Source: Candidatus Spongiisociaceae bacterium (lineage in GTDB: Bacteria; Actinomycetota; Acidimicrobiia; Spongiisociales; Spongiisociaceae). From it: DNA of 64,000 bases. The notes beneath the pieces are model-generated. The model saw only the letters and a list, made by a program, of their open reading frames with translations, ran no database searches and was not told where the DNA came from. Both the position numbers and the translations under genes were made by a program. The stretch covers positions 3,872,001 through 3,936,000 of the forward strand of contig CBDCOH010000002.1 in the NCBI GenBank assembly GCA_965219685.1, given 5' to 3'. Shown piece after piece: positions 1 to 64,000 of this stretch (positions within the stretch are counted from its first letter, which is position 1; the number at the start of each line of letters is the position of its first letter).

Positions 1-1
1 G

Positions 2-859
2 GTGATCGGGCTCGGGGTCATGGGCTCAGCGATGGCGGCTAACTTGGTTGCGGCCGGTCACACGGTCGTAGGGTTCGACATCGACCCGGGGCGGCGGTCC
101 TCCGCAGCCGAAGCGGGAATCCGGATCAGGGATTCGGCGGGAGCGGTGGGAGCCACGTCGGAGATCGTCATCTTCTCATTGCCTACCCCGTCGGCGCTTG
201 CCGATGTCTCCTCTCACGTGGCAGCCCGAGCCCGGGAGGGACTGCTCTGCCTGGAGACCGGGACCTTCCCCCTCGCAGCCAAGACGGAGGCCAGGGATGT
301 CCTGGCGGCGTCCGGAATCGAGTTGATGGATGCCCCGCTCTCAGGAACCGGGCTCCAGGCAGCCGACGGCGCCCTGGTGGTGTTCGCATCCGGGAGCCGC
401 GAAGGCTACGACCGGGCCGGTCCGGTGTTCAGGGCCATCGGTAGGTCGAGCCATTACCTGGGGCAGTTCGGGAACGGGTCAAGAATGAAGTACATCGCCA
501 ACTTGCTGGTGGTGGTGCACAGCCTGGTTGCCGCGGAGGCCCATGTCCTGGGTGCGGCAACCGGCATGGACCCGGCGACAGTGCAGCGATTGGCCGAGGA
601 CAGTACCGGCTCGTCGAGGATGCTCGAGATCAGGGGCCCCATGATGGTGGTCGATGACTACCCGCCGGCAGGCCGCCTCGACGTCCTCCTCAAGGACGCC
701 GAGATCATCAAGGACTTCGCGAGAAGCGCCGGCGTCCCCACGCCGCTTCTCGATGCGGCACTCGAGGTCTACCGTCAGGCCAGCGCCGCCGGCATGGGAA
801 GCTTCGATGCCGCAGTCCTCTGTCGCTATCTCGAAGCCGAGGTCGGTCTCGAGACGTGA
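2..859 (+). CDS. NAD(P)-dependent oxidoreductase, 3-hydroxyisobutyrate/6-phosphogluconate dehydrogenase family (5'-partial)
   Basis: Rossmann IGLGVMG, DAPLSG motif and GNGSRMK segment typical of beta-hydroxyacid dehydrogenases; runs off the window start. Confidence 0.85.
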   Translation: MIGLGVMGSAMAANLVAAGHTVVGFDIDPGRRSSAAEAGIRIRDSAGAVGATSEIVIFSLPTPSALADVSSHVAARAREGLLCLETGTFPLAAKTEARDVLAASGIELMDAPLSGTGLQAADGALVVFASGSREGYDRAGPVFRAIGRSSHYLGQFGNGSRMKYIANLLVVVHSLVAAEAHVLGAATGMDPATVQRLAEDSTGSSRMLEIRGPMMVVDDYPPAGRLDVLLKDAEIIKDFARSAGVPTPLLDAALEVYRQASAAGMGSFDAAVLCRYLEAEVGLET

Positions 860-922
860 TCGGGTTCCCTACCCGGCCTGGACACCGGGACACGATTGTG
901 GGTGCGGGCGTTGTAACCGGCC

Positions 923-1108
923 TCAGGAGGTGAGGAGAGACACGACGAACGTGAAGGCCCCCAATATGATCGCGACCGCAGCGAATATGGCCATGATCGT
1001 CCACCGTATCCAACGACCCATGAATTGTTCCACTTCCAGGAGGGTTCGGGTCCGCGTCGCGTCGGCACGGGCATCCACGTAGCCCTCAGAAGCTCCGCCA
1101 CCAGCCAT
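923..1108 (-). CDS. Small hypothetical membrane protein (61 aa, C-terminal TM helix)
   Basis: ATG preceded by a GGAG SD; hydrophobic tail WTIMAIFAAVAIILGAFTFVVSLL. Confidence 0.4.
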   Translation of the reverse strand: MAGGGASEGYVDARADATRTRTLLEVEQFMGRWIRWTIMAIFAAVAIILGAFTFVVSLLTS

Positions 1109-1140
1109 TACCTACTCCAAGCCGATCCGGGTAGGCACCC

Positions 1141-1195
1141 ATAGTACCTATCCACAGTTGTTAACAATAAATATATAACATAGCTACTAGAGTGT
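1141..1195. promoter_or_regulatory. AT-rich divergent promoter region with palindrome TTGTTAACAA (1158-1167), putative operator
   Basis: Strongly AT-rich tract in GC-rich DNA between divergent genes; perfect 10-bp palindrome. Confidence 0.45.
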
Positions 1196-1335
1196 CAACC
1201 CGTCCCGCGTCACGCTACGCGGGCGTACGGCTCGCGGACGGGGGCACGCGCTGTCCGCTGCAAGGTGATCCGGTACCATCAAGCCGGTGGCCGATGTCCG
1301 GTCGTGATCACACGCACCAGGGAGGACACCATCGA

Positions 1336-2418
1336 ATGACCGCAGTTGTCCAGACCGTCACCGGGCCCATCGCTCCCGCCGAGCTCGGGGTGACGATGCC
1401 TCACGAGCATCTCCTGCTGCTCAACCCGTCTTTCGTGGAGCCCTTGGAGGCCTCTGAGCGCCACCGCGCCCACGAGCCGGTGTCGGAGCACAACATCGAG
1501 TGGGTGCGCCAGTACTGGACCTCCAACGTGGACAACCTGCAACTCTACGACGAGGTGACCGCCAGGGAGGAGGCGGCCTGGTACTACCGGGCCGGAGGCG
1601 ACACGCTCATCGACCCCACCACCCGCTACATCGCCCGCGACCCGCGGGCCCTGGTGCGGATCTCTCGGGGGAGCGGGGTCAACATCGTGGCCGGAACCGG
1701 TTTCTACGTGGCCGAGACCCACCCGCCGGACATGGGCAGCCGCTCGGCGGAAGACCTGGCCGCCGAGATGATCGGCGAACTGACCGAGGGCATCGATTAC
1801 ACCGGGGTCCGGGCCGGGTTCATCGGCGAGATCGGCTGCTTCTGGCCACTGCGCGATGACGAGCGGAAGGTACTGCGGGCCGCCGCGCTGGCTTCCGTGG
1901 AGACCGGGGCAGCTGTGATGGTCCATCCCGGCCGCCATCCCGACGCCCCGGCCGAGATCGTGTCCGTCCTCACGGAGGTGGGGATGCCGACCGACAAGAT
2001 CATCATCGCCCACATGGACAGGACGATCCTGGAGCCCGAGGCCGTCCTTGAGTTCGCACAGAGCGGCTGCTACCTGGAGTACGACCTGTTCGGTGTGGAG
2101 ACCTCCATGTACCCGACGGTGGCCGAGAAGACGCCGGCAGGCATCGTCCCCAGCCGGCCTCCGGGGCTGTCCTTCATCAGCGATGCCCAGCGGCTGGACC
2201 GGTTGGACATGCTCATCGACCACGGGTACGCGGAGCGGCTCCTGATATCCATGGACATATGCACCAAGCACCGGCTGCACCGCTACGGCGGGCACGGTTA
2301 CGACCACATCCTCGAGAATGTCGTCCCTTGGATGAGGCGCCGGGGCACCAGCGAGGAGATCCTGCAAACACTCCTGGTGGAGAACCCGCGGCGGGTGTTC
2401 CCCATGAACGCCGGCTGA
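1336..2418 (+). CDS. Phosphotriesterase-related protein (PTER-like amidohydrolase)
   Basis: GGAGG SD before ATG 1336; VQTVTG, HEH, GFIGEIGC (bridging Glu), HPGR, HMDR, EYDLFG, YGGHGY motifs. Confidence 0.9.
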   Translation: MTAVVQTVTGPIAPAELGVTMPHEHLLLLNPSFVEPLEASERHRAHEPVSEHNIEWVRQYWTSNVDNLQLYDEVTAREEAAWYYRAGGDTLIDPTTRYIARDPRALVRISRGSGVNIVAGTGFYVAETHPPDMGSRSAEDLAAEMIGELTEGIDYTGVRAGFIGEIGCFWPLRDDERKVLRAAALASVETGAAVMVHPGRHPDAPAEIVSVLTEVGMPTDKIIIAHMDRTILEPEAVLEFAQSGCYLEYDLFGVETSMYPTVAEKTPAGIVPSRPPGLSFISDAQRLDRLDMLIDHGYAERLLISMDICTKHRLHRYGGHGYDHILENVVPWMRRRGTSEEILQTLLVENPRRVFPMNAG

Positions 2419-2440
2419 CCCGGACGGGACGGGACCTTCA

Positions 2441-3511
2441 ATGGCGAAGCTCAGGGCGGGTGTGATCGGGGCCGGATCCTGGGCGGTGGCCTCGCACATC
2501 CCCAACCTCGTGCGGCGATCCGACGAGGTCCAACTCGTGGGGGTCGCACGACCCGACCGAGAAATGCTCGACTGGGTTGCCGGCGAGTTCGGCTTCCGGA
2601 TGGCTGCCGCCGACTATCGCGAGGTGCTCGGAGAGCAACTCGATATCTGCATCGTCTCCAGTCCCAACCGGTTCCACTACCGGCAGGCCAAGGAAGCGAT
2701 GGAGTCGGGCGCCCACGTGATGGTCGAGAAGCCGTTCACCCTGGACCCGTCGGAGGCGTGGGATCTGGTGGATACGGCGGAGCGTCTCGACCGCCACCTC
2801 CTGCTGGCGTTGGGATGGAACTACCGGCCGATGGTCCGCCGGGCCAAAGAACTCGTGGAGGATGGAGGCGGCTTCGGCGACGTGGAGCACATCATGATCG
2901 ACATGTCCTCGGCGGCGCGTGAACTTCTCGCCGTCGGCGCCCCTTACGAGGCCGGGTCCTCGGTGGCCACCGCCCGGCCCGAGACCTACATGGACCCGAA
3001 CCTGTCCGGCGGGGGGTACGCGCAGGCCCAGCTATCCCACGCCCTCGGCATGGCCTTCTGGCTGGCCGAGGACGTGCATGCCTCCGAGGTGTTCGCCTTC
3101 ATGGCCAGACCCCTCCAAGCGCCGGTGGAACTGCACGACGCCATCACCGTCCGCTTCACCAACGGGGGGATCGCCACCGTCTCGGGCACCTCGTGCCACC
3201 TCGGCTACGACGGCAACAAGCATGTCCTCTCGGTCCGGATCATCGGATCGGAGGCGATGCTGTCCGTGGACGTGGGTCGCGAGCTGGTGTACTGGTACCG
3301 CGGCGACGGCGATGCCGTCCGGCTCGACCTGGATGACCATGCGGGGGACTACGACTGTGACGGGCCGGTGCATGCGCTGGTCGATCTGGCTCTCGGCAGG
3401 GAGGCGACGAACTGCTCGCCGGGCCACGTGGGGGCGCGGGCGGTTGAGGTGACCGAAGCCGCCTACCGCAGCGCCCGGACCGGTGAGGTAACCCGGATCG
3501 GATACTCATGA
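2441..3511 (+). CDS. Gfo/Idh/MocA family oxidoreductase
   Basis: GVIGAG Rossmann motif, HVMVEKP motif, SGGG segment. Confidence 0.9.
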   Translation: MAKLRAGVIGAGSWAVASHIPNLVRRSDEVQLVGVARPDREMLDWVAGEFGFRMAAADYREVLGEQLDICIVSSPNRFHYRQAKEAMESGAHVMVEKPFTLDPSEAWDLVDTAERLDRHLLLALGWNYRPMVRRAKELVEDGGGFGDVEHIMIDMSSAARELLAVGAPYEAGSSVATARPETYMDPNLSGGGYAQAQLSHALGMAFWLAEDVHASEVFAFMARPLQAPVELHDAITVRFTNGGIATVSGTSCHLGYDGNKHVLSVRIIGSEAMLSVDVGRELVYWYRGDGDAVRLDLDDHAGDYDCDGPVHALVDLALGREATNCSPGHVGARAVEVTEAAYRSARTGEVTRIGYS

Positions 3512-4215
3512 GCACCCGTACCGCCCTGGTGACCGGAACAGCCCAGGGGATCGGGCGGGCGATCGCCCGGGAACTGGCCGCCGGCGGCCTCCGGGTGGTG
3601 GGCGTCGACATCAACCCCCACACTGACGCCGCGATCGAGGAAGTGATCGTGGCCGACCTGAGGCGCGTCGAGGAGTGCCTGCGGGTGGTCTCGGAGGCCG
3701 GCGAGGTCGACGTCCTGGTCAACAACGCGGCGGTACTGGTCCAGGAGCCGTTCGAGACGTTCGCCATGGACGACTACGACCATGTGATGGCCGTGAACCT
3801 GAGAGCGCCGTTCCTGCTGGCTCGAGAACTGGGACCGGAGATGGCTGCAAGGGGATGGGGCCGGATCGTCAATATTTCGAGCATCGGCGCCCGGACAGGT
3901 GGCCTGGCGGACTCTTCGGTGTACTCGGCCGCCAAGGCCGGCTTGGTGGCGTTCACCAAGAACTTCGCCCGCAACCTCGGGCCTCGAGGTGTCACGGCTA
4001 ACGCGATCACCCCGGGAGCGATCCTCACGCCGATGGCGGCCGGGATCTTCGAGCGTGACCCTTCCATCGAAGCCAGGATCACCGCGGACATTCCCCTGCG
4101 GCGCTTCGCCCAGCCGGTCGAGGTAGCGACGGTGGTGGCTTTCCTGGCCTCCGACGAGGCCGCCTACGTCAACGGCGCCACCATCGACGTCAACGGCGGC
4201 TGGGTGATGACATAG
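3508..4215 (+). CDS. SDR family oxidoreductase (FabG-like)
   Basis: TGTAQGIG, NNAA, YSAAK, VNGG; overlaps the upstream stop. Confidence 0.9.
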   Translation: MSTRTALVTGTAQGIGRAIARELAAGGLRVVGVDINPHTDAAIEEVIVADLRRVEECLRVVSEAGEVDVLVNNAAVLVQEPFETFAMDDYDHVMAVNLRAPFLLARELGPEMAARGWGRIVNISSIGARTGGLADSSVYSAAKAGLVAFTKNFARNLGPRGVTANAITPGAILTPMAAGIFERDPSIEARITADIPLRRFAQPVEVATVVAFLASDEAAYVNGATIDVNGGWVMT

Positions 4216-4279
4216 AGGGTCAGGCAGCCCCTGGATGTTGTGGCCTTCCGGCGTGGGGCTCGGTTGGTGGGTAGACCAG

Positions 4280-5518
4280 CTATGCATCGGTGCGGTCTCC
4301 GTCGGGACCGGGGTCCGGAGTCGTCCCGAACGCAAGCGCCGACGCCGCGAACAGGGCTGCGGCGTAGGTGGCTACCGTTCCGAAGCCCCGTGCCTGATAG
4401 AGGGCGCCGGCAACGAGGGGGGAGGCGGCTGCCATGAGACCACCCGCGAAGGAAACGATGCCCAGAGCGGTGCTCCCCACGTCGGGTCCCACGAGATCGA
4501 AGACGGAAGCGGTCAGCACCGGCTGGTCGGGATAGAGGAACAGGCCCAGGAAGGCCACGGTGGCGGTGAAAGGTATGCCGGTGTCGAACACGACCAGGGC
4601 CAGGGCCATCGCCGCTGACCAGATCAACCCCGGAACCATCACCCGCTTGCGTCCCAACCGGTCCGACAGGTAGCCGACCGCCGGTTTGGTGAGGAGCCCG
4701 ACGACGATGAGCAGACTTATGTGGAACCCCCGGGCGGCCGGACTCAGAGCGAGTGCGTCGTGGAGGTAGAGAGGCAGGATGGTGACGAGGGCCACCAAGG
4801 CCATCGCCCGCAGGCCGTACACGAGCGCCAACCTCCAGAGGACCGGGTCTCTCACCAACTCCCGGGTGACTTCCATCCGCCGCCCGGCTGCCGGCCTGTG
4901 CACGACGGGTGCGCGCCCGATGCGGGCGAACGCCCAGATGGCGGCCACCGCCAGGGCGAAGGCCGCCAGGGAGTAGGCGCCGAGCAACTCGCGCCAGGTC
5001 ATGATCAGCAGGAGGGCTCCGGTGGCGATGGGACCGAGCGCATCCCCCATCCCACCTCCGATGCCATGGAACGAGAGTGCCATCCCTCGCCGCCGCCAGA
5101 AGTGGTACGAGAGCGAGGCGGAGGCGGGCATGTGCCACACCGAGTGGGCGACGGCCACCATGATGACTCCGGTAACTACCGCGGTGTAGCCGGCCGAGCC
5201 GCTGATGACAAGGGCACCCAACCCGCCCGTTACCAGACATGTGGCGAGCAGCCACCGCCAGTATCTCGCCAATGCGTCGGATGCCAACCCTGCGGGTATC
5301 TTCACCGCTCCGCTGGCGAGTTCCCGAGCCGTCAGGATGCCGCCGACGGCGACGCTGCTCAGGTTGAAGGCCTGCTGGATCTCGGGGAGAACCACGACGA
5401 AGCTCTGCACGATCCAGTGGAACACCGCGTGGCCGACCACTAGGGCTGGAACCATCACCAACCCGGGGTACGATGCGGCCGTTTCGCTATGTTCGGGGAA
5501 CGGATCAGGACTGGTCAT
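4280..5518 (-). CDS. MFS transporter
   Basis: About 12 hydrophobic segments; GYLSDRLGRK MFS motif A. Confidence 0.9.
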   Translation of the reverse strand: MTSPDPFPEHSETAASYPGLVMVPALVVGHAVFHWIVQSFVVVLPEIQQAFNLSSVAVGGILTARELASGAVKIPAGLASDALARYWRWLLATCLVTGGLGALVISGSAGYTAVVTGVIMVAVAHSVWHMPASASLSYHFWRRRGMALSFHGIGGGMGDALGPIATGALLLIMTWRELLGAYSLAAFALAVAAIWAFARIGRAPVVHRPAAGRRMEVTRELVRDPVLWRLALVYGLRAMALVALVTILPLYLHDALALSPAARGFHISLLIVVGLLTKPAVGYLSDRLGRKRVMVPGLIWSAAMALALVVFDTGIPFTATVAFLGLFLYPDQPVLTASVFDLVGPDVGSTALGIVSFAGGLMAAASPLVAGALYQARGFGTVATYAAALFAASALAFGTTPDPGPDGDRTDA

Positions 5519-5598
5519 CGACTTGGCCGGGTGGTTGAGCGGGCCAGTAGCAGAGTAGACAAGCCGCTATAGGACCGGCCCGACTGTCGGGGGATCGG

Positions 5599-6696
5599 TC
5601 ATTCGACCCGCAAGGTCCCGGAGGCGCCGACCTCGAGCACGTCGGCGAGCACGAACCTGGCTGCGAGATCGTGCATACCAGGTTCAACCGCTGTGCCGGG
5701 TATGGATACGACCATCGTCTGGTCACGGCGGACGTAGAAGCCGGCTAGCGGTCCCAGCCGGTCGATCTGCGCGTCGGTGTGGCCCTCGCCTACCGACGGG
5801 TTGGCCAGCGTGGCCCGTGCGGTGTCGACCGGCTGACCATCGATCGTCAGGGAACTCATCCCCGTTATGTATTTGGACTGGGGGTGGGGGTTGTACAGTC
5901 CGAACCGCAGCGAGCCGTCCTCCAGCCGGCCAGAGCCGGCGACCACCTCCAGATCCCCGGACTGGAGCCTCGACACCAGCTCGCGAAGCATGACCCAACT
6001 GTCCGCCCGCTCGCCCGCTGCGAACCCTTCGATGATCCGGGCCAGTCGTTGCACCGCGTGGTCGGCCATGGCAGCACCCCACTCCCGGCTGGCGGTGAAC
6101 CGGGGGTTGGCCGCGTACACGCCGACATGTTCCGCTTCCGGATCGTCCTCGAGGGTGGTCAGGTCGACGGTATGGGGGTGGAACTCCATCAGGTAGGAGG
6201 TCTCCACCTTGGCGCCGTGGTCGTGGATGTCGCCCTCCATCCGGGCATTGAGTTCGTTCCACACAGTGGTGAGGGCGTTCACGTCGGGGTATTCGGCCAT
6301 AACCCGGTCCGTCTCCTCCCGCAGCACGTGGAGATGGTCGAGGGCGCCGTGCCCCGAGAACGCGACGATCACCTTGAAGCCTCCTTCGGCGAGTTGGCGG
6401 AGTATCGGCCGTACTACCGAGCGGAGGACATCCACATCGACCACGATGCCGTGCGGGAGCGGCAGCACCCCCGACGCCAGCCAAAGGGGAGGGAGGACCA
6501 GGCCGCCGGTGATGGCTGCCGTCCGGTGGCACATGTTGTCGGCGGTCAGCATGTCCACGCCCAGGGGCAGGTGCGGTCCGTGATACTCGACGCACCCGAC
6601 CGGGAGAAAGACGATCGGCGTCTCCTCCAATACCTGCCGCATCCGGGCAGGACGCACGAACTCGTAGGCGGTGGGGTCGAGGGACGGATCGGTCAC
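5599..6696 (-). CDS. Creatininase family protein with extra C-terminal beta-rich domain
   Basis: PVGCVEYHGPHLPLGVD, SGHG and HGAKVETS motifs; ~120 aa C-terminal extension. Confidence 0.85.
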   Translation of the reverse strand: MTDPSLDPTAYEFVRPARMRQVLEETPIVFLPVGCVEYHGPHLPLGVDMLTADNMCHRTAAITGGLVLPPLWLASGVLPLPHGIVVDVDVLRSVVRPILRQLAEGGFKVIVAFSGHGALDHLHVLREETDRVMAEYPDVNALTTVWNELNARMEGDIHDHGAKVETSYLMEFHPHTVDLTTLEDDPEAEHVGVYAANPRFTASREWGAAMADHAVQRLARIIEGFAAGERADSWVMLRELVSRLQSGDLEVVAGSGRLEDGSLRFGLYNPHPQSKYITGMSSLTIDGQPVDTARATLANPSVGEGHTDAQIDRLGPLAGFYVRRDQTMVVSIPGTAVEPGMHDLAARFVLADVLEVGASGTLRVE

Positions 6697-6706
6697 AGGG
6701 CCGTAT

Positions 6707-6956
6707 CCTAGGTGATTAGCTCCTCGTCGGTAGTCGATAGTCTATAGTTAGGAATCGGTACCGATCGTTAGATCGGGTTGTCATTTGCCATCCTCTATAG
6801 CACTGTTTGGGTCTCGCGGTTACGCCGAGGGGCTCTTCGCGAGGGGGGCTGCGAGGGGTCTGAGTCCAGGAACAGACGTATACAAGTTACAGATGTGCTA
6901 TACAGCGTTGTGTAGCAATTCGTAGAGTACGGTGGTTTCCAGTCAGATCCCTTGGG
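6707..6956 (-). promoter_or_regulatory. Duplicated bidirectional regulatory region, copy 1 (paralog of 17343-17590); LacI-like palindrome TATACAGCGTTGTGTA at 6899-6914
   Basis: Reverse complement aligns block by block with 17343-17590, e.g. CTCTACGAwTTGCTACACAACGCTGTAyArCACATCTGTAA and CGCGAGACycmAACAGTGCTA. Confidence 0.7.
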
Positions 6957-7012
6957 AATCCTCGTATGGAACTGAGATCTCAGGCAGGGCCGCCGGCCAC
7001 GTTTCTACACCT

Positions 7013-7035
7013 TTATACACCTAAGAGTGTATAAT
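7013..7035 (+). promoter_or_regulatory. vapBC promoter/operator: inverted repeat TTATACAC-N6-GTGTATAA overlapping -10 TATAAT (7030-7035)
   Basis: Perfect 8-bp IR; TATAAT lies 6 nt before ATG 7042 (leaderless arrangement). Confidence 0.7.
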
Positions 7036-7041
7036 GCGGGG

Positions 7042-7272
7042 ATGACTCGAACCAACATCGACATCGACGATGATCTCATCAACCGCGCCATGAGGACGTT
7101 CGGACTGCGTACCAAACGGGAAGCGGTCCATCTCGCTCTGGAACGTCTCCTCGGAGGGGGACCGATGAGCATCGAGGAGCAGCTGGACATGGAGGGCGTC
7201 GGCTGGGACGGAGACTTGGACGCCATGCGCTCGGATCGGTTCGGTGGTTGGGACACCGGTGCTGATAGCTGA
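7042..7272 (+). CDS. vapB: Type II TA antitoxin, VapB family
   Basis: [13 protein letters not shown]...[13 protein letters not shown], typical of actinobacterial VapB; overlaps the PIN gene. Confidence 0.85.
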
Positions 7273-7651
7273 CACATCGGCCTGGATCGAGTTCTTGAGA
7301 GCGACCGGATCCTTCCCGGCCGGGCGTCTTCGGAAAGCCATCTCCGAGCGGGAGGTGATCGTAATCGACCCGATCCTGACGGAGGTGATGGCCGGTGCTC
7401 GCCGGGATGCCGTTGCACGAACGCAGCGACTGCTGGAGGCCCAGCACGTCGAGGCACTGTTCCCCAGGCTCGATTGGCTCGATGCCGCAACCATCTACCG
7501 GGAGCTCGGATGGCGTGGAGTGACGGTTCGCTCACAGATCGACGCCCTGATCGCCACGGTCGCTATCCGCCTGGATGTTCCCGTGCTGCACCACGACCGC
7601 GACTTTGCATACATAGCTAGCTACACATCGCTACGGGTCGTCGTGACCTGA
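7259..7651 (+). CDS. vapC: Type II TA toxin, VapC/PIN domain nuclease
   Basis: [21 protein letters not shown] and LHHDRDF PIN acidic motifs. Confidence 0.9.
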
Positions 7652-7720
7652 ACGGCCACAGCGGGACTTCGAGACTCGGAGTTTCCTAAGGTAGCGGGCG
7701 CCGGATTGGGAGGCTGAAAA

Positions 7721-8461
7721 GTGAGATCGCGACCGAGGGCGATGGTTACCGGGGCTGCCAGCGGGATAGGAGAGGCTGCGGCCCGGCGCCTGCTCGACGA
7801 GGGATGTTCGGTTCTCGCTGTGGACATCAACGAGTCGGGCTTGGAGCAGATCGCCGCCGCGGGCGCCGAGCCGCTGGTAGCCGATCTGGCCGACCTCGAG
7901 GATCGGGCGAGGGTCATTGCGGCGGGGCGGGGGATCGACTACCTCGTCAACGCGGCCGGGATCATCCGCCTCAAGGACCTGTCCGAGTTCACGGTGGACG
8001 ACTGGCGCGAGATCTTCACTATCAACGCCGAGGCCATCTTCTTCCTGTGCCAGGGCATCGGGCCCACCATGCCGCCGGGCAGCGCAATCGTCAACCTGTC
8101 CTCCAGCTCCGCCAAGCTTTCCAACACGGTCGAAGCGGCGGTCTATGCGGCCTCGAAGACGACCATCCTCTCCGTCACCCGCTCCTTCGCCTACGGGCTG
8201 GCCAAGATCCCGGTGCGGGTCAACGCGGTGTGCCCGGCCATCATCGACACGCCCATGCAGGACAAGGTGCTCGAGCAGGTGGCGCCCATCCGGGGCATGA
8301 CCGTCGAGGAGCTGACCGAGGCCCGTAACGCCTCCGTACCCCTGGGCAGAGCGGCATCGCCCGAGGAGCTGGCGGGACTGATATGGTTCCTGCTCGGTGA
8401 GAAGCCCGGCTACATGACCGGCCAGGCGGTGAACTACGGAGGAGGCTACGTCACATGGTGA
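7721..8461 (+). CDS. SDR family oxidoreductase (polyol/sorbitol dehydrogenase-like)
   Basis: TGAASGIG, NAAG, YAASK. Confidence 0.9.
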   Translation: MRSRPRAMVTGAASGIGEAAARRLLDEGCSVLAVDINESGLEQIAAAGAEPLVADLADLEDRARVIAAGRGIDYLVNAAGIIRLKDLSEFTVDDWREIFTINAEAIFFLCQGIGPTMPPGSAIVNLSSSSAKLSNTVEAAVYAASKTTILSVTRSFAYGLAKIPVRVNAVCPAIIDTPMQDKVLEQVAPIRGMTVEELTEARNASVPLGRAASPEELAGLIWFLLGEKPGYMTGQAVNYGGGYVTW

Positions 8462-8910
8462 ACGAGGACCTTCGGCGGATCCACCACATAGGCATAACTG
8501 TGAGGGACATCGACCGGTCGGTGGAGTTCTGGCGGTCGTTCCTCGGGGTCGAGCCCCGCTGGCGGCAGATCCTCAACGCGCCCTACCTCGGCCGGGTGAC
8601 CGGCTACCCCGGCGTGAACATCGATGCCACCATCATCGATCTACCGGGGGGACCGGTCCTCGAGATCCTCAACTACCTGGTCGAGGACAAGAACCCGAAC
8701 TCTTCCGAGACCGCCAATCCCGGCAACGTCCACATCTGCATCGAGGTGGAAGACATCGACGCCATGTGGAACCGGGCCGTGGAGTCCGGCGCTACCCCTG
8801 TGAGCCCCGGCCCCGTCGAGATCACCGCCGGGCCTAACACAGGCGTGAAGGCCTGTTACCTGCGCGATCCCGACGGCATCACGCTGGAGTTGTTCAGGCC
8901 GGTCGGCTAG
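8455..8910 (+). CDS. VOC (glyoxalase/methylmalonyl-CoA epimerase-like) family protein
   Basis: HHIGITV, HICIEVEDI, YLRDPDGITLEL. Confidence 0.9.
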   Translation: MVNEDLRRIHHIGITVRDIDRSVEFWRSFLGVEPRWRQILNAPYLGRVTGYPGVNIDATIIDLPGGPVLEILNYLVEDKNPNSSETANPGNVHICIEVEDIDAMWNRAVESGATPVSPGPVEITAGPNTGVKACYLRDPDGITLELFRPVG

Positions 8911-8964
8911 CCCGGCGGAACCCCTCAAGTAGGATCGCTCCGCAGACGATCCGTCAGGAGCCCC

Positions 8965-10101
8965 ATGAAGGTCGCAAGAGTCGAAGCAATCCCGGTCAGC
9001 TACCCGGAACCCAACGACTTCAACGCCATCCGCCATCTCTGCCTGGTGAAGCTCACCGCCGACGACGGGACGGTGGGCTGGGGCGAGTCGGTCACCATGT
9101 GGCCGGAATCCAGTTTCGCCACCAAGTCGATCATCGAGGGGATGGCTGAGCTGGTCATCGGCAGGGATCCTCTCCACAACGACGTGATCTTCCGCTCCCT
9201 GAAGGACCGGGCCTGGTGGTACGGCTACGAAGGTGGAATCGCCAGCTTCGCGATCGCCGCGCTCGACATTGCCCTCTGGGACCTGAAGGGCAAAGCCCTC
9301 GGCGCCAGCGTCCTCGACCTCCTGGGAGGCCCGGTCAACGAGCGGTTGCCGGCCATCGCCTCCTCTCACGCCCACTTCGAGTCGATCCCGGAGATGGCGG
9401 AGGAGGCGGTCGAATGGCTGGCTACCGGGCTCCAGGGAGTGAAGGTGGGATTCGGCAAGCGGGGTAAGGCTCGTCTCGGTTTCGAGCACGACCGGGACGT
9501 CGAGTACGTGCGGCAGATGCGGGAGGCCATCGGACCGCACAGGAGCCTGATGATCGACCTGGGGTGGGTCATCAGATGGGACGTGATGACCGCCATCAAG
9601 AGGACCCAGGCCTTCGACGAGTACGACATCGACTGGATAGAGGAACCCCTCGGCGATTGGGACCCGGAGGGCTACGCCAACCTGCGTTCCAAGACCAAGA
9701 CGCTCATCGCCTACGGCGAGAAGGAGTGGACCATCCGGGGCTTCGAGCGGGTCTTGGCGACCGGGACGGTCGACGTGGTCGGATGCGATCCGGGCAGGGC
9801 GGAGGGCATAACCGGGTTCAAGAGGATGGCGGACCGGGTCGAGCAGCACCGGCGGCAGGCCAACGCCCATGCCTGGTCGTCGTCCATCGTCACCGCGGCC
9901 AGCCTGGCGGTGAGCTTCAGCAGCAGCGCCTGCAAGCTGTTCGAGTTCAAGCCCCTCGAGAACCCGATGCAGCACGAACTTGTTGCAGAGCCGTTCGACC
10001 ACGAGGCCGGATGGGTGTACCCGCCGTTGGGCGCGGGGCTCGGAATCGAAGTCGATGAGAGAGTCGTGGATCGCTACCGCACCGAACGGGTGCTGGGCTG
10101 A
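8965..10101 (+). CDS. Mandelate racemase/muconate lactonizing enzyme family protein (sugar-acid dehydratase-like)
   Basis: GWGE, DIALWDLKGK, WIEEP, GE and GLGIEVD enolase-superfamily motifs. Confidence 0.9.
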   Translation: MKVARVEAIPVSYPEPNDFNAIRHLCLVKLTADDGTVGWGESVTMWPESSFATKSIIEGMAELVIGRDPLHNDVIFRSLKDRAWWYGYEGGIASFAIAALDIALWDLKGKALGASVLDLLGGPVNERLPAIASSHAHFESIPEMAEEAVEWLATGLQGVKVGFGKRGKARLGFEHDRDVEYVRQMREAIGPHRSLMIDLGWVIRWDVMTAIKRTQAFDEYDIDWIEEPLGDWDPEGYANLRSKTKTLIAYGEKEWTIRGFERVLATGTVDVVGCDPGRAEGITGFKRMADRVEQHRRQANAHAWSSSIVTAASLAVSFSSSACKLFEFKPLENPMQHELVAEPFDHEAGWVYPPLGAGLGIEVDERVVDRYRTERVLG

Positions 10102-10124
10102 GCCGCAGCTAGGAAGGAGGGACC

Positions 10125-10892
10125 ATGGCGTGGAGCATCGCTTCCGGACTTGAAGGGAAAGGGGTGATCGTTACCGGAGCCGCCGGAGGGATCGGTCGGG
10201 CCACGGCCGAGGCCTTCGCGACCACCGGCGCGCGGGTGATGGCGGTCGACCTCCACCAGGCAGCCGCGGACGAGGTGGTGGCGGGGATGGAAGGCGAGGG
10301 TCACATCGCAGTGGGCATGGACCTGAGAGACCTCGACGCGCACCGCGCCCTGATCACCCGGGCCTGCGACGAGTTGGGCAGCCTCAAGGCGCTGGCCCAC
10401 CTGGCGGCGGTACTGGCCCGCCAGGACTCCGTGGACGACGTGACGGAGGCCGACTGGGACTTCCAGCTGGACACCAACCTCAAGGCCAGCTTCTTCCTCG
10501 CCCGGTGCGCGGCCGATGCGATGATCGAAGCCGGCGGGGAAGGGAGCATCACGCTGTTCTCCTCCCAGGGATGGTGGACGGGCGGCTTCGGCGGTTCGGT
10601 TGTCTACTGCGCCTCGAAGGGAGGGATCGTCTCGATGACCAGAGGCCTGGCCCGCACCTACGGTCCCCATCAGATCCGCGTCAACGCCATCGCGCCCGGA
10701 CTGGTCGACACCCCCATGCTCATGGACGACCTGGCCCCCGAGGTGTTCGAAGCCCTGAAGGCCGCCACCCCGCTGAAGCGCGTCGCCGATCCCTCCGAAC
10801 TCGGGGGAGTGGTGGTGTTCCTGGCCAGCGACCACGCCTCCTACGTGAGCGGAGCCACCCTCAACGTGAGCGGCGGCTTCCTGATGTACTGA
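10125..10892 (+). CDS. SDR family oxidoreductase
   Basis: AGGAGG SD; TGAAGGIG, YCASK, VSGG. Confidence 0.9.
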   Translation: MAWSIASGLEGKGVIVTGAAGGIGRATAEAFATTGARVMAVDLHQAAADEVVAGMEGEGHIAVGMDLRDLDAHRALITRACDELGSLKALAHLAAVLARQDSVDDVTEADWDFQLDTNLKASFFLARCAADAMIEAGGEGSITLFSSQGWWTGGFGGSVVYCASKGGIVSMTRGLARTYGPHQIRVNAIAPGLVDTPMLMDDLAPEVFEALKAATPLKRVADPSELGGVVVFLASDHASYVSGATLNVSGGFLMY

Positions 10893-11133
10893 TGGGCAAC
10901 GGACCAGACAAGGAGTCTCGGCAAGTGGGCACGAGGGCGGTTCGACCTGATACTGCAATCGAGTCGGACCAGGCCGACCAGGACGCCGAGACTCCGTACG
11001 AGATCTTGAGCCGCTTCGACCTCGGACCGGGTGGGTATGCGGTTGCGTCGGCCAGTAGGGCGAAGGAAGCGGTGGTCAAGGTGATCAGGGAGAAGCACGG
11101 TCGGTGATCCTTATGGATGTCGCTCCTGGGTGA
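10892..11133 (+). pseudogene. Probable TA remnant: antitoxin-like small ORF (10892-11107) plus a 9-codon PIN-toxin stub (11104-11133)
   Basis: GTGA overlap into VILMDVAPG-stop, resembling the VapC N-terminus MILVDxGP; lies just before repeat copy A. Confidence 0.4.
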
Positions 11134-11159
11134 CCGAACTCGGAGCGACGGAGGACGGC

Positions 11160-11395
11160 GACGTGTCACACCCCCGTTGCATACTGGCAAGTAGCTGCAA
11201 ACACCACCGGTCCGTTGCCGGTACCGATCGGACCGGGGCGGGGATCATGTGGGAGCCAACCCTTGCGGGGGATGGCGAGACGCGTTCGTAGACTGCGGAG
11301 GTGGCGGTTGGGGGTGGGCCCGACGGATGGATCCGCCCGGCCGGGGGCGGTTTTCGCGTTCTCGGGTCCCCTTCGGCGGCGGTCCGCTGCGGTGC
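11160..11395 (+). repeat. Dispersed ORF-less structured element, copy A (candidate ncRNA / non-autonomous element)
   Basis: Near-identical to the reverse complement of 36262-36532 and homologous to 25424-25635; starts TGTCAC-N10-CATACT; hairpin CCGGTCCG..CGGACCGG. Confidence 0.8.
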
Positions 11396-11416
11396 TCGTC
11401 CGGGTGGTAGGCCCGG

Positions 11417-12454
11417 CTAGCTCGCCGCGTGGTCCAGTAGGACCTTGCCGATCGTGCGGTCGCTCTGAACGGTGCGCATCGCCGAATCCGCTTGCGTCCA
11501 GGGCAACCGGTGCGTCACCAGCGGGCTGACGGCCGCCGGGTCGCTTGCGATCAACTCCAGCGACCTGGCGAATTGGTCGCGGGATGCGGCGGCGCCCCTG
11601 ATGGTCAGCTCGCGGACCACCACGTCGATGGTGTTCGCCGCCAGCCGAGCCTCCAGACCGATGCCGGTGAGGACCACGGTCGAAGCTGGTGGGGCGATGT
11701 CCAAGGCTTGGGCAACCGCCGCAGAAACGCCGGTTACCTCGATGATGGCGTCTGGCCCGCTGCTCCATCCCGCTTCCACCAGGACATCCTCCAATTCGTC
11801 AGGACTAGCTGTTATCTGCGCTCCCATGGCTTCGCCCAACTCCCTGCGAGCAGGTTCCGGCTCGGAGAGGGCCACCGCCAAGCCCGCCAGCGAGCCGACT
11901 AGTACGGTGAGGAGCCCGGCCGGTCCGCCCCCCAGCACGAGTAGGTGCTGTCCGGCGGTGAGGCCGCTGAGCCTCACGAAGTGGAGGGCGCAAGCGAGGG
12001 GTTCGATGAAGATCGCCTCCTCCGCCACGAGGTCGTCCGGCAGCTTCGTGGTTCGCCACGCCGGAGCGGTGAACAGGTTGGCGAAGCACCCGTCCCGGGT
12101 GATTCCCATGTGCCGGCTGTCCAGGCAAACGTTGGGCAGACCGCGTACGCAGGAGGTGCAGGTTCGGCACGGGAACAGCGGTTCCACCACCACCCGGTCC
12201 CCCAAGCGCGGAACGGAGGCACCGTAGGCGTTCCATCCGTCCCCCGGCCCGACCTCGATCACCTCCGCCACGGACTCATGACCGAGAACCACGGGGAGAG
12301 CCGGCTCCGACACCCCCTCCAGGTAGACGTGGACGTCGGTCGAGCACACCCCGCTGACGATCGGTCTGAGCAGGAACTCTCCCCGGCCGGGCGCGGGATC
12401 GGGCAGATCGATGACACCACCCGAGCCGACCCCGGTCATCTGAAAGGCCCTCAT
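11417..12454 (-). CDS. Zinc-dependent medium-chain alcohol/polyol dehydrogenase
   Basis: GVCSTD, GHE, CxxCxxC..C structural Zn site, GGGPAG. Confidence 0.9.
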   Translation of the reverse strand: MRAFQMTGVGSGGVIDLPDPAPGRGEFLLRPIVSGVCSTDVHVYLEGVSEPALPVVLGHESVAEVIEVGPGDGWNAYGASVPRLGDRVVVEPLFPCRTCTSCVRGLPNVCLDSRHMGITRDGCFANLFTAPAWRTTKLPDDLVAEEAIFIEPLACALHFVRLSGLTAGQHLLVLGGGPAGLLTVLVGSLAGLAVALSEPEPARRELGEAMGAQITASPDELEDVLVEAGWSSGPDAIIEVTGVSAAVAQALDIAPPASTVVLTGIGLEARLAANTIDVVVRELTIRGAAASRDQFARSLELIASDPAAVSPLVTHRLPWTQADSAMRTVQSDRTIGKVLLDHAAS

Positions 12455-12547
12455 CCAGCTACCTCCCCTTCGACAGTCCCGGGATCACGCCCGAACTCCC
12501 TAGATGATGGATGCTAATGCTAACCATAACTACCAACGACCAACTAC

Positions 12548-13498
12548 CTACACCATGGCAATGGGCCGCATGGCGAAACCTCCGGTGATGCCCCGCAGTT
12601 TGGGCAACAGGGCCACGTAGCAGAACTCGTATCTCCGGTCCGCGGCCAACTGTTCGAGATAGTGGAGTTCCGCGATGTGGACCCCGTGGTCCACCAGCAG
12701 GTACTCGTGGACAGGGTGCCAGCTGTCACCGTCCACCGCCGGGAACACCTCCAGCATCGAAGTGTCGCTGCCGACTAGGACGGAGCCGTGCTCCTCGATG
12801 AGCCAACGGGCAGCCGCCAGGTTCAACCCGGAAGTATCCGGGCCCCTCAGCTTCTCGTGGTCAGAGCCGGCCTCACCCCACGATCCCAGCGAGCCGGTCC
12901 GGATCAGTACGACATCTCCCACTCGCAGTTCCACCTGCTGGCCGGCCGCAGCGGCCTGCAGATCCTCCGGGCCGATGGCGGTTCCCGGCGCCAGGACCTC
13001 GACCCCGTGCAGCGAGGCGATGTCGAGAAGCACCCCGCGGGCGACTATCGGCGGCGTCGTGTCGGCGCTCGCCTTTCGCGGGCCGAAGTCCCCACCGTCC
13101 TCCGACCAGGTGTAGCCGTTGTACCACTGGTCGCCACCGCCGGTGGTCAGGTGACCGAGGCCGTCGATATGAGTCCCGATGTGATCCGAGCAGATCACGA
13201 GGCCCGAGATGAACGCCATTTCCTTGGTGTTCGTGGACGGATCGAGCATCGGGATGTCCTGCTGGCGCTTGGCCCGTGCCGGTGTACGGAACGAAGCGAC
13301 CTCCGTCGCCGGATGGACCGGCGAACGGAACGATGTCCGGTCGATTGGGAGCCCGAGATCGTACATCCGCCCCTCGGCGACAAGGGCCAGGGCAGCCAGC
13401 ACGGAGGACGGAGAGATGGCGTTGAGCGCCCCGATCTCGTCGTCTTCGCCCCACGACCAGCCCCACCCGATCCCTTTGCGCCAGCCCCGTTCCGTCAT
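12548..13498 (-). CDS. Cyclase family protein (kynurenine formamidase-like metal hydrolase)
   Basis: WGEDDEIGALN, HIGTHIDGLGH, RGVLLD, GDVVLIRTG, PVH motifs. Confidence 0.9.
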   Translation of the reverse strand: MTERGWRKGIGWGWSWGEDDEIGALNAISPSSVLAALALVAEGRMYDLGLPIDRTSFRSPVHPATEVASFRTPARAKRQQDIPMLDPSTNTKEMAFISGLVICSDHIGTHIDGLGHLTTGGGDQWYNGYTWSEDGGDFGPRKASADTTPPIVARGVLLDIASLHGVEVLAPGTAIGPEDLQAAAAGQQVELRVGDVVLIRTGSLGSWGEAGSDHEKLRGPDTSGLNLAAARWLIEEHGSVLVGSDTSMLEVFPAVDGDSWHPVHEYLLVDHGVHIAELHYLEQLAADRRYEFCYVALLPKLRGITGGFAMRPIAMV

Positions 13499-13626
13499 AC
13501 GGGGTGGCGGCCCGGAAGGTCATCCATCTGACCTCACCTCCAAACGCCTGGGCCTTACGATTCTCCGAGTCTTAACCGACGATAGTTCGTTGTCCGTTGT
13601 CCGGGCATCGGCTAACGGGCAGCGGA

Positions 13627-13696
13627 TGAGTGGTGAGTGGTGAGTGGTGAGTGGTGAGTGGTGAGTGGTGAGTGGTGAGTGGTGAATGGTGAATGA
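13627..13696. repeat. Heptamer tandem repeat (TGAGTGG)x8 plus 2 degenerate units
   Basis: Directly visible, intergenic; preceded by a CGTTGTC-based hairpin at ~13587-13626. Confidence 0.95.
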
Positions 13697-13777
13697 CTCT
13701 GGAGGGTACTCGACTACCGAGCCAGGACCGACCACGATGAGCTAGCCAGGTGTGGCAACGGGAAACGGCCCACGCCG

Positions 13778-13811
13778 CCGGCCCCCGCGCCGTGAGGGAC
13801 GCGGGGGCCGG
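13778..13811 (-). terminator. GC-rich stem-loop downstream of the solute-binding protein gene (terminator or mRNA stabiliser)
   Basis: Perfect 12-bp IR CCGGCCCCCGCG-N10-CGCGGGGGCCGG. Confidence 0.55.
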
Positions 13812-13856
13812 TTTGCCGGTTGGGCCGATCTACTGAACGACTGCCCTGTCGCTCTC

Positions 13857-15284
13857 CTAGAAGCCCGGTACTCCGAGGTCTGCGCAGGACTGCGCGAAGG
13901 CGCTGTCCATGGCCTCGGCGATCTCCTGGGCGGTCTTCTGGCCTACGAAGAGCTCTGACAGGAAGGTGAACAGGTCACCGAACGAGCAGAGCAGTCGCGG
14001 GTCGAGCGCTGCCGCCGCCGGGTACTCGCTGGCGGCTGCCTGGCCCGTCTTCACAGGTGTCGGCAACGCGTCGGGATCCGGCACCGGGTGGTTGGGATAT
14101 CTCGACGGCTCGAGAGCCTTCTCAAGATACAACGGATAGCCCTCGCCGGTTATGTACTCGACGTATGCACGGGCCGCGGCCTCACGTTCCGAGTCGCCTG
14201 TCTTCGGGAGCAGGACTCCCCAGTGGTCCGCTCCGTAGAGCCAGACGGCTGTCTCGGCGTAGGAGATCGGCAGGAAACCGACCTTTTCCTCCACCGCCTC
14301 GGGCCCGAAGGCCCCCAGCAGGTCCGGGATGCAGAAGGATGCGCAGGCCCAGATGGCGCCCTCGTCCTCCATGAAGCTGGTCATCGACGTCGAGAAGTCG
14401 ATCGCCTCGGCGTTCTCCTGGAAGCAGTCGGCGTCCTTCATGTCGCGCAGCGCCTGGAGCCGCTTGACGAACTCGGGATCGGTGAAGCTGGCCTGGCCGC
14501 CCTGGAGCCGCTCGACCAGGTCGGGATTGGCGACCAGGTAGTCGGCGATCATCGCCTGCTGGACGACCCATCCCATGAACGTGGAGGCCTCGCCGATGAT
14601 CACGGGCGTCGTGCCGGCGTCGCGGGCCGCGCTGCAGAACGAGAGCATCTCGTCCAGCGTGCCCGGAAGCTCGAGACCCAGGTCCGCTACCACCTTCTTG
14701 TTGTACAGCATCCCGTTCACCGTCGGCGCGGTCAACGGCGCCCAGTAGCGGACACCGTCGATCACCCCGAACGGGGAGAGTGCGGGAGTGATGTTGTCGG
14801 TGAAGGCCATGCCGTCCACCGACAGGAGGTTCTCGGCCGGATTGAGCGTTGCTATGACGCTCGAGAATCCCTCTAGGTAGAGGATGTCCGGCCGCTCACC
14901 CGCCGCCCATCGCGGCAGGACGTTGTCCGACGCGGTCGGCGGGATCATCGTGACCTCGATCGTGGCCCCGGTCAGTTCCTGGAACCCCTCGGTTATGGCG
15001 TCGATGCCCGCCTGGTCCCAGTTGGGCCGCCACAGTTGAAGCTCCACACCCTCGAACGGCAGCGCAGGCTCCTCCTCGGTCATCGCCGTGGTATCCGGCG
15101 CCGCGGTCGTGGTGGGGGCCTCCGTTGCTTCGGTTGCCGCCACCGTTGCTTCGGTTGCGGCCACCGTTGCCTGGGTCGTGGCCACGGTCGTGGTGACCTC
15201 GGCCTCGTCCTCGCCGCATGCGAACGCGACCAAGGCCATGGCTACTCCAAGAATGATCAGGCGTGTAGTTGGTTTCTGTCCCAC
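13857..15284 (-). CDS. Carbohydrate ABC transporter substrate-binding lipoprotein (family 1)
   Basis: Lipobox FAC, T/A/E-rich linker, LYNK motif; operonic with two permeases. Confidence 0.9.
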   Translation of the reverse strand: MGQKPTTRLIILGVAMALVAFACGEDEAEVTTTVATTQATVAATEATVAATEATEAPTTTAAPDTTAMTEEEPALPFEGVELQLWRPNWDQAGIDAITEGFQELTGATIEVTMIPPTASDNVLPRWAAGERPDILYLEGFSSVIATLNPAENLLSVDGMAFTDNITPALSPFGVIDGVRYWAPLTAPTVNGMLYNKKVVADLGLELPGTLDEMLSFCSAARDAGTTPVIIGEASTFMGWVVQQAMIADYLVANPDLVERLQGGQASFTDPEFVKRLQALRDMKDADCFQENAEAIDFSTSMTSFMEDEGAIWACASFCIPDLLGAFGPEAVEEKVGFLPISYAETAVWLYGADHWGVLLPKTGDSEREAAARAYVEYITGEGYPLYLEKALEPSRYPNHPVPDPDALPTPVKTGQAAASEYPAAAALDPRLLCSFGDLFTFLSELFVGQKTAQEIAEAMDSAFAQSCADLGVPGF

Positions 15285-15345
15285 TGCTTACTCCTCTCGG
15301 CTGGTGGGTTAGTGGTTTCTGGGGGAAAGGCCTTTGGGGTCATGC

Positions 15346-16194
15346 CTACCGCTCGGTTCCGCTCAGGCCATGGACCATGTACTTCTGGACGAAATAGAAG
15401 ATGGCGATCATCGGGACGCTCGTCACCACAACGTCTGCGAAAACGAGGTTCCACTTGTAGGACGCGGCGGCCGTCGATCCGGTGGCGAACCGGAACAGGG
15501 AAAGGATGAGCGTGTTGTTGTCCGGATCGTTGAGCAGCATGAAAGGGTTCAGGAAGTCGTTCCAGACCGCCACCATCACGATCACCGTCGTGGTTATCAG
15601 GGCGGGCCGCAGCAACGGGATGATTATCCGGACGAGGATGTCGATGTTGGAGGCCCCGTCGATTCGCGCCGCCTCCTCGAGGTGGCGGGGAATGGTGCGG
15701 ATGAACCCGATCATCAGGAAGACGCCGAGCGGGATGAAGAGCGCCGCATAGAACAGACCCAGCCCGAGTAGCCCGCCGTAGATCCCGATCCGCTTGAGGG
15801 TGAAGATCGTCGCCACGATCGCCGGCGGGACGACCAGGCCGACCAGCATCGCGTACCGCAGCGGGGTGAGCAGGCGAGACGAACTCCGCACCATGGCCCA
15901 GGATGCCGCAGCAGAGAGGACCAGGATCAGCGGGATCGCGATCGCCAGAACGATGGCGTTGTTCAGGAACCCTTGGACCAGTTCCCCCTCCGCGAAGACC
16001 ACCCCGTAGTTCTCGGTGGCCATCCAGGCCTCGGGCAGACCCAGGCTGGGCGACACCGTCTCCTGGTAGGGCTTGAGGGAGTTGACGATGACGACCCAGA
16101 TCGGCGCCCCGACCACCACTATGGCAACCACCGCCAGCACGCCCACCCGCGTACTTCCTGCCAGCCGGCGCAGCGGGAGCCGGGTGGTGGTCAT
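15346..16194 (-). CDS. Carbohydrate ABC transporter permease (MalG-like)
   Basis: EEAARIDGAS EAA loop, WNDF, QKYMVHGL. Confidence 0.92.
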   Translation of the reverse strand: MTTTRLPLRRLAGSTRVGVLAVVAIVVVGAPIWVVIVNSLKPYQETVSPSLGLPEAWMATENYGVVFAEGELVQGFLNNAIVLAIAIPLILVLSAAASWAMVRSSSRLLTPLRYAMLVGLVVPPAIVATIFTLKRIGIYGGLLGLGLFYAALFIPLGVFLMIGFIRTIPRHLEEAARIDGASNIDILVRIIIPLLRPALITTTVIVMVAVWNDFLNPFMLLNDPDNNTLILSLFRFATGSTAAASYKWNLVFADVVVTSVPMIAIFYFVQKYMVHGLSGTER

Positions 16195-17153
16195 AGGGTC
16201 ACCTCGCTACGGCGTAGCTTGGCTACCAGGCCGATCATCAGGAGGAAGATCGATCCATACAGGACGGTGCTGAGAGCTGCGGCGGATGCGAACCGACCCT
16301 CCCCGAATTCCTGGATGATCAGGAAGTTGAGTACTTCGGTCGTCCTCCCGGGGCCGCCGTCGGTCAGCACCACGATGGTCTCGAAGACGTTCAGGGAGAC
16401 GATCAGGGAGACGACGACCGCGAAGGTCATCGCCGGCGCCAGCAGCGGCAGCTTGACGTACCGGATCAGGGCGATCGGTCCGGCGCCGTCGATCTTCGCC
16501 GCGTCGATCGCATCCGTCGGGATCGAGATGAGCCCGGCCAGGAACACGATCAGGATCATCGGGAACCAGCGCCAAGCCGTGGCAAGAGCGACGACGGCGA
16601 GGGTCAGTGTGCCGCTTCCGAGCCATGGGATCTCTATATCATTACCGATCATGGTCGACAGGACCGTGTTCACGGTTCCTTTGAGCCCGAGCAGAGCACG
16701 GAAGACAAACCCGGCCGCCAAGGGCGACAAGACCAGTGGCACTAGGAACACGGTGCGCAATATCCGGTTGCTACGAGTGTTGCGCTCGAGACCCAGGGCG
16801 AGGAGGAGCGAACCCACAACCATCGCTCCTGCGCAGATGACGGTGAACTGCAACGTGCGGAAGATCGTCGGCCAGAGCAGGCCGTTCTGGTCGAGTCGGC
16901 GGTAGTTCTCCAGTCCTATCCACTCCAGATCCGACCTGAACGCCGTCCACGAGAAGAGGGACAGGGCCGCGTTGATGAAGAAGGGCAGTAGATAGAGGCC
17001 GATGACCAGCAGAGACGCCGGCCCGGCCAGTACCACCAGGTCCCGGATGGTGAAGTCACGCAGGGCCCGTTTGCCGGACCGCCCGGCGTCCCCCCGTCCG
17101 GTATCGGATACCGGGCTACGAGTCGCTGAGAGTCGCGTTCTTGAAGAGGCCAC
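16191..17153 (-). CDS. Carbohydrate ABC transporter permease (MalF-like)
   Basis: GLENY, DAAKIDGA, LTDGGPG motifs. Confidence 0.92.
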   Translation of the reverse strand: MASSRTRLSATRSPVSDTGRGDAGRSGKRALRDFTIRDLVVLAGPASLLVIGLYLLPFFINAALSLFSWTAFRSDLEWIGLENYRRLDQNGLLWPTIFRTLQFTVICAGAMVVGSLLLALGLERNTRSNRILRTVFLVPLVLSPLAAGFVFRALLGLKGTVNTVLSTMIGNDIEIPWLGSGTLTLAVVALATAWRWFPMILIVFLAGLISIPTDAIDAAKIDGAGPIALIRYVKLPLLAPAMTFAVVVSLIVSLNVFETIVVLTDGGPGRTTEVLNFLIIQEFGEGRFASAAALSTVLYGSIFLLMIGLVAKLRRSEVTL

Positions 17154-17342
17154 GTTCCTCGCTTACCGAGGCATCCGCCGGTGGATGCAAACTGCAAGGA
17201 GATCGCTGAGTTTGGGTAGCGATCGGATGGGTCGTCGTCTGACCGTGACGTTAACAGGCAACGGGTAACCGGGTACGGGCAAAGACGCGTCCACCCGAGG
17301 TCCCCAAGCCGGTCCCAGATGTTGATCACTAGACGGGTAGCT

Positions 17343-17590
17343 CCAAGGGATGTGACCAGAAGCGACCGAACTCTACGATTTGCTACACAACGCTGTACAA
17401 CACATCTGTAAGTCGTGTGCCCCTGTTCCTGGAGGCGGGCCCCGGGGCTGGCATTTCGTAAGGAGCCACCCGCGGCGCCAACGCGAGACTCCAACAGTGC
17501 TAGGGAGGATGGTAAGTGATCCGAGGTAACGTTAACCGTCGAGCACCAACTAGAAACTATAGACTACCGACTAGGAACTGATCATCTAGG
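17343..17590 (+). promoter_or_regulatory. Duplicated bidirectional regulatory region, copy 2; LacI-like palindrome TACACAACGCTGTACA at 17384-17399
   Basis: Aligns with the reverse complement of 6707-6956; lies between the divergent ABC and SDR operons. Confidence 0.7.
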
Positions 17591-17617
17591 CTTCCGGTGC
17601 GGCGAGAGGGGCTTGAC

Positions 17618-18415
17618 ATGAGGGACGACTTCGCAGGGCAGGTCGTGATCATCACGGGGGCTTGTGGCGGGATAGGCGAAGCGATCGTCAGGTCGTTTGC
17701 CGCGGCCGGAGCAAGCGTCGCTTTGTGTGACACGCGCGAACCGGAGCTTGATGAGTTGACCGGGCAACTGCGGAGCGAGGGGGCAGTGGTCAAGAGCCGA
17801 GTGGTGGATGTAACCGACAACGACGAAGCCGAGGCATTCTGCTCGGCCGTGGTGCGGGACCTGGGATCGATCGACCATCTGATCAACACGGTCGGCGTGG
17901 TCGACCATGTCGGTGACGTGGTGCAGCTCTCGCTCGAGTCCTGGAACAAGTGCCTGTCGACGAACCTCACGTCCGCATTCATAATGGCTAAACACGCCGT
18001 GCCTCACATGATCTCCGCCGGCGGCGGGTCGATAGTCAACATCGCATCGGTGTCGGCCTTCGGCAACCAGTTCGGAGCCATGGCCTACTCGGTTTCCAAG
18101 GCGGGCATGGTGTCTCTCACCAAGAGCGAAGCCGTCGATCTGGCTCAGCACAACATCAGGGCGAACGCGGTCTGTCCGGGATCTGTTTACACCCCGCTGG
18201 TCGATCTGGCGGTCGTGCTGACTGCGGCGGACACGGGACGAACCCCCGATGAGACCCGGGCCGACTGGGAGGAGCAGTACCCGACCGGTCGCTTCTCGCA
18301 TCCCCATGAGGTAGCCGACCTGGTCCTGTTCCTCGGCTCTCCCCGGGCGGCGAACATCACCGGTTCCAGCTTCGTGGTCGACGGGGGTTTGACCGCACTC
18401 CTACCCGAACGGTAG
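17618..18415 (+). CDS. SDR family oxidoreductase
   Basis: TGACGGIG, YSVSK, VVDGG. Confidence 0.9.
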   Translation: MRDDFAGQVVIITGACGGIGEAIVRSFAAAGASVALCDTREPELDELTGQLRSEGAVVKSRVVDVTDNDEAEAFCSAVVRDLGSIDHLINTVGVVDHVGDVVQLSLESWNKCLSTNLTSAFIMAKHAVPHMISAGGGSIVNIASVSAFGNQFGAMAYSVSKAGMVSLTKSEAVDLAQHNIRANAVCPGSVYTPLVDLAVVLTAADTGRTPDETRADWEEQYPTGRFSHPHEVADLVLFLGSPRAANITGSSFVVDGGLTALLPER

Positions 18416-18426
18416 GAGTCCCGAAC

Positions 18427-19239
18427 GTGGGCTCCTCGGGCCCTGCATCTTCTACCAGCCGCCAGGTTGCCGTCATCACGGGCGCGGCCGGGGCGATCGG
18501 CGCGGCGATTGCCCGTACCTTCGTCGTCGCGGGTATCCGGGTGGTTCTCGGGGATGTGAGAGATGCAGAGCTGCGCCGGTTGGCGACCGAACTCGGGGGC
18601 AGTTCCGTTGCGGTGGCCTGCCCGGCCGACGTGAGTCGGCCGGACGACTTGCGCCGACTGGTAGCAACGGCTCCCGAGACCTTCGGCAGGCTGGATGCCC
18701 TGGTCAACGTGGCCGGGATCACCCACGTCGACGACATCCTGGACATCTCGCTGGATACGTGGCGCCACGTTCTGGCGGTCAACCTGGAGGCTCCACTGCT
18801 GGCATCGCAGCAGGCGGCTCGGATCATGTCGGCGCAGGACATCGACCCCGACACCGAGAGACGGGGAATCATCGTCAACATCAGCTCGCAGGGCGCCGAG
18901 TTCCCGATCCCGACTTCTGTGGCATACGGCGCCAGCAAGGCGGCGCTCAACTATCTCTCGAGAACTCTCGCCGCGGCACTCGAGCAGAGCGCCATCGCCA
19001 GCACCGTCGTCTACCCGGGTATGGTCTACGAGGGCATGTGGAAGTGGGTGAACAGGCAGCGAGGCCAGTTGTGGGGGCACGATTTCGATGAAGTGGTCCG
19101 GCGGGACCTCGCGGAGACACCGACCGGTAGCTTCCAGGATCCCGCGGAGCTGGCGCGGATAGTGCTCTACGCCGTTGCAACTCCCGGGATGGTGACTAGC
19201 GGCAGGATCATCTGGTCCGAAGCCCATCTCGAATGGTGA
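18427..19239 (+). CDS. SDR family oxidoreductase
   Basis: TGAAGAIG, NVAG, YGASK. Confidence 0.88.
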   Translation: MGSSGPASSTSRQVAVITGAAGAIGAAIARTFVVAGIRVVLGDVRDAELRRLATELGGSSVAVACPADVSRPDDLRRLVATAPETFGRLDALVNVAGITHVDDILDISLDTWRHVLAVNLEAPLLASQQAARIMSAQDIDPDTERRGIIVNISSQGAEFPIPTSVAYGASKAALNYLSRTLAAALEQSAIASTVVYPGMVYEGMWKWVNRQRGQLWGHDFDEVVRRDLAETPTGSFQDPAELARIVLYAVATPGMVTSGRIIWSEAHLEW

Positions 19240-19341
19240 ACCTGTTGGACCTCGCCCGCGGGCCTTGCGACGGCCGCCCTTGCCGGCGCATGCCGCTCCG
19301 CTGCTCCACAGCCTGACCACGAGAGAGAACGGAAGGAACTC

Positions 19342-20481
19342 ATGCTAATCGAGTCGGTGGAACCGCTCCTTTTCTACCAGTGGCTGGTGGTCCGGATAGA
19401 GACCGACAGCGGCATAGTCGGCTACGGGCCGGCGGCCCATTGGGGATTCCCGGAGTCCGTGGAGCGGATCGTCAACTCATTCCGGGACAAGCTGGTGGGT
19501 AGCGATCCGCTGCGGATCGAGCAGCACTGGGACCGCCACTTCCACTGGAAGCCCTTCCGTGACGGGGTGCTAACCGCGGCCATCGCCGCGGTCGACATCG
19601 CGCTCTGGGACATCGCCGGGCGGCACTTCGGCGTGCCTGCCTACCAGTTGCTGGGCGGGAAGCAGCGCGACAGTGCCCGGCTCCACCTTCTCGTGTTCGA
19701 CGGACCCAACTCATCGGTCGAAGAACTGGTGGAAGCGGTGAGCGACGCTATATCGCAGGGCTACACGGCGGTCAAGATAGATGCCCTGCCCGACTATCTC
19801 GTCGAGAAGCAGCAGACGTACAGCGGAACGCTTCAGGTGGTCGTGGACCGGGTCGCTGCGGTCCGCGAGACCATAGGGTGGGATCGTGACCTGATCCTCG
19901 AGATACACCGGGATCTCAGCCCGGGCGAAGTGGTGGCGCTGACCACGGAACTGGAGCGCTTCCGCCTCTACTACATCGAGGATCCGATCCCGCCCCACAG
20001 CGTCGATTCCCATGGAGATGTCGTCCGCAAGATGCGAGTCCCGGTGGGAGCGGGCGAGCGCGCCAACACCATCTGGGAGTTCCGCGAGCTGCTGAGCCGG
20101 GGAGTCGGCTTCCTGCGGCCTGACATCGGCCTGGCCGGTGGTCTGACCCACTGCCGCAAGATCGCCGCGCTGGCTGAGTCGTTCCACGCCGAGGTGATCG
20201 CCCACAACGCCTTCTCGCCGTTGCTCACCGCCGCCACCCTGCAGCTCTATGCCTCGATACCCAACTGCGGGACCCTCGAGTTCATACCGTGGGAGGAGGA
20301 ACCTCCTCGGACGGAGATGCTCAGGACTCCGTTGACCCGTGAGGGCGGCTTCATGGTGGTTCCGGAGGGTCCCGGGCTGGGCGTAGATCTGGACCCGGCC
20401 ATCCTCGAGCTCCCGTACGCCCGCTGGAAGTATCCGGAGGATGTCCGGATGCGCGACGACGGCTCGGTGTTCAGGAAGTAG
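19342..20481 (+). CDS. Mandelate racemase family enzyme (galactonate dehydratase-like)
   Basis: DIALWDIAG, EIH, IEDP, GER, PDIGLAGG, PEGPGLGVDL. Confidence 0.88.
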   Translation: MLIESVEPLLFYQWLVVRIETDSGIVGYGPAAHWGFPESVERIVNSFRDKLVGSDPLRIEQHWDRHFHWKPFRDGVLTAAIAAVDIALWDIAGRHFGVPAYQLLGGKQRDSARLHLLVFDGPNSSVEELVEAVSDAISQGYTAVKIDALPDYLVEKQQTYSGTLQVVVDRVAAVRETIGWDRDLILEIHRDLSPGEVVALTTELERFRLYYIEDPIPPHSVDSHGDVVRKMRVPVGAGERANTIWEFRELLSRGVGFLRPDIGLAGGLTHCRKIAALAESFHAEVIAHNAFSPLLTAATLQLYASIPNCGTLEFIPWEEEPPRTEMLRTPLTREGGFMVVPEGPGLGVDLDPAILELPYARWKYPEDVRMRDDGSVFRK

Positions 20482-20510
20482 CCACCCGGGACCCGACCGG
20501 GACCGGAACG

Positions 20511-21410
20511 TCAGATGCGGTAGTAACGCTCCGCATTCCGCGCGAAGAGTTTGTCCTGCTCGTCAGAGGAGAAGTCGGCGATCACCCGGCGGTAGGCCTC
20601 CAGCAGGGTGTCGAAGTCGCTGTACAGGCGGTCCACCGGCCAGTTCGTGCCGAACATGCACCGGTCCACTCCGAATATGTCGATGGTCTCGAGGATCCAC
20701 GGGCGGATGCTGTCGACGGTCCAGTTCCGGTCCCGCATGCCGAGCCCCGAGATCTTGACAACCATGTTGGGCGCCCGGGCGAACGTCTCCATACCCATAC
20801 GCCACTGGCGGAAGCACTCGACCGTCCTCTCGTAGGGGAGGCCGGTGTGGGTGACCACTACCAACATGTCCGGGAAGGAGCGCGCCAACCGTAACCCGGC
20901 GCCGGCCCGCTCCCACTCGCCGTTCAGGTCGAAGGAGAGGCCGCGTCGCGCCAGCTCGGCTACTCCCCGCCGGAAGTCCGGTTCGTCCAGCATGTCGTCG
21001 TGACCCATCATGCGGACACCCCGCATGTTCGCGCTCTCGCAATGACGGTCCAACTCCTCGCCCGCGTCCGGGCTCCGGAAGTCGGTGTGGGCGACGATCC
21101 CGTGCGGGAAGCCGTGGACATCAGCGATCGATTGGAGCCATCTGGTCTCGACGGTCGGGTCCGGCCCGCTGAAGTCCGCCTGCACATGGACCGACTTGAC
21201 CACGTTCTGGGGTGCGTAGTCGGCGAGCAGGTCCTCGATCAGGTAGTCCTGCCTGATGGATGCGTAATCACCCAGGTAGTCCGTCTCCCCCGGAGTGCCG
21301 TCCCCGGTCAGCCACGCGTAGGGAAACGAGTCGAGATCCCACAGGTGGTGATGGGTGTCTACGAGTGCCGGGGTCGGTTCCACACCCGCGGAGGATAGCG
21401 TTCGACACAC
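20511..21410 (-). CDS. Amidohydrolase_2 family protein (L-fucono-1,5-lactonase-like); true start may be a few codons downstream
   Basis: DTHHHLWD, SVHVQA, HTGLP, VKISG, FGVDRCMFGTNWP. Confidence 0.88.
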   Translation of the reverse strand: MCRTLSSAGVEPTPALVDTHHHLWDLDSFPYAWLTGDGTPGETDYLGDYASIRQDYLIEDLLADYAPQNVVKSVHVQADFSGPDPTVETRWLQSIADVHGFPHGIVAHTDFRSPDAGEELDRHCESANMRGVRMMGHDDMLDEPDFRRGVAELARRGLSFDLNGEWERAGAGLRLARSFPDMLVVVTHTGLPYERTVECFRQWRMGMETFARAPNMVVKISGLGMRDRNWTVDSIRPWILETIDIFGVDRCMFGTNWPVDRLYSDFDTLLEAYRRVIADFSSDEQDKLFARNAERYYRI

Positions 21411-21587
21411 GGTGACCCTGCCCGCCTGGCGACACTCGATGGTAGGAGACCGTCCATCAACCGCCGTGTTCCACAGCTCTAGTCGCGTTTCTATCGCTAC
21501 CGACTGCCGCTATTGTGCTTACTAATCAATTATGACTAATATTATCTCCTCAACTTTTCACACTGCTATCGAAAGGGATGGACACCA

Positions 21588-21947
21588 ATGGGGGCTACCT
21601 ACGTCGAAGTGACGGTTCGCAATCCCGCCGGTCTCGGCAGGTCATGGACCGGTTCGTTCCTGGCGGACATGGGCGCTTACGACTCGATGGCGCCGAGATC
21701 GGTTCTTGAGGCGATCGGGCTCGAACCGGTGTCCACCCGCGAGTACGAGTTGGCCGACGGCACCATCGTCACCTACGACATCTGTGCCGCGGTGCTCGAG
21801 TTCGAGGGGGTGTTCGTCGCCAACATGGTCATCTTCGGCGAGGAGGGAGTCGAGCCGCTGCTCGCGGTGACGGCCCTCGAGTCAGGCGGCTTCCAGATGG
21901 ATCCCCGGCGCGAGGAACTGAAGCGTCTGCCGACATCGCGTTTGTAG
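21588..21947 (+). CDS. Clan AA (retropepsin-like) aspartic protease homolog with degenerate active site
   Basis: YVEVTVRNP, LADMGA (canonical LVDTGA), YELADG, PLLAVTALE. Confidence 0.75.
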   Translation: MGATYVEVTVRNPAGLGRSWTGSFLADMGAYDSMAPRSVLEAIGLEPVSTREYELADGTIVTYDICAAVLEFEGVFVANMVIFGEEGVEPLLAVTALESGGFQMDPRREELKRLPTSRL

Positions 21948-22015
21948 CGTGGGCATCGACGGGAACCGGTCCCGGGTTCAACATTGACGCCGCGCGGCGT
22001 CACCAATAGCGGCGC

Positions 22016-22447
22016 TCAGGCGAGTTCGTAGTCGAGGACGTAGGAGTGCTTACCCTCGTCGTTGTCGATCTGTAGCGTCCCGGAGATTCCGGCCAGTTCT
22101 CCGGTGCCCGAGTCCGGCACGATCGTGACCGCAAGCCGGGCATCGCCCCTGTCCATCACTCCGCTGTGCTGGAGCACGAAGGAGCCCGACTTTCCGCCCA
22201 CCGAGCCCGTGAAGTGCTCGATGGCCACGTAGCCGGCCGAACCGGGTGTACCGGTGAAGGCTGCGATCATCTGAGCCTCCGAGCCGCCGACCATGTCGCC
22301 GGAGAACTCCTTGCGCACGACGCTGCGGTTCAGCTTCAGCCCGTCCTGTTCCAGGAACGGTGGCTCGGGCTCGATGTTGACATCCATGGGTCCGCGGGCC
22401 GTGGGCATGACCACATCCTCCACCTCGTGTCGCGACATGCTAGCCAA
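22016..22447 (-). CDS. DUF3224 domain protein
   Basis: GSAGYVAIEHFTGSVGGKSGSFVLQH, IVPDSGTGELAGISG. Confidence 0.85.
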   Translation of the reverse strand: MASMSRHEVEDVVMPTARGPMDVNIEPEPPFLEQDGLKLNRSVVRKEFSGDMVGGSEAQMIAAFTGTPGSAGYVAIEHFTGSVGGKSGSFVLQHSGVMDRGDARLAVTIVPDSGTGELAGISGTLQIDNDEGKHSYVLDYELA

Positions 22448-22573
22448 CGACGGGTGTCCCGCAGATATGCGCGGACTCGGACGTCGGTGCTCGCCGGCAC
22501 CGCCAACTCCGGCCTGCCGGCCCTGCTCCGGTGACTGCGTGATCCCCAGCCTCCGGGTGAGTTAAGCGAATGG

Positions 22574-22610
22574 ATCGACATCTGTCTATATAGGTGATAG
22601 TCTATATATT
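22574..22610 (+). promoter_or_regulatory. Putative ArsR operator/promoter (ATCGACATCTGTCTAT and TATATAG-N8-CTATATA)
   Basis: Imperfect palindromes in an AT-rich tract upstream of the permease-arsR pair. Confidence 0.5.
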
Positions 22611-22656
22611 CTATGCGGACTCGACCTATGTGGGGACCAATCGGACAGGCGATCCC

Positions 22657-23610
22657 ATGGATCGGCTAGCGGCGTTGCTGGTTCAGGTTGGTGGCGACAT
22701 CGTGTCCACCCTGCGGTTGACCTGGCCGTTCCTTCTCGTCTCCATCGTCGCCGCGGCCGCCCTGGCCACATTTGTCGGGACCGAACGCCTGGAGGCATGG
22801 TTGCGGCGGCGTATCTGGGTGGGAGTAGTAGGAGCGGTGGCACTGGCCAGCCTTACCCCCTTCTGTTCCTGCGGGACCACCGCGGTGATCATCGCCGGAA
22901 TGGCCTCCTCGACACCCTGGGCGCCATTGGTAGCGTTCATGGTGTCCTCCCCGCTCACCAGTCCCGCGGAGTTGCTGCTGTCGGCCGGACTCATGGGCTG
23001 GCCCTTCGCCCTCGTTTTCTTTGTCGGAACGATCGTCATCGGGCTGGCGGCGGGAGGGCTGACCGCCGTCATCGAGCGGTCCGACTGGCTTCGCGACCAA
23101 GCGCGCGTACGGACGTCGGCGTCCCGATGCGCGGAGGCGTGCGAGTCCCGCGTCTCTTCCGGACCGGGGACTGCGTCGGCGCGCGAGTTGGAGCTCGGGA
23201 CGGCCGGGTTACGGCGGTTCGGACGGGAGGTGGCGGTGACGGGACGGCGTCTCCTCGTCTTCTTCCTCGTGTTCACGGCGGTCGGATACCTGGTGATAAG
23301 GGCTATCCCGACCGCCTGGGTGACCGACCTTCTGGGCCGAGGTTCTGCAGGTGCGATCCCGCTGGCGGCGCTTGTGGGCATTCCGTCCTACGTGAACACA
23401 GAGGCCTCGCTACCGCTGGTCGCAGCCCTCGTCGACGGGGGGATGGGCACCGGGGCCGCCCTGGCATTCCTCGTGACCGGCGCCGGGGCCAGTGTCGGGT
23501 CGGTGTCGGGGTTGCTGGTCATTGCCCGGCGAAGGGTGGTTACCCTCGTGGTAGGCACCCTGCTGGTGGGTGGGGTCCTGCTGGGATGGCTCGGCGAGAT
23601 GATCCTGTAG
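22657..23610 (+). CDS. ArsP/DUF318-type permease
   Basis: TPFCSCG, AFMVSSPL, GIPSY and GAALAFLVTG motifs; many TMs. Confidence 0.85.
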   Translation: MDRLAALLVQVGGDIVSTLRLTWPFLLVSIVAAAALATFVGTERLEAWLRRRIWVGVVGAVALASLTPFCSCGTTAVIIAGMASSTPWAPLVAFMVSSPLTSPAELLLSAGLMGWPFALVFFVGTIVIGLAAGGLTAVIERSDWLRDQARVRTSASRCAEACESRVSSGPGTASARELELGTAGLRRFGREVAVTGRRLLVFFLVFTAVGYLVIRAIPTAWVTDLLGRGSAGAIPLAALVGIPSYVNTEASLPLVAALVDGGMGTGAALAFLVTGAGASVGSVSGLLVIARRRVVTLVVGTLLVGGVLLGWLGEMIL

Positions 23611-23629
23611 CCGTGGGAGGTCTGCACAG

Positions 23630-23947
23630 ATGTCGAACATGACCGAATGCGCCCCGATCGTTGACGAACCCTTGGCGGACGCCCAGGCCCGCCAACTCGC
23701 CCGCTGGTTCGGGGTGCTGGCGGATCCCACCAGGCTCCGGCTGCTCAGCCTCATCGGCGCCAAGGGCGAGGCGTGCGCGGCGTGCGAGATGGTCGAGCCG
23801 CTCGGGGTGTCCCAGCCCACCGTCAGCCACCACCTCAAGGTGCTGAGACGGGCCGGCCTCGTGGTGTCGGAGAAGCGTGGTCGCTGGGTCTACTACCGGA
23901 CCGTTCCGGAGCGCCTGGCCGCGCTCAGCCGCATACTCCGGGCCTGA
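23630..23947 (+). CDS. arsR: ArsR/SmtB family metalloregulator
   Basis: LADPTRLRLL, CAAC, SQPTVSHHLKVL, GRWVYY. Confidence 0.9.
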   Translation: MSNMTECAPIVDEPLADAQARQLARWFGVLADPTRLRLLSLIGAKGEACAACEMVEPLGVSQPTVSHHLKVLRRAGLVVSEKRGRWVYYRTVPERLAALSRILRA

Positions 23948-24030
23948 CGGCGGAGGCCGGGAGGAGTCGCCATTTCAGGATGTGGCAACTGTTTCCGGTC
24001 AGCGGGAGACACCGTTACCATGCGCGACCG

Positions 24031-25320
24031 ATGAAGAGATCTTCCACCCGGTATTCCGCAGCCGGGCTGCTTTCCATGGGCGTCCGAAGGAGAACCTGGC
24101 CTCGAGTATGGCGGGAGATGCCCCTGCGGAGCAGCTACGACGTCGTGGTCATCGGCGGTGGCGTGCACGGGCTGGCCACGGCCTACTACCTGGCCGCCAA
24201 CCACGGCATAACCGATGTCGCCGTGCTCGAGAAGTCCTACCTGGGGAGCGGGGGATCCGGCCGCAACACGGCCATTCTGCGATCCAACTACCTGACACCC
24301 GAAGGCGTGGTCTTCTACGACCGCTCCCTGGAGCTGTACGGGAACCTGGCGACCGACCTGAACATGAACGTGATGTTCTCCCAACGAGGTCACATAACCC
24401 TCGCGCACAGCGACGCGTCGCTGCGGACCATGCACTGGAGAGCCGAGGTCAACAAGCTCCAGGGTGTCGACTCGAGTGTCATCGGACCCGCCCGGATCAA
24501 GCAGTTGGCGCCTTCGCTCGACACGTCGAGCCACCCCCGCTATCCGATCCTTGGCGCCCTCTACCACCCGCCCGGAGGCATCATCCGCCATGACGCCGTG
24601 GTGTGGGGATACGCGCGGGGCGCCGACTCCCTGGGCGTGGAGATGCACCAGAAGACGGAGGTGGTCGACATACTGGTCGAGGGTGGCGACGGACCGGGCG
24701 GCAAGGGTCCCGGCGGAAGGGTCACCGGGGTTCGCACCAACCGTGGCGATGTCTCGGCACCCGTGGTGGTGAACTGCACCGCCGGGTGGGCCACGCTGAT
24801 CTCCGACATGGTCGGCGTCGGGCTACCCATCAGCACCCGCCCCCTGCAGGCCGCGGTCACCGAGCCGGTCAAGGTGTTCCTTCCCGTGGTGGTGGTCTCG
24901 GGAACGCTGCACGTGTACGTAAGCCAGACCGCCCGCGGCGAGCTGGTGTTCGGCGCCTCGGTAGATCCCTACAACACCTACAGCATCCGCGGTTCGCTGG
25001 ATTTCACCGAGGCCACGGCGGGACACCTGCTCGAGCTCATGCCCGGCATCTCCCGCATGCGCCTGCTGCGCCAGTGGGCAGGCCTCTGCGACATGACCCC
25101 CGACTACTCGCCGGTGATGGGCTTCACCCCCGTGGAGGGGTTCCTGTGCGATGTCGGATGGGGCACCTACGGCTTCAAGGCGGGTCCCGTATCGGGCGAG
25201 CAGATGGCCGAGGCGATCGCCACGCAGAGGACCCCGGACCTGATCGCTCCCTTTTCCCTGTCCCGCTTCGAGAGCGACTCCCTCGTCGGCGAAAAGGGCG
25301 CCGCGGCCGTGGGGCACTAG
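24031..25320 (+). CDS. soxB: Sarcosine oxidase beta / N-methylglutamate dehydrogenase subunit A (MgdA-like) FAD oxidoreductase
   Basis: GGGVHG, GRNTAILRSNY, RHDAVVWGYA, WGTYGFK, GAAAVGH end; first gene of the BDAG cluster. Confidence 0.88.
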   Translation: MKRSSTRYSAAGLLSMGVRRRTWPRVWREMPLRSSYDVVVIGGGVHGLATAYYLAANHGITDVAVLEKSYLGSGGSGRNTAILRSNYLTPEGVVFYDRSLELYGNLATDLNMNVMFSQRGHITLAHSDASLRTMHWRAEVNKLQGVDSSVIGPARIKQLAPSLDTSSHPRYPILGALYHPPGGIIRHDAVVWGYARGADSLGVEMHQKTEVVDILVEGGDGPGGKGPGGRVTGVRTNRGDVSAPVVVNCTAGWATLISDMVGVGLPISTRPLQAAVTEPVKVFLPVVVVSGTLHVYVSQTARGELVFGASVDPYNTYSIRGSLDFTEATAGHLLELMPGISRMRLLRQWAGLCDMTPDYSPVMGFTPVEGFLCDVGWGTYGFKAGPVSGEQMAEAIATQRTPDLIAPFSLSRFESDSLVGEKGAAAVGH

Positions 25321-25423
25321 GAGTGGCCTGCCCATGGAACAGCCAGCCGTTCCCTGCTCGCCGGCGACGCCTCTCGCTGCGTTCCATGGACCGACCACTG
25401 GTCCGGATCGTGGTTGGCGAGTC

Positions 25424-25635
25424 CGTGTCACACCCTCGTTCTACGTTGTTGGATAACCGTAAGCACCAGTGGTCCGGCTCCCGGCGTCGACCGGACCGCG
25501 CGAGGGAACATATCGTTGTGGCCGCTCCGCTCAGGGGGCCCAGGCGGGACGCGTCCGACACCAAGGTGGTGGCGGCTGGGGGAGGGCCCGATGGGGGAGG
25601 GGTGCTAGGCGGTGGCGGTTTTCGCGCTCTTGGTC
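25424..25635 (+). repeat. Dispersed ORF-less structured element, diverged copy B
   Basis: TGTCAC-N10-TACGTT start; conserved blocks GGTCCG..CGGACC, GACGCGT, GGTGGCGGyTGGGGGwGGGCCCGA, GGCGGTTTTCGCG. Confidence 0.7.
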
Positions 25636-25663
25636 TGACCGGGCGCCTTCCCGAGGGGTGCCC

Positions 25664-25936
25664 GTGCTGATCGTTCCGTGCCCCAACTGCGGCCCCCGGA
25701 ACTCTGCCGACCTGCGCTACGTGGGGGAGTCCCGTCCCAGACCTGATCCCAACTCGGCCACTGCCGCCGAGTGGCGCGCCTACCTGTACGAGAGGGCGAA
25801 CCCCGCAGGAATGTTGCGTGAGACCTGGTACTGCCGCTCCGGCTGCCGCCGCTACTTCACACTCGAACGCGACACCGTCACCAACGAGTTCGCCGACCCG
25901 CCGACACCTGTCCCCAAGATCGGGAAGAGGCCGTGA
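25664..25936 (+). CDS. soxD: Sarcosine oxidase delta / MgdB-like subunit
   Basis: PCPNCGPR, YLYERANPAG, GCRRYF..RDTVTNE. Confidence 0.88.
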   Translation: MLIVPCPNCGPRNSADLRYVGESRPRPDPNSATAAEWRAYLYERANPAGMLRETWYCRSGCRRYFTLERDTVTNEFADPPTPVPKIGKRP

Positions 25937-28776
25937 CCCGTCTCCCTCCCCGGCCCGGCGAGGTGATCGACCGCTCGAATCCCGTTGACTTCACGTGGAA
26001 CGGGCAGAAGGTGACGGGCTTCGAGGGCGACACCATCGCCTCCGCGCTGACGGCCGCCGGCGTCCGGGTCGTTTCCCGGTCTATGAAGTACCGCCGGCCC
26101 CGCGGTTACATGAGCAACGACTACTGGGACCCCAACGGGCTGGTGCAGGTGGGTGACGATCCGAACGTGCGCTCGGCCCACCGGTTGATCGAGCCGGGCA
26201 TGGAAGTCACGGCCCAGAACGTCTGGCCGTCGCTGAATCGCGACCTGAAGGCGGTGACGGGGCTGGCGTCGCGGTTCCTGACCGCCGGGTTCTACTACAA
26301 GACCTTCATGCGGCCGCAGTGGCTCTGGCCCACCTACGAGAAGGTGCTGGCCACGTTCTCACCCGGGGGGAGGATCGACCTCGACACTCCCCACCGGTAC
26401 CACGACAAGCGCTACGCCCATCCCGACGTGGTGGTGGCCGGCGGAGGTCCGGCCGGGATGGCGGCTGCGATCGCAGCAGCCGAGGCCGGTGCGAGGGTGC
26501 TTCTCGCCGAGCATTGCCACCGTCTGGGCGGCCACCTCCTCTGGGGCGATGACAACGACCGGGCTCTGGCCGCCGAGCTCTCCTCCGCTGTTGAGGCCGC
26601 GGGGGTCGAGGTCCTGGTCGACTCGACCGTCACCGGCCGCTACGAGGACAACTGGACCGCCATCGTCCAGCGCAACCATCCCGTCGCCGTCGAGCGCCTG
26701 ATCAAGGCCCGGGCCAAGGTCCTGATCGCCGCGCCGGGACTGATCGAGCGTCCCTACGTGTTCGACGGCAACGACAAGCCCGGTGTCATGCTCTCGGGGG
26801 CGGTGCGCCGCTTCGTGAAGATGTACGCGGTGAGGCCGGGCCGCACCGCGGTGGTGTTCACCGCCAATCCCGACGGGGATGCCGCTGCCATCGACCTGGA
26901 GCGGGCCGGTGCGAAGGTGACGGTGGTCGACGCCCGGCGGGGTGAGGGCATCGTGAGAGCCGGGGGGGGAGCGAAGGCGGTCAGGAACGTGGAACTGGCC
27001 GACGGCCGCAAGCTGGACTGCGATCTGCTGGTCACCGCGATCGGCTGGACCGCACCCACCTCCCTGCTGAACATGTCGGGCGACCGGCCTGTCTACGACG
27101 AGTCCGCGGCGCGGTTCTTCCCCTCGGTCCCGATCGGCAGTGTTCTCGCAACCGGTGGGCTCGCCGGTGACGGCAGCATGGAACAACTCATCGAGCACGC
27201 CCGCGCCACCGGTCGGCTGGCCGCCGCCCGGGCGAGGTCGGTGAACCACCGCCTGCAGGCCGCTACGACCCGGGCCCTGCCGGTGGACGGTGAGGAACCC
27301 GATTGGCCCCGGGACACCCGTCCTACCCTGCCCCGGAGTCCGCATCCCGCCCTCTACCGGTCCTCCACGCACGGTGTGGTCGACTTCTCCGAGGACGTGA
27401 GTTCTAAGGACATGGTGGGCGCGGCGGCCGAGGGATACGACTCCGTCGAACTCCTGAAGCGCTACACGACCGCCACCATGGGACCGAGCCAGGGCAAGCT
27501 GGAAACGGTCAACACGGTGGCGGTGCTGGCCGAGGCCCGGGGACAGACGATCGCCGAGGTCGGGACCACCGTTTGGCGGCCTCCCTACGCGCCGATCACC
27601 ATGGGGGCTCTCGGTGGGTGCCTGCTCGAGCCGGTGCGGGTGTCGTCGATCCATCGGTGGCACGAGGCCAACAGCGCCACGTTCATGCTGGCCGGCCAGT
27701 GGATCCGGCCCGACCACTACGGAGACCCGGCCGGCGAAGTGCTCAACACGCGCCGGAACGTCGGGATCATGGACGTGACCCCGCTCGGCAAGCTCGACCT
27801 CCGGGGACCCGACGTACCGAAGCTGCTCAGCCATCTCTACACCAACAAGTGGATGAAGCTGGCGGTCGGCTCCGTGCGGTACGGCGTCATGTGCGGCGAG
27901 GACGGCGTGATACTCGACGACGGGGTCACGGGGCGGCTCGGCGATCAGCACTACATGATGACCACCACCAGCTCCGGCGCCGCCACGGTCTGGGAGTGGG
28001 CCGAGAACTGGCTCCAGACCGAGCATCCCGACTGGCAGGTACACGTCACCCCGGTGACCTCGGGCTACACCAGCATCAACGTGGCCGGCCCGGAGTCTCG
28101 AAGGCTCATCCGTCGCGTCGTTGAGGATGTCGACCTCGACCCCGAGGCCTTCCGGTACATGCAGGTGCGCACCGCGACGGTGGCCGGCATCCGCGACTGC
28201 TTCATGTGGCGCATCGGCTTCACCGGGGAACTCTCCTTCGAACTCCACGTACCCGCCGGCCACGGTCTCCACGTATGGGAGGCCCTGCTGGAAGCCGGTC
28301 AGGATCTGGGTGTCGGCCCCTTCGGCGTGGAGTGCCAGCGCATCATGCGGCTGGAGAAGGGCCACTTCATCGTGGGCCAGGACACGGACGGGCTCACCAA
28401 GGCGCCCGCCGTGGGACTAAGCCACCTCATCAAGCTGGATAAGCACGACTTCGCCGGCAAGCCTGAGCTGTCCTGGGCCATGGAAGATCATTCGGCGCCC
28501 GTGCTGGTAGCCATCCAACCCACGCACCCCCATATCGTGCCGGACGAGGCCGCCCAGATCGTGCGTCCCGGCACCGATGAGATCATCGGCCGGATCACCT
28601 CCTCACGCATGTCCCCGTCCCTGAACCGCTCGGTCTGCCTCGGCCAGGTGCTGCCCGAGGCGTCGGCCCCCGGTTCGGAACTGACCGTGGTCATGGTCGG
28701 CGGCCGCCGCATCACCGCCCGGGTGATGGAACACCATGCTCACTTCGACCCGGATGGACTGCGGGTTCGTGGCTGA
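25933..28776 (+). CDS. soxA: Sarcosine oxidase alpha / MgdC-like subunit (2Fe-2S-like, FAD/NAD and GcvT domains)
   Basis: GDTIASAL, KYRRPRG, GFYYKTFM, GGGPAG, KRYTT.TMGPSQGK, GFTGELSFE, RLEKG. Confidence 0.9.
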   Translation: MTRLPPRPGEVIDRSNPVDFTWNGQKVTGFEGDTIASALTAAGVRVVSRSMKYRRPRGYMSNDYWDPNGLVQVGDDPNVRSAHRLIEPGMEVTAQNVWPSLNRDLKAVTGLASRFLTAGFYYKTFMRPQWLWPTYEKVLATFSPGGRIDLDTPHRYHDKRYAHPDVVVAGGGPAGMAAAIAAAEAGARVLLAEHCHRLGGHLLWGDDNDRALAAELSSAVEAAGVEVLVDSTVTGRYEDNWTAIVQRNHPVAVERLIKARAKVLIAAPGLIERPYVFDGNDKPGVMLSGAVRRFVKMYAVRPGRTAVVFTANPDGDAAAIDLERAGAKVTVVDARRGEGIVRAGGGAKAVRNVELADGRKLDCDLLVTAIGWTAPTSLLNMSGDRPVYDESAARFFPSVPIGSVLATGGLAGDGSMEQLIEHARATGRLAAARARSVNHRLQAATTRALPVDGEEPDWPRDTRPTLPRSPHPALYRSSTHGVVDFSEDVSSKDMVGAAAEGYDSVELLKRYTTATMGPSQGKLETVNTVAVLAEARGQTIAEVGTTVWRPPYAPITMGALGGCLLEPVRVSSIHRWHEANSATFMLAGQWIRPDHYGDPAGEVLNTRRNVGIMDVTPLGKLDLRGPDVPKLLSHLYTNKWMKLAVGSVRYGVMCGEDGVILDDGVTGRLGDQHYMMTTTSSGAATVWEWAENWLQTEHPDWQVHVTPVTSGYTSINVAGPESRRLIRRVVEDVDLDPEAFRYMQVRTATVAGIRDCFMWRIGFTGELSFELHVPAGHGLHVWEALLEAGQDLGVGPFGVECQRIMRLEKGHFIVGQDTDGLTKAPAVGLSHLIKLDKHDFAGKPELSWAMEDHSAPVLVAIQPTHPHIVPDEAAQIVRPGTDEIIGRITSSRMSPSLNRSVCLGQVLPEASAPGSELTVVMVGGRRITARVMEHHAHFDPDGLRVRG

Positions 28777-29368
28777 ACTCCCCACCTTCGAGAGTCCTGT
28801 CAGCAGGAGATTCGTGTCCTATGCGGGCGCATCGGTGGAGCGCCGCCAGTCGGGCGCGGCGCTAACCCTCCATGATGTCTCTGCTACCACCAAGATCATC
28901 GTAAGAGCCGGACCCGAAACCAGTGCCTCCCGCCGTTTGTCTACCCCCTTTGCCACGAGCCGGACCGAGGATGAAGTTCTCATCGTCGGCCAGCGCCCGG
29001 ACGAATGGCTCCTGCTGGGTAGCGAAGCCTCCGTAGAGACCCTGGTGGACAACTTGGACCGATCCGGCCATGTCAGCGTGATCGACGGCACCCACACCCG
29101 GGCCATGTTCCGTCTGACCGGTGCCGACGCGACCTCGGTTCTCGAGAAGCTATGCAGCATTGACTGGAATGATCACATGACCCCGGACGGCGCCGCCGTG
29201 TCGGCCTCAGTGGCGCGGGTTACCTGCGACATCGTCCGCAATGATCTAGAAGGGTCCCGCTCCTACCTGATCTCCTGCGACCGGTCGTACGGCCAGTACC
29301 TGTTCGACGCCATACTCGACGCCCGCCAGGAATTCAGCATAAGCGCCGCGATCGACCAGACCGTCTAA
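28769..29368 (+). CDS. soxG: Sarcosine oxidase gamma / MgdD-like subunit
   Basis: RPDEWLL, VLEKLCSID, DRSYGQYL; overlaps the soxA stop. Confidence 0.82.
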   Translation: MAELPTFESPVSRRFVSYAGASVERRQSGAALTLHDVSATTKIIVRAGPETSASRRLSTPFATSRTEDEVLIVGQRPDEWLLLGSEASVETLVDNLDRSGHVSVIDGTHTRAMFRLTGADATSVLEKLCSIDWNDHMTPDGAAVSASVARVTCDIVRNDLEGSRSYLISCDRSYGQYLFDAILDARQEFSISAAIDQTV

Positions 29369-29464
29369 CCCTGCGCGGTTCCCCGATTTGATGACGGTGA
29401 GCATGGAGCCACGGCCAAGCGTTCCCGAGCGATCGCGCCCACCTCACGTTTCTGACTGGTGCCG

Positions 29465-29716
29465 CTAGGAAGACGCGAAGAGATGCTCGTACTTTCGCTC
29501 GAGTCGCTGGGCATGGAACACACAGCTCCTACGCATGTCGATCAGGACAACGACGGGTATCCCTCTGGTCGTGAACCCGGCTATTGCTGCAATGCCCGCT
29601 CGCGGGAAGTCAGCCTGTCGACCTACCGGATTCGAGAGCACCCAGTAGATGTCGTCTTCGGTGAACCGCTTCAGTGCCGATTCGAGGACAGTGGGAGCCC
29701 CCGACGGTGTGGTCAA
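29465..29716 (-). CDS. Small hypothetical protein, BrnT/DUF4258-like toxin candidate
   Basis: SALKRFTEDDI...IAG...VFHAQRL pattern; overlaps the upstream ORF. Confidence 0.45.
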   Translation of the reverse strand: MTTPSGAPTVLESALKRFTEDDIYWVLSNPVGRQADFPRAGIAAIAGFTTRGIPVVVLIDMRRSCVFHAQRLERKYEHLFASS

Positions 29717-30093
29717 TTAACCCCGACGGGTAGTTGGGATCGGAGGTCGCGGGCGAGGTCACCGGGTAGACGCGAGAGGATCACGGCCTGCTGTGAGACG
29801 CTCAACTGCGAAAGGCGCCTGACGGAGACCTCTACGGGCATGTCACGTATGTCAGCAACCTGTTTCTCCAAGGGCCGACGCAAGAAAATCGAATCCGCCA
29901 ACTCGGCTAGCCATGCGTCCTCCTCGGGTGTGAACGGACGCCCGGCGTCGCTGTCGAACGACGCGTCAGGGTCCTCCGAAAGAGCGATGATGTCTCGGTA
30001 GTCGATTTCCGCCACACCTAAAAGGTAGCAGAGTGCCTCGATTAGCCGGGCGTGTGGCCAGTCGTCAACCGGCTCCCGAGGATAGTGAGGCAA
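29713..30093 (-). CDS. Hypothetical protein (126 aa)
   Basis: Natural amino-acid composition; overlaps ORFs on both sides. Confidence 0.45.
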   Translation of the reverse strand: MPHYPREPVDDWPHARLIEALCYLLGVAEIDYRDIIALSEDPDASFDSDAGRPFTPEEDAWLAELADSIFLRRPLEKQVADIRDMPVEVSVRRLSQLSVSQQAVILSRLPGDLARDLRSQLPVGVN

Positions 30094-30244
30094 GATATGC
30101 GAGGAACTCTTCGGTGGATAGGAAGATGCGAGTTCGACCAGCCGTGAAGTCGCCGGTCGGGTCGGGGTTCTTGCCCGTAGAAGTATCTATGTCTGCGAGA
30201 CTTGGTGTTTTGTGATCGGCCTCGGTCACGCTTACAAGATCCAT
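30065..30244 (-). CDS. Small hypothetical, antitoxin-like C-terminus
   Basis: ATG after GGGGAAG; DFTAGRTRIFLSTEEFLAYL resembles the acidic antitoxin tail DxxAGRxxxFxSxEEFL. Confidence 0.35.
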   Translation of the reverse strand: MDLVSVTEADHKTPSLADIDTSTGKNPDPTGDFTAGRTRIFLSTEEFLAYLASLSSGAG

Positions 30245-30321
30245 CGGCGCTTCCCCGGTCTGTCCTGTCTCCAACAATAAGCGTACTCCGGCCCGGACTC
30301 TGTTCAGGGAGCGTGAGGTGG

Positions 30322-31103
30322 CTATACGCCAGCATGCCATGCCTGGCGGGCGATGGCACCCACCTCGCGTTTCTGATTGTCGCTGATGGTGAGGGGTGTT
30401 CTACCGGCCGGGCAGAAGATGAAGAGGCAGGGGTCGCCTGCGACGTCGTACCAGCGGGAACGAACCTGGTAAGGACGTGAGCGGGGTGCGCCGCTCGCGG
30501 TCCGGTCGAAGGCGTGCAGGATTCCCCACCGACCGTGCGCGTCGAACAGGATGCTGTCCAGATGATCTTCGGCGACCGAAGCACCACGATGTGCGGCCGC
30601 AGCTGCTCGAGCAGCGCATGCCAGAGCGGGAGGCCGTACATCTTGAGCGTCTCTTGATCGGCTTGAGGGAGTTTGCTCCACCTCGGGTTGGTGGCGACGG
30701 GTGAGCAGATGTCGGTGTGAAGCACCGTCGAGGCCCAGGCCGGGTAGTAATTCGATCTGGCTCCCGTGAGCAACGGTTCGAAGTTTCTGAACCAGCTGTC
30801 GTAGGGGTCAGTACGAAAGTAGGCCGATAGCGCCCTGACGTAACGGTCCTGGTCGGTCGCCGTGACGGTAGAGGCCAGCGGGAAACGTTGGAACGGCCTG
30901 CCCGCCGGGAACTCCTCCGACGATGGGTTGAGCCCGACGGTCAGCAGGCGCGTAGGTGATGCGCAGTAGGTGTCGACGTCGCCGAAGAACAGGATGGGAA
31001 TGGCGGGGGCGACGCGGGACGGCATCCGGGCGGCGCGCTGGAAGGCACGCCATGCGTGGGTAACCGGCTCGGCGAGGTCGGGGGACGGTGCGGGCTTAGT
31101 CAC
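30322..31103 (-). pseudogene. Uracil-DNA-glycosylase-like hypothetical protein, frameshifted near 30580
   Basis: PILFFGD..LLTVGLNPS N-half; a protein-like C-half (SVAEDHLDSILF...) continues in another frame to the stop at 30322. Confidence 0.55.
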
Positions 31104-31161
31104 CTGTTCGAAAGCCAGCAGCCGATCTGAAGTTTGTCGCCGGCTCTGAGCGGGTGCGCAC

Positions 31162-32493
31162 CTACTTGCGTCTGTCTCCGGGGATCCAGTCGGTTCCGGC
31201 TACCGGGACTTGGGCCATGGCGGCTGCTTCCACGGTGAGGGCGGCCAGATCCTCCGGCTCGAGATTGGCGACGTGCGACTTGCCGCAGGCCCGGGCGAGG
31301 GTCTGGGTCTCGAGGGTAAGCACCTGTAGGTAGTTGGCCAGACGCCGGCCTCCGATCACCGGATCGAGGCGTGAGGTCAGCCGCGGATCCTGGGTGGAAA
31401 TGCCGGCCGGGTCGGTCCCGTCCTGCAGGTCGTCCCAGTAGCCGGCCGCCGAACCCAGCTCCCGGTACTCCCCGTCGTAGGCCGGGTCGTTGTCTCCTAG
31501 GGCGATCAAGGCCGCGGTGCCGATCGAGACTGCGTCAGCCCCGAGCGCCAGGGCCTTGGCCACGTCGGCGCCGGATCGGATACCCCCGGAAGCAATGAGC
31601 TTCACCGACTTGCGATGGACGTCGAGATCCTGGAGGGCCCGCGTGGCTTCCGGGATGGCGGCGATGGTGGGGATCCCCGCATGCTCGATGAACACGTCCT
31701 GGGTGGCTGCGGTGCCGCCCTGCATGCCGTCGACCACCACCGCGTCGGCGCCTGCCTTGACCGCCAGGGCCGTGTCGTAGAAGGGCCGGGCGGCGCCGAT
31801 CTTGACGAAGATCGGGACCTGCCAGTCGACGATCTCGCGTAGCTCGTGGATCTTGATCTGGAGGTCGTCGGGTCCGGTCCAGTCAGGATGGCGGCAGGCC
31901 GATCGCTGGTCGATGCCGGTGGGCAGCGTGCGCATCCCGGCCACCCGCTCGCTGACCTTCTGGCCGAGCAGCATGCCGCCGCCACCGGGCTTGGCGCCCT
32001 GGCCGACCACGACCTCGATGGCGTCGCCCCGGCGCAGGTCGTCGGGGTTCTGCCCGTACCGGGACGGGAGGTACTGGTACACCAGCTTCGAGGAGTGCTC
32101 CCTCTCCTCCGGGAGCATTCCCCCGTCCCCGCTGGTGGTCGAGGTTCCCATCGCGCTGGCGCCCCGGCCCAGTGCCTCCTTGGCATTGGCGGACAGCGAG
32201 CCGAAGCTCATGCCGGCGATGGTGATGGGGATGGCGATCTCGAGGGGCCGGGTCGCCCGCTCCTCCCCGATGACGAGATCCGTGTCGCACGACTCGCGGT
32301 ACCCCTCGAGGGGGTAGCGAGACATGGACGCCCCCAGGAAGACCAGGTCGTCGAGGGTCGGCATCTTGCGCTTGGCGCCCCAGCCCCGGATCCGGTAGAC
32401 GCCGGTGTTTGCCGCCCGCTGGATCTCCGCGATCACATGGCGGTCGAACGTGTACGACTCCCGCAGGTGCCAGTTGTCACCGGTCGGGCTCAT
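31162..32493 (-). CDS. mgsC: FMN-binding glutamate synthase family protein (N-methylglutamate synthase subunit C, MgsC/GlxD-like)
   Basis: SRYPLEGYRE, AGMSFGSLS, GQGAKPGGGGMLLG, RSACRHPDWTGPDDL, DGMQGGT. Confidence 0.9.
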   Translation of the reverse strand: MSPTGDNWHLRESYTFDRHVIAEIQRAANTGVYRIRGWGAKRKMPTLDDLVFLGASMSRYPLEGYRESCDTDLVIGEERATRPLEIAIPITIAGMSFGSLSANAKEALGRGASAMGTSTTSGDGGMLPEEREHSSKLVYQYLPSRYGQNPDDLRRGDAIEVVVGQGAKPGGGGMLLGQKVSERVAGMRTLPTGIDQRSACRHPDWTGPDDLQIKIHELREIVDWQVPIFVKIGAARPFYDTALAVKAGADAVVVDGMQGGTAATQDVFIEHAGIPTIAAIPEATRALQDLDVHRKSVKLIASGGIRSGADVAKALALGADAVSIGTAALIALGDNDPAYDGEYRELGSAAGYWDDLQDGTDPAGISTQDPRLTSRLDPVIGGRRLANYLQVLTLETQTLARACGKSHVANLEPEDLAALTVEAAAMAQVPVAGTDWIPGDRRK

Positions 32494-33197
32494 CCGGCTC
32501 TCCGGGCCAATTCGGCGTCGACGTCGTCGATGTGGAAGTTGTAGAGGTTCCGGGCCGATCCGTAGCGCCTGAAATCGTCCGGGTCGGCTTCCATCCCCGC
32601 CGCTTCGAGCAGCCCCGCAAGGGTGCGGAGATGCTCGGGCCGCACCTCCTTGCGGATGGCGTCGGCTCCGAGGCTCGCCACCTCTCCCCGCACGTAGATG
32701 TCGGCTTCGTACACGGAGTCACCGAGGTCGGCCCCGGCGTCGCCCAGCACCACCAGGTTCCCGGCCTGGGCCATGAAGGCGCTCATGTGGCCCACGTTGC
32801 CTCCCACCACGATATCGACGCCCTTCATCGATATGCCGCACCGGGCGCCGGCGTTCCCCTCGATGACGACCAGGCCGCCGTGGCCGGTGGCGCCCGCCGA
32901 CATGGTGGCGCTGCCGGTGATGCGCACGGTCCCCGACATGATGTTCTCGGCCAGCCCAGTGCTGGCGTTGCCGTCCACGTACACCGATCCCTCCTGGTGC
33001 ATTCCGGCGCAGTAGTAGCCGACCGAACCGTGGATCTCTACGGCTATTTCGGCGTCGATCCCGCACGCGACCGCATGGGCGCCGAGCGGGTTCAGAACCC
33101 GGAAGGAGCCCTCCCGCGCAAGGTGGAGCATCTGGTTGAGGTCGCGCAGCGATGTCGCCGCCAGGTCGATGGTGGTGACCGGATGCGGTGCGCTCAC
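32490..33197 (-). CDS. mgsB: GltB/FwdC GXGXG domain protein (N-methylglutamate synthase subunit B, MgsB/GlxC-like)
   Basis: GSVGYYCAGM, ARCGISMKG, GHMSAFMAQAG, YGSARNLYNF; GTGA overlap with mgsA. Confidence 0.88.
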   Translation of the reverse strand: MSAPHPVTTIDLAATSLRDLNQMLHLAREGSFRVLNPLGAHAVACGIDAEIAVEIHGSVGYYCAGMHQEGSVYVDGNASTGLAENIMSGTVRITGSATMSAGATGHGGLVVIEGNAGARCGISMKGVDIVVGGNVGHMSAFMAQAGNLVVLGDAGADLGDSVYEADIYVRGEVASLGADAIRKEVRPEHLRTLAGLLEAAGMEADPDDFRRYGSARNLYNFHIDDVDAELARRAG

Positions 33198-34093
33198 GCA
33201 GCCCGGGTCCACGTGTAGATTACGCCGGGTTGCGGTTCCCAGATCGTGGCCTGGCCGGAATCGGGGAGGTGGGTGATGGCCCGGTACTCCGAGGACATGG
33301 CCACCCAGTCGTCGGTCTCGGCGACTATCGCCGGCTTGCAGGCGATGGGGTCCCGAAGTATGGCGAAGCCGTCCTCGATCCCGATGGCGAAGGTGAAGAA
33401 CCCGTCGAGCGCCGCCAGGGCGCGCTCGAGCGCCTCCTTGATGCTGTCCCCTTCCCGGAGACGCCAAGCCAGGTAGCCGGCGGCGACCTCCGAGTCGTTC
33501 TCGGTCTGGAATACCTCGCCCTGCCGCTCGAGCCGGGCGCGGAGCCAGTTGTAGTTCGACAGTGAACCGTTGTGGACGAGGCAGGTGTCGGCGCCCGTGG
33601 CGAAGGGGTGGGATCCGTTGGTCGTGACCGCCGACTCGGTCGCCATCCGCGTGTGGGCGAGAGCATGGGTTCCGGTCCTGGAGCGCAGGTCGTAGTTGAT
33701 GGCCACCAGGTCGGGGTCTCCTACCGCCTTGAATATCTCCATCTGGGACCCGTAACTGAGAACATCCACGTCGGGGACGTTGTCGATCAACCATTGGCGG
33801 GCCCGGCTCCCGTCGCCGGCGGTCTCCAGCACTGCGTGATCCCGGACCGGCCGGACCGACACCCCGGCCTCCAGCATGGCTTCGAGGTCCGCGGCAGTCC
33901 GGCCCCAGTCGGGTCGGCGTCCCTCCGCCAGCACCGTGATGCGGGTCATGCCGGATCGGCCCTCGTCGTAGATCGCGAAACCTGCGCTGTCCGGGCCGCG
34001 GTCCCGCATGTCGTGCAGCATGTCGGCGGTGAGTTCTCCCAGCCGCGACTGGAACCGCTCGGTCTTCAGGAAGAGGCCGACGATGCCGCACAT
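33194..34093 (-). CDS. mgsA: Class II glutamine amidotransferase (N-methylglutamate synthase subunit A, MgsA/GlxB-like)
   Basis: MCGIVG, RGPDSAG, HTRMATES, HNGSLSN, ENDSEVAA, RDPIACKP. Confidence 0.9.
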   Translation of the reverse strand: MCGIVGLFLKTERFQSRLGELTADMLHDMRDRGPDSAGFAIYDEGRSGMTRITVLAEGRRPDWGRTAADLEAMLEAGVSVRPVRDHAVLETAGDGSRARQWLIDNVPDVDVLSYGSQMEIFKAVGDPDLVAINYDLRSRTGTHALAHTRMATESAVTTNGSHPFATGADTCLVHNGSLSNYNWLRARLERQGEVFQTENDSEVAAGYLAWRLREGDSIKEALERALAALDGFFTFAIGIEDGFAILRDPIACKPAIVAETDDWVAMSSEYRAITHLPDSGQATIWEPQPGVIYTWTRAA

Positions 34094-34238
34094 GCTGCCC
34101 TCCGATCAGGTTGCCCCCGGGCTCCGGGGCTAATGTAGCCCCGAACACTACTAGTGATGACCCGATTCTCAGCGGTCGTCGCCGGGGATCCAAAGCCGCG
34201 GTGCTCGAATGCCGGGAAGCTGCGCGAGGAGGTTATAA

Positions 34239-35597
34239 GTGGGCTCTGTAGAGGAAATCCGGTCCAGGGTCGAAGCGGACGGCGTCGAGTTCATATACGC
34301 CATGTTCGTCGAGATGCACGGCAAGCCGTGCGCCAAGCTGGTGCCCGTCCAGGCGCTCGACGGTCTTATGGCGGACGGCGCCGGGTTCGCCGGTTTCGCA
34401 GCCGGGCCCATGGGCCAGGACCCGTCCAGCCCGGACATCCTGGCGATACCGGATCCCGCCTCCTACACCCAGTTGCCCTGGCAACCGAACGTCGCGGTCA
34501 TGCAGTGCGACCCCACCGTGGAAGGCGAGTTGTGGCCCTACGCCCCCCGGGTCATCCTCCGGACCGCTCTGGAGTCCCTGGCGGAACGTAACCTGGTCCT
34601 GAAGTCCGGCTTCGAGGCCGAGTACTCGTTGGTGGCTCGTGGCGACGACGGCACGATCCGGGTTGCCGACCCGCTCGACACCGATCCGCGACCTTGCTAC
34701 GACGCCCGCCTGCTCACCCGGATGCTGCCCCACCTGACCGAGGTGTCGAAGCACATGAACGCGATGGGTTGGGAGAACTACGCCAACGACCACGAGGACG
34801 CCAACGGCCAGTTCGAGCAGAACTGGAAGTACTCGGACGCCATGACCACCGCCGACCGGCTCATCCTGTTCCGCTTCATGGTCCATACCCTGGCCCAGCG
34901 GGATGGGCGGTTCGCCACGTTCATGCCCAAGCCGTTCGCCGACCGGACCGGGAACGGGCTCCACGCCCACATGAGCCTGTGGACCAAGGACACCGACGAG
35001 CCCCTCTTCCCGGGAGGCGATACCGACAGCAAGGGTCTCGGGCTCAGCGAACTCGCCTACCAGTTCACCGCCGGTCTCCTGGCCCACGCCGAGTCGCTGG
35101 TGGCGGTGGCGTGCCCGATCGTCAACTCGTACAAGCGGATGGGGGTCGGGGCGCCCACCTCCGGCGCCACCTGGGCGCCCGCCTACGCGGCCTACGGGGG
35201 CAACAACCGCACCCACATGATCCGGGTGCCCGAGCCGGACCGCATCGAGATCCGGCTGCCCGACGGCGCCGCCAACCCCTACCTGCTGTTCGCCGCCATC
35301 CTGGCCTGCGGGCTCGACGGCATCGACAACGGGATGGACCCGGGCGATCCGAACACCGACAACCTGTTCACCCTCTCCAGCGACGAGGTAGCCGCCCGCG
35401 GGATCGCGACCCTGCCCCCCACCCTGCTGCATGCGGCCGACAACCTGGCCGACAGCGAGGTGCTGCGCGCCGGGCTGGGGATGACGCCCGACGGCCCCTA
35501 CAGCGACTATTTCGCGGAGGTCAAGCGGCAGGAGTTCCTAGCCCACCATCACCAGGTGACCCGCTCCGAGGTGGACCAGTACCTCACGCTCTTCTGA
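34239..35597 (+). CDS. glnT: Type III glutamate-ammonia ligase / gamma-glutamylmethylamide synthetase (GmaS)
   Basis: AKLVP, GAGFAGFA, NDHEDANGQFE, ATFMPKPF, SGATWAP, YGGNNRTH, DGAANPYL; GAGGAGG SD; divergent from mgsABC. Confidence 0.92.
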   Translation: MGSVEEIRSRVEADGVEFIYAMFVEMHGKPCAKLVPVQALDGLMADGAGFAGFAAGPMGQDPSSPDILAIPDPASYTQLPWQPNVAVMQCDPTVEGELWPYAPRVILRTALESLAERNLVLKSGFEAEYSLVARGDDGTIRVADPLDTDPRPCYDARLLTRMLPHLTEVSKHMNAMGWENYANDHEDANGQFEQNWKYSDAMTTADRLILFRFMVHTLAQRDGRFATFMPKPFADRTGNGLHAHMSLWTKDTDEPLFPGGDTDSKGLGLSELAYQFTAGLLAHAESLVAVACPIVNSYKRMGVGAPTSGATWAPAYAAYGGNNRTHMIRVPEPDRIEIRLPDGAANPYLLFAAILACGLDGIDNGMDPGDPNTDNLFTLSSDEVAARGIATLPPTLLHAADNLADSEVLRAGLGMTPDGPYSDYFAEVKRQEFLAHHHQVTRSEVDQYLTLF

Positions 35598-35687
35598 GAG
35601 GCTCGGTGCCACCGCCCCCAGGCGTGCCGTCACCCGGGTTCCAACGCATCCGGACACTGCGGTTCCGGGGCGAGGGCTGAGATCCGG

Positions 35688-36164
35688 ATGGCTGCGAGAT
35701 GGTCCGAATTCCGGGAGGCGGAGCCCGGTCTGGCCGCCGCCGTGCAGGAGAGATTCGAGAGCCACCGTCACGCGGTGATGGCGACCCTCCGGCGTGACAG
35801 GGCGCCGCGGCTATCGGGCATGGAGGCTCCTATCCGGGACGGCCACCTGTGGCTGGCGATGGACACCGGTTCGCGCAAGACGGACGATCTCCGGCGAGAC
35901 CCGCGTTTCTCGGTGCACAGCGCTCCCGACGGGGAGGACCTGGCTTCGGGCGATGCCCGCATCGAGGGCCGGGCCATGCCGGCGGTCGACGCGGAGGTGG
36001 CCCTCTTCGTGGAAGGCCATAGGTTTCCCATCGACGATCCCTCGACCATGGCGGTGTTCACCGCGGACATCACCCGCGCAGTTCTCGCCCGTGTGGAGGA
36101 CCGGTTCCTAGTGGTGACCGCATGGACGCCAAGCGGTGGACTGGTGACAACCCGCCTGCCCTGA
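35688..36164 (+). CDS. Pyridoxamine 5'-phosphate oxidase-like (FMN/F420 split-barrel) protein
   Basis: ATLRRD.APRLSG.E, SRK..DLRRDPR.SVH, GDARIEGRA. Confidence 0.85.
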   Translation: MAARWSEFREAEPGLAAAVQERFESHRHAVMATLRRDRAPRLSGMEAPIRDGHLWLAMDTGSRKTDDLRRDPRFSVHSAPDGEDLASGDARIEGRAMPAVDAEVALFVEGHRFPIDDPSTMAVFTADITRAVLARVEDRFLVVTAWTPSGGLVTTRLP

Positions 36165-36261
36165 CCTCTCAGGTGAGGCCGAATGCACCGCCGCCACTTC
36201 ACAGACGGACCGCTAGGTGTCCTGACTCCCGGATTCGTTATCGACTCTCGGAACGTACCGA

Positions 36262-36532
36262 CCACCGCAGCGGGCAGCCCCCGGGGACCCGAGAACGCGA
36301 AAAACGCCCGGCCGGACCCTCCCGGGACCCGAGAACGCGAAAAACGCCCCCGGAGGGTGGATCCATCCGTCGGGCCCACCCCCAACCGCCACCTCCGCAG
36401 TCTACGAACGCGTCCTGCCATCCCCGCAAGGGTCGGCTCCCACATGATCCCCGCCCCGGCCCGATCGGTACCGCAAACGGACCGGTGGTGCTTGCGGCTA
36501 CCTACCAGTATGCAACGGGGGTGTGACACGTC
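36262..36532 (-). repeat. Dispersed ORF-less structured element, copy C (inverted), with internal 40-bp-period duplication
   Basis: Reverse complement near-identical to 11160-11395; GGGACCCGAGAACGCGAAAAACGCCC at 36284-36309 and 36324-36349. Confidence 0.8.
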
Positions 36533-36539
36533 TCTGGCC

Positions 36540-36626
36540 CGTTGTCCGTTGTCCGTTGTCCGTTGTCCGCTGTTGGTTCTCCGTCGTCCGTCGTGCCGGT
36601 TGCGGTAGCAGCGGTCAACGGACAAC
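36540..36626. repeat. Heptamer tandem repeat (CGTTGTC)x4 plus degenerate units, with inverted partner CAACGGACAAC
   Basis: Directly visible; abuts the promoter end of copy C. Confidence 0.85.
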
Positions 36627-36689
36627 CCCCTCGTTACGAATTGCCCGGTACCGCGGCCCGCTATCACAGCGAACCGAAGACTCGGACCG

Positions 36690-36905
36690 CTAGCGCCGGT
36701 CTCTCTCCATCACGTGGATCGTCCCGACAGCGGCTTCGTCGATATCCAACACGAGAGCGATGAGGTTCCTCGCCATTCCTTCGACTTCCTCGAATGTCCC
36801 GGCCTGTGTGTGGTTGGCATCCAGCCCGACCACCCTTGCCACCCACCAATCGCCTTCCTGGAATGTCTCGACGCGACAGTTGACTGTGGTGGCGACAGAT
36901 GTCAT
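36690..36905 (-). CDS. Solo HicB-like antitoxin domain protein
   Basis: EGDWWVARV.GL..HTQA.TFEEVE.MARNLIAL; AAGGAAGG SD. Confidence 0.7.
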   Translation of the reverse strand: MTSVATTVNCRVETFQEGDWWVARVVGLDANHTQAGTFEEVEGMARNLIALVLDIDEAAVGTIHVMERDRR

Positions 36906-36923
36906 TGCACCGCCTTCCTTGCC

Positions 36924-37811
36924 TTACCCGGCACCCAACTCGTGGTCGGCGAGCAGTTCGTAGGCCCGCACCAGCGCGGAATGGTCCAATGAGGCCCCAC
37001 CCCGGGCGGCACAGGCGTTCATCAGATCCCGGCAGATGGAGGTCATGGGCGCCGCAATCCCCAGTTGCCCCGCCTCGGCGAGTGCCAGGCCCAGATCCTT
37101 CTGGTGCAGTTCGATTCGGCCCCCCGGCTCGAATGACCGGTCGATCATCCGCTGGCCGTGCACCTCCAGGATCCGGGAGGATGCGAAGCCGCCCAGCAGC
37201 GCGCGCCTGACCCGTACCGGATCCAAGCCGGCTTTCGACGCCAGTACCAGCGCCTCGCTCACCGCGGCGATGTTGATCCCGACGATCATCTGGTTGGCGA
37301 CCTTGCATGTCTGGCCGGCTCCGGTTCCGCCGACGAGCGTGACGGTCTCGCCCATTACCTCAAGCAGAGGTCTGACCCTCTCGAAGGCTTCCGGCGTCCC
37401 ACCCACCATGATGGACAGGGTGCCGTCCCGGGCGCCCATGTCGCCACCTGACACGGGTGCGTCCAGGTACTCGCAACCCAGGTTCCGGATCCGTTCGGCT
37501 AACACCTTGGTGGCGGACGGGGAGATCGAACTCATGTCCACGACTATGTCCCCGGCGCTCAGTCCGGCTGCTACGCCCCGGTCCCGGAAGAGGGCGTCTT
37601 CGACCGCGGCGGTGTCGGGCACCATCGTGAACACCACCTCGGAGGCTCGGGCCACGTCCATGGAAGAATCCTTGAGGACGGCTCCCGAATCCAGGAGGTC
37701 CTGGGGTGCTTCCGACCGGTGGCTGGCGATGAAGAGGCGGTTCCCGGCCGCCAGTAGGCGTCGAGCCATCGGCCGCCCCATGATCCCCGTTCCGATGAAC
37801 CCGACTCTCAT
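36924..37811 (-). CDS. glxR: 2-hydroxy-3-oxopropionate (tartronate semialdehyde) reductase
   Basis: GFIGTGIMG, DMSSISP, DAPVSGG, GQTCKVANQ, GGFASSRILEVHG, LHQKDL. Confidence 0.85.
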   Translation of the reverse strand: MRVGFIGTGIMGRPMARRLLAAGNRLFIASHRSEAPQDLLDSGAVLKDSSMDVARASEVVFTMVPDTAAVEDALFRDRGVAAGLSAGDIVVDMSSISPSATKVLAERIRNLGCEYLDAPVSGGDMGARDGTLSIMVGGTPEAFERVRPLLEVMGETVTLVGGTGAGQTCKVANQMIVGINIAAVSEALVLASKAGLDPVRVRRALLGGFASSRILEVHGQRMIDRSFEPGGRIELHQKDLGLALAEAGQLGIAAPMTSICRDLMNACAARGGASLDHSALVRAYELLADHELGAG

Positions 37812-38029
37812 CCCTGCCCCTCGTTTGATCTTTGGCGGCTGAGCAGATCCTTCGTGACGGGAGCGGCACCGCGAATCTTGGTGGCACGCGCTCCAACCCA
37901 AGCGGCCGACGTACTCACGTGAAGACCTCTCGCCAGGTAGCGAACAGTAACCGGACCGGCCACGCTGTCACCGGCTCCCTCGGCGGTAAGATCGTCCGGC
38001 ACCGGGAACCGACGACCTAAGGATGCGAG

Positions 38030-38869
38030 ATGGCACTGCCCAGTATCAGCGAGTTAGTGAGCCTCGACGGGAAGTGCGCCATCGTCACGGGGGCCGCCCA
38101 GGGCTTCGGTGCAGCCATCTCCCGGCGTCTCGGGGAAGCGGGCGCGATAGTCTTCGTGGCCGACCGCAACGTCGAGGGTGCCGAGCAGTCGGCTGAGCGG
38201 TTGAGAGGTCTCGGGTGCGACGCCGTCGCGCACTGCGTCGACATAGCTGACAGGGACAGGATCGACGCGCTGGTCGATACCGCGGTGAGGCGGACCGGCC
38301 GGGTGGACATCCTGGTGAACAACGCCGGCATCTACTCGAACTACTACTTCGCCAATATGCCCCCGGAGGAGTTCGCCGACACGGTCTCGGTCAACGTGGT
38401 CGGCACCTTCCAGATGGCCCAGGCGGTGACGCAGCGGATGATCGCAGACGGCCAGGGCGGATCCATCGTCAACATCGCCTCCGTGGACACGTTCAACACC
38501 TCTGCGGAGGGTCTGGCTCATTACACGACCTCGAAACACGCCATCGGGGGTATGACCAAGTCGATGGCGATCGAACTCGCGGCCCACGGCATCCGGGTGA
38601 ACGCGGTGTGTCCGGGAGCAGCTATGACGGAGGGCGCCATCGCTCTGGTCACGGCGGGCGCCCCGGAGGGGATCGACGTGGAGGCGCAGTGGGACGGCAT
38701 CAAGGAGAGGACGCCGCTCCGCCGCCTCTGCGACCCGGACGACGTGGCGAGGGCCGTGCTGTTCCTCGCCTCCGACATGGCCGCCTTCGTCACCGGAGCC
38801 TTCCTGGTCGTCGACGGCGGCATCCTTGTCCAGCCACTCGAAGGCTACGTACCCCCGGCCGGTCACTGA
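38030..38869 (+). CDS. SDR family oxidoreductase
   Basis: TGAAQGFG, NNAG, YTTSK, VDGG. Confidence 0.9.
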   Translation: MALPSISELVSLDGKCAIVTGAAQGFGAAISRRLGEAGAIVFVADRNVEGAEQSAERLRGLGCDAVAHCVDIADRDRIDALVDTAVRRTGRVDILVNNAGIYSNYYFANMPPEEFADTVSVNVVGTFQMAQAVTQRMIADGQGGSIVNIASVDTFNTSAEGLAHYTTSKHAIGGMTKSMAIELAAHGIRVNAVCPGAAMTEGAIALVTAGAPEGIDVEAQWDGIKERTPLRRLCDPDDVARAVLFLASDMAAFVTGAFLVVDGGILVQPLEGYVPPAGH

Positions 38870-38934
38870 CCGGAGAAGCCTGTTCGCGCAGTGACCCGGC
38901 ACCCGGCAACTAGCCGACCGATGGAGGGCCGTCG

Positions 38935-40257
38935 GTGAATAGGAAGATCGTCGGTGTCGAGACCTTCGACATCAGGTTCCCCACCTCTCTCGAACTCGAC
39001 GGGTCGGATGCGGTCCATACCGATCCTGACTACTCGGCCGCCTACGTGATACTCCGGACCGATGCCGGCGACGGCGTAGAGGGTCACGGGTTCTGCTTCA
39101 CACTCGGCAGAGGAAACGAGATAGAGGTCGCTGCGCTCGACGCGCTCCTCCCGTCAGTGATCGGCCTTGATCTGGACGGCATTGAAGGTGACCCCCGGGG
39201 CTTCTCCCGGCTGCTCACCCAGGACTCGCAGGCGCGCTGGTTGGGTCCCGAGAAGGGCGTGGTCCACATGGCCTCAGCGGCGATTATCAACGCCGCGTGG
39301 GATCTCATCAGCAAAGCGGCGGGTAAACCACTCTGGAAGTACCTGGCCGATCTCCCGCCTGAGGACCTGGCGGCGATCGTCGACTACCAGTACCTGTCGG
39401 ACGCGCTGACCGAGGACGAGGCGGTCGAGATGCTGCGGCGCAGGGAGTCGGGCAAGTCATCGAGAGAGCGCCGGTTGCTGGAGCGCGGGTTCCCCGCCTA
39501 CGCAACGAGTCCCGGCTGGCTGGGCTACTCGGATGACAAGCTGGTGCGGCTCTGCCGGGAGGCGGTTGACGACGGCTTCTCGCTCATCAAGCTCAAGGTC
39601 GGCGGGTCCGTGGTGGACGACCAGCGCCGTCTGGCCCTTGCTCGGCAAGCCGTCGGGCCCGACGTGCTGATAGCTGTCGACGCTAACCAGAAGTGGGATG
39701 TGGGGGAGGCCATCCGGTGGATGGCCGAGTTGGCGTCTCACTCGCCCTACTGGATCGAAGAGCCGACCAGCCCCGACGACGTCCTCGGCCACGCCGCCAT
39801 CCGGAGGGCGGTCGCGCCCATCAAAGTCGCCACGGGTGAGGCGGTCCAGAACCGGGTCATGTTCAAGCAGTTCCTCCAAGCCGGAGCGATCGACATCATG
39901 CAGATCGATGCCACCAGGGTGGGTGGTGTGAACGAGAACATCGCCAACCTCCTGCTGGCCGCCAAGTTCGGGGTTCCGGTGGTTCCCCACGCGGGCGGGG
40001 TCGGGCTGTGCGAACTGGTCCAGCACCTGGCGATGCTCGACTTCGTGGCGATCGGAGGCGAGATGGACGGGCGATCCATCGAGTTCGTCGACCACCTGCA
40101 CGAACACTTCGTCGATCCGGTGGTCGTCGTAGATGGTCACTACATGGCACCCCGAAGACCGGGGTTCAGCGCTGAGATCAGGCCCGCCTCGCGTGCGGAG
40201 TTCCGCTACCCGGCCGGGCCGGTGTGGCGCCGGGCAACCCGTCGGGATCGATCGTAG
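38935..40257 (+). CDS. L-fuconate dehydratase (enolase superfamily, rTS-beta/FucD type)
   Basis: [13 protein letters not shown]...[47 protein letters not shown]. Confidence 0.9.
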
Positions 40258-40483
40258 GCGTGAAGTAGGCGGGCCGGCAAGAGTCGGAAGGGGGCTGGTC
40301 GTGGGGAGACGGCGACGAGGTCGACGGGTTCACCGGCTCGAATCCGGCCGCTGCCAGGGTTCGGAGGAAGGGGAACCGACCCGCGTTGTAGAGGTGGCGG
40401 ATACGCCGACCGAGGGTCGTTGGTAGTGATGTGCGCCCTGGGTAGCCTCGGGTACGTTAGGAGCCTCCTCAGAAAGGGCAGCA

Positions 40484-40888
40484 ATGCAAAGTAACTTGAT
40501 CAGGGGTGTCATCCCTGGCGTGATGGCCGGCTATCTCTTCCTCGCCTACACCGGGCCGGGTATGCAGGACATGGTCGGCGGCATGATCGACGCCAACGAC
40601 TTCGTAGGCTTCATTCTGCATGTCGTGTTCAGCGCCATAATAGGCGCCCTCTACACGGCCTTCTTCGCTCCGAACGTGAAACTCGGCAATCCCCTGGTGA
40701 CCATCGTGGTAGGCGGTCTGATCTACGGCATCATCTGGTGGGTCGTGGGCGGCAATCTCATCATGCCGCTCATCGCCGGTGGCGACGTGTTCCAGTTCGG
40801 ACTCGGGGCTAGCTTCTACGGTCACATAGTCTTCGGGCACGCTCTTGCGTTCCTCGTGATCCTGCGCGACATGGCGCTGAGCAAGTAG
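40484..40888 (+). CDS. Hypothetical integral membrane protein
   Basis: 4 TM segments; H..FSAIIG, G.IYG.IWW, GHIVFG; strong GC3 codon bias. Confidence 0.75.
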   Translation: MQSNLIRGVIPGVMAGYLFLAYTGPGMQDMVGGMIDANDFVGFILHVVFSAIIGALYTAFFAPNVKLGNPLVTIVVGGLIYGIIWWVVGGNLIMPLIAGGDVFQFGLGASFYGHIVFGHALAFLVILRDMALSK

Positions 40889-41024
40889 AGAGGACCAGCA
40901 AGCCCCTACAAGCGTGTCGGGCTAGCGGGGTGAGCCCCGAGGAGGGTGGGTGTTTAATCCCCGGGCCGCTTCTCGCCCCCGTTCCAGGTCACCCTTCTAG
41001 CCCGTTACTCAGAGCCCGCTGCGG

Positions 41025-42380
41025 TCAATGCCCCAGGAAGTCCGGCAGCTTGGAGTCGTCAAACCGGCCTGCTTCGATGTCGGCCAGGGCGCGGTCGAAG
41101 ATGTCCAGCGCTTCATCGGCGTCGCTCCGGGTGATGGTCAGCGGCGGGGTGATCTCCATCACGTTGCCGAACGCCAGCAGGATCAGGCCGAGCTCGAAGC
41201 AGCGGTAGGCCAGCCGGTAGGCATCCGTCTCGGCAGGCTCGCGGGTCTGGTGGTCCTTCACCAGCTCGACCCCGATGAGGAGGCCCATGCCGCGTACGTC
41301 GCCGATCAGCGGGTGGTCGGTCTTCATCTCCTCCAGCTTGTCACTCAGGTAGCGGCCCATCTCGTCGGCGTTGCGGACCAGCCCCTCCTCCTCGATCACG
41401 TCGAGCGTCGCCACCGCGGCGGAACAGGAGATCGGCGAGCCGCCCAGCGTGTAGGCGGTGTACAGGTCGACGTCGAGGATCTCCTGGCGGCCCACCACGG
41501 CAGACAGCGGGAAACCCCCTCCCAGCGGTTTGGCGAGCCCGACCGCATCCGCCTCGATCCCGAAGTGCTCGAAGCCGAACATGCGACCGGTCCGCCCCAG
41601 GCCGACCTTGACCTCGTCGAAGATCAGCCAGATCCCCCGCTCGTCGCACAGCTCTCGCAGGGCCGGGAAGTAGTTGTCCGGCGGGACGATCTCCCCGCTG
41701 TCCGACTGGATGCTCTCGGCGAAGATGGCCGCCGTCTCGTCCGAGGGCGACACGTTCACCAGCAGGTCGTTCTTCAGGTAGTCGAGGCATCTCAGCGAGC
41801 ATTCGTTCTTGTCGCACGGGCCCCAGGCACACCGGTAGGGGTTGGGATAGGGAGCTTTGGTTATATGGCCGCCCGGTATCGGTCGGGTCAACGCTCCGTG
41901 TCCGGAGATGGCGCCGGAGCCGATCGTCATGCCATGGAACGCGCCGATATAGGAGACGAGCCGAGGCCGTCCGGAGGCGATCGGGGCCACCTTGGCGAGC
42001 ACGTCCATTGCGTCGGAACCCGACACGCCGAACCAGGCCTTCTTGTCGAACTCTCCCGGGAGGATCTCGATCAGCCGCTCAGCCAACTCGACGGCGGGCT
42101 CGTGGATGTAGCAGACGAGCGGGCCCGTGTACTCGTTGTTGATCGCGTCGATTGCGGCCTGGCGAACCTTCGGATGCCCGTATCCCGTTGCGGCCGTTCC
42201 GCCGGTCGCCATCCAGTCGAGGTACTCGTTGCCGTCCTTGTCCCACATGCGGACCCCGTCCGACCTGGCCACCACGAACGGATAGAGCCGGTACTTCATC
42301 GACGGCGTGATGACCGCCTCGTCGCGGGCGGCGACCGCCCGGCTCCGGGCGAGCTCTCGCTTACCGGAAGGATGTGGCAT
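41025..42380 (-). CDS. Class III PLP aminotransferase (4-aminobutyrate aminotransferase-like)
   Basis: DKDGNEYLD, SGSDA, FHG, ESIQ, FDEVKVGLGRTG, AKPLGGG, DVRGMGL. Confidence 0.92.
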   Translation of the reverse strand: MPHPSGKRELARSRAVAARDEAVITPSMKYRLYPFVVARSDGVRMWDKDGNEYLDWMATGGTAATGYGHPKVRQAAIDAINNEYTGPLVCYIHEPAVELAERLIEILPGEFDKKAWFGVSGSDAMDVLAKVAPIASGRPRLVSYIGAFHGMTIGSGAISGHGALTRPIPGGHITKAPYPNPYRCAWGPCDKNECSLRCLDYLKNDLLVNVSPSDETAAIFAESIQSDSGEIVPPDNYFPALRELCDERGIWLIFDEVKVGLGRTGRMFGFEHFGIEADAVGLAKPLGGGFPLSAVVGRQEILDVDLYTAYTLGGSPISCSAAVATLDVIEEEGLVRNADEMGRYLSDKLEEMKTDHPLIGDVRGMGLLIGVELVKDHQTREPAETDAYRLAYRCFELGLILLAFGNVMEITPPLTITRSDADEALDIFDRALADIEAGRFDDSKLPDFLGH

Positions 42381-42474
42381 GGGGCACCTTCCTCATGGTG
42401 GCGTAGTGGGGAGAATATCGAGCGGACGTTCGAGCCATCGTGGTTCGATCACGTTGGATCAGGGCGTTCGATCG

Positions 42475-44790
42475 CTATTCAGGGTGCAGCAGTTCCCACA
42501 CCACATCCGGGCGGAGCGGGGTCCGGTCGACCCGGATGCCGAACGGCGCCAGTGCGTCCGCGACCGCGTTGGCTATCGCGGGCGGCGAGGCGAGGGTGCC
42601 CGATTCGCCCACGCCCCTGACACCGAGCGGGGTGTCCGAGGGCGACACGATGTTGTCCAGGGTGATCCGGGGCACCTCCACCGCGGAGGGGAGCAGGTAG
42701 GCAGCGAAGCTGGCGGACGGAATCTGGCCGGACTCGTCATGGCTGACCCGCTCATAGAGTGCCTGCCCTATTCCCTGGGCGATCCCGCCGTGGATCTGGC
42801 CGTCGACGATTCCCGGATTGAGACCCACGCCGTAGTCGTCCACCGACACGAAGTCGAGGATCTTCACCTTCCCGGTCTCCGTGTCCACCTCCACTACGGC
42901 TGCGTTGGCGCCGAAGGCGAAGTTGACATCGGGCGGATCGTAGAACGCCGTGGCTTCGAGGCCCGGTTCGAACATCCGCCCGCAGCGCTTGAGGAAGTGG
43001 GCTTCCTCCGCCACGTCGGGCCAGGACACCGCGGTCTCGGGGCTACCAACCACGGTGAACACGCCGTCCTCGTAGGCGATGTCCTCCGCGGCGGCCTCCA
43101 GCAAGGCGGCCGCCACCTGTCGCGCCTTCTCCACCACGCGTTCGGCCGCCACCAGGGCGGCGTGCCCGCCGACCACCGCGCCCCGGCTGCCATGGGTACC
43201 TCCGCCGAACGGGACGGTCTCGGTGTCTCCGTGGGTGACCGTGATGTGGTCGAAGGGGATCTGCAGCTGGTCGGCGATGATCTGGGCGACGGCCGTATCC
43301 GATCCCTGGCCCTGCGGGCAGAGGCCCGAGTAGACGACCGCCTTGCCCTGGGGATCCACCCGGATCAGCGTCGACTCGTGGCCGGGGAAGAACTTCATCG
43401 GGTTCCAGTCGTGGCCCGACGGCGAGAAACCGCACAGGAGGTTGTAGGTCGCGAAACCGACTCCGATATGGCGACCTGCCCTCCTCGCCTCCTGCTGGCG
43501 GGTCCGCACCTCCTCGTAGCCGACCAACTCCACCGCTCTCTCCAGCAAGGCCGGGTAGTCGCCACCGCTGTAGGTGAGCCCGAACGGAGTCTGGTAGGGG
43601 AGTTGGTCGGGCGCGACCAGGTTGCGCAGCCGCATCTGGACCGGATCGATGCCGAGTTCCCGGGCGGCCTCCTCGATCAGCCTCTCCTGGACGTAGGTGG
43701 CCTCGGCCCGTCCCGAACCCCGCAGAGCCTCGATCGACATCTTGTTGGTGAAGACCTTCTCCAGCTTGATGTCGACGCTGGGAATGTCGTAGTTGCCGGT
43801 CAGGGTGTCGATGGTCAGGTCCGGAACGACCGGCGTGAAGAAGTGGAAGTAGGCCCCGAGGTCCCCTACGAAGTGGCTCCGGAGCGCCAGGATGTTCCCC
43901 TCGGAGTCCAGGGCGAGTTCTGCCTTGTGGATCTGGTCTCTGGCGTGAACGCCTGACGTGAAGTTCTCGGTCCGGGTCTCCACCCACTTCACGGGGACAC
44001 CCAACTGCAGAGCCGCCCAGATCACGGCTAACTCGTCCGAGTACAGGTTGAGCTTGCTACCGAAGCCGCCGCCCACATCGGGAGCGACGATGCGGAGCTT
44101 CGATTCGTCGAATTCGAAGATGTGAGCCAGCCAGGTGCGCAGAGTATGGGGGCCCTGGCACGAGAGCCATACCGTGAGGTGACCAGAGGCGGGTTCCGGA
44201 ACCGCGAGGATGGCGCGCGGTTCCATCGGTGATGCCGAGATCCGCTGCACCGTGAGCGTCCGGGACACCACATGATCGGCCCCGGCGAAGGCGTCGTCGG
44301 GATCCCCGATCACCTTGTGGATCTCGCCGATCTTGTTGGTGCCTCGGTCTGGATGCACGAGCGGCGCGCCGGGGGAGAGCGCCTCCCACGGGTCGAGGAC
44401 GTGGGGTAGGGGCTCGTAGTCCACGTCGACCCGCTCGGCGCCGTTGACGGCTGTTCGCGGGTCATTGGCCAGCACCATCGCCACCGGCTCGCCCACGTAG
44501 TGGACCCGATCCCCCGTGAGGGGAGTCCTCGGCGGTGCCCAGTCGGCTGCGGCGGTCGGGATCAGGGGCATCTCCCCAGCCGACTCGGATCCGGAGTACG
44601 CGGCGACCACTCCCGGCGCCTCGCGCGCCTCGGCCAGGTCGACCGACGTGATGTCGGCATGGGCGAACGGGCTGCGCACGAAGGAGGCGTGGACCATGTG
44701 GGGCACGGCAAGGTCGTCCACGTACCGGCCCCTGCCCGCCAGGATGCGGGGATCCTCCTTGCGGGGTAGCCGGGCGCCGACGGCGGTCAT
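42475..44790 (-). CDS. Xanthine dehydrogenase family molybdopterin-binding large subunit (CoxL-like)
   Basis: [50 protein letters not shown]. Confidence 0.92.
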
Positions 44791-45254
44791 GGCTGCCCGC
44801 TCCCGCACGGACCCGAGAGGACGGCGTCGACGATGTGCTGGTAGCCGGTGCAGCGGCAGAGGTTGCCTTCCAAGGCCTTGCGAACCTCCTGCTCGGTCGG
44901 TTCGGGGTTCCGGCGCAGGAAGGCAGTGGCGGCCATCAGGAAACCGGAGGTGCAGAAGCCGCACTGGAGGGCGAAGTGGTCGGCGAATGCCTGCTGCAGC
45001 GGTGAGAGCTTCCCGCGGTCGGCGAGCCCTTCCACCGTCTCGATCTCCCTTCCGTCGGCTTGACCGGCCAGGACGGTGCAGGACTTGACCGCAGCCCCGT
45101 CGAGTATCACGGTGCACGCGCCGCAACTGCTGGTGTCGCAGCCCACGTGGGTTCCCGTCAGTTGCAGCTCCTCCCGGAGCAGGTGCACCAGCAGCGTCGA
45201 GGGATGGCAGTCGACATCGACCCTGGCGCCGTTGACCACCACGCGGACCTTCAT
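44787..45254 (-). CDS. (2Fe-2S)-binding small subunit (CoxS-like)
   Basis: [25 protein letters not shown]. Confidence 0.93.
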
Positions 45255-46111
45255 CCGCCGGCTCCCCGTTCCGTGGCGCGCCGGATGGCGCGTCCGGCCA
45301 AGACCCTCACGAGCTCGCTCTTGTACCGTGAGCTGCCGCGGTCATCGCCGGGCATCCTGACGGCGGCGGAGACAGCGGAGGCGGCGCGGGCGATGGTCGA
45401 AGGATCGATGTCCGATCCCACCAGGAGGTTCTCGGCTTGCGCCGCCCGTGTGGCGACCTGCTCGCCTCCCGTCACCGCGATCCCGGCGCCGGTGACGCGT
45501 CCTGCGCCGTCCATGGTCATCTGGACGGCCACGCCTGCTACCCCGTAGTCGGCCGCGGCGCGCTTCATCTTCTCGTACGCCCCGGCCGGTCCGCCGGGCA
45601 GCCGGACCGCGGTGATCAATTCGCCCCGCCGGAGCGAGGTCTCGAAGGGCCCCACGAAGAGGTCGTCGCTCTCGATGACCCTCGTGCCGCTCGCTCCCTC
45701 GACGACGACCCGTCCCCGGGCGGCCACCAAAGCGGCCGGAAGGTCGTTGAGGGGATCGGCGTGGGCCAGATTGCCGCCCACGGTTCCCAGATTACGGACG
45801 AGCGGATCCGCGATCACCGAGGCCGTCTCGGCCCATAACGGGGAGAGGGATCGGACCATCGGGCTCTGCGACACCCGGCTCGTGGTCACGAGGGCACCGA
45901 TCTCGAGCCCGTCCTCGGAGGACCCGATGGAGTCCAGACCTTGGATCTTTCCCAGGTCGACCACTACGGATGGGCGGACCAGCCGGAAGCGCATCATGGG
46001 GATGAGGCTCTGGCCCCCGGCGAGCGCCACGGAGCCATCCTCGCTGTTCAGGCTCGCGAGGGCGTCCTCAAGCGTCGCGGACGAACGGAACGCGAAGTCA
46101 GGCGGTCGCAT
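45251..46111 (-). CDS. FAD-binding medium subunit (CoxM-like)
   Basis: [24 protein letters not shown]. Confidence 0.92.
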
Positions 46112-46177
46112 CCGTGCCTGCCGGCGACGGTCCGGTCCGGCTCGAGCCCGAGCTATCCAACACGCATCGGGCTGAAC

Positions 46178-47209
46178 TCATGAACTGCTGTCTTCCCAGG
46201 GTCGCGGCCTCACATGGCAAGCTACCAGGTGTCCGGGTTCGGTGCCCTCGAGGGTGGGTTCGACCTGGTGGCAGACCTCCTCGACGAACGGGCACCTGGT
46301 GGAGAACTTGCATCCGGGCGGCATGTCGAGGGGCGAGGGAACGTCTCCGCGCAGCGGCGCTTCGCTCTTGTGGTGGGGGTTCGGGTCGGGACGCGACGCC
46401 AGGAGGGCCTGGGTGTAGGGATGCTCGGGACGGCCGAACACCTTCTCGAGAGGGCCGTATTCGACGATCCGACCCATGTACATGACCGCCACGGTGTCGG
46501 CCACCTGGGAGACGACCGAGAGCTGGTGGGCGATGAAGATCATGGTCAGCCCCAGGCGGGCTTGCAGGTCCCGGAAGAGGTTGATGATCTGGGCCTGGAT
46601 GGAGACATCCAGGGCGCTCACCGGTTCGTCGGCCACGAGCATGTCCGGGCCCACCGCCAGGGCCCGGGCGATGGCCACCCGCTGCCGCTGGCCGCCGCTC
46701 AACTGTCTGGGACGGCGGTCAGCCAGGGTGGCCGAGAGCCCGACGCTCTCCAGGTGCCCGGCCACGAAGGCTCCGTCCTGGCCCTCGCCGACGAGGCCGT
46801 GCACCTTCCCGGCTTCGAGGATCGCCGCTCCCACCGTCATCCGGGGATTGAGGGACGTGAATGGGTCCTGGAACACCATCTGCACCCGCCGCCGCACCCG
46901 GCGAAGGTCGCTTCCCTCGACCGACCGCACGTCCACGCCGTCGAACAGGACCGTTCCCGCGTCGGGATCGACCAGCCGGATCAGGCTGCGGCCCAGAGTG
47001 GTCTTGCCGCTTCCCGACTCCCCGACGATGCCCATGACCTCGCGCTGCCGCACCTCGAACGACACATTCTGGACGGCCATCAGACGCCGTGCAGGGGCAC
47101 GCCTGATCCGCTCGCCCAGAGTGCGGCGCACCGGGTATCCCTTGGTCAGACCCTCGACCTGGAGCAGTACCTCCCTGTCCGAGTCCCGGGGTTGGCCGGC
47201 TCCGATCAC
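46178..47209 (-). CDS. Oligopeptide/dipeptide ABC ATP-binding protein (OppF-like)
   Basis: GESGSGKT, LSGGQRQR, ADEP, HPYT, GCKFSTRC. Confidence 0.92.
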   Translation of the reverse strand: MIGAGQPRDSDREVLLQVEGLTKGYPVRRTLGERIRRAPARRLMAVQNVSFEVRQREVMGIVGESGSGKTTLGRSLIRLVDPDAGTVLFDGVDVRSVEGSDLRRVRRRVQMVFQDPFTSLNPRMTVGAAILEAGKVHGLVGEGQDGAFVAGHLESVGLSATLADRRPRQLSGGQRQRVAIARALAVGPDMLVADEPVSALDVSIQAQIINLFRDLQARLGLTMIFIAHQLSVVSQVADTVAVMYMGRIVEYGPLEKVFGRPEHPYTQALLASRPDPNPHHKSEAPLRGDVPSPLDMPPGCKFSTRCPFVEEVCHQVEPTLEGTEPGHLVACHVRPRPWEDSSS

Positions 47210-48201
47210 GGCGACCCTTCCTGGAGATGCTGCGGGATCGTGACGCGGTCTCGCCACGTCACGAACGGGCAGGCAGTGACATGTTCGGGTCCCACCTCCT
47301 GCAGCGACATCGGGACCGAATCGCATCCATTCCTGACGAATCCGCACCTGGGGCTGAACGGGCATCCGGGCGCGAGATTGGAGAGTTCCGGCGGCTGTCC
47401 GCGTACCGGAACCATCTCCGAGCGGTTGGATGGATCGAGATGGGGGATGGATGCCAGCAACGCCTGCGTGTACGGGTGGCTCGGATGATCGAATATCTCC
47501 TGCACCGGCGCCTGCTCCACGATGTAACCGGCGTACATGACGGCCACGTGGTCGCAGTGCTGGGCGATGACCCCGAAGTCGTGGGAGACGAGGATCATCG
47601 CCATCCCGGTGTCCTGCTGGAGTTCGGTGAGCAGAGTCATGATCTGGGCCTGGACCGTCACGTCGAGAGCCGCCGTCGGTTCGTCGGCGATCAGGAGCAT
47701 CGGCTCGGCGGCGATCGCGCTGGCGATCATCGCCCGCTGTCGCATCCCCCCGCTCATCTCGTGGGGGTAGGAGTGGAACTGCGTCTCGGGGGAGGCGATG
47801 CCGACCCGGTCGAGCAGTTCGATCGCCCGCCGCGTCGCCTGCCGGGTGCCCATCCGGCGCTTGACTCTGAGTACCTCGACGATCTGGTTCCCCACCTTGT
47901 ACACGGGGTTGAGTGAGGCGGTCGGATCCTGGAACACCATTCCGATCTCGCCCCCGCGCACCTTCCGGAGTTCGGAGCGGGACAGCCCGATTAGATTCCG
48001 GCCGTTGAACACCACCCGTCCATCGATGACCTCGCCCGGCTTCGGGACCAGTCCGATGATGGAACGGCACGTCATGCTCTTCCCCGATCCCGACTCGCCG
48101 ACCAGCGCCAGGGTGGCGCCCCTCTCCAGAGTGAAGCTCACCCCGTTGGTGGCGAGCAGCAGCCCTTCCAGGGTCGGGAAGCCCGTATGGAGATCCTCCA
48201 C
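47206..48201 (-). CDS. Oligopeptide/dipeptide ABC ATP-binding protein (OppD-like); start approximate
   Basis: GESGSGKS, MSGGMRQR, ADEPT, HPYT, GCPFSPRC. Confidence 0.9.
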   Translation of the reverse strand: MEDLHTGFPTLEGLLLATNGVSFTLERGATLALVGESGSGKSMTCRSIIGLVPKPGEVIDGRVVFNGRNLIGLSRSELRKVRGGEIGMVFQDPTASLNPVYKVGNQIVEVLRVKRRMGTRQATRRAIELLDRVGIASPETQFHSYPHEMSGGMRQRAMIASAIAAEPMLLIADEPTAALDVTVQAQIMTLLTELQQDTGMAMILVSHDFGVIAQHCDHVAVMYAGYIVEQAPVQEIFDHPSHPYTQALLASIPHLDPSNRSEMVPVRGQPPELSNLAPGCPFSPRCGFVRNGCDSVPMSLQEVGPEHVTACPFVTWRDRVTIPQHLQEGSP

Positions 48202-48221
48202 TCGGAGAAGCGGCGAGCCGC

Positions 48222-49124
48222 CTACACCGTCAATCGCAGCTCCTCTCCCAGCCGGTCGGCGAGGGCGTCGCCGAGCATGCTGAAGCCGACCCCGATCGTC
48301 ACCAGTACGAGACCGGACAGGGTTGTGATCCACCAACCGACCCGCAGGTGGGCCTGCCCGTCGGCGACGATGACGCCGAGTTCGGCGGTCGGGGCTTGGA
48401 CCCCGAGGCCCAGGTAGGAGACGCCCGCGATGAGCAGCAGGTTGAGGACTATGTCGGCCACCGAGAACACCAGCGGGGACCTGATGAGGTTCGGGACGGC
48501 GTGGCGGCCGAGTATCCGGGTGGTGGAGTAGCCGAGACCCTTGGCGGCCAGCATGTACTGCTGCTCGCGGATCACCAGCATCTCGCCCCGGGACAGCCGG
48601 GCGTAGAGAGCCCACCCGACCGCCAGGACGCCGATGAAGATGCCGACCAGCCCGGGTCCGGTGATGGCGACCACCGCGATCACCACGACCAGGAAGGGGA
48701 AGGCCATGACGATGTCGACCGCCCGGTTGATCACCGTGTCCACCCAGCCCCCGAAGTATCCGGCCAGCATTCCGAGGGTGACGCCCACCAGCAGCGGCAC
48801 GTAGGTGATCACGAGCACGATGGCCATGTCCAGGCGTATCCCGTACAGGACCCGGGAGAACACGTCGCGCCCGAGTTCGTCGGTGCCGAAGAAGTGGTCG
48901 CCTGACGGGGGCTGCAGCGTTGCCATCAGGTCGAGTTCGTTGGGCGGGTAGGGAGCGATCCATGGCGCCAGCAGCCCGGCGAGGACCACCAGCACCACGA
49001 TCGATCCGCCGATGTAGAGCGCGACGTTCGACCATCGCCGATCGGACAGGGCCCGCCTTCGCAGCCGCCGGGTCGCCACCAGCAGCCGCTCCTGGCGCGG
49101 AGGGACCTCGCGGGCGATGGTCAT
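48222..49124 (-). CDS. Peptide/nickel ABC permease (OppC/DppC-like)
   Basis: FGTDELGRD, AAKGLG, LGLG, LGDAL. Confidence 0.92.
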   Translation of the reverse strand: MTIAREVPPRQERLLVATRRLRRRALSDRRWSNVALYIGGSIVVLVVLAGLLAPWIAPYPPNELDLMATLQPPSGDHFFGTDELGRDVFSRVLYGIRLDMAIVLVITYVPLLVGVTLGMLAGYFGGWVDTVINRAVDIVMAFPFLVVVIAVVAITGPGLVGIFIGVLAVGWALYARLSRGEMLVIREQQYMLAAKGLGYSTTRILGRHAVPNLIRSPLVFSVADIVLNLLLIAGVSYLGLGVQAPTAELGVIVADGQAHLRVGWWITTLSGLVLVTIGVGFSMLGDALADRLGEELRLTV

Positions 49125-50065
49125 CCGTCCACCAGCCTCACCCGGGGGTCTATGGCCGCGTAGGTCAGGTCGGCAGCCAGGTTGATCACGATCACGGTGA
49201 GCCCGAAGAACAGGACCAGGGCCTGGATCACCGGGTAATCGCGCTCGAGCACTCCCTCGACGATCAGCGAGCCGAGTCCGGGGATGGCGAAGACGTTCTC
49301 GACTATCACCGATCCGCTGATCATGAAGCCGATGATCAACGACAGCACGGTGACCGTGGCGATCAGTGAGTTCCGCATGACGTGCTTTCCGATCACCCTG
49401 GACTCGCGATATCCCCTGGCACGGGCGGCCTCGACGTACTCCTGGTCCAGAACCTCGATGATGCTCGATCGCAGGGTCCGGGCGAGGATCGGCGCCAGGA
49501 ACAGCCCGATGGTGGCCGCCGGCAACGTGAGGCTGCGCAGGATGGTGAGGACGTTCGTCTTGTCGTAGCCCGCCACCGGCAGCCAGCCCAGCCTGATGGC
49601 GAAGAACAGCGCCAGCAGCAGGCCCAGCCAGAACGACGGCATGGCGAAGGTGATCATGCTGCCCAGCCGCATGAGGTGGTCCTGCCAGCGGTTCCGCTTC
49701 ACCGCGGAGAGGACCGCCAGGGGAACCGCAACCACCGCCGCGATCACCGCGCTGTACAACAGCAGCGAGAAGCTGATCACGGCACGGGTGGCGATCACAT
49801 CGCGAACCGGCTCCTTCTTGATGATCGACTCCCCGAAGTCGCCGACCACCGCACCCCTCAGGAACCCGATGAACTGCTCGGGTACGGAACGGTCGAGGCC
49901 CAGATCACGACGCAGGATCGCCAGGCTCTCCGGCGTGGCGTTGTAACCCAGCATGTTCAGTGCAGGGTCTCCCGGCACCAGCACGATGATCACGAACGCG
50001 CCGACGATGACCGCCGCCACCACCGGGATGCTGTGCAGGAGGCGGCGACCCAGGTAACGGAGCAC
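49121..50065 (-). CDS. Peptide/nickel ABC permease (OppB/DppB-like)
   Basis: PGDPA, PSFWLG, AARARG, ENVFAIPGLG, RDYPVIQ, DPR. Confidence 0.92.
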   Translation of the reverse strand: MLRYLGRRLLHSIPVVAAVIVGAFVIIVLVPGDPALNMLGYNATPESLAILRRDLGLDRSVPEQFIGFLRGAVVGDFGESIIKKEPVRDVIATRAVISFSLLLYSAVIAAVVAVPLAVLSAVKRNRWQDHLMRLGSMITFAMPSFWLGLLLALFFAIRLGWLPVAGYDKTNVLTILRSLTLPAATIGLFLAPILARTLRSSIIEVLDQEYVEAARARGYRESRVIGKHVMRNSLIATVTVLSLIIGFMISGSVIVENVFAIPGLGSLIVEGVLERDYPVIQALVLFFGLTVIVINLAADLTYAAIDPRVRLVDG

Positions 50066-50109
50066 GTTTCCGGGTCAGCCGCCTCGGTGCAGCGTTATCG
50101 GGCTGCTCG

Positions 50110-51786
50110 TTACTGCTCGATCCACGTGTTCTCGAAGTGGTACACGCCGAGGGCGTCCTGGTCGACGTCGTGCACGCCGTCGCGCACCCCCGTCGCCAGC
50201 GGCAGCCACAGGATGTTCAGCCAGGGCATGTCAGCGACCCACTCGGCCTGGATCTGGGGCCAGAGCTCCTGGCGCCTCTCCTCGGTGGCCGCCACCGCTT
50301 CCTCCACCTTCGCCCAGAGCGACTCGTTGCCCCATGCGCTGAAGAAGCCGTCCAGCCCTCCCTCGGTGGGATCGGTCATCAGCAGGGCGAACTCGTCCGG
50401 AACCAGCACGTCCGATGTCCACTTCAGGAACGGCATCGTGATCTCGTAGCCGTAGCTGAACAGGTTGTCGGCCAGCGTGCTCTCGTCTAGTTCCACCAGT
50501 TGCAGGTCCACGCCGATCTCGGCCCACTGCGCCTGCAGGACGGTGGCCAGGGACTTGTGCTGCCCCGATCCGGCCGGGAACTGGAACGTGATGCTGAACC
50601 CGTCGGGAACCGACGACGAGGCGATCAGTTCCTTCGCCTTGTCCAGGTTGAACTCGAACGGGGGCACCTCGCTGGTCGGCGCGTTGTACTTGAGCGGCGG
50701 GATGAGGTGGTTTGGAATGGTGCCGACCCCTCCGAACACGGCGGCGTTGATCGCAGCCCTGTCGGTGGCGTAGCTCAACGCCTGGCGAACAGCCAGTTCG
50801 TCGAGCGGAGGGGCGCCGTTGTTGATCCAGACCGGCTCCTGGCGGGTGACCTCCCGTACCAGCACCGTGACGCCGTCCATGTCTCCGACCGCGTCGATCT
50901 GGGTGAACGGAACGCTCTCCATGACATGGGCCTCGCCCGAGTCGAGCTTCAACGCCCTCGTGTTGTCGTCCACGATGAAGTCGTAGCGCAGTTCGTCGAG
51001 GTAGGGCTTGCCCTCCTCCCAGTAGTAGGGGTTGGGCTCGAAGCTGATGCTCGTACCGCGGATCCACTCCTTGAGCTTGAACGGCCCGCTGCCGACGGGG
51101 TCCTCCCAGAAGGCGTCGCCCTGGGCCTCCAGCACCGCCTTCGGCACGATGTAGGCCGGGAAGATGCTGATGTTCTCCAGGAACGCGGCGATCGGCTGGT
51201 CGAGGTGGATGATGAAGTTACGGTCGTCGATGATCTCCGTGCCCGTGTAGCCGAGAGCGAGGAACGGGAGGATCGTGTTGATCTCGGGATTGGCGAACCG
51301 GTCGAGCGAGTACGCGACGTCCTCGGACGTGACCGGATCGCCGTTGCTGAACATGGCGTTATCCCGGAGGGTGAAGCTCCAGTCGAGCCCGTCGTCGCTG
51401 ACCTCCCACGATTCGGCGAGAGCCGGGATGATCGAGGTGCCTCCCTTGGGATCCGCGTAGACGAGGGTGTCGAAGATCAACTCGTGAGCGTAGATCTGAC
51501 CGTTGTCGGACAGCTCGAACGGGTTGAGCGTGTTGGTCTCGAGCTGGCGGGCGAAGACCAGCGTACCGCCGCGCTGCGGACCGGCCATGGCGGCTTCGGT
51601 CGTCTCCGGTGCCGCCGCCTCGGTTGTCTCCGGCGCTGCCGCGGCGGCAGTCGTTGCGGGCGCCTGGGTTGTCGCGGGCGCCTGAGTCGTCGCCGGGGCC
51701 TCGTCTTCGTCGGTTCCGCACGCCGCTGCCACCAGCCCTACAGCCAGCAGGCACGCAATCATACGGTAAACGGGTCGCAGTCTCAT
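50110..51786 (-). CDS. ABC transporter substrate-binding lipoprotein, family 5 (OppA/DppA-like)
   Basis: Lipobox AAAC, T/A linker, LAESWEVS.DG..W.F.LR, PVGSGPF, VRQAL. Confidence 0.92.
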   Translation of the reverse strand: MRLRPVYRMIACLLAVGLVAAACGTDEDEAPATTQAPATTQAPATTAAAAAPETTEAAAPETTEAAMAGPQRGGTLVFARQLETNTLNPFELSDNGQIYAHELIFDTLVYADPKGGTSIIPALAESWEVSDDGLDWSFTLRDNAMFSNGDPVTSEDVAYSLDRFANPEINTILPFLALGYTGTEIIDDRNFIIHLDQPIAAFLENISIFPAYIVPKAVLEAQGDAFWEDPVGSGPFKLKEWIRGTSISFEPNPYYWEEGKPYLDELRYDFIVDDNTRALKLDSGEAHVMESVPFTQIDAVGDMDGVTVLVREVTRQEPVWINNGAPPLDELAVRQALSYATDRAAINAAVFGGVGTIPNHLIPPLKYNAPTSEVPPFEFNLDKAKELIASSSVPDGFSITFQFPAGSGQHKSLATVLQAQWAEIGVDLQLVELDESTLADNLFSYGYEITMPFLKWTSDVLVPDEFALLMTDPTEGGLDGFFSAWGNESLWAKVEEAVAATEERRQELWPQIQAEWVADMPWLNILWLPLATGVRDGVHDVDQDALGVYHFENTWIEQ

Positions 51787-52155
51787 CGAGCCTCCCTCGC
51801 CTCATGAGCTTGGTCCAGCCCGCGGGACCGCAAGCAGGAGCGCCGGCGACCGGACCCTGTGGTCTGTTGGCTGAACTTTGCTGATTGAGGCTAGACGAAC
51901 GGGTGTCCACGCGTCGGACTGAGCACGGTCGGCCAAGGGGCCACCGATCGTTGGGATCACGTTCACGGACATGGTGAGCGGGTCGGGCTCTGTCGTCGAC
52001 AACCCTCGGGGCCAGATGGCTTGGTCGGTGCGGCGTCGGCGATGCAGGTGTTCTCCACGGTTGGCCTCAGCGGCACCGGCGAGTGGGCGGCCACCCCTTA
52101 CCATCCGTGGTTGGCGTTCAGCTTTGACATCGCCGAGTTCGGCCCGTGAGAGTGG

Positions 52156-53259
52156 GTGTCGTTCGGTAGGGCCCAGGCAGGCTGTGCCCAGTTGACCGGC
52201 ACGCCCCTGCATCCCGGCATCGCCGAACAACTCCACAGGGCCTATTTGAGCAAGGGCGCCCACGCCACAACGGCTATAGAGGGCAACACTCTCACGGAAG
52301 AAGAGGTATCGAGGATGCTGGATACTCCACTCGACCTGCCTCCCTCGCGCCGTTACCTTGAACAGGAGGTGCGGAACGTGCTCGACGCCTTCCGGAGCAT
52401 CGATGAGGGAATACGAACCACCGGGGATCTCACGCTGACCCCGGCGATGATGCGCGGATACAACGAACTCGTGCTTCGTGATATCGGGTCGGCCAGCGAG
52501 ATCCGGCCCGGCCGCGTCCGCGCATCTGAGATCCTGGTCGGCCGGTACCGTGGACCTCGGGCCGAAGACTGCCACCACCTCTTGGAGCGGCTGTGTGACT
52601 GGCTACTCTGCCCCGACTTCGAGATCAAGGGGGAGGATCCACTCGCATTCGCTCGCGTTCTGACCCGGGCGCTGCTGGCCCATCTCTACATCGCATGGAT
52701 CCACCCCTTCGGGAACGGAAACGGCCGTACAGCGAGGCTCGTCGAGTATCACCTGCTCGCCGCCTCGGGGCTGGTGCCTGTTCCGGCCGCTCACCTGCTG
52801 TCCAACCACTACAACCAGACCCGCAGCCGCTACTACCGCGTACTCGACTGGTCGAGCCGGACAAGGCCCTGGTCGCCGGTCGAGTTCATCGGTTACGCAT
52901 TGGGTGGCTTCGTGGATGGCCTCGAAGAACAGTTGGCCTGGATCAAGGCTCGACACTATTGGCTGGCCTGGCGGAGCTACGTTGACGAGGTGATGCGTCC
53001 CTACGGTACGGCGGCCGGCCGCCGCCAGCGGGAGTTGGTGCTCGCCCTGGGAGCCTCCGGGGCTACACAGCGGTCCGAGATCAGGATTCTCACGCCGTAT
53101 CTAGCAGAAGCCTACGCGGGAAAGACCTCCAAGACGGTGACACGCGACGTGAACCGGCCTGTCGCTCTGGGCCTTGTCGAACGCACTCGCAAGGGGATCC
53201 GTCCCCTGGTTGAGAAGATGGAAGCCTTCTCGGCAGTTACGAGCCTCCCGGACTCGTAA
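52156..53259 (+). CDS. Fic family protein (possible pseudogene: in-frame TGA at 52147 cuts off an N-terminal part starting at ATG 52042)
   Basis: TTAIEGNTL, Fic motif HPFGNGNGRTAR, YY; upstream in-frame HPWLAFSFD segment. Confidence 0.85.
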   Translation: MSFGRAQAGCAQLTGTPLHPGIAEQLHRAYLSKGAHATTAIEGNTLTEEEVSRMLDTPLDLPPSRRYLEQEVRNVLDAFRSIDEGIRTTGDLTLTPAMMRGYNELVLRDIGSASEIRPGRVRASEILVGRYRGPRAEDCHHLLERLCDWLLCPDFEIKGEDPLAFARVLTRALLAHLYIAWIHPFGNGNGRTARLVEYHLLAASGLVPVPAAHLLSNHYNQTRSRYYRVLDWSSRTRPWSPVEFIGYALGGFVDGLEEQLAWIKARHYWLAWRSYVDEVMRPYGTAAGRRQRELVLALGASGATQRSEIRILTPYLAEAYAGKTSKTVTRDVNRPVALGLVERTRKGIRPLVEKMEAFSAVTSLPDS

Positions 53260-53267
53260 CTGCTTTG

Positions 53268-54284
53268 CTACTGCTCGAGCACCTCACTGACGGCCGCCGT
53301 GACGCGTGCGGCGTCCGGGATGTAGGCGTTCTCCAGGGGCGGGCTGAGCGGTACCGGGGAGTGGGGGGAGGTCACCCTTCTCACCGGGGCGGCCAGCGCG
53401 TCGAATGCGTGCTCGGAGACCATGGCGGCGATGTCTGCGGCGATGCTGCACCGGGGCGGGCTCTCGTCAACGACCACCAGCCGTCGGGTCTTGCGGACCG
53501 ATCCGAGGATGGTTTCCGAATCGAGCGGCGAGAGGGTTCGGGGGTCGATGACTTCCGCCTCGACGCCGTCCGACGCCAGGGCGTCGGCCACCTCGAGCGC
53601 CAGCTTCGCCATGAACGAGATCCCGACGATTGTCACATCGGTTCCCGGACGGGTGACCGAGGCGGAGCCGAGGGGGACGGCGTAGGGATCCTCCGGTACC
53701 TCCTGGCGGGTGTTGTAGAGGCGCATATGCTCGAAGAACAGCACCGGGTCGTCATCGGCGATCGACTCCAGCAGCAGGCCCTTGGCGTCGTACGGCGTGG
53801 TCGGGACCACCACCTTGATCCCGGGCAGGTGCGTGTAGACGGAGTACAGGGTGTCGGAGTGCTGCCCGGCCGCTCCCAGCCCGGCGCCGATGGCCATGCG
53901 AAGCACCAGGGGGACGCTCGCCTGGCCGCCGAACATGTAGCGCAGCTTGGCGGCCTGGTTGTGGATCTGGTCGAAGGCCAGCGGCGTGAAGCTGGACCAC
54001 ATCATGTCGACGACCGGCCGGATCCCCGACGCCGCCGCGCCGACCGCGATCCCGACGATGCCGGCCTCGGAGATGGGGGTGTCCCGGACCCGGGTGGGGC
54101 CGAACTTGTGGAAGAGACCCTTGGTGGCGCCGAAGGTGCCTCCCATCGCTCCCTCGTAGGGTGCTCCGAGTCCTGCTCCACCGACCACGTCCTCGCCGTA
54201 GACGACCACGGTCTCGTCGGCCTCCATCGCCTGGTACATGGCCTCGCCGACCGCGTGGATCATGGTGATCGGTCTTCTAGCCAC
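53268..54284 (-). CDS. TPP-dependent 2-oxoacid/acetoin dehydrogenase E1 beta subunit
   Basis: GEDV, RVRDTPISEA, QAAKLRYMFGG, GQHS, DAKGLL, DPRTLSPLD. Confidence 0.92.
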   Translation of the reverse strand: MARRPITMIHAVGEAMYQAMEADETVVVYGEDVVGGAGLGAPYEGAMGGTFGATKGLFHKFGPTRVRDTPISEAGIVGIAVGAAASGIRPVVDMMWSSFTPLAFDQIHNQAAKLRYMFGGQASVPLVLRMAIGAGLGAAGQHSDTLYSVYTHLPGIKVVVPTTPYDAKGLLLESIADDDPVLFFEHMRLYNTRQEVPEDPYAVPLGSASVTRPGTDVTIVGISFMAKLALEVADALASDGVEAEVIDPRTLSPLDSETILGSVRKTRRLVVVDESPPRCSIAADIAAMVSEHAFDALAAPVRRVTSPHSPVPLSPPLENAYIPDAARVTAAVSEVLEQ

Positions 54285-55251
54285 CGTAGGCTCCGGTGTA
54301 GACGTAGTCCGCCACGCCGGCGGCGGCCGGCCACGGATCGGCCTTGGCCGCCGCCACGCCCCGGTCGAGTTCCTCGACGATCCCTGCTCGGATCCTCCCG
54401 ACTTCTGCCTCGTCGAGCAGCCCGGCCGCAGCGAGTTCCGACCGGAATCGGTCGAGCGGGTCCCTCCTCCTGGCCGCGGCGAGATCGTCCTCGTCGCGGT
54501 ACTTCTGGGTGTCCCCCACGTAGTGAGCCGAAATCCGGGGGATCTTCGCTTCGATGAAGGACGGACCCTCACCGCGCCGGGCCCGCTCGACCGCCTCCCC
54601 GGCTTCCCGGTGGACGGCGAAGACATCCGCGCCGTCGACGATGTGCGCCGGGATCCCGAACCCGTCCGCCCGGCGGCTCAGATCTGCGACGCTCTGGGAG
54701 TAGGAGACCGGCGTGGACTCCGCCCAGCCGTTGTTCTCGCACACGTATATGACCGGCAGCTTCCAGATGGAGGCCAGGTTCATCGACTCGTAGAGGATGC
54801 CCTGCCCGGATCCCCCGTCCCCGAAGAAGCTGACCGAGACGTTCGAGGTGCCCTTGACCTGCTGGGCGAACGCCCCTCCGGTGGCTAGGCCGATGCTCCC
54901 GCCGACGATGGCGTTGGCCCCCAGCATCCCGATCTCGAAGTCGGCGATGTGCATCGATCCGCCCCGGCCCCTGCAAAGGCCGGTCTCCCGCCCGTACAGT
55001 TCCGCCAGCATGCCGGCGATGGAGCATCCCTTGGCGAGGCTGTGCCCGTGGCCTCGATGGGTGCTGGCGATCAGGTCGCGGTCCGTCAGGTGGGCGCACA
55101 CCCCGGCGGCCACCGCTTCGGCGCCGATGTAGGTGTGGACGAAGCCGGGCATGTCCCCCCGCTGGTACTCGAGGGTGACCCGCTCCTCGAAGAGGCGGAT
55201 CCGCGTCATCGTCTCGAACATCTGGACCAGGGTCCGGTCCGGGATCGTCAT
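54277..55251 (-). CDS. TPP-dependent 2-oxoacid/acetoin dehydrogenase E1 alpha subunit
   Basis: STHRGHGH, GRGGSMH, FFGDG...CENN TPP motif, H.VGD...YR. Confidence 0.92.
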   Translation of the reverse strand: MTIPDRTLVQMFETMTRIRLFEERVTLEYQRGDMPGFVHTYIGAEAVAAGVCAHLTDRDLIASTHRGHGHSLAKGCSIAGMLAELYGRETGLCRGRGGSMHIADFEIGMLGANAIVGGSIGLATGGAFAQQVKGTSNVSVSFFGDGGSGQGILYESMNLASIWKLPVIYVCENNGWAESTPVSYSQSVADLSRRADGFGIPAHIVDGADVFAVHREAGEAVERARRGEGPSFIEAKIPRISAHYVGDTQKYRDEDDLAAARRRDPLDRFRSELAAAGLLDEAEVGRIRAGIVEELDRGVAAAKADPWPAAAGVADYVYTGAYGG

Positions 55252-55526
55252 GCGGGCGCTCCTCCCTCGAGCAGGCTCCGGTACTCGGCGTCGTCCTCCG
55301 CGATCCACCCGATCACCCTCCCGATCGGGTAGTCCTCCCCGACCGGGGCCCCATGATGCACGATCCCTGCGGCGCCCGCCTCGATCTCCATCTCCACCTT
55401 GTTGGTCTCCATCAGGAACAGTGGCTCGCCGGCCCGGACCGCACCGCCTTCGTCGACCAGCCAGTCGATCAGGTGGCAGTCGTCCATGTAGATGCCGGTC
55501 TTGGGAATGAAGACCTCGTGAGCCAT
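55248..55526 (-). CDS. Stand-alone lipoyl-domain protein
   Basis: W.V.EG..V..GEPL..METNKV.MEIEA lipoyl fold; 92 aa only. Confidence 0.85.
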   Translation of the reverse strand: MAHEVFIPKTGIYMDDCHLIDWLVDEGGAVRAGEPLFLMETNKVEMEIEAGAAGIVHHGAPVGEDYPIGRVIGWIAEDDAEYRSLLEGGAPA

Positions 55527-55605
55527 CAGCGGCCCGTCCGCGAGAGAGCGGCTTGCCGAACCGGGTACGCCATGTCGCTTAGCGTGCGGACCACGAGCAC
55601 TCTCC

Positions 55606-56550
55606 TCAGCCGGAGATCAGCACTTGCTTGCCGCCACCCGAGGCGACGGCCGCCCAAGCCGATGCGGCGTTGGAGAGCGGTGTGGTGACGACGGGGAGGG
55701 CCAGGTCTCCGGAGGTGGCCAGGTCCACCATCGTCAGGTATGCCGACACCACCTCGTCGCGTGGAATCCCGAAGTTGCTGTATCCCTTGATCGTTAGCTG
55801 CTTGCCGCGGACCAGCCCTGATGCGACCGTGGCGGTGTCTCCCGCCGCTTGCCCGATGTGGATCACCCGGGCTCCGAGCGCGGTGGCGGTGAGGGCAGCC
55901 TCCAGGGGTGCGCCCCACAGGGCATCGAACACCACGTGGGCCCCGCCCTCGCAGGCGGCCTGCATGCGGGCGGCCAGATCGTCGCCGTCCAGGGACACGA
56001 CCGCGTCGGCCATCCCTTCGAGGGCGGCCAGGCGTTCGGGGTTGCGTCCCGCCGCCACGACCCTTGCGGCTCCGGCGATCCGGGCCGCCTGGACCGCGAT
56101 GCTCCCCGCCGCCCCGGTCGCTCCCAGCACGAGCGCGGTTTCCCCCGGTTGCAGCTTGGCCGTCCAGGTGATCGGGAGCCAGCCGGCCAGCGCGGCGGTT
56201 CCCAGCGCCGCGGCGGTGGCCGCGTCCGCGTCGTCACCGATCTCGACCAAGGCGCTCTCGGGCGCGTTGAAACGCTCCGCGGATGTACCGTCCCGGACGA
56301 CTCCGATGCCGGCTCCCATCACGAAGACGCGGCGCCCATCGCCCTCCACCCGGCCGACCGCCTCGATGGCGGGGACGTAGGGCATCGGCGGATGTCCGGC
56401 GTAGAACCCGCCGGACGCGATGGCGAGGTCGACCGGATTCAGCGAGGCGGCCTCGAGGGCTACCGTCACCTCGCCCTCGGCCGGATCCGGAAGCTCGCGT
56501 TCCTCCACTACGGGGCTGGCGCCGGCTTCGGTGATAAGGGCGGCTCTCAT
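55606..56550 (-). CDS. Quinone oxidoreductase-like medium-chain reductase
   Basis: AASLNPVD, LGATGAAG; no Zn cysteines. Confidence 0.85.
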   Translation of the reverse strand: MRAALITEAGASPVVEERELPDPAEGEVTVALEAASLNPVDLAIASGGFYAGHPPMPYVPAIEAVGRVEGDGRRVFVMGAGIGVVRDGTSAERFNAPESALVEIGDDADAATAAALGTAALAGWLPITWTAKLQPGETALVLGATGAAGSIAVQAARIAGAARVVAAGRNPERLAALEGMADAVVSLDGDDLAARMQAACEGGAHVVFDALWGAPLEAALTATALGARVIHIGQAAGDTATVASGLVRGKQLTIKGYSNFGIPRDEVVSAYLTMVDLATSGDLALPVVTTPLSNAASAWAAVASGGGKQVLISG

Positions 56551-56891
56551 GATGTCGTTTCCTCCTTGGGCAGGTAGCGGTCGGCGTCGGCGAAGACGTC
56601 GATCCCACGGTAACCCCCGCGGATGCGGGTGATGTGCGTGACCCCGGCCGGGACCGTGTAGGTGTCACCCCGGCGGTAGGTGCGGGTCTCGCCTCCTATC
56701 GTCATCTCCATCTCCCCCTCCAGCACCACGCCCCACTGGGCGCCGTGTACGTGTTCCGGTACTTCGACGTCATGGTCGATCTCGTAGAACATGGGCATGC
56801 AGTACTCGTTGGGGACGATGTTGGCCCGCATGTCCACTGGGCTGTCCGGAACGGGCAGTGCCTTTATGAAGTCCGGGAACCCTTCGCTCAC
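56547..56891 (-). CDS. Cupin domain protein
   Basis: PEHVH.AQWGVVLEG, GD.YTVPAGVTH. Confidence 0.88.
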   Translation of the reverse strand: MSEGFPDFIKALPVPDSPVDMRANIVPNEYCMPMFYEIDHDVEVPEHVHGAQWGVVLEGEMEMTIGGETRTYRRGDTYTVPAGVTHITRIRGGYRGIDVFADADRYLPKEETTS

Positions 56892-57008
56892 TGGACCCTC
56901 CTATCTTTCATGGTCTCTCCTCGGGTTTCCGGACCCCGGGGGTCTGTCTCCGCGACGGCGCTGTGGTAAGCAGGGCACGGCGAGTCTCTTTGCAGGCAGA
57001 CCACTGGA

Positions 57009-58370
57009 TCAAAGGGTCGAGATCAGCGCCGCGTAGGAGTCCATCGATCCGGCCCGTTCCTCGAACCGGTAGACCTGCGGCGTGTAGACGTGGGTCCTCT
57101 CGAACGGGTGCTTGGTTCTCGGTATCGACGTGGGCCGCCACGGCGAGACCGGCCGGCCGGCCTTGACGATGGTGCGGATTCTCTCCCGGTCCTGCAGGAT
57201 CGTGACGTCCTCGTCCGGGTTGCCCTCCACGACCAGCAGGTCTGCGTACTTGCCCTCCGTCAGGGTGCCGATCTGGTCGGCATGCTGGGGCAGCGTCATG
57301 GCGCTGTTGCGGGTCATCGAGAGCAGGGCCTCGAAGTGGGACATGCCGAGCAGGTCGACGAACAGTTCCATCTCCCTGGCGTGCCACTCCCCGTAGGGAG
57401 TCATGGCGAAGCCCGACTCCGATCCGCCGACCAGCGTGGCGCCGTTCCGGTGCGCCTCGCTGAGGATGGCGGCCGCCGCGTCGAGCTCGCGCTTGAACCG
57501 GTCCCGAAGGGCGGGGGAGAGGTCGGCGCGGTTGGCCTCCAGGGTGTTGACCAGCAGCGTCATGGCCGGGAGCAGCGGGATGTCCTTCTCGACGACCATC
57601 TCGAGGGTCGGATGGTCCATGTAGGAGGCGTGCATGATCCAGTCGACCCCGGCCTTGGCCGCGTACTCGACCGACTGGCGGGACCGGGCGTGGATGGTGA
57701 CCGGACGGCCCAGCCGGTGCGCCTCGTCCACGGCCAGTTCGAGTTCCTCCAGGCGGAAGGAGGCGTACTCGTCGGACGAGTTGCCGGACCCGGCGATCTT
57801 GATGATGTTGACTCCGTCCTTAACCTCGTTGCGGATCTCCTGGAGCAGCTCGTCCCGGTTGCGGACCAGCGCCCCGAAGGACGACTCTGGAACCCCGATC
57901 CAGCTGGGGAACCCGTCCGAGATCCCCTGCTGGGTGGTGATCTGCTTCCCTGCGCACGCCATCCGCGGTCCCTGGACGAGGCCGGCTTCGATGGCGTCCC
58001 GCACCGCGATCGCCACCGAGTAGGGGCCTCCCGGGTCGCAGCTGGAGGTCACGCCCGCCATCAGAGCCTTCTCGGCATCTACCGAGGCCCGGATCGCCCG
58101 GTATTCGGCGGGTGTGTAGATCGACAGCTCCTCTTCGGACTCGGCCTCGCCGAAACTGATGTGCATGTGGCCGTCGACCAAGCCCGGCATCACCGTGGTG
58201 CCGGTGGTGTCGACCTCCTCGTAGCCGTTGGCCAGGAATTCCTGCGGGACGGCATCGGAGTCACCGACCCAGGCGATCCGGTCGCCCTCGACCACCACGC
58301 AGCCCCGGTCGATGACCGACTGGTCCTCGCAGGTCAGCACCCGGCCCCCGTTGAAGCGGTACCCGGTCAT
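57009..58370 (-). CDS. Amidohydrolase family protein (Xaa-Pro dipeptidase / imidazolonepropionase-like)
   Basis: MPGLVDGHMH, IIKI, TIHA, IMHA, GKYADLLVVEGNP. Confidence 0.9.
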   Translation of the reverse strand: MTGYRFNGGRVLTCEDQSVIDRGCVVVEGDRIAWVGDSDAVPQEFLANGYEEVDTTGTTVMPGLVDGHMHISFGEAESEEELSIYTPAEYRAIRASVDAEKALMAGVTSSCDPGGPYSVAIAVRDAIEAGLVQGPRMACAGKQITTQQGISDGFPSWIGVPESSFGALVRNRDELLQEIRNEVKDGVNIIKIAGSGNSSDEYASFRLEELELAVDEAHRLGRPVTIHARSRQSVEYAAKAGVDWIMHASYMDHPTLEMVVEKDIPLLPAMTLLVNTLEANRADLSPALRDRFKRELDAAAAILSEAHRNGATLVGGSESGFAMTPYGEWHAREMELFVDLLGMSHFEALLSMTRNSAMTLPQHADQIGTLTEGKYADLLVVEGNPDEDVTILQDRERIRTIVKAGRPVSPWRPTSIPRTKHPFERTHVYTPQVYRFEERAGSMDSYAALISTL

Positions 58371-58393
58371 GGCCTTACCTCCTCTTCCTCCGG

Positions 58394-59263
58394 TTACTGC
58401 GGGACGATCGGGAAGTACTTGCCGCCCATGGGTTCACCTATCTCGATTCCCACCTCGTCGTCGGAGTAGTTGAACTCGTAGCGCCTGCTGCCGAACCACC
58501 GGGTCCCGTCAGCGAAGAAGCGCACCACGATCGCCCGGCGGGGGATCGTCGAGACGTTGGGCAGCGAGGCGTGCCAGGTCAGGCAGTGGTGCATGGACAC
58601 AGACCCGGCCGGCACAGTGATCGTCTTAACCGGGAGGCCCACCTCGGCGGGATCGTCGATCGGCCTGACCGTCGGGGGCCGCAGGTCCTCCAGGTAGGTC
58701 GATCCGGTCCCGAAGGCGGCGGGCAGCGTCTCGCCCATGACGTGGCTCCCCGGCACCATCTGCATGGCTCCGTTCTCGGCGGTCACGTCGTCGAGCGCCA
58801 CCCAGGCGGTGACGGCGTTCGGCTGCGCTAGCGGCCAGTAGGGGTAGTCTTGGTGCCACTTGAGGCTGCCGCCCTTCCCCGGATCCTTGAACAGGGCGTT
58901 GTCCTCCAGGATCCGGACCTTCCGGGATCCCATCAACTGGGCCGCCCACCCGGCCAGCACCGGGTTGAAGGAGACGATCCGGATGTCCTGGTCCCAGGTC
59001 CAGAGGTTGAACAGGAAGCCCACCGACTTGCCCGGCTCGGGAGGAAGCACGCTGTCCTCGGGCCAGATGGCGGGATCCAGCAGGTCCCACTCCTCGCCCT
59101 TCCCCCTCTGAAGGACCCGCGCCCTCTCCACCACACCGCGCAGCATCTCTACCTGCTCGGTGGTGAATACCCGGCCCGGCCTCAGAAACCCCTTGTGGTG
59201 GAATTCGAGGAGTTCGTCGGCGCTCAGCGCGCTCGTGCGAACCTCGTCCGTCAGCGTTTGCAT
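58394..59263 (-). CDS. Phytanoyl-CoA dioxygenase (PhyH) family Fe/2OG dioxygenase
   Basis: WHQD, AWVALDD...ENG, PGSH, H.S.PN.S..RR. Confidence 0.92.
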   Translation of the reverse strand: MQTLTDEVRTSALSADELLEFHHKGFLRPGRVFTTEQVEMLRGVVERARVLQRGKGEEWDLLDPAIWPEDSVLPPEPGKSVGFLFNLWTWDQDIRIVSFNPVLAGWAAQLMGSRKVRILEDNALFKDPGKGGSLKWHQDYPYWPLAQPNAVTAWVALDDVTAENGAMQMVPGSHVMGETLPAAFGTGSTYLEDLRPPTVRPIDDPAEVGLPVKTITVPAGSVSMHHCLTWHASLPNVSTIPRRAIVVRFFADGTRWFGSRRYEFNYSDDEVGIEIGEPMGGKYFPIVPQ

Positions 59264-59312
59264 GCTTGACCTCCTTGCCGTCCGGTAAACACCTGAACAG
59301 TTGCTGATGTGC

Positions 59313-59681
59313 TCACTCGATCACTTCTACCGATGACGTTTCCACGGTGCACAGCAGAGGCGGATCTACATCGGCCCCTGCCTCAACCGAGTATGGCACT
59401 TCGCTTCCGGCTTCGACCCGGGCCACATTGAACTCCACCTCGTGGTAGACCTCGCTCGACAGGTCCAGCCACATCGCGAGGAGTTCCAGCCTCACCGCCA
59501 CGTCGGCGTCGTTTCGCAACATACCGCCGACCGATTCGGACGAACACTGGGAGACGCTCGCCAGTATGAAGGTCTCGACGTCGCGCTGGACATCGGAGCG
59601 GGGCAGGTAACAGGACACGGCCAGCAGCGAGATCGCGAGAAACAGCGGCAGTCGGCCGCGAGCCAGAGCCTGAGATCTCAC
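59313..59681 (-). CDS. Hypothetical lipoprotein
   Basis: Signal peptide ending LAVSC; GTGA overlap with the upstream gene. Confidence 0.6.
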   Translation of the reverse strand: MRSQALARGRLPLFLAISLLAVSCYLPRSDVQRDVETFILASVSQCSSESVGGMLRNDADVAVRLELLAMWLDLSSEVYHEVEFNVARVEAGSEVPYSVEAGADVDPPLLCTVETSSVEVIE

Positions 59682-60526
59682 GATCCTCGATGCTGCAGTT
59701 GGCGGTTGTAGTAGTCGGTGTAGGACATTACTTCCACGCCCCGATCAAGCGCGTACTCTATGACTCCGCTCGCCCAGCCGGTCCCTGCCTCGTTGTACCG
59801 GACCATCGCCCACTCGTGGAAGCATGCGCCGTACACGAGGTCCTTCTCGACGATCTCGTCCACACCCTCTTTCAGGACCTCGAGGAACTCGGCGCCCCGG
59901 TCGATCCCGTACTCCTCGAACCAGAAGCCGTCCAGCCAGTGCTGGAAGGGCACCTCCAGGATGTCGGGGAATCCCTGCTCCTCGTACCAGAACGGCTGGA
60001 CGTCGAGTGGTGACGGATTGTCATGCTGGGCGTTGCGGCCCCAGGAACTCACGTACTCGATGCCGGCGTCGGCGAGCAGTTGCAGCCGGTCGGGCCGGTC
60101 GGAGAGCCCCAGGTAGTAGCCGTGCGGGGTTCGCAAGCCGATGCAGTCGACGTCGAGGTGCTCCTTGATGAGCGAGGAGGTTGCCCCTAGTTCGTGGCGC
60201 AGCGCCTCGGTCGGCGACTGCGGGAACAGCCCTCCCCGCCACGTGTCGTCCTTGAAGAGGATATGGCTGTAGGTGTGCTGCTGGACGTCCAGCATGGGGC
60301 TGGCGGCCGCCTTCCTGATGGCGGGAAGGGCATGCAGCAAGGTTCGGCCGCAGACGAACAACGTACCCGTGACGCCGTGGGCTTCGTGATATGCCGTGAT
60401 GATCTCGAGACCCGCTTCCGTGGCGTCGTCGGGCAGGGAACTGTAGAAGCTCTCCCCGCCTCCCCTCGCCAGGTTCTCACCGATGGCGTGGTACTCCGTG
60501 TCATAGCCCATCAACATCGTTGCCAC
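59678..60526 (-). CDS. Polysaccharide deacetylase family protein
   Basis: YDTE, TLFVCG, QQHTYSH, GLRTP, FHEW; AAAGGA SD. Confidence 0.85.
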   Translation of the reverse strand: MATMLMGYDTEYHAIGENLARGGGESFYSSLPDDATEAGLEIITAYHEAHGVTGTLFVCGRTLLHALPAIRKAAASPMLDVQQHTYSHILFKDDTWRGGLFPQSPTEALRHELGATSSLIKEHLDVDCIGLRTPHGYYLGLSDRPDRLQLLADAGIEYVSSWGRNAQHDNPSPLDVQPFWYEEQGFPDILEVPFQHWLDGFWFEEYGIDRGAEFLEVLKEGVDEIVEKDLVYGACFHEWAMVRYNEAGTGWASGVIEYALDRGVEVMSYTDYYNRQLQHRGS

Positions 60527-60754
60527 GGCTTCGATTCCTTTCTAAGTGGTCGGTCTGCGAAGTGGCGCTGCGCCCTGCTTGCATGCCACCCCGCCACTCG
60601 GCGGACCTACCACCATAGGTCTGCCGAGCGCCTTTCCCGTTGGCCTTGGTGGTCGATGATGAAAATAGCCGGTCACCGAGGACGGGCCAACTGTCATCAC
60701 CGTCCCCGGTCATCCTGCCGGACCACGACGTGGAGCGCCCGAGATTGTCGGCAG

Positions 60755-60988
60755 TCAAGACCGTCCGGTGTCGAACCGATCGGAGCGGGACACACCCGCC
60801 TGCTTGAGGACTCTTGCCAGGAGGCCGACGTCGATGACACCGCCATGGGGGTTGGGAATCCACACCTTGAAGTGATCCCCCATGCTCATGTACTCGTGGC
60901 TACCCCCGTGCCAAGGCCCCTCGAAGCCCAAGCGGCGTAGCCTACGGATCAGGATCCTCCGGTTGACCGGAGCCAGCCGAGGGTTCAT
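60755..60988 (-). CDS. hicA: Type II TA toxin HicA
   Basis: LRRLGF....GGSH..M....V.IPNPH...I..GLL..VLKQAG. Confidence 0.88.
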   Translation of the reverse strand: MNPRLAPVNRRILIRRLRRLGFEGPWHGGSHEYMSMGDHFKVWIPNPHGGVIDVGLLARVLKQAGVSRSDRFDTGRS

Positions 60989-61254
60989 CGGTGGTAAAGG
61001 CTAACCCCGCCCATCGCAGGGATGTCAGTATCCCCATCGGCCAGTTTCAGAGAGGCCCATCCGACCAATACGTCTTGGAGGACCGACAACGCCTCTCCTT
61101 CGGTCGCGCCATATCCCCACGCACCCGGCGTCTCCGCCACCTCCGCGTAGTACCCGTCCGGGGCTTCCATCGGCTCGACCACGGCTCGGGCGGCAGCGGC
61201 TGCTGCCCACTCCTCGATCCGGCCCGTCGGCATCCCGGTATCCCGATCGGTCAT
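60985..61254 (-). CDS. hicB: Type II TA antitoxin HicB (no DNA-binding domain)
   Basis: DGYYAEV.E.PG.WGYGATE.EAL; ATGA overlap with hicA. Confidence 0.85.
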   Translation of the reverse strand: MTDRDTGMPTGRIEEWAAAAAARAVVEPMEAPDGYYAEVAETPGAWGYGATEGEALSVLQDVLVGWASLKLADGDTDIPAMGGVSLYHR

Positions 61255-61468
61255 GGCTCCGCTTGGTGCACGCAAGGTTCATCTACCCCGATGGTGACTA
61301 CCGAGCCGATTGTAGCGCGAGTTGAGACCAATAGCGGCCTATGACCTTCTTGTAGCGCGGTTTTAGCTGTTTCACCGCTGAGGGCTCTCACAGGCGCGAA
61401 GCCCGTGCTGCCCGTAACGAACCGTCGCAGGGCCGGGCGAACCGATGTCGCCACCTTCGGGCCTTCTC

Positions 61469-62317
61469 CTACGTCTCGGTGTGGCGGGCGGTGTCGAGGT
61501 CGCCGAGCGCTACGCCGGTGATCATGTCGACGAGGTGGCGGGGGGTTATGCCCTCCATGCTGGCAAGCTCGCCTATCTTCATTCCGTGGCGCAGCACCAC
61601 CACCCGGTCGCATACCTGGATCACGTCGTGCATGTTGTGACTGACGAGCAGGACCGCCACGCCCTGTTTCTTGAGGCGCTCGATCAGGTCCAGCACCAGG
61701 CGGGTCTGCTCGACTCCGAGTGCGGCCGTCGGCTCGTCCAGGACCACGATCTGGTTCCCCCATGCCACGGCCCGGCCGACGGCCACGGCCTGGCGCTGGC
61801 CTCCGGACAGCTTGTCCACGGGCTGGCGTACCGATGGGATGTCGATGCTGAGGCGGTCGAGGATCTCCTGCGACTCCCTGTACATCCGGCGGCGGTCCAT
61901 CCATCCAAGCCAGCCGAACACTCCCCACCTGAAGATGTGCTCCCGGTTCAGGAAGAGGTTGGTCGCCACATCCAGGGTGTCGACCAGGGAGAGATCCTGG
62001 TGAACGGTCTCCACGCCCAGCCGGTGGGCGGCCTGGGGACTCTCGATGGACACGACCGAGCCGTTGATGAGGATGTCCCCCGAGTCGGGAGTCAGGCCAC
62101 CCGAGACGCAGTTGACCACCGTCGTCTTGCCGGCGCCGTTGTCGCCGAGAAGGCCGAGCACCTCGCCGCGCCGGATCTCGAAGCTCACCTCCCTCGCGGC
62201 GCGGACCGCCCCGAACGACTTGGAGAGGGAACGAATCTCCAAGGCGACCGAACCGTTCGACCGGTCGGGAGCCATCCCGTTGGGGACGGGGCCGGTTGAT
62301 TCGCGGGTCAATGCCAT
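61469..62317 (-). CDS. Monosaccharide ABC transporter ATP-binding protein (single NBD)
   Basis: GDNGAGKT, VHQDL, LSGGQRQ, LDEPTAALG, SHN. Confidence 0.9.
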   Translation of the reverse strand: MALTRESTGPVPNGMAPDRSNGSVALEIRSLSKSFGAVRAAREVSFEIRRGEVLGLLGDNGAGKTTVVNCVSGGLTPDSGDILINGSVVSIESPQAAHRLGVETVHQDLSLVDTLDVATNLFLNREHIFRWGVFGWLGWMDRRRMYRESQEILDRLSIDIPSVRQPVDKLSGGQRQAVAVGRAVAWGNQIVVLDEPTAALGVEQTRLVLDLIERLKKQGVAVLLVSHNMHDVIQVCDRVVVLRHGMKIGELASMEGITPRHLVDMITGVALGDLDTARHTET

Positions 62318-62378
62318 CGAGCGTTCGCCTGTCAGGAGACCTCCTAGAGTATATGCCTCCTCTGGAAAGGAGGTCCGA

Positions 62379-62780
62379 GTGCCGGAATACGTCGTTCGAG
62401 CTGACACCACACCCCCGTCCGACCTCTCGGGAACCGCCTTCAGCCATCTTGACGTTCGCTGGCTGGTGAGCGCGGAACGCAACGGTGCGGAACTCACCGG
62501 AGTGGGCCAGACCATATATCCCGCCCACGGCGGAACCCACGAGATCCATTTCCATCCGAGCGCAGAGGAGGTCGTAATCGTCCAGTCCGGCCGGGGCCGG
62601 CATCTCGTGGGAGACACGTGGTACGACGTCGGACCCGGTGACATCATCTTCATCCCGCGGAACGCCGTCCACGGCGCGGAGTCCGCCGGGGATGAAGACC
62701 TCGTTATCTACTGGGTCCTCGGGGGAGCGGCCGGTCTGGATGAAGCCGGATACGAAGCGGTCAGCGGCCCACCCGATTGA
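62379..62780 (+). CDS. Cupin domain protein
   Basis: AAAGGAGG SD; HEIHFHP.AEE, GPGDIIFIPRNAVHG. Confidence 0.88.
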   Translation: MPEYVVRADTTPPSDLSGTAFSHLDVRWLVSAERNGAELTGVGQTIYPAHGGTHEIHFHPSAEEVVIVQSGRGRHLVGDTWYDVGPGDIIFIPRNAVHGAESAGDEDLVIYWVLGGAAGLDEAGYEAVSGPPD

Positions 62781-62808
62781 TGTTCCATCTACCGAGCGAC
62801 CACTGACC

Positions 62809-64000
62809 ATGGAACTCTGGCAGCATTCCGCCACTCAGTTACTCGACGCCTACCGCAGCGGGACCACCTCGCCCCGCGAGGCAGTCGAGTCGTCCCTGCG
62901 GCGGATCGAGCGTCTCGATCCGGCCATCGGTGCGTTCCGCGAGGTGTTCCACGAGCGCGCTCTTGACGAGGCGCGGCACCGCACCGACGAACTTGCCCGG
63001 GGCGAATGGGCAGGTCCGCTGCACGGCATTCCCGTCGCCATCAAGGAACTGTTCGACGTGGAAGGTGCGATCGGTAGCTACGGGTCCACGATCTTGGCAG
63101 ACCGCATCGCGCCGGCCGATGCCGCCGCGGTGGCGCGCTGGCGGGAGGCCGGAGCCATCGTGGTCGGCACGACCTGCTCCCATGAATTCGGCTGGGGGAT
63201 CACCACCCAGAACGCGAGGCTCGGGAGCACCCTGAACCCCTGGAACACGGAGCGCGTGCCGGGGGGATCCAGCGGAGGCTCGGCTGCCGCGCTCGCAGTC
63301 GGGATGGTCCCACTGGCGCTCGGGAGCGACACCGGCGGCTCGATCCGGATCCCGGCCTGCTTCTGCGGGATCGCGGGGATAAAGCCCACCTACGGCTTGG
63401 TATCCAAGCGCGGGGCCGTGTCGCTCGCCCCCTCCCTGGACCATCCGGGACCGCTCGCCCGCACCGTCCCGGATCTGGCGATCGGCCTGGCGGCGATGGC
63501 CGGATACGATGCCTTGGATCCCAGCACCCTGGCCGTCGAGCCGGCCTCGGGGTCAGTCACGGCTTCGCTAGCCGGGGTCCGGGTCGGCGTGGTCGCCGAC
63601 CTCCAACTCCGGGCGCTCCGGGATGACCACCGGGCCCGGTTCGACAGAGCCGTCGAAGTCATGGCGGAGGCGGGCGCCCGGCTGATCCCCCTGGGCCTTC
63701 CGGGGGCGGAGGAGATCCGTCCGACCTTCGCCGCGATCCAGATGGCCGAAGCGCACCACACCCATTCGTCGGTTCTGGGATTCTTCCCCGAGCGGGCATC
63801 CGAATACGGCGCCGACGTGAGAGGACGGCTGCAACTGGCGGCCGGCGTCACCCTGGCCGAGTACCTGTCCGCTCTCGAAAGCAAACGGGTCCTCCGGCGC
63901 TGCTTCGCCCGTCTGTTCGACGAGGTCGACGTGGTGGTCACCCCGATAACGGCCGGAGGGCCGTCCACCACCTCCGAGCCCGATATCGGGTTCGACGGTA
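62809..64000 (+). CDS. Amidase signature family protein (GatA/AtzE-like), 3'-partial
   Basis: Manual translation from ATG 62809 (absent from the ORF track): GPLHGIPVAIKELFD, PGGSSGGSAAA, LGSDTGGSIRIPA, GIKPTYG. Confidence 0.9.
   Translation, partial: MELWQHSATQLLDAYRSGTTSPREAVESSLRRIERLDPAIGAFREVFHERALDEARHRTDELARGEWAGPLHGIPVAIKELFDVEGAIGSYGSTILADRIAPADAAAVARWREAGAIVVGTTCSHEFGWGITTQNARLGSTLNPWNTERVPGGSSGGSAAALAVGMVPLALGSDTGGSIRIPACFCGIAGIKPTYGLVSKRGAVSLAPSLDHPGPLARTVPDLAIGLAAMAGYDALDPSTLAVEPASGSVTASLAGVRVGVVADLQLRALRDDHRARFDRAVEVMAEAGARLIPLGLPGAEEIRPTFAAIQMAEAHHTHSSVLGFFPERASEYGADVRGRLQLAAGVTLAEYLSALESKRVLRRCFARLFDEVDVVVTPITAGGPSTTSEPDIGFDG

Follow-up and report, generated by a model that had tools for sequence, protein, structure and literature searches.

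The window, a 64,000-nt stretch of the genome of a Candidatus Spongiisociaceae bacterium (Acidimicrobiia), holds three homologous intergenic copies of a short element, here called A, B, and C. The initial annotation had described these as a three-copy element. Its coordinates were borne out, with a mean column identity of 74% among the three, but the family proved to be larger than three. The copies and their parts, in window positions, are:

11160..11395, + strand: copy A as first delimited; family homology covers 11162-11369.
11164-11169 and 11180-11185, + strand: copy A promoter, TGTCAC and CATACT with a 10-nt spacer, without the TTGAC-like box that most copies carry.
11192..11358, + strand: predicted RNA of copy A, ~165 nt, its 5' end inferred from the offset of leaderless genes and its 3' end from a U run.
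25321..25664, + strand: copy B insertion, between two co-directional genes.
25426-25431, 25442-25447, and 25619-25626, + strand: TGTCAC (preceded by a displaced TTGG box), TACGTT, and, after the RNA core, TTTTCGCG of copy B.
Up to 25664, + strand: copy B right arm, which ends GAGGGG immediately before the downstream GTG.
36217..36689, - strand: whole mobile unit of copy C, between CTAG at 36693-36690 and CTAG at 36216-36213.
36630-36618, - strand: GGGGGTTGTCCGT of copy C, followed by an inserted ~88-bp segment with (CGGACAA)n.
36528-36523 and 36512-36507, - strand: copy C promoter, TGTCAC and CATACT, with the RNA core after it.
3' side of copy C, - strand: GCGTTTTTCGCGTTCTCGGGTCC twice, 40 bp apart, and a right arm that ends ...GGAGTCAGGACAC.

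The GCGTTTTTCGCGTTCTCGGGTCC duplication of copy C falls within 36262-36345 (- strand), and another copy (C2:2114281-2114381) has three TTTCGCG words at 20-nt spacing. Between the end of the upstream gene (10892) and copy A lies a possible ORF of ~63 codons (10917-11107, + strand), ending in VIREKHGR and a stop.

The three window copies represent a family of ~215-bp intergenic modules with ~48 copies in their own genome and many more in relatives. In the own genome (G000; 4.42 Mb, 65% G+C, two contigs, 96.7% complete), nhmmer returned 49 matches after three rounds, 48 of which span more than 150 of the 207 model positions, so that the multicopy status proposed for the element holds. Identity to copy A was roughly 69-93% in the nhmmer set, and a BLAST search with copy A gave 31 matches. 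Of 40 relatives searched, 24 belong to the same family and 17 of these matched the element (7 of 7, 3 of 3, and 7 of 8 genomes in three genera); the 16 that represent other families of the order gave 0 matches. A scan of named species genomes for the G-rich block found at least 108 stretches, with the element in at least 87 among the matches listed; most of the 108 come from Acidimicrobiia metagenome-assembled genomes with titles that indicate a sponge or coral host, Candidatus Spongiisocius included. The covariance model that we built matched 0 of 140 other genomes sampled across Acidimicrobiia, and plasmid and phage collections gave no match to the element. So far, the family is known only from one family of sponge- and coral-associated Acidimicrobiia. 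The suggestion that it belongs to no known RNA family also stood: a search of the window against Rfam 15 at the gathering threshold gave 0 matches, and copy A with 20 diverse copies gave only chance-level matches at permissive thresholds (E 6-9). In the literature, we found no paper on the element and no occurrence of the term 'Spongiisocius'.

Extending the 48 own copies by 150 nt placed the conserved unit at ~215 bp, from aGGGGGTTGa to GTTTTTCGCGnTCTcgg, within copies of about 205-470 bp. The sharp left edge reported at CGTGTCACACCC holds among A, B, and C, but most copies stay homologous for ~12 nt further left, into aGGGGGTTGa. A TTGAC-like box lies 17 nt before the CATACT hexamer, with TGTCAC between the two, 10 nt before the hexamer. 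On this side the window copies are atypical: A is without the TTGAC piece, in B it is shifted by 4 nt, and in C it lies ~95 nt upstream, behind the inserted heptamer-repeat segment. After the promoter, the blocks run in the order GCCGCAAnCACC, P2, GGGATCA, variable P3, GACGCG, short P4, AGGTGGYGG, TGGGGGnGGGCCC, a variable hairpin P5, and then GTTTTTCGCG. The G-rich GGTGGCGG-TGGGGG-GGGCCC block and TTTTCGCG, first seen as retained in three copies, are nearly invariant across copies. As an independent genomic repeat, TTTTCGCG has 47 sites outside the copies, not above the composition expectation. The element carries no conserved ORF, as had been proposed; spacings between anchors fall in all three mod-3 classes, and a reading-frame test that used a rough regular expression found each frame open in only 21-29 of 48 copies. 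We rejected the idea that the flanking arms are a separate repeat entered by the core, as arms were found only beside cores.

The segment inserted between the TTGAC box and TGTCAC of copy C (36531-36617, - strand) is rich in G, A, and C and made of tandem (CGGACAA)n or GGACGGA heptamers. A duplicated GGGTTGTCCGT borders the segment in a sister copy (C2:3675330-3675425), and a related stretch precedes copy A (11120-11161). Tandem heptamers of the CCAACTA type adjoin one copy (C2:2324836-2324870) and occur at ~20 other places in the genome.

The consensus of the PafBC-activated RecA-NDp promoter places TGTCA(C/G) around -26 at a fixed distance from a TAnnnT -10. PafB is described as touching the -26 motif and RecA-NDp promoters as reaching beyond mycobacteria (PMC11804915, PMC8223512). 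The promoter-type reading of the initial annotation was upheld in the own genome, where TGTCAC-N10-TAnnnT lies upstream of recA and repair genes with a motif spacing identical to that of the element. TGTCAC and, after 10 nt, the hexamer (CATACT in A and C, TACGTT in B) were found in all three window copies as reported. Of the 48 own copies, 40 carry TGTCRS-N10-YAnnnT, as do 45 of 76 foreign ones, the latter often with a canonical TACGTT or TATGTT -10. At C2:965-966 kb, two WYL-domain ORFs (325 and 310 aa) lie next to each other in a pafBC-like layout.

Genome-wide, TGTCA[CG]-N10-TAnnnT occurs at 36 sites, one of them inside a copy; when the first base of the -10 was allowed to be C or T, 39 of 113 genome matches fell in copies. 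High-GC3 ORFs lie within 260 nt of 21 of the 35 sites outside repeats, with a start codon mostly 28-32 nt from the T of TGTCAC. The transcription starts predicted for the window copies (about 11192, 25454, and 36500) fit this start-codon offset of leaderless repair genes. Eight of 10 motif-linked ORFs scanned with Pfam matched repair- or nuclease-type families, namely Lhr helicase, Mg-chelatase/ComM-like ATPase, UPF0102 (YraN), RmuC, HhH-GPD glycosylase, PD-(D/E)XK nuclease, RhuM/Fic, and a five-copy HNH protein. The candidate genes behind the motif are of the make-up expected of a PafBC regulon. Upstream of recA (C2:801960-802130), an SOS-box-like palindrome, GCGAACACACGTTCGAT, is accompanied by TGTCACTG-N8-TACCTT, which suggests that recA is under dual LexA and PafBC-type control in this genome. 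Two features count against the promoter reading of individual copies: the -10 of A and C starts with C rather than T, and A and C have no TTGAC box at the usual distance.

The five-copy HNH gene encodes 452 aa (C2:468613, 512299, 1412504, 1750630, and 4118681). Each gene begins 30 nt after a near-identical GTTTATGTCACAG...TACAAT promoter and looks leaderless; one of the five sits 137 nt downstream of a repeat copy. As a partner of the element, the HNH family was rejected because the distributions differ among relatives, with the element found without the HNH gene in G003, G005, and G006, and the HNH gene without the element in G008 and G019.

Downstream of the promoter, we set the structure of the predicted RNA by inspection of alignments, because RNAalifold on a plain MAFFT alignment and averaged base-pair probabilities gave little beyond P2. 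A model was then built, 105 copies from the own and other genomes were aligned to it, and the structure was tested by counts. In copy A (all + strand), its parts are:

11195-11198 (CTGC) and 11202-11205 (CACC), with 11300-11303 (GGTG) and 11304-11307 (GCGG): P1.
11207-11214 with 11229-11236: P2, with the loop palindrome CGGTACCG at 11219-11226.
11241-11247: GGGATCA.
11255-11276: P3 hairpin.
11279-11284: GACGCG.
11285-11288 with 11296-11299: P4.
11308-11321: G-rich tail.
11322-11349: P5 region.
11350-11358: GTTTTCGCG.

Across the 105 sequences, 72.0% of cells pair compared to 64.4% in shuffles, and the covariation score is 0.229 compared to 0.137 in shuffles, none of 500 of which reached 0.229; with partners slid by 1-3 columns, the score was 0.04-0.08. 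Covariation bears out the proposed conserved RNA-type fold for P1 and P2. P2, the first stem of the initial annotation (CCGGTCCG/CGGACCGG), is real: it covaries, with double changes in 8 of 8 pairs and 88% of cells paired. The long-range pair of P1 is A-U in 57 sequences, G-C in 28, G-U in 16, and another combination in 2. The model mis-registers subfamily 2 at P1b and P4, so counts there were made per subfamily on a MAFFT alignment, which gave 227 of 232 paired cells for P1 in subfamily 1 and 96 of 105 in subfamily 2, and for P4 95 of 116 and 31 of 45. In well-supported helices, 180 G.U and 40 A.C combinations were counted, compared to 222 and 98 in shuffles; the stronger depletion of A.C fits an RNA read from the sense strand.

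Several observations count against the RNA reading. In the model-based alignment, only 54-70% of the cells of P3, P4, and P5 are paired, and part of the P1 covariation tracks the split into two subfamilies, which leaves few independent events. Template-switch mutation can also perfect local hairpins without selection on RNA. Folding energy was no better than that of dinucleotide shuffles for the sense strand (mean z +0.35 over 44 copies, 1 of 44 below -2) or the antisense strand (mean z -0.03, 1 of 44 below -2), and copy A alone gave a z of +0.64. A search of sequencing runs turned up no RNA run that contains the region. The long-range GACGCG/TTTTCGCG pairing that had been proposed failed, as 22 of the 105 sequences have an uncompensated A.C in place of its middle pair, which is G-C in 72. 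Self-complementary words are frequent in the P2 loop: a 6-mer of this kind occurs in 86 of 101 copies, against a mean of 17.9 in shuffles, and an 8-mer in 60 of 101, against 3.9. The words vary among copies (CGGTACCG, GACGTC, CGACGTCG, CGGCGCCG). This palindrome could serve loop-loop dimerisation of the RNA or could equally be a zero-spacer palindrome in DNA.

Comparison with relatives revealed orthologous sites empty of the element for A, B, and C. The report of no target duplications is wrong for copy C, whose 473-bp unit has CTAG at both ends; at this site the congener G007 has ~100 nt of other sequence with a single CTAG and no element, and G001 is likewise without the element. The other copy checked for such flanks, C2:2324511-2324836, is also bounded by CTAG. 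Copy B is a 344-bp insertion, ~90% identical among G000, G007, G041, and G022. In at least 11 other relatives, the two genes that flank it are only 0-28 nt apart. G001 has no copy A in the orthologous spacer, where ~160 unrelated bases correspond to the whole 530-bp spacer of copy A. Terminal inverted repeats exceeded the 99th percentile of a mismatched-flank control in 0 of 48 copies, and the ends are weak. By eye, ~12 copies share the right end ...GGAGTCAGGACAC, next to TAG, and copy C and one other copy show GTGTCCTGAsTC-like ends. An IS5-family insertion sequence of 845 bp, with four copies at 100% identity (C2:171200-172050 and three identical ones) and one at 87%, appears recently active. 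It has CTAG flanks and GGCGTGTTCAC ends, loosely like GTGTCCTGAC of the repeat, which makes it a possible helper, as a lead rather than a finding. A gene of the IS630-type DDE_3 kind was not found in the 96.7% complete genome.

Two subfamily-2 copies are orthologous across congeners, with flanks only 69-77% identical overall. Between G000 and the distant ortholog, identity at the two loci was 83% and 66% in the P1-P2 half, 84% and 79% in the ACGCG...GGGCCC block, and 86% and 85% in the TTTTCGCG block, compared to 35-53% in adjacent intergenic DNA and 33-52% in P3 and P5. Blocks that are invariant among paralogs are thus also retained by individual loci between species, which speaks against junk copies that decay neutrally, and the best-supported reading is that individual copies are kept by purifying selection after insertion. 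At one orthologous locus, TCGCGAAWA is kept ~30 nt upstream of the TTGAC box as an inverted partner of the 3' TTTTCGCGA; a strict pattern finds it at that position in 5 of 48 copies.

[quoted passage not shown] Each module would be one small RNA gene, with TGTCAC at about -26, (C/T)AnnnT as the -10, and usually a TTGAC-like box before. The predicted RNA of ~165 nt would pair its 5' end with GGUGGYGG ~100 nt downstream (P1) and so enclose hairpins P2 to P4; next would come a G-rich tail that is conserved and single-stranded (UGGGGGNGGGCCC), then hairpin P5 and GUUUUUCGCG. DNA transposition would have spread the modules, carried by a MITE-like, non-autonomous unit that inserts at CTAG, with single copies then retained by purifying selection. 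After DNA damage, PafBC activated by single-stranded DNA would turn on all copies together, and the abundant RNA would act in trans via its invariant unpaired blocks. Its most likely mode would be to titrate or bind a damage-response protein or nucleic acid. We favour binding through the G-rich tail and the GGGAUCA/GACGCG joints, since all of them are invariant, unpaired, and shared by ~48 co-regulated genes. Copy number, distribution, the match of the promoter motif to that of the local repair regulon, covariation in P1 and P2, insertion polymorphism, and orthologous conservation are what we observed; transcription, RNA ends, damage induction, and the role in trans are what we infer here. As for the initial annotation, its observation was partly confirmed overall and its interpretation partly supported.

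The strongest competitor is that the family is a purely selfish DNA repeat of the MITE or REP-like kind that has no RNA function, with promoter and hairpins being leftovers or DNA-level sites of the moving enzyme. The CTAG duplication and the insertion polymorphism would be expected of such a repeat, as would its placement, with no copy seen inside a gene (an ORF scan flags an overlapping ORF at 3 of 48) and 21 of 48 copies between convergent genes. A folding energy equal to that of shuffled sequence fits as well, and so does the perfect palindrome that the P2 loop forms, like a zero-spacer DNA inverted repeat, in 86 of 101 copies. However, orthologous copies hold their internal blocks at 79-86% compared to 35-53% in neighbouring intergenic DNA, and conservation is much higher in the interior than at the ends, where a transposase substrate would be expected to show the opposite. 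The covariation of P1 across ~100 nt and the depletion of A.C mismatches beyond that of G.U also speak against it, and we regard a purely selfish repeat as unlikely.

A further reading, which we consider decidedly unlikely, is a mobile regulatory cassette whose damage promoter and terminator-like end act in cis by driving, insulating, or antisense transcription, with the transcribed part being minor. Copy B lies in co-directional orientation inside an operon-like pair, its right arm giving GAGGGG just before the GTG, and several right arms end AGGAG. At 31 of 48 copies a short distance separates the element from a downstream gene that points towards it, and transcripts running on into that gene would be antisense. 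That this gene is opposed in 31 of 48 also means that the module is not a leader. Against the cassette, a co-directional downstream gene is present at only 17 of 48 copies. Moreover, conservation is strongest in the transcribed part rather than in the promoter alone, and the neighbour genes have no function in common. Around more than 70 foreign copies, no shared neighbour gene recurred and the neighbours were unrelated housekeeping genes, while the largest shared cluster among 354 neighbouring ORFs, counted on either side and either strand, had 7 members.

It is very unlikely that the modules encode a guide-type RNA (bridge RNA, seekRNA, or omega RNA) serving a recombinase or nuclease that has its gene elsewhere and would also move the element, and the guide or template role first suggested found no support. 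Its attraction lies in the size and own promoter of the element, in 23 matches to the IS110 transposase domain in the own genome, and in an IS110-family element that sits within a copy at CCAC^GTTTTTCGCG and whose relatives use the same target elsewhere. However, the neighbour genes are unrelated, with no recombinase gene beside the copies, and matches of internal segments to their own flanks do not exceed those to the flanks of other copies (direct, mean 8.25 compared to 8.24; reverse-complement, 8.15 compared to 8.26). Similarity between the core and the non-coding ends of the own genome's IS110 elements is limited to ~20 nt around GTTTTCGCG. On these three grounds an IS110 bridge RNA was rejected. 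There was no HEARO or other Rfam match, TnpB was not found in the 96.7% complete genome, and the CTAG duplication points to a DDE transposase. The genome has five DUF222 genes, none linked to copies.

The IS110-family element itself is 1.5 kb long (C2:1190919-1192414) and lies exactly at the CCAC^GTTTTTCGCG junction. Two sister copies are at CCAC^GTTTTCGCGAAGCCTC sites, with uninterrupted versions of the site elsewhere, e.g., at C2:105050 and C2:3147621. The left end of the element repeats the target word ~55 nt inside (CGCGAAAAC), and a second IS group has CCGGGGAAAC in both places. Such repetition of the target word would be the pattern expected of a bridge-RNA target loop.

Returning to a damage-inducible small RNA gene family, two more specific roles can be imagined, both of which we hold to be speculative and improbable. 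The RNA could be active in the damage response: G-rich and induced by PafBC, it would bind either the PafBC WYL domains or a different repair protein with affinity for single-stranded DNA or RNA, giving feedback. Alternatively, it could be active in the spread of the element, in which case an RNA needed for mobilisation would define a new RNA-dependent non-autonomous transposon. To our knowledge, work on PafBC has so far dealt with protein-coding targets. If the favoured reading is correct, the modules would be an undescribed RNA family, in which a small RNA carried by a repeat is integrated into the PafBC damage response of actinobacteria, with ~48 genes per genome firing together in uncultured sponge symbionts. 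The abundant RNA output would add a testable layer to the PafBC response, and the family would be a clear case of a mobile repeat with cargo held by selection at single loci across species. Without a covariance model, these ~200-bp intergenic blocks stay unannotated in Acidimicrobiia genomes.

Among known systems, MITEs are the closest in form, and the Correia elements of Neisseria are an example that carries promoters or yields small RNAs. The same is reported for Coxiella MITEs (PMC10969869, PMC5896051). Like MITEs, the present element is short, ORF-less, multicopy, and intergenic, shows insertion polymorphism and a short target duplication at a TA-containing site, and is predicted to bring a promoter and be transcribed. 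Unlike them, it has degenerate inverted ends and a PafBC damage-type promoter, its interior is a complete promoter and structured-RNA unit that is better conserved than the ends, and it is kept at orthologous loci across species.

REP13E12 of mycobacteria is a multicopy element of ~1.4 kb that encodes DUF222/HNH proteins and is transcribed from a RecA-independent, PafBC-type damage promoter. The present element resembles it as a multicopy actinobacterial element with a predicted PafBC-type damage promoter but is without an ORF; the layout of the five-copy 452-aa HNH gene is, separately, reminiscent of the mycobacterial 13E12 repeats. With the bridge RNA of IS110, the seekRNA of IS1111, and the omega RNA of IscB/TnpB (HEARO), it shares the character of a structured RNA of ~170-200 nt from a mobile element, whereas it differs in its CTAG duplication and in being without an adjacent enzyme gene, a guide-to-flank match, or a sequence or Rfam match. 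Small RNAs of the 6S and CsrB/RsmZ types titrate proteins. In the present element, dosage would come from ~48 gene copies rather than from motifs repeated within one RNA, for a partner that is only hypothetical, but the functional analogy, and only that, extends to invariant unpaired motifs on a structured scaffold and to a high dosage expected on induction.
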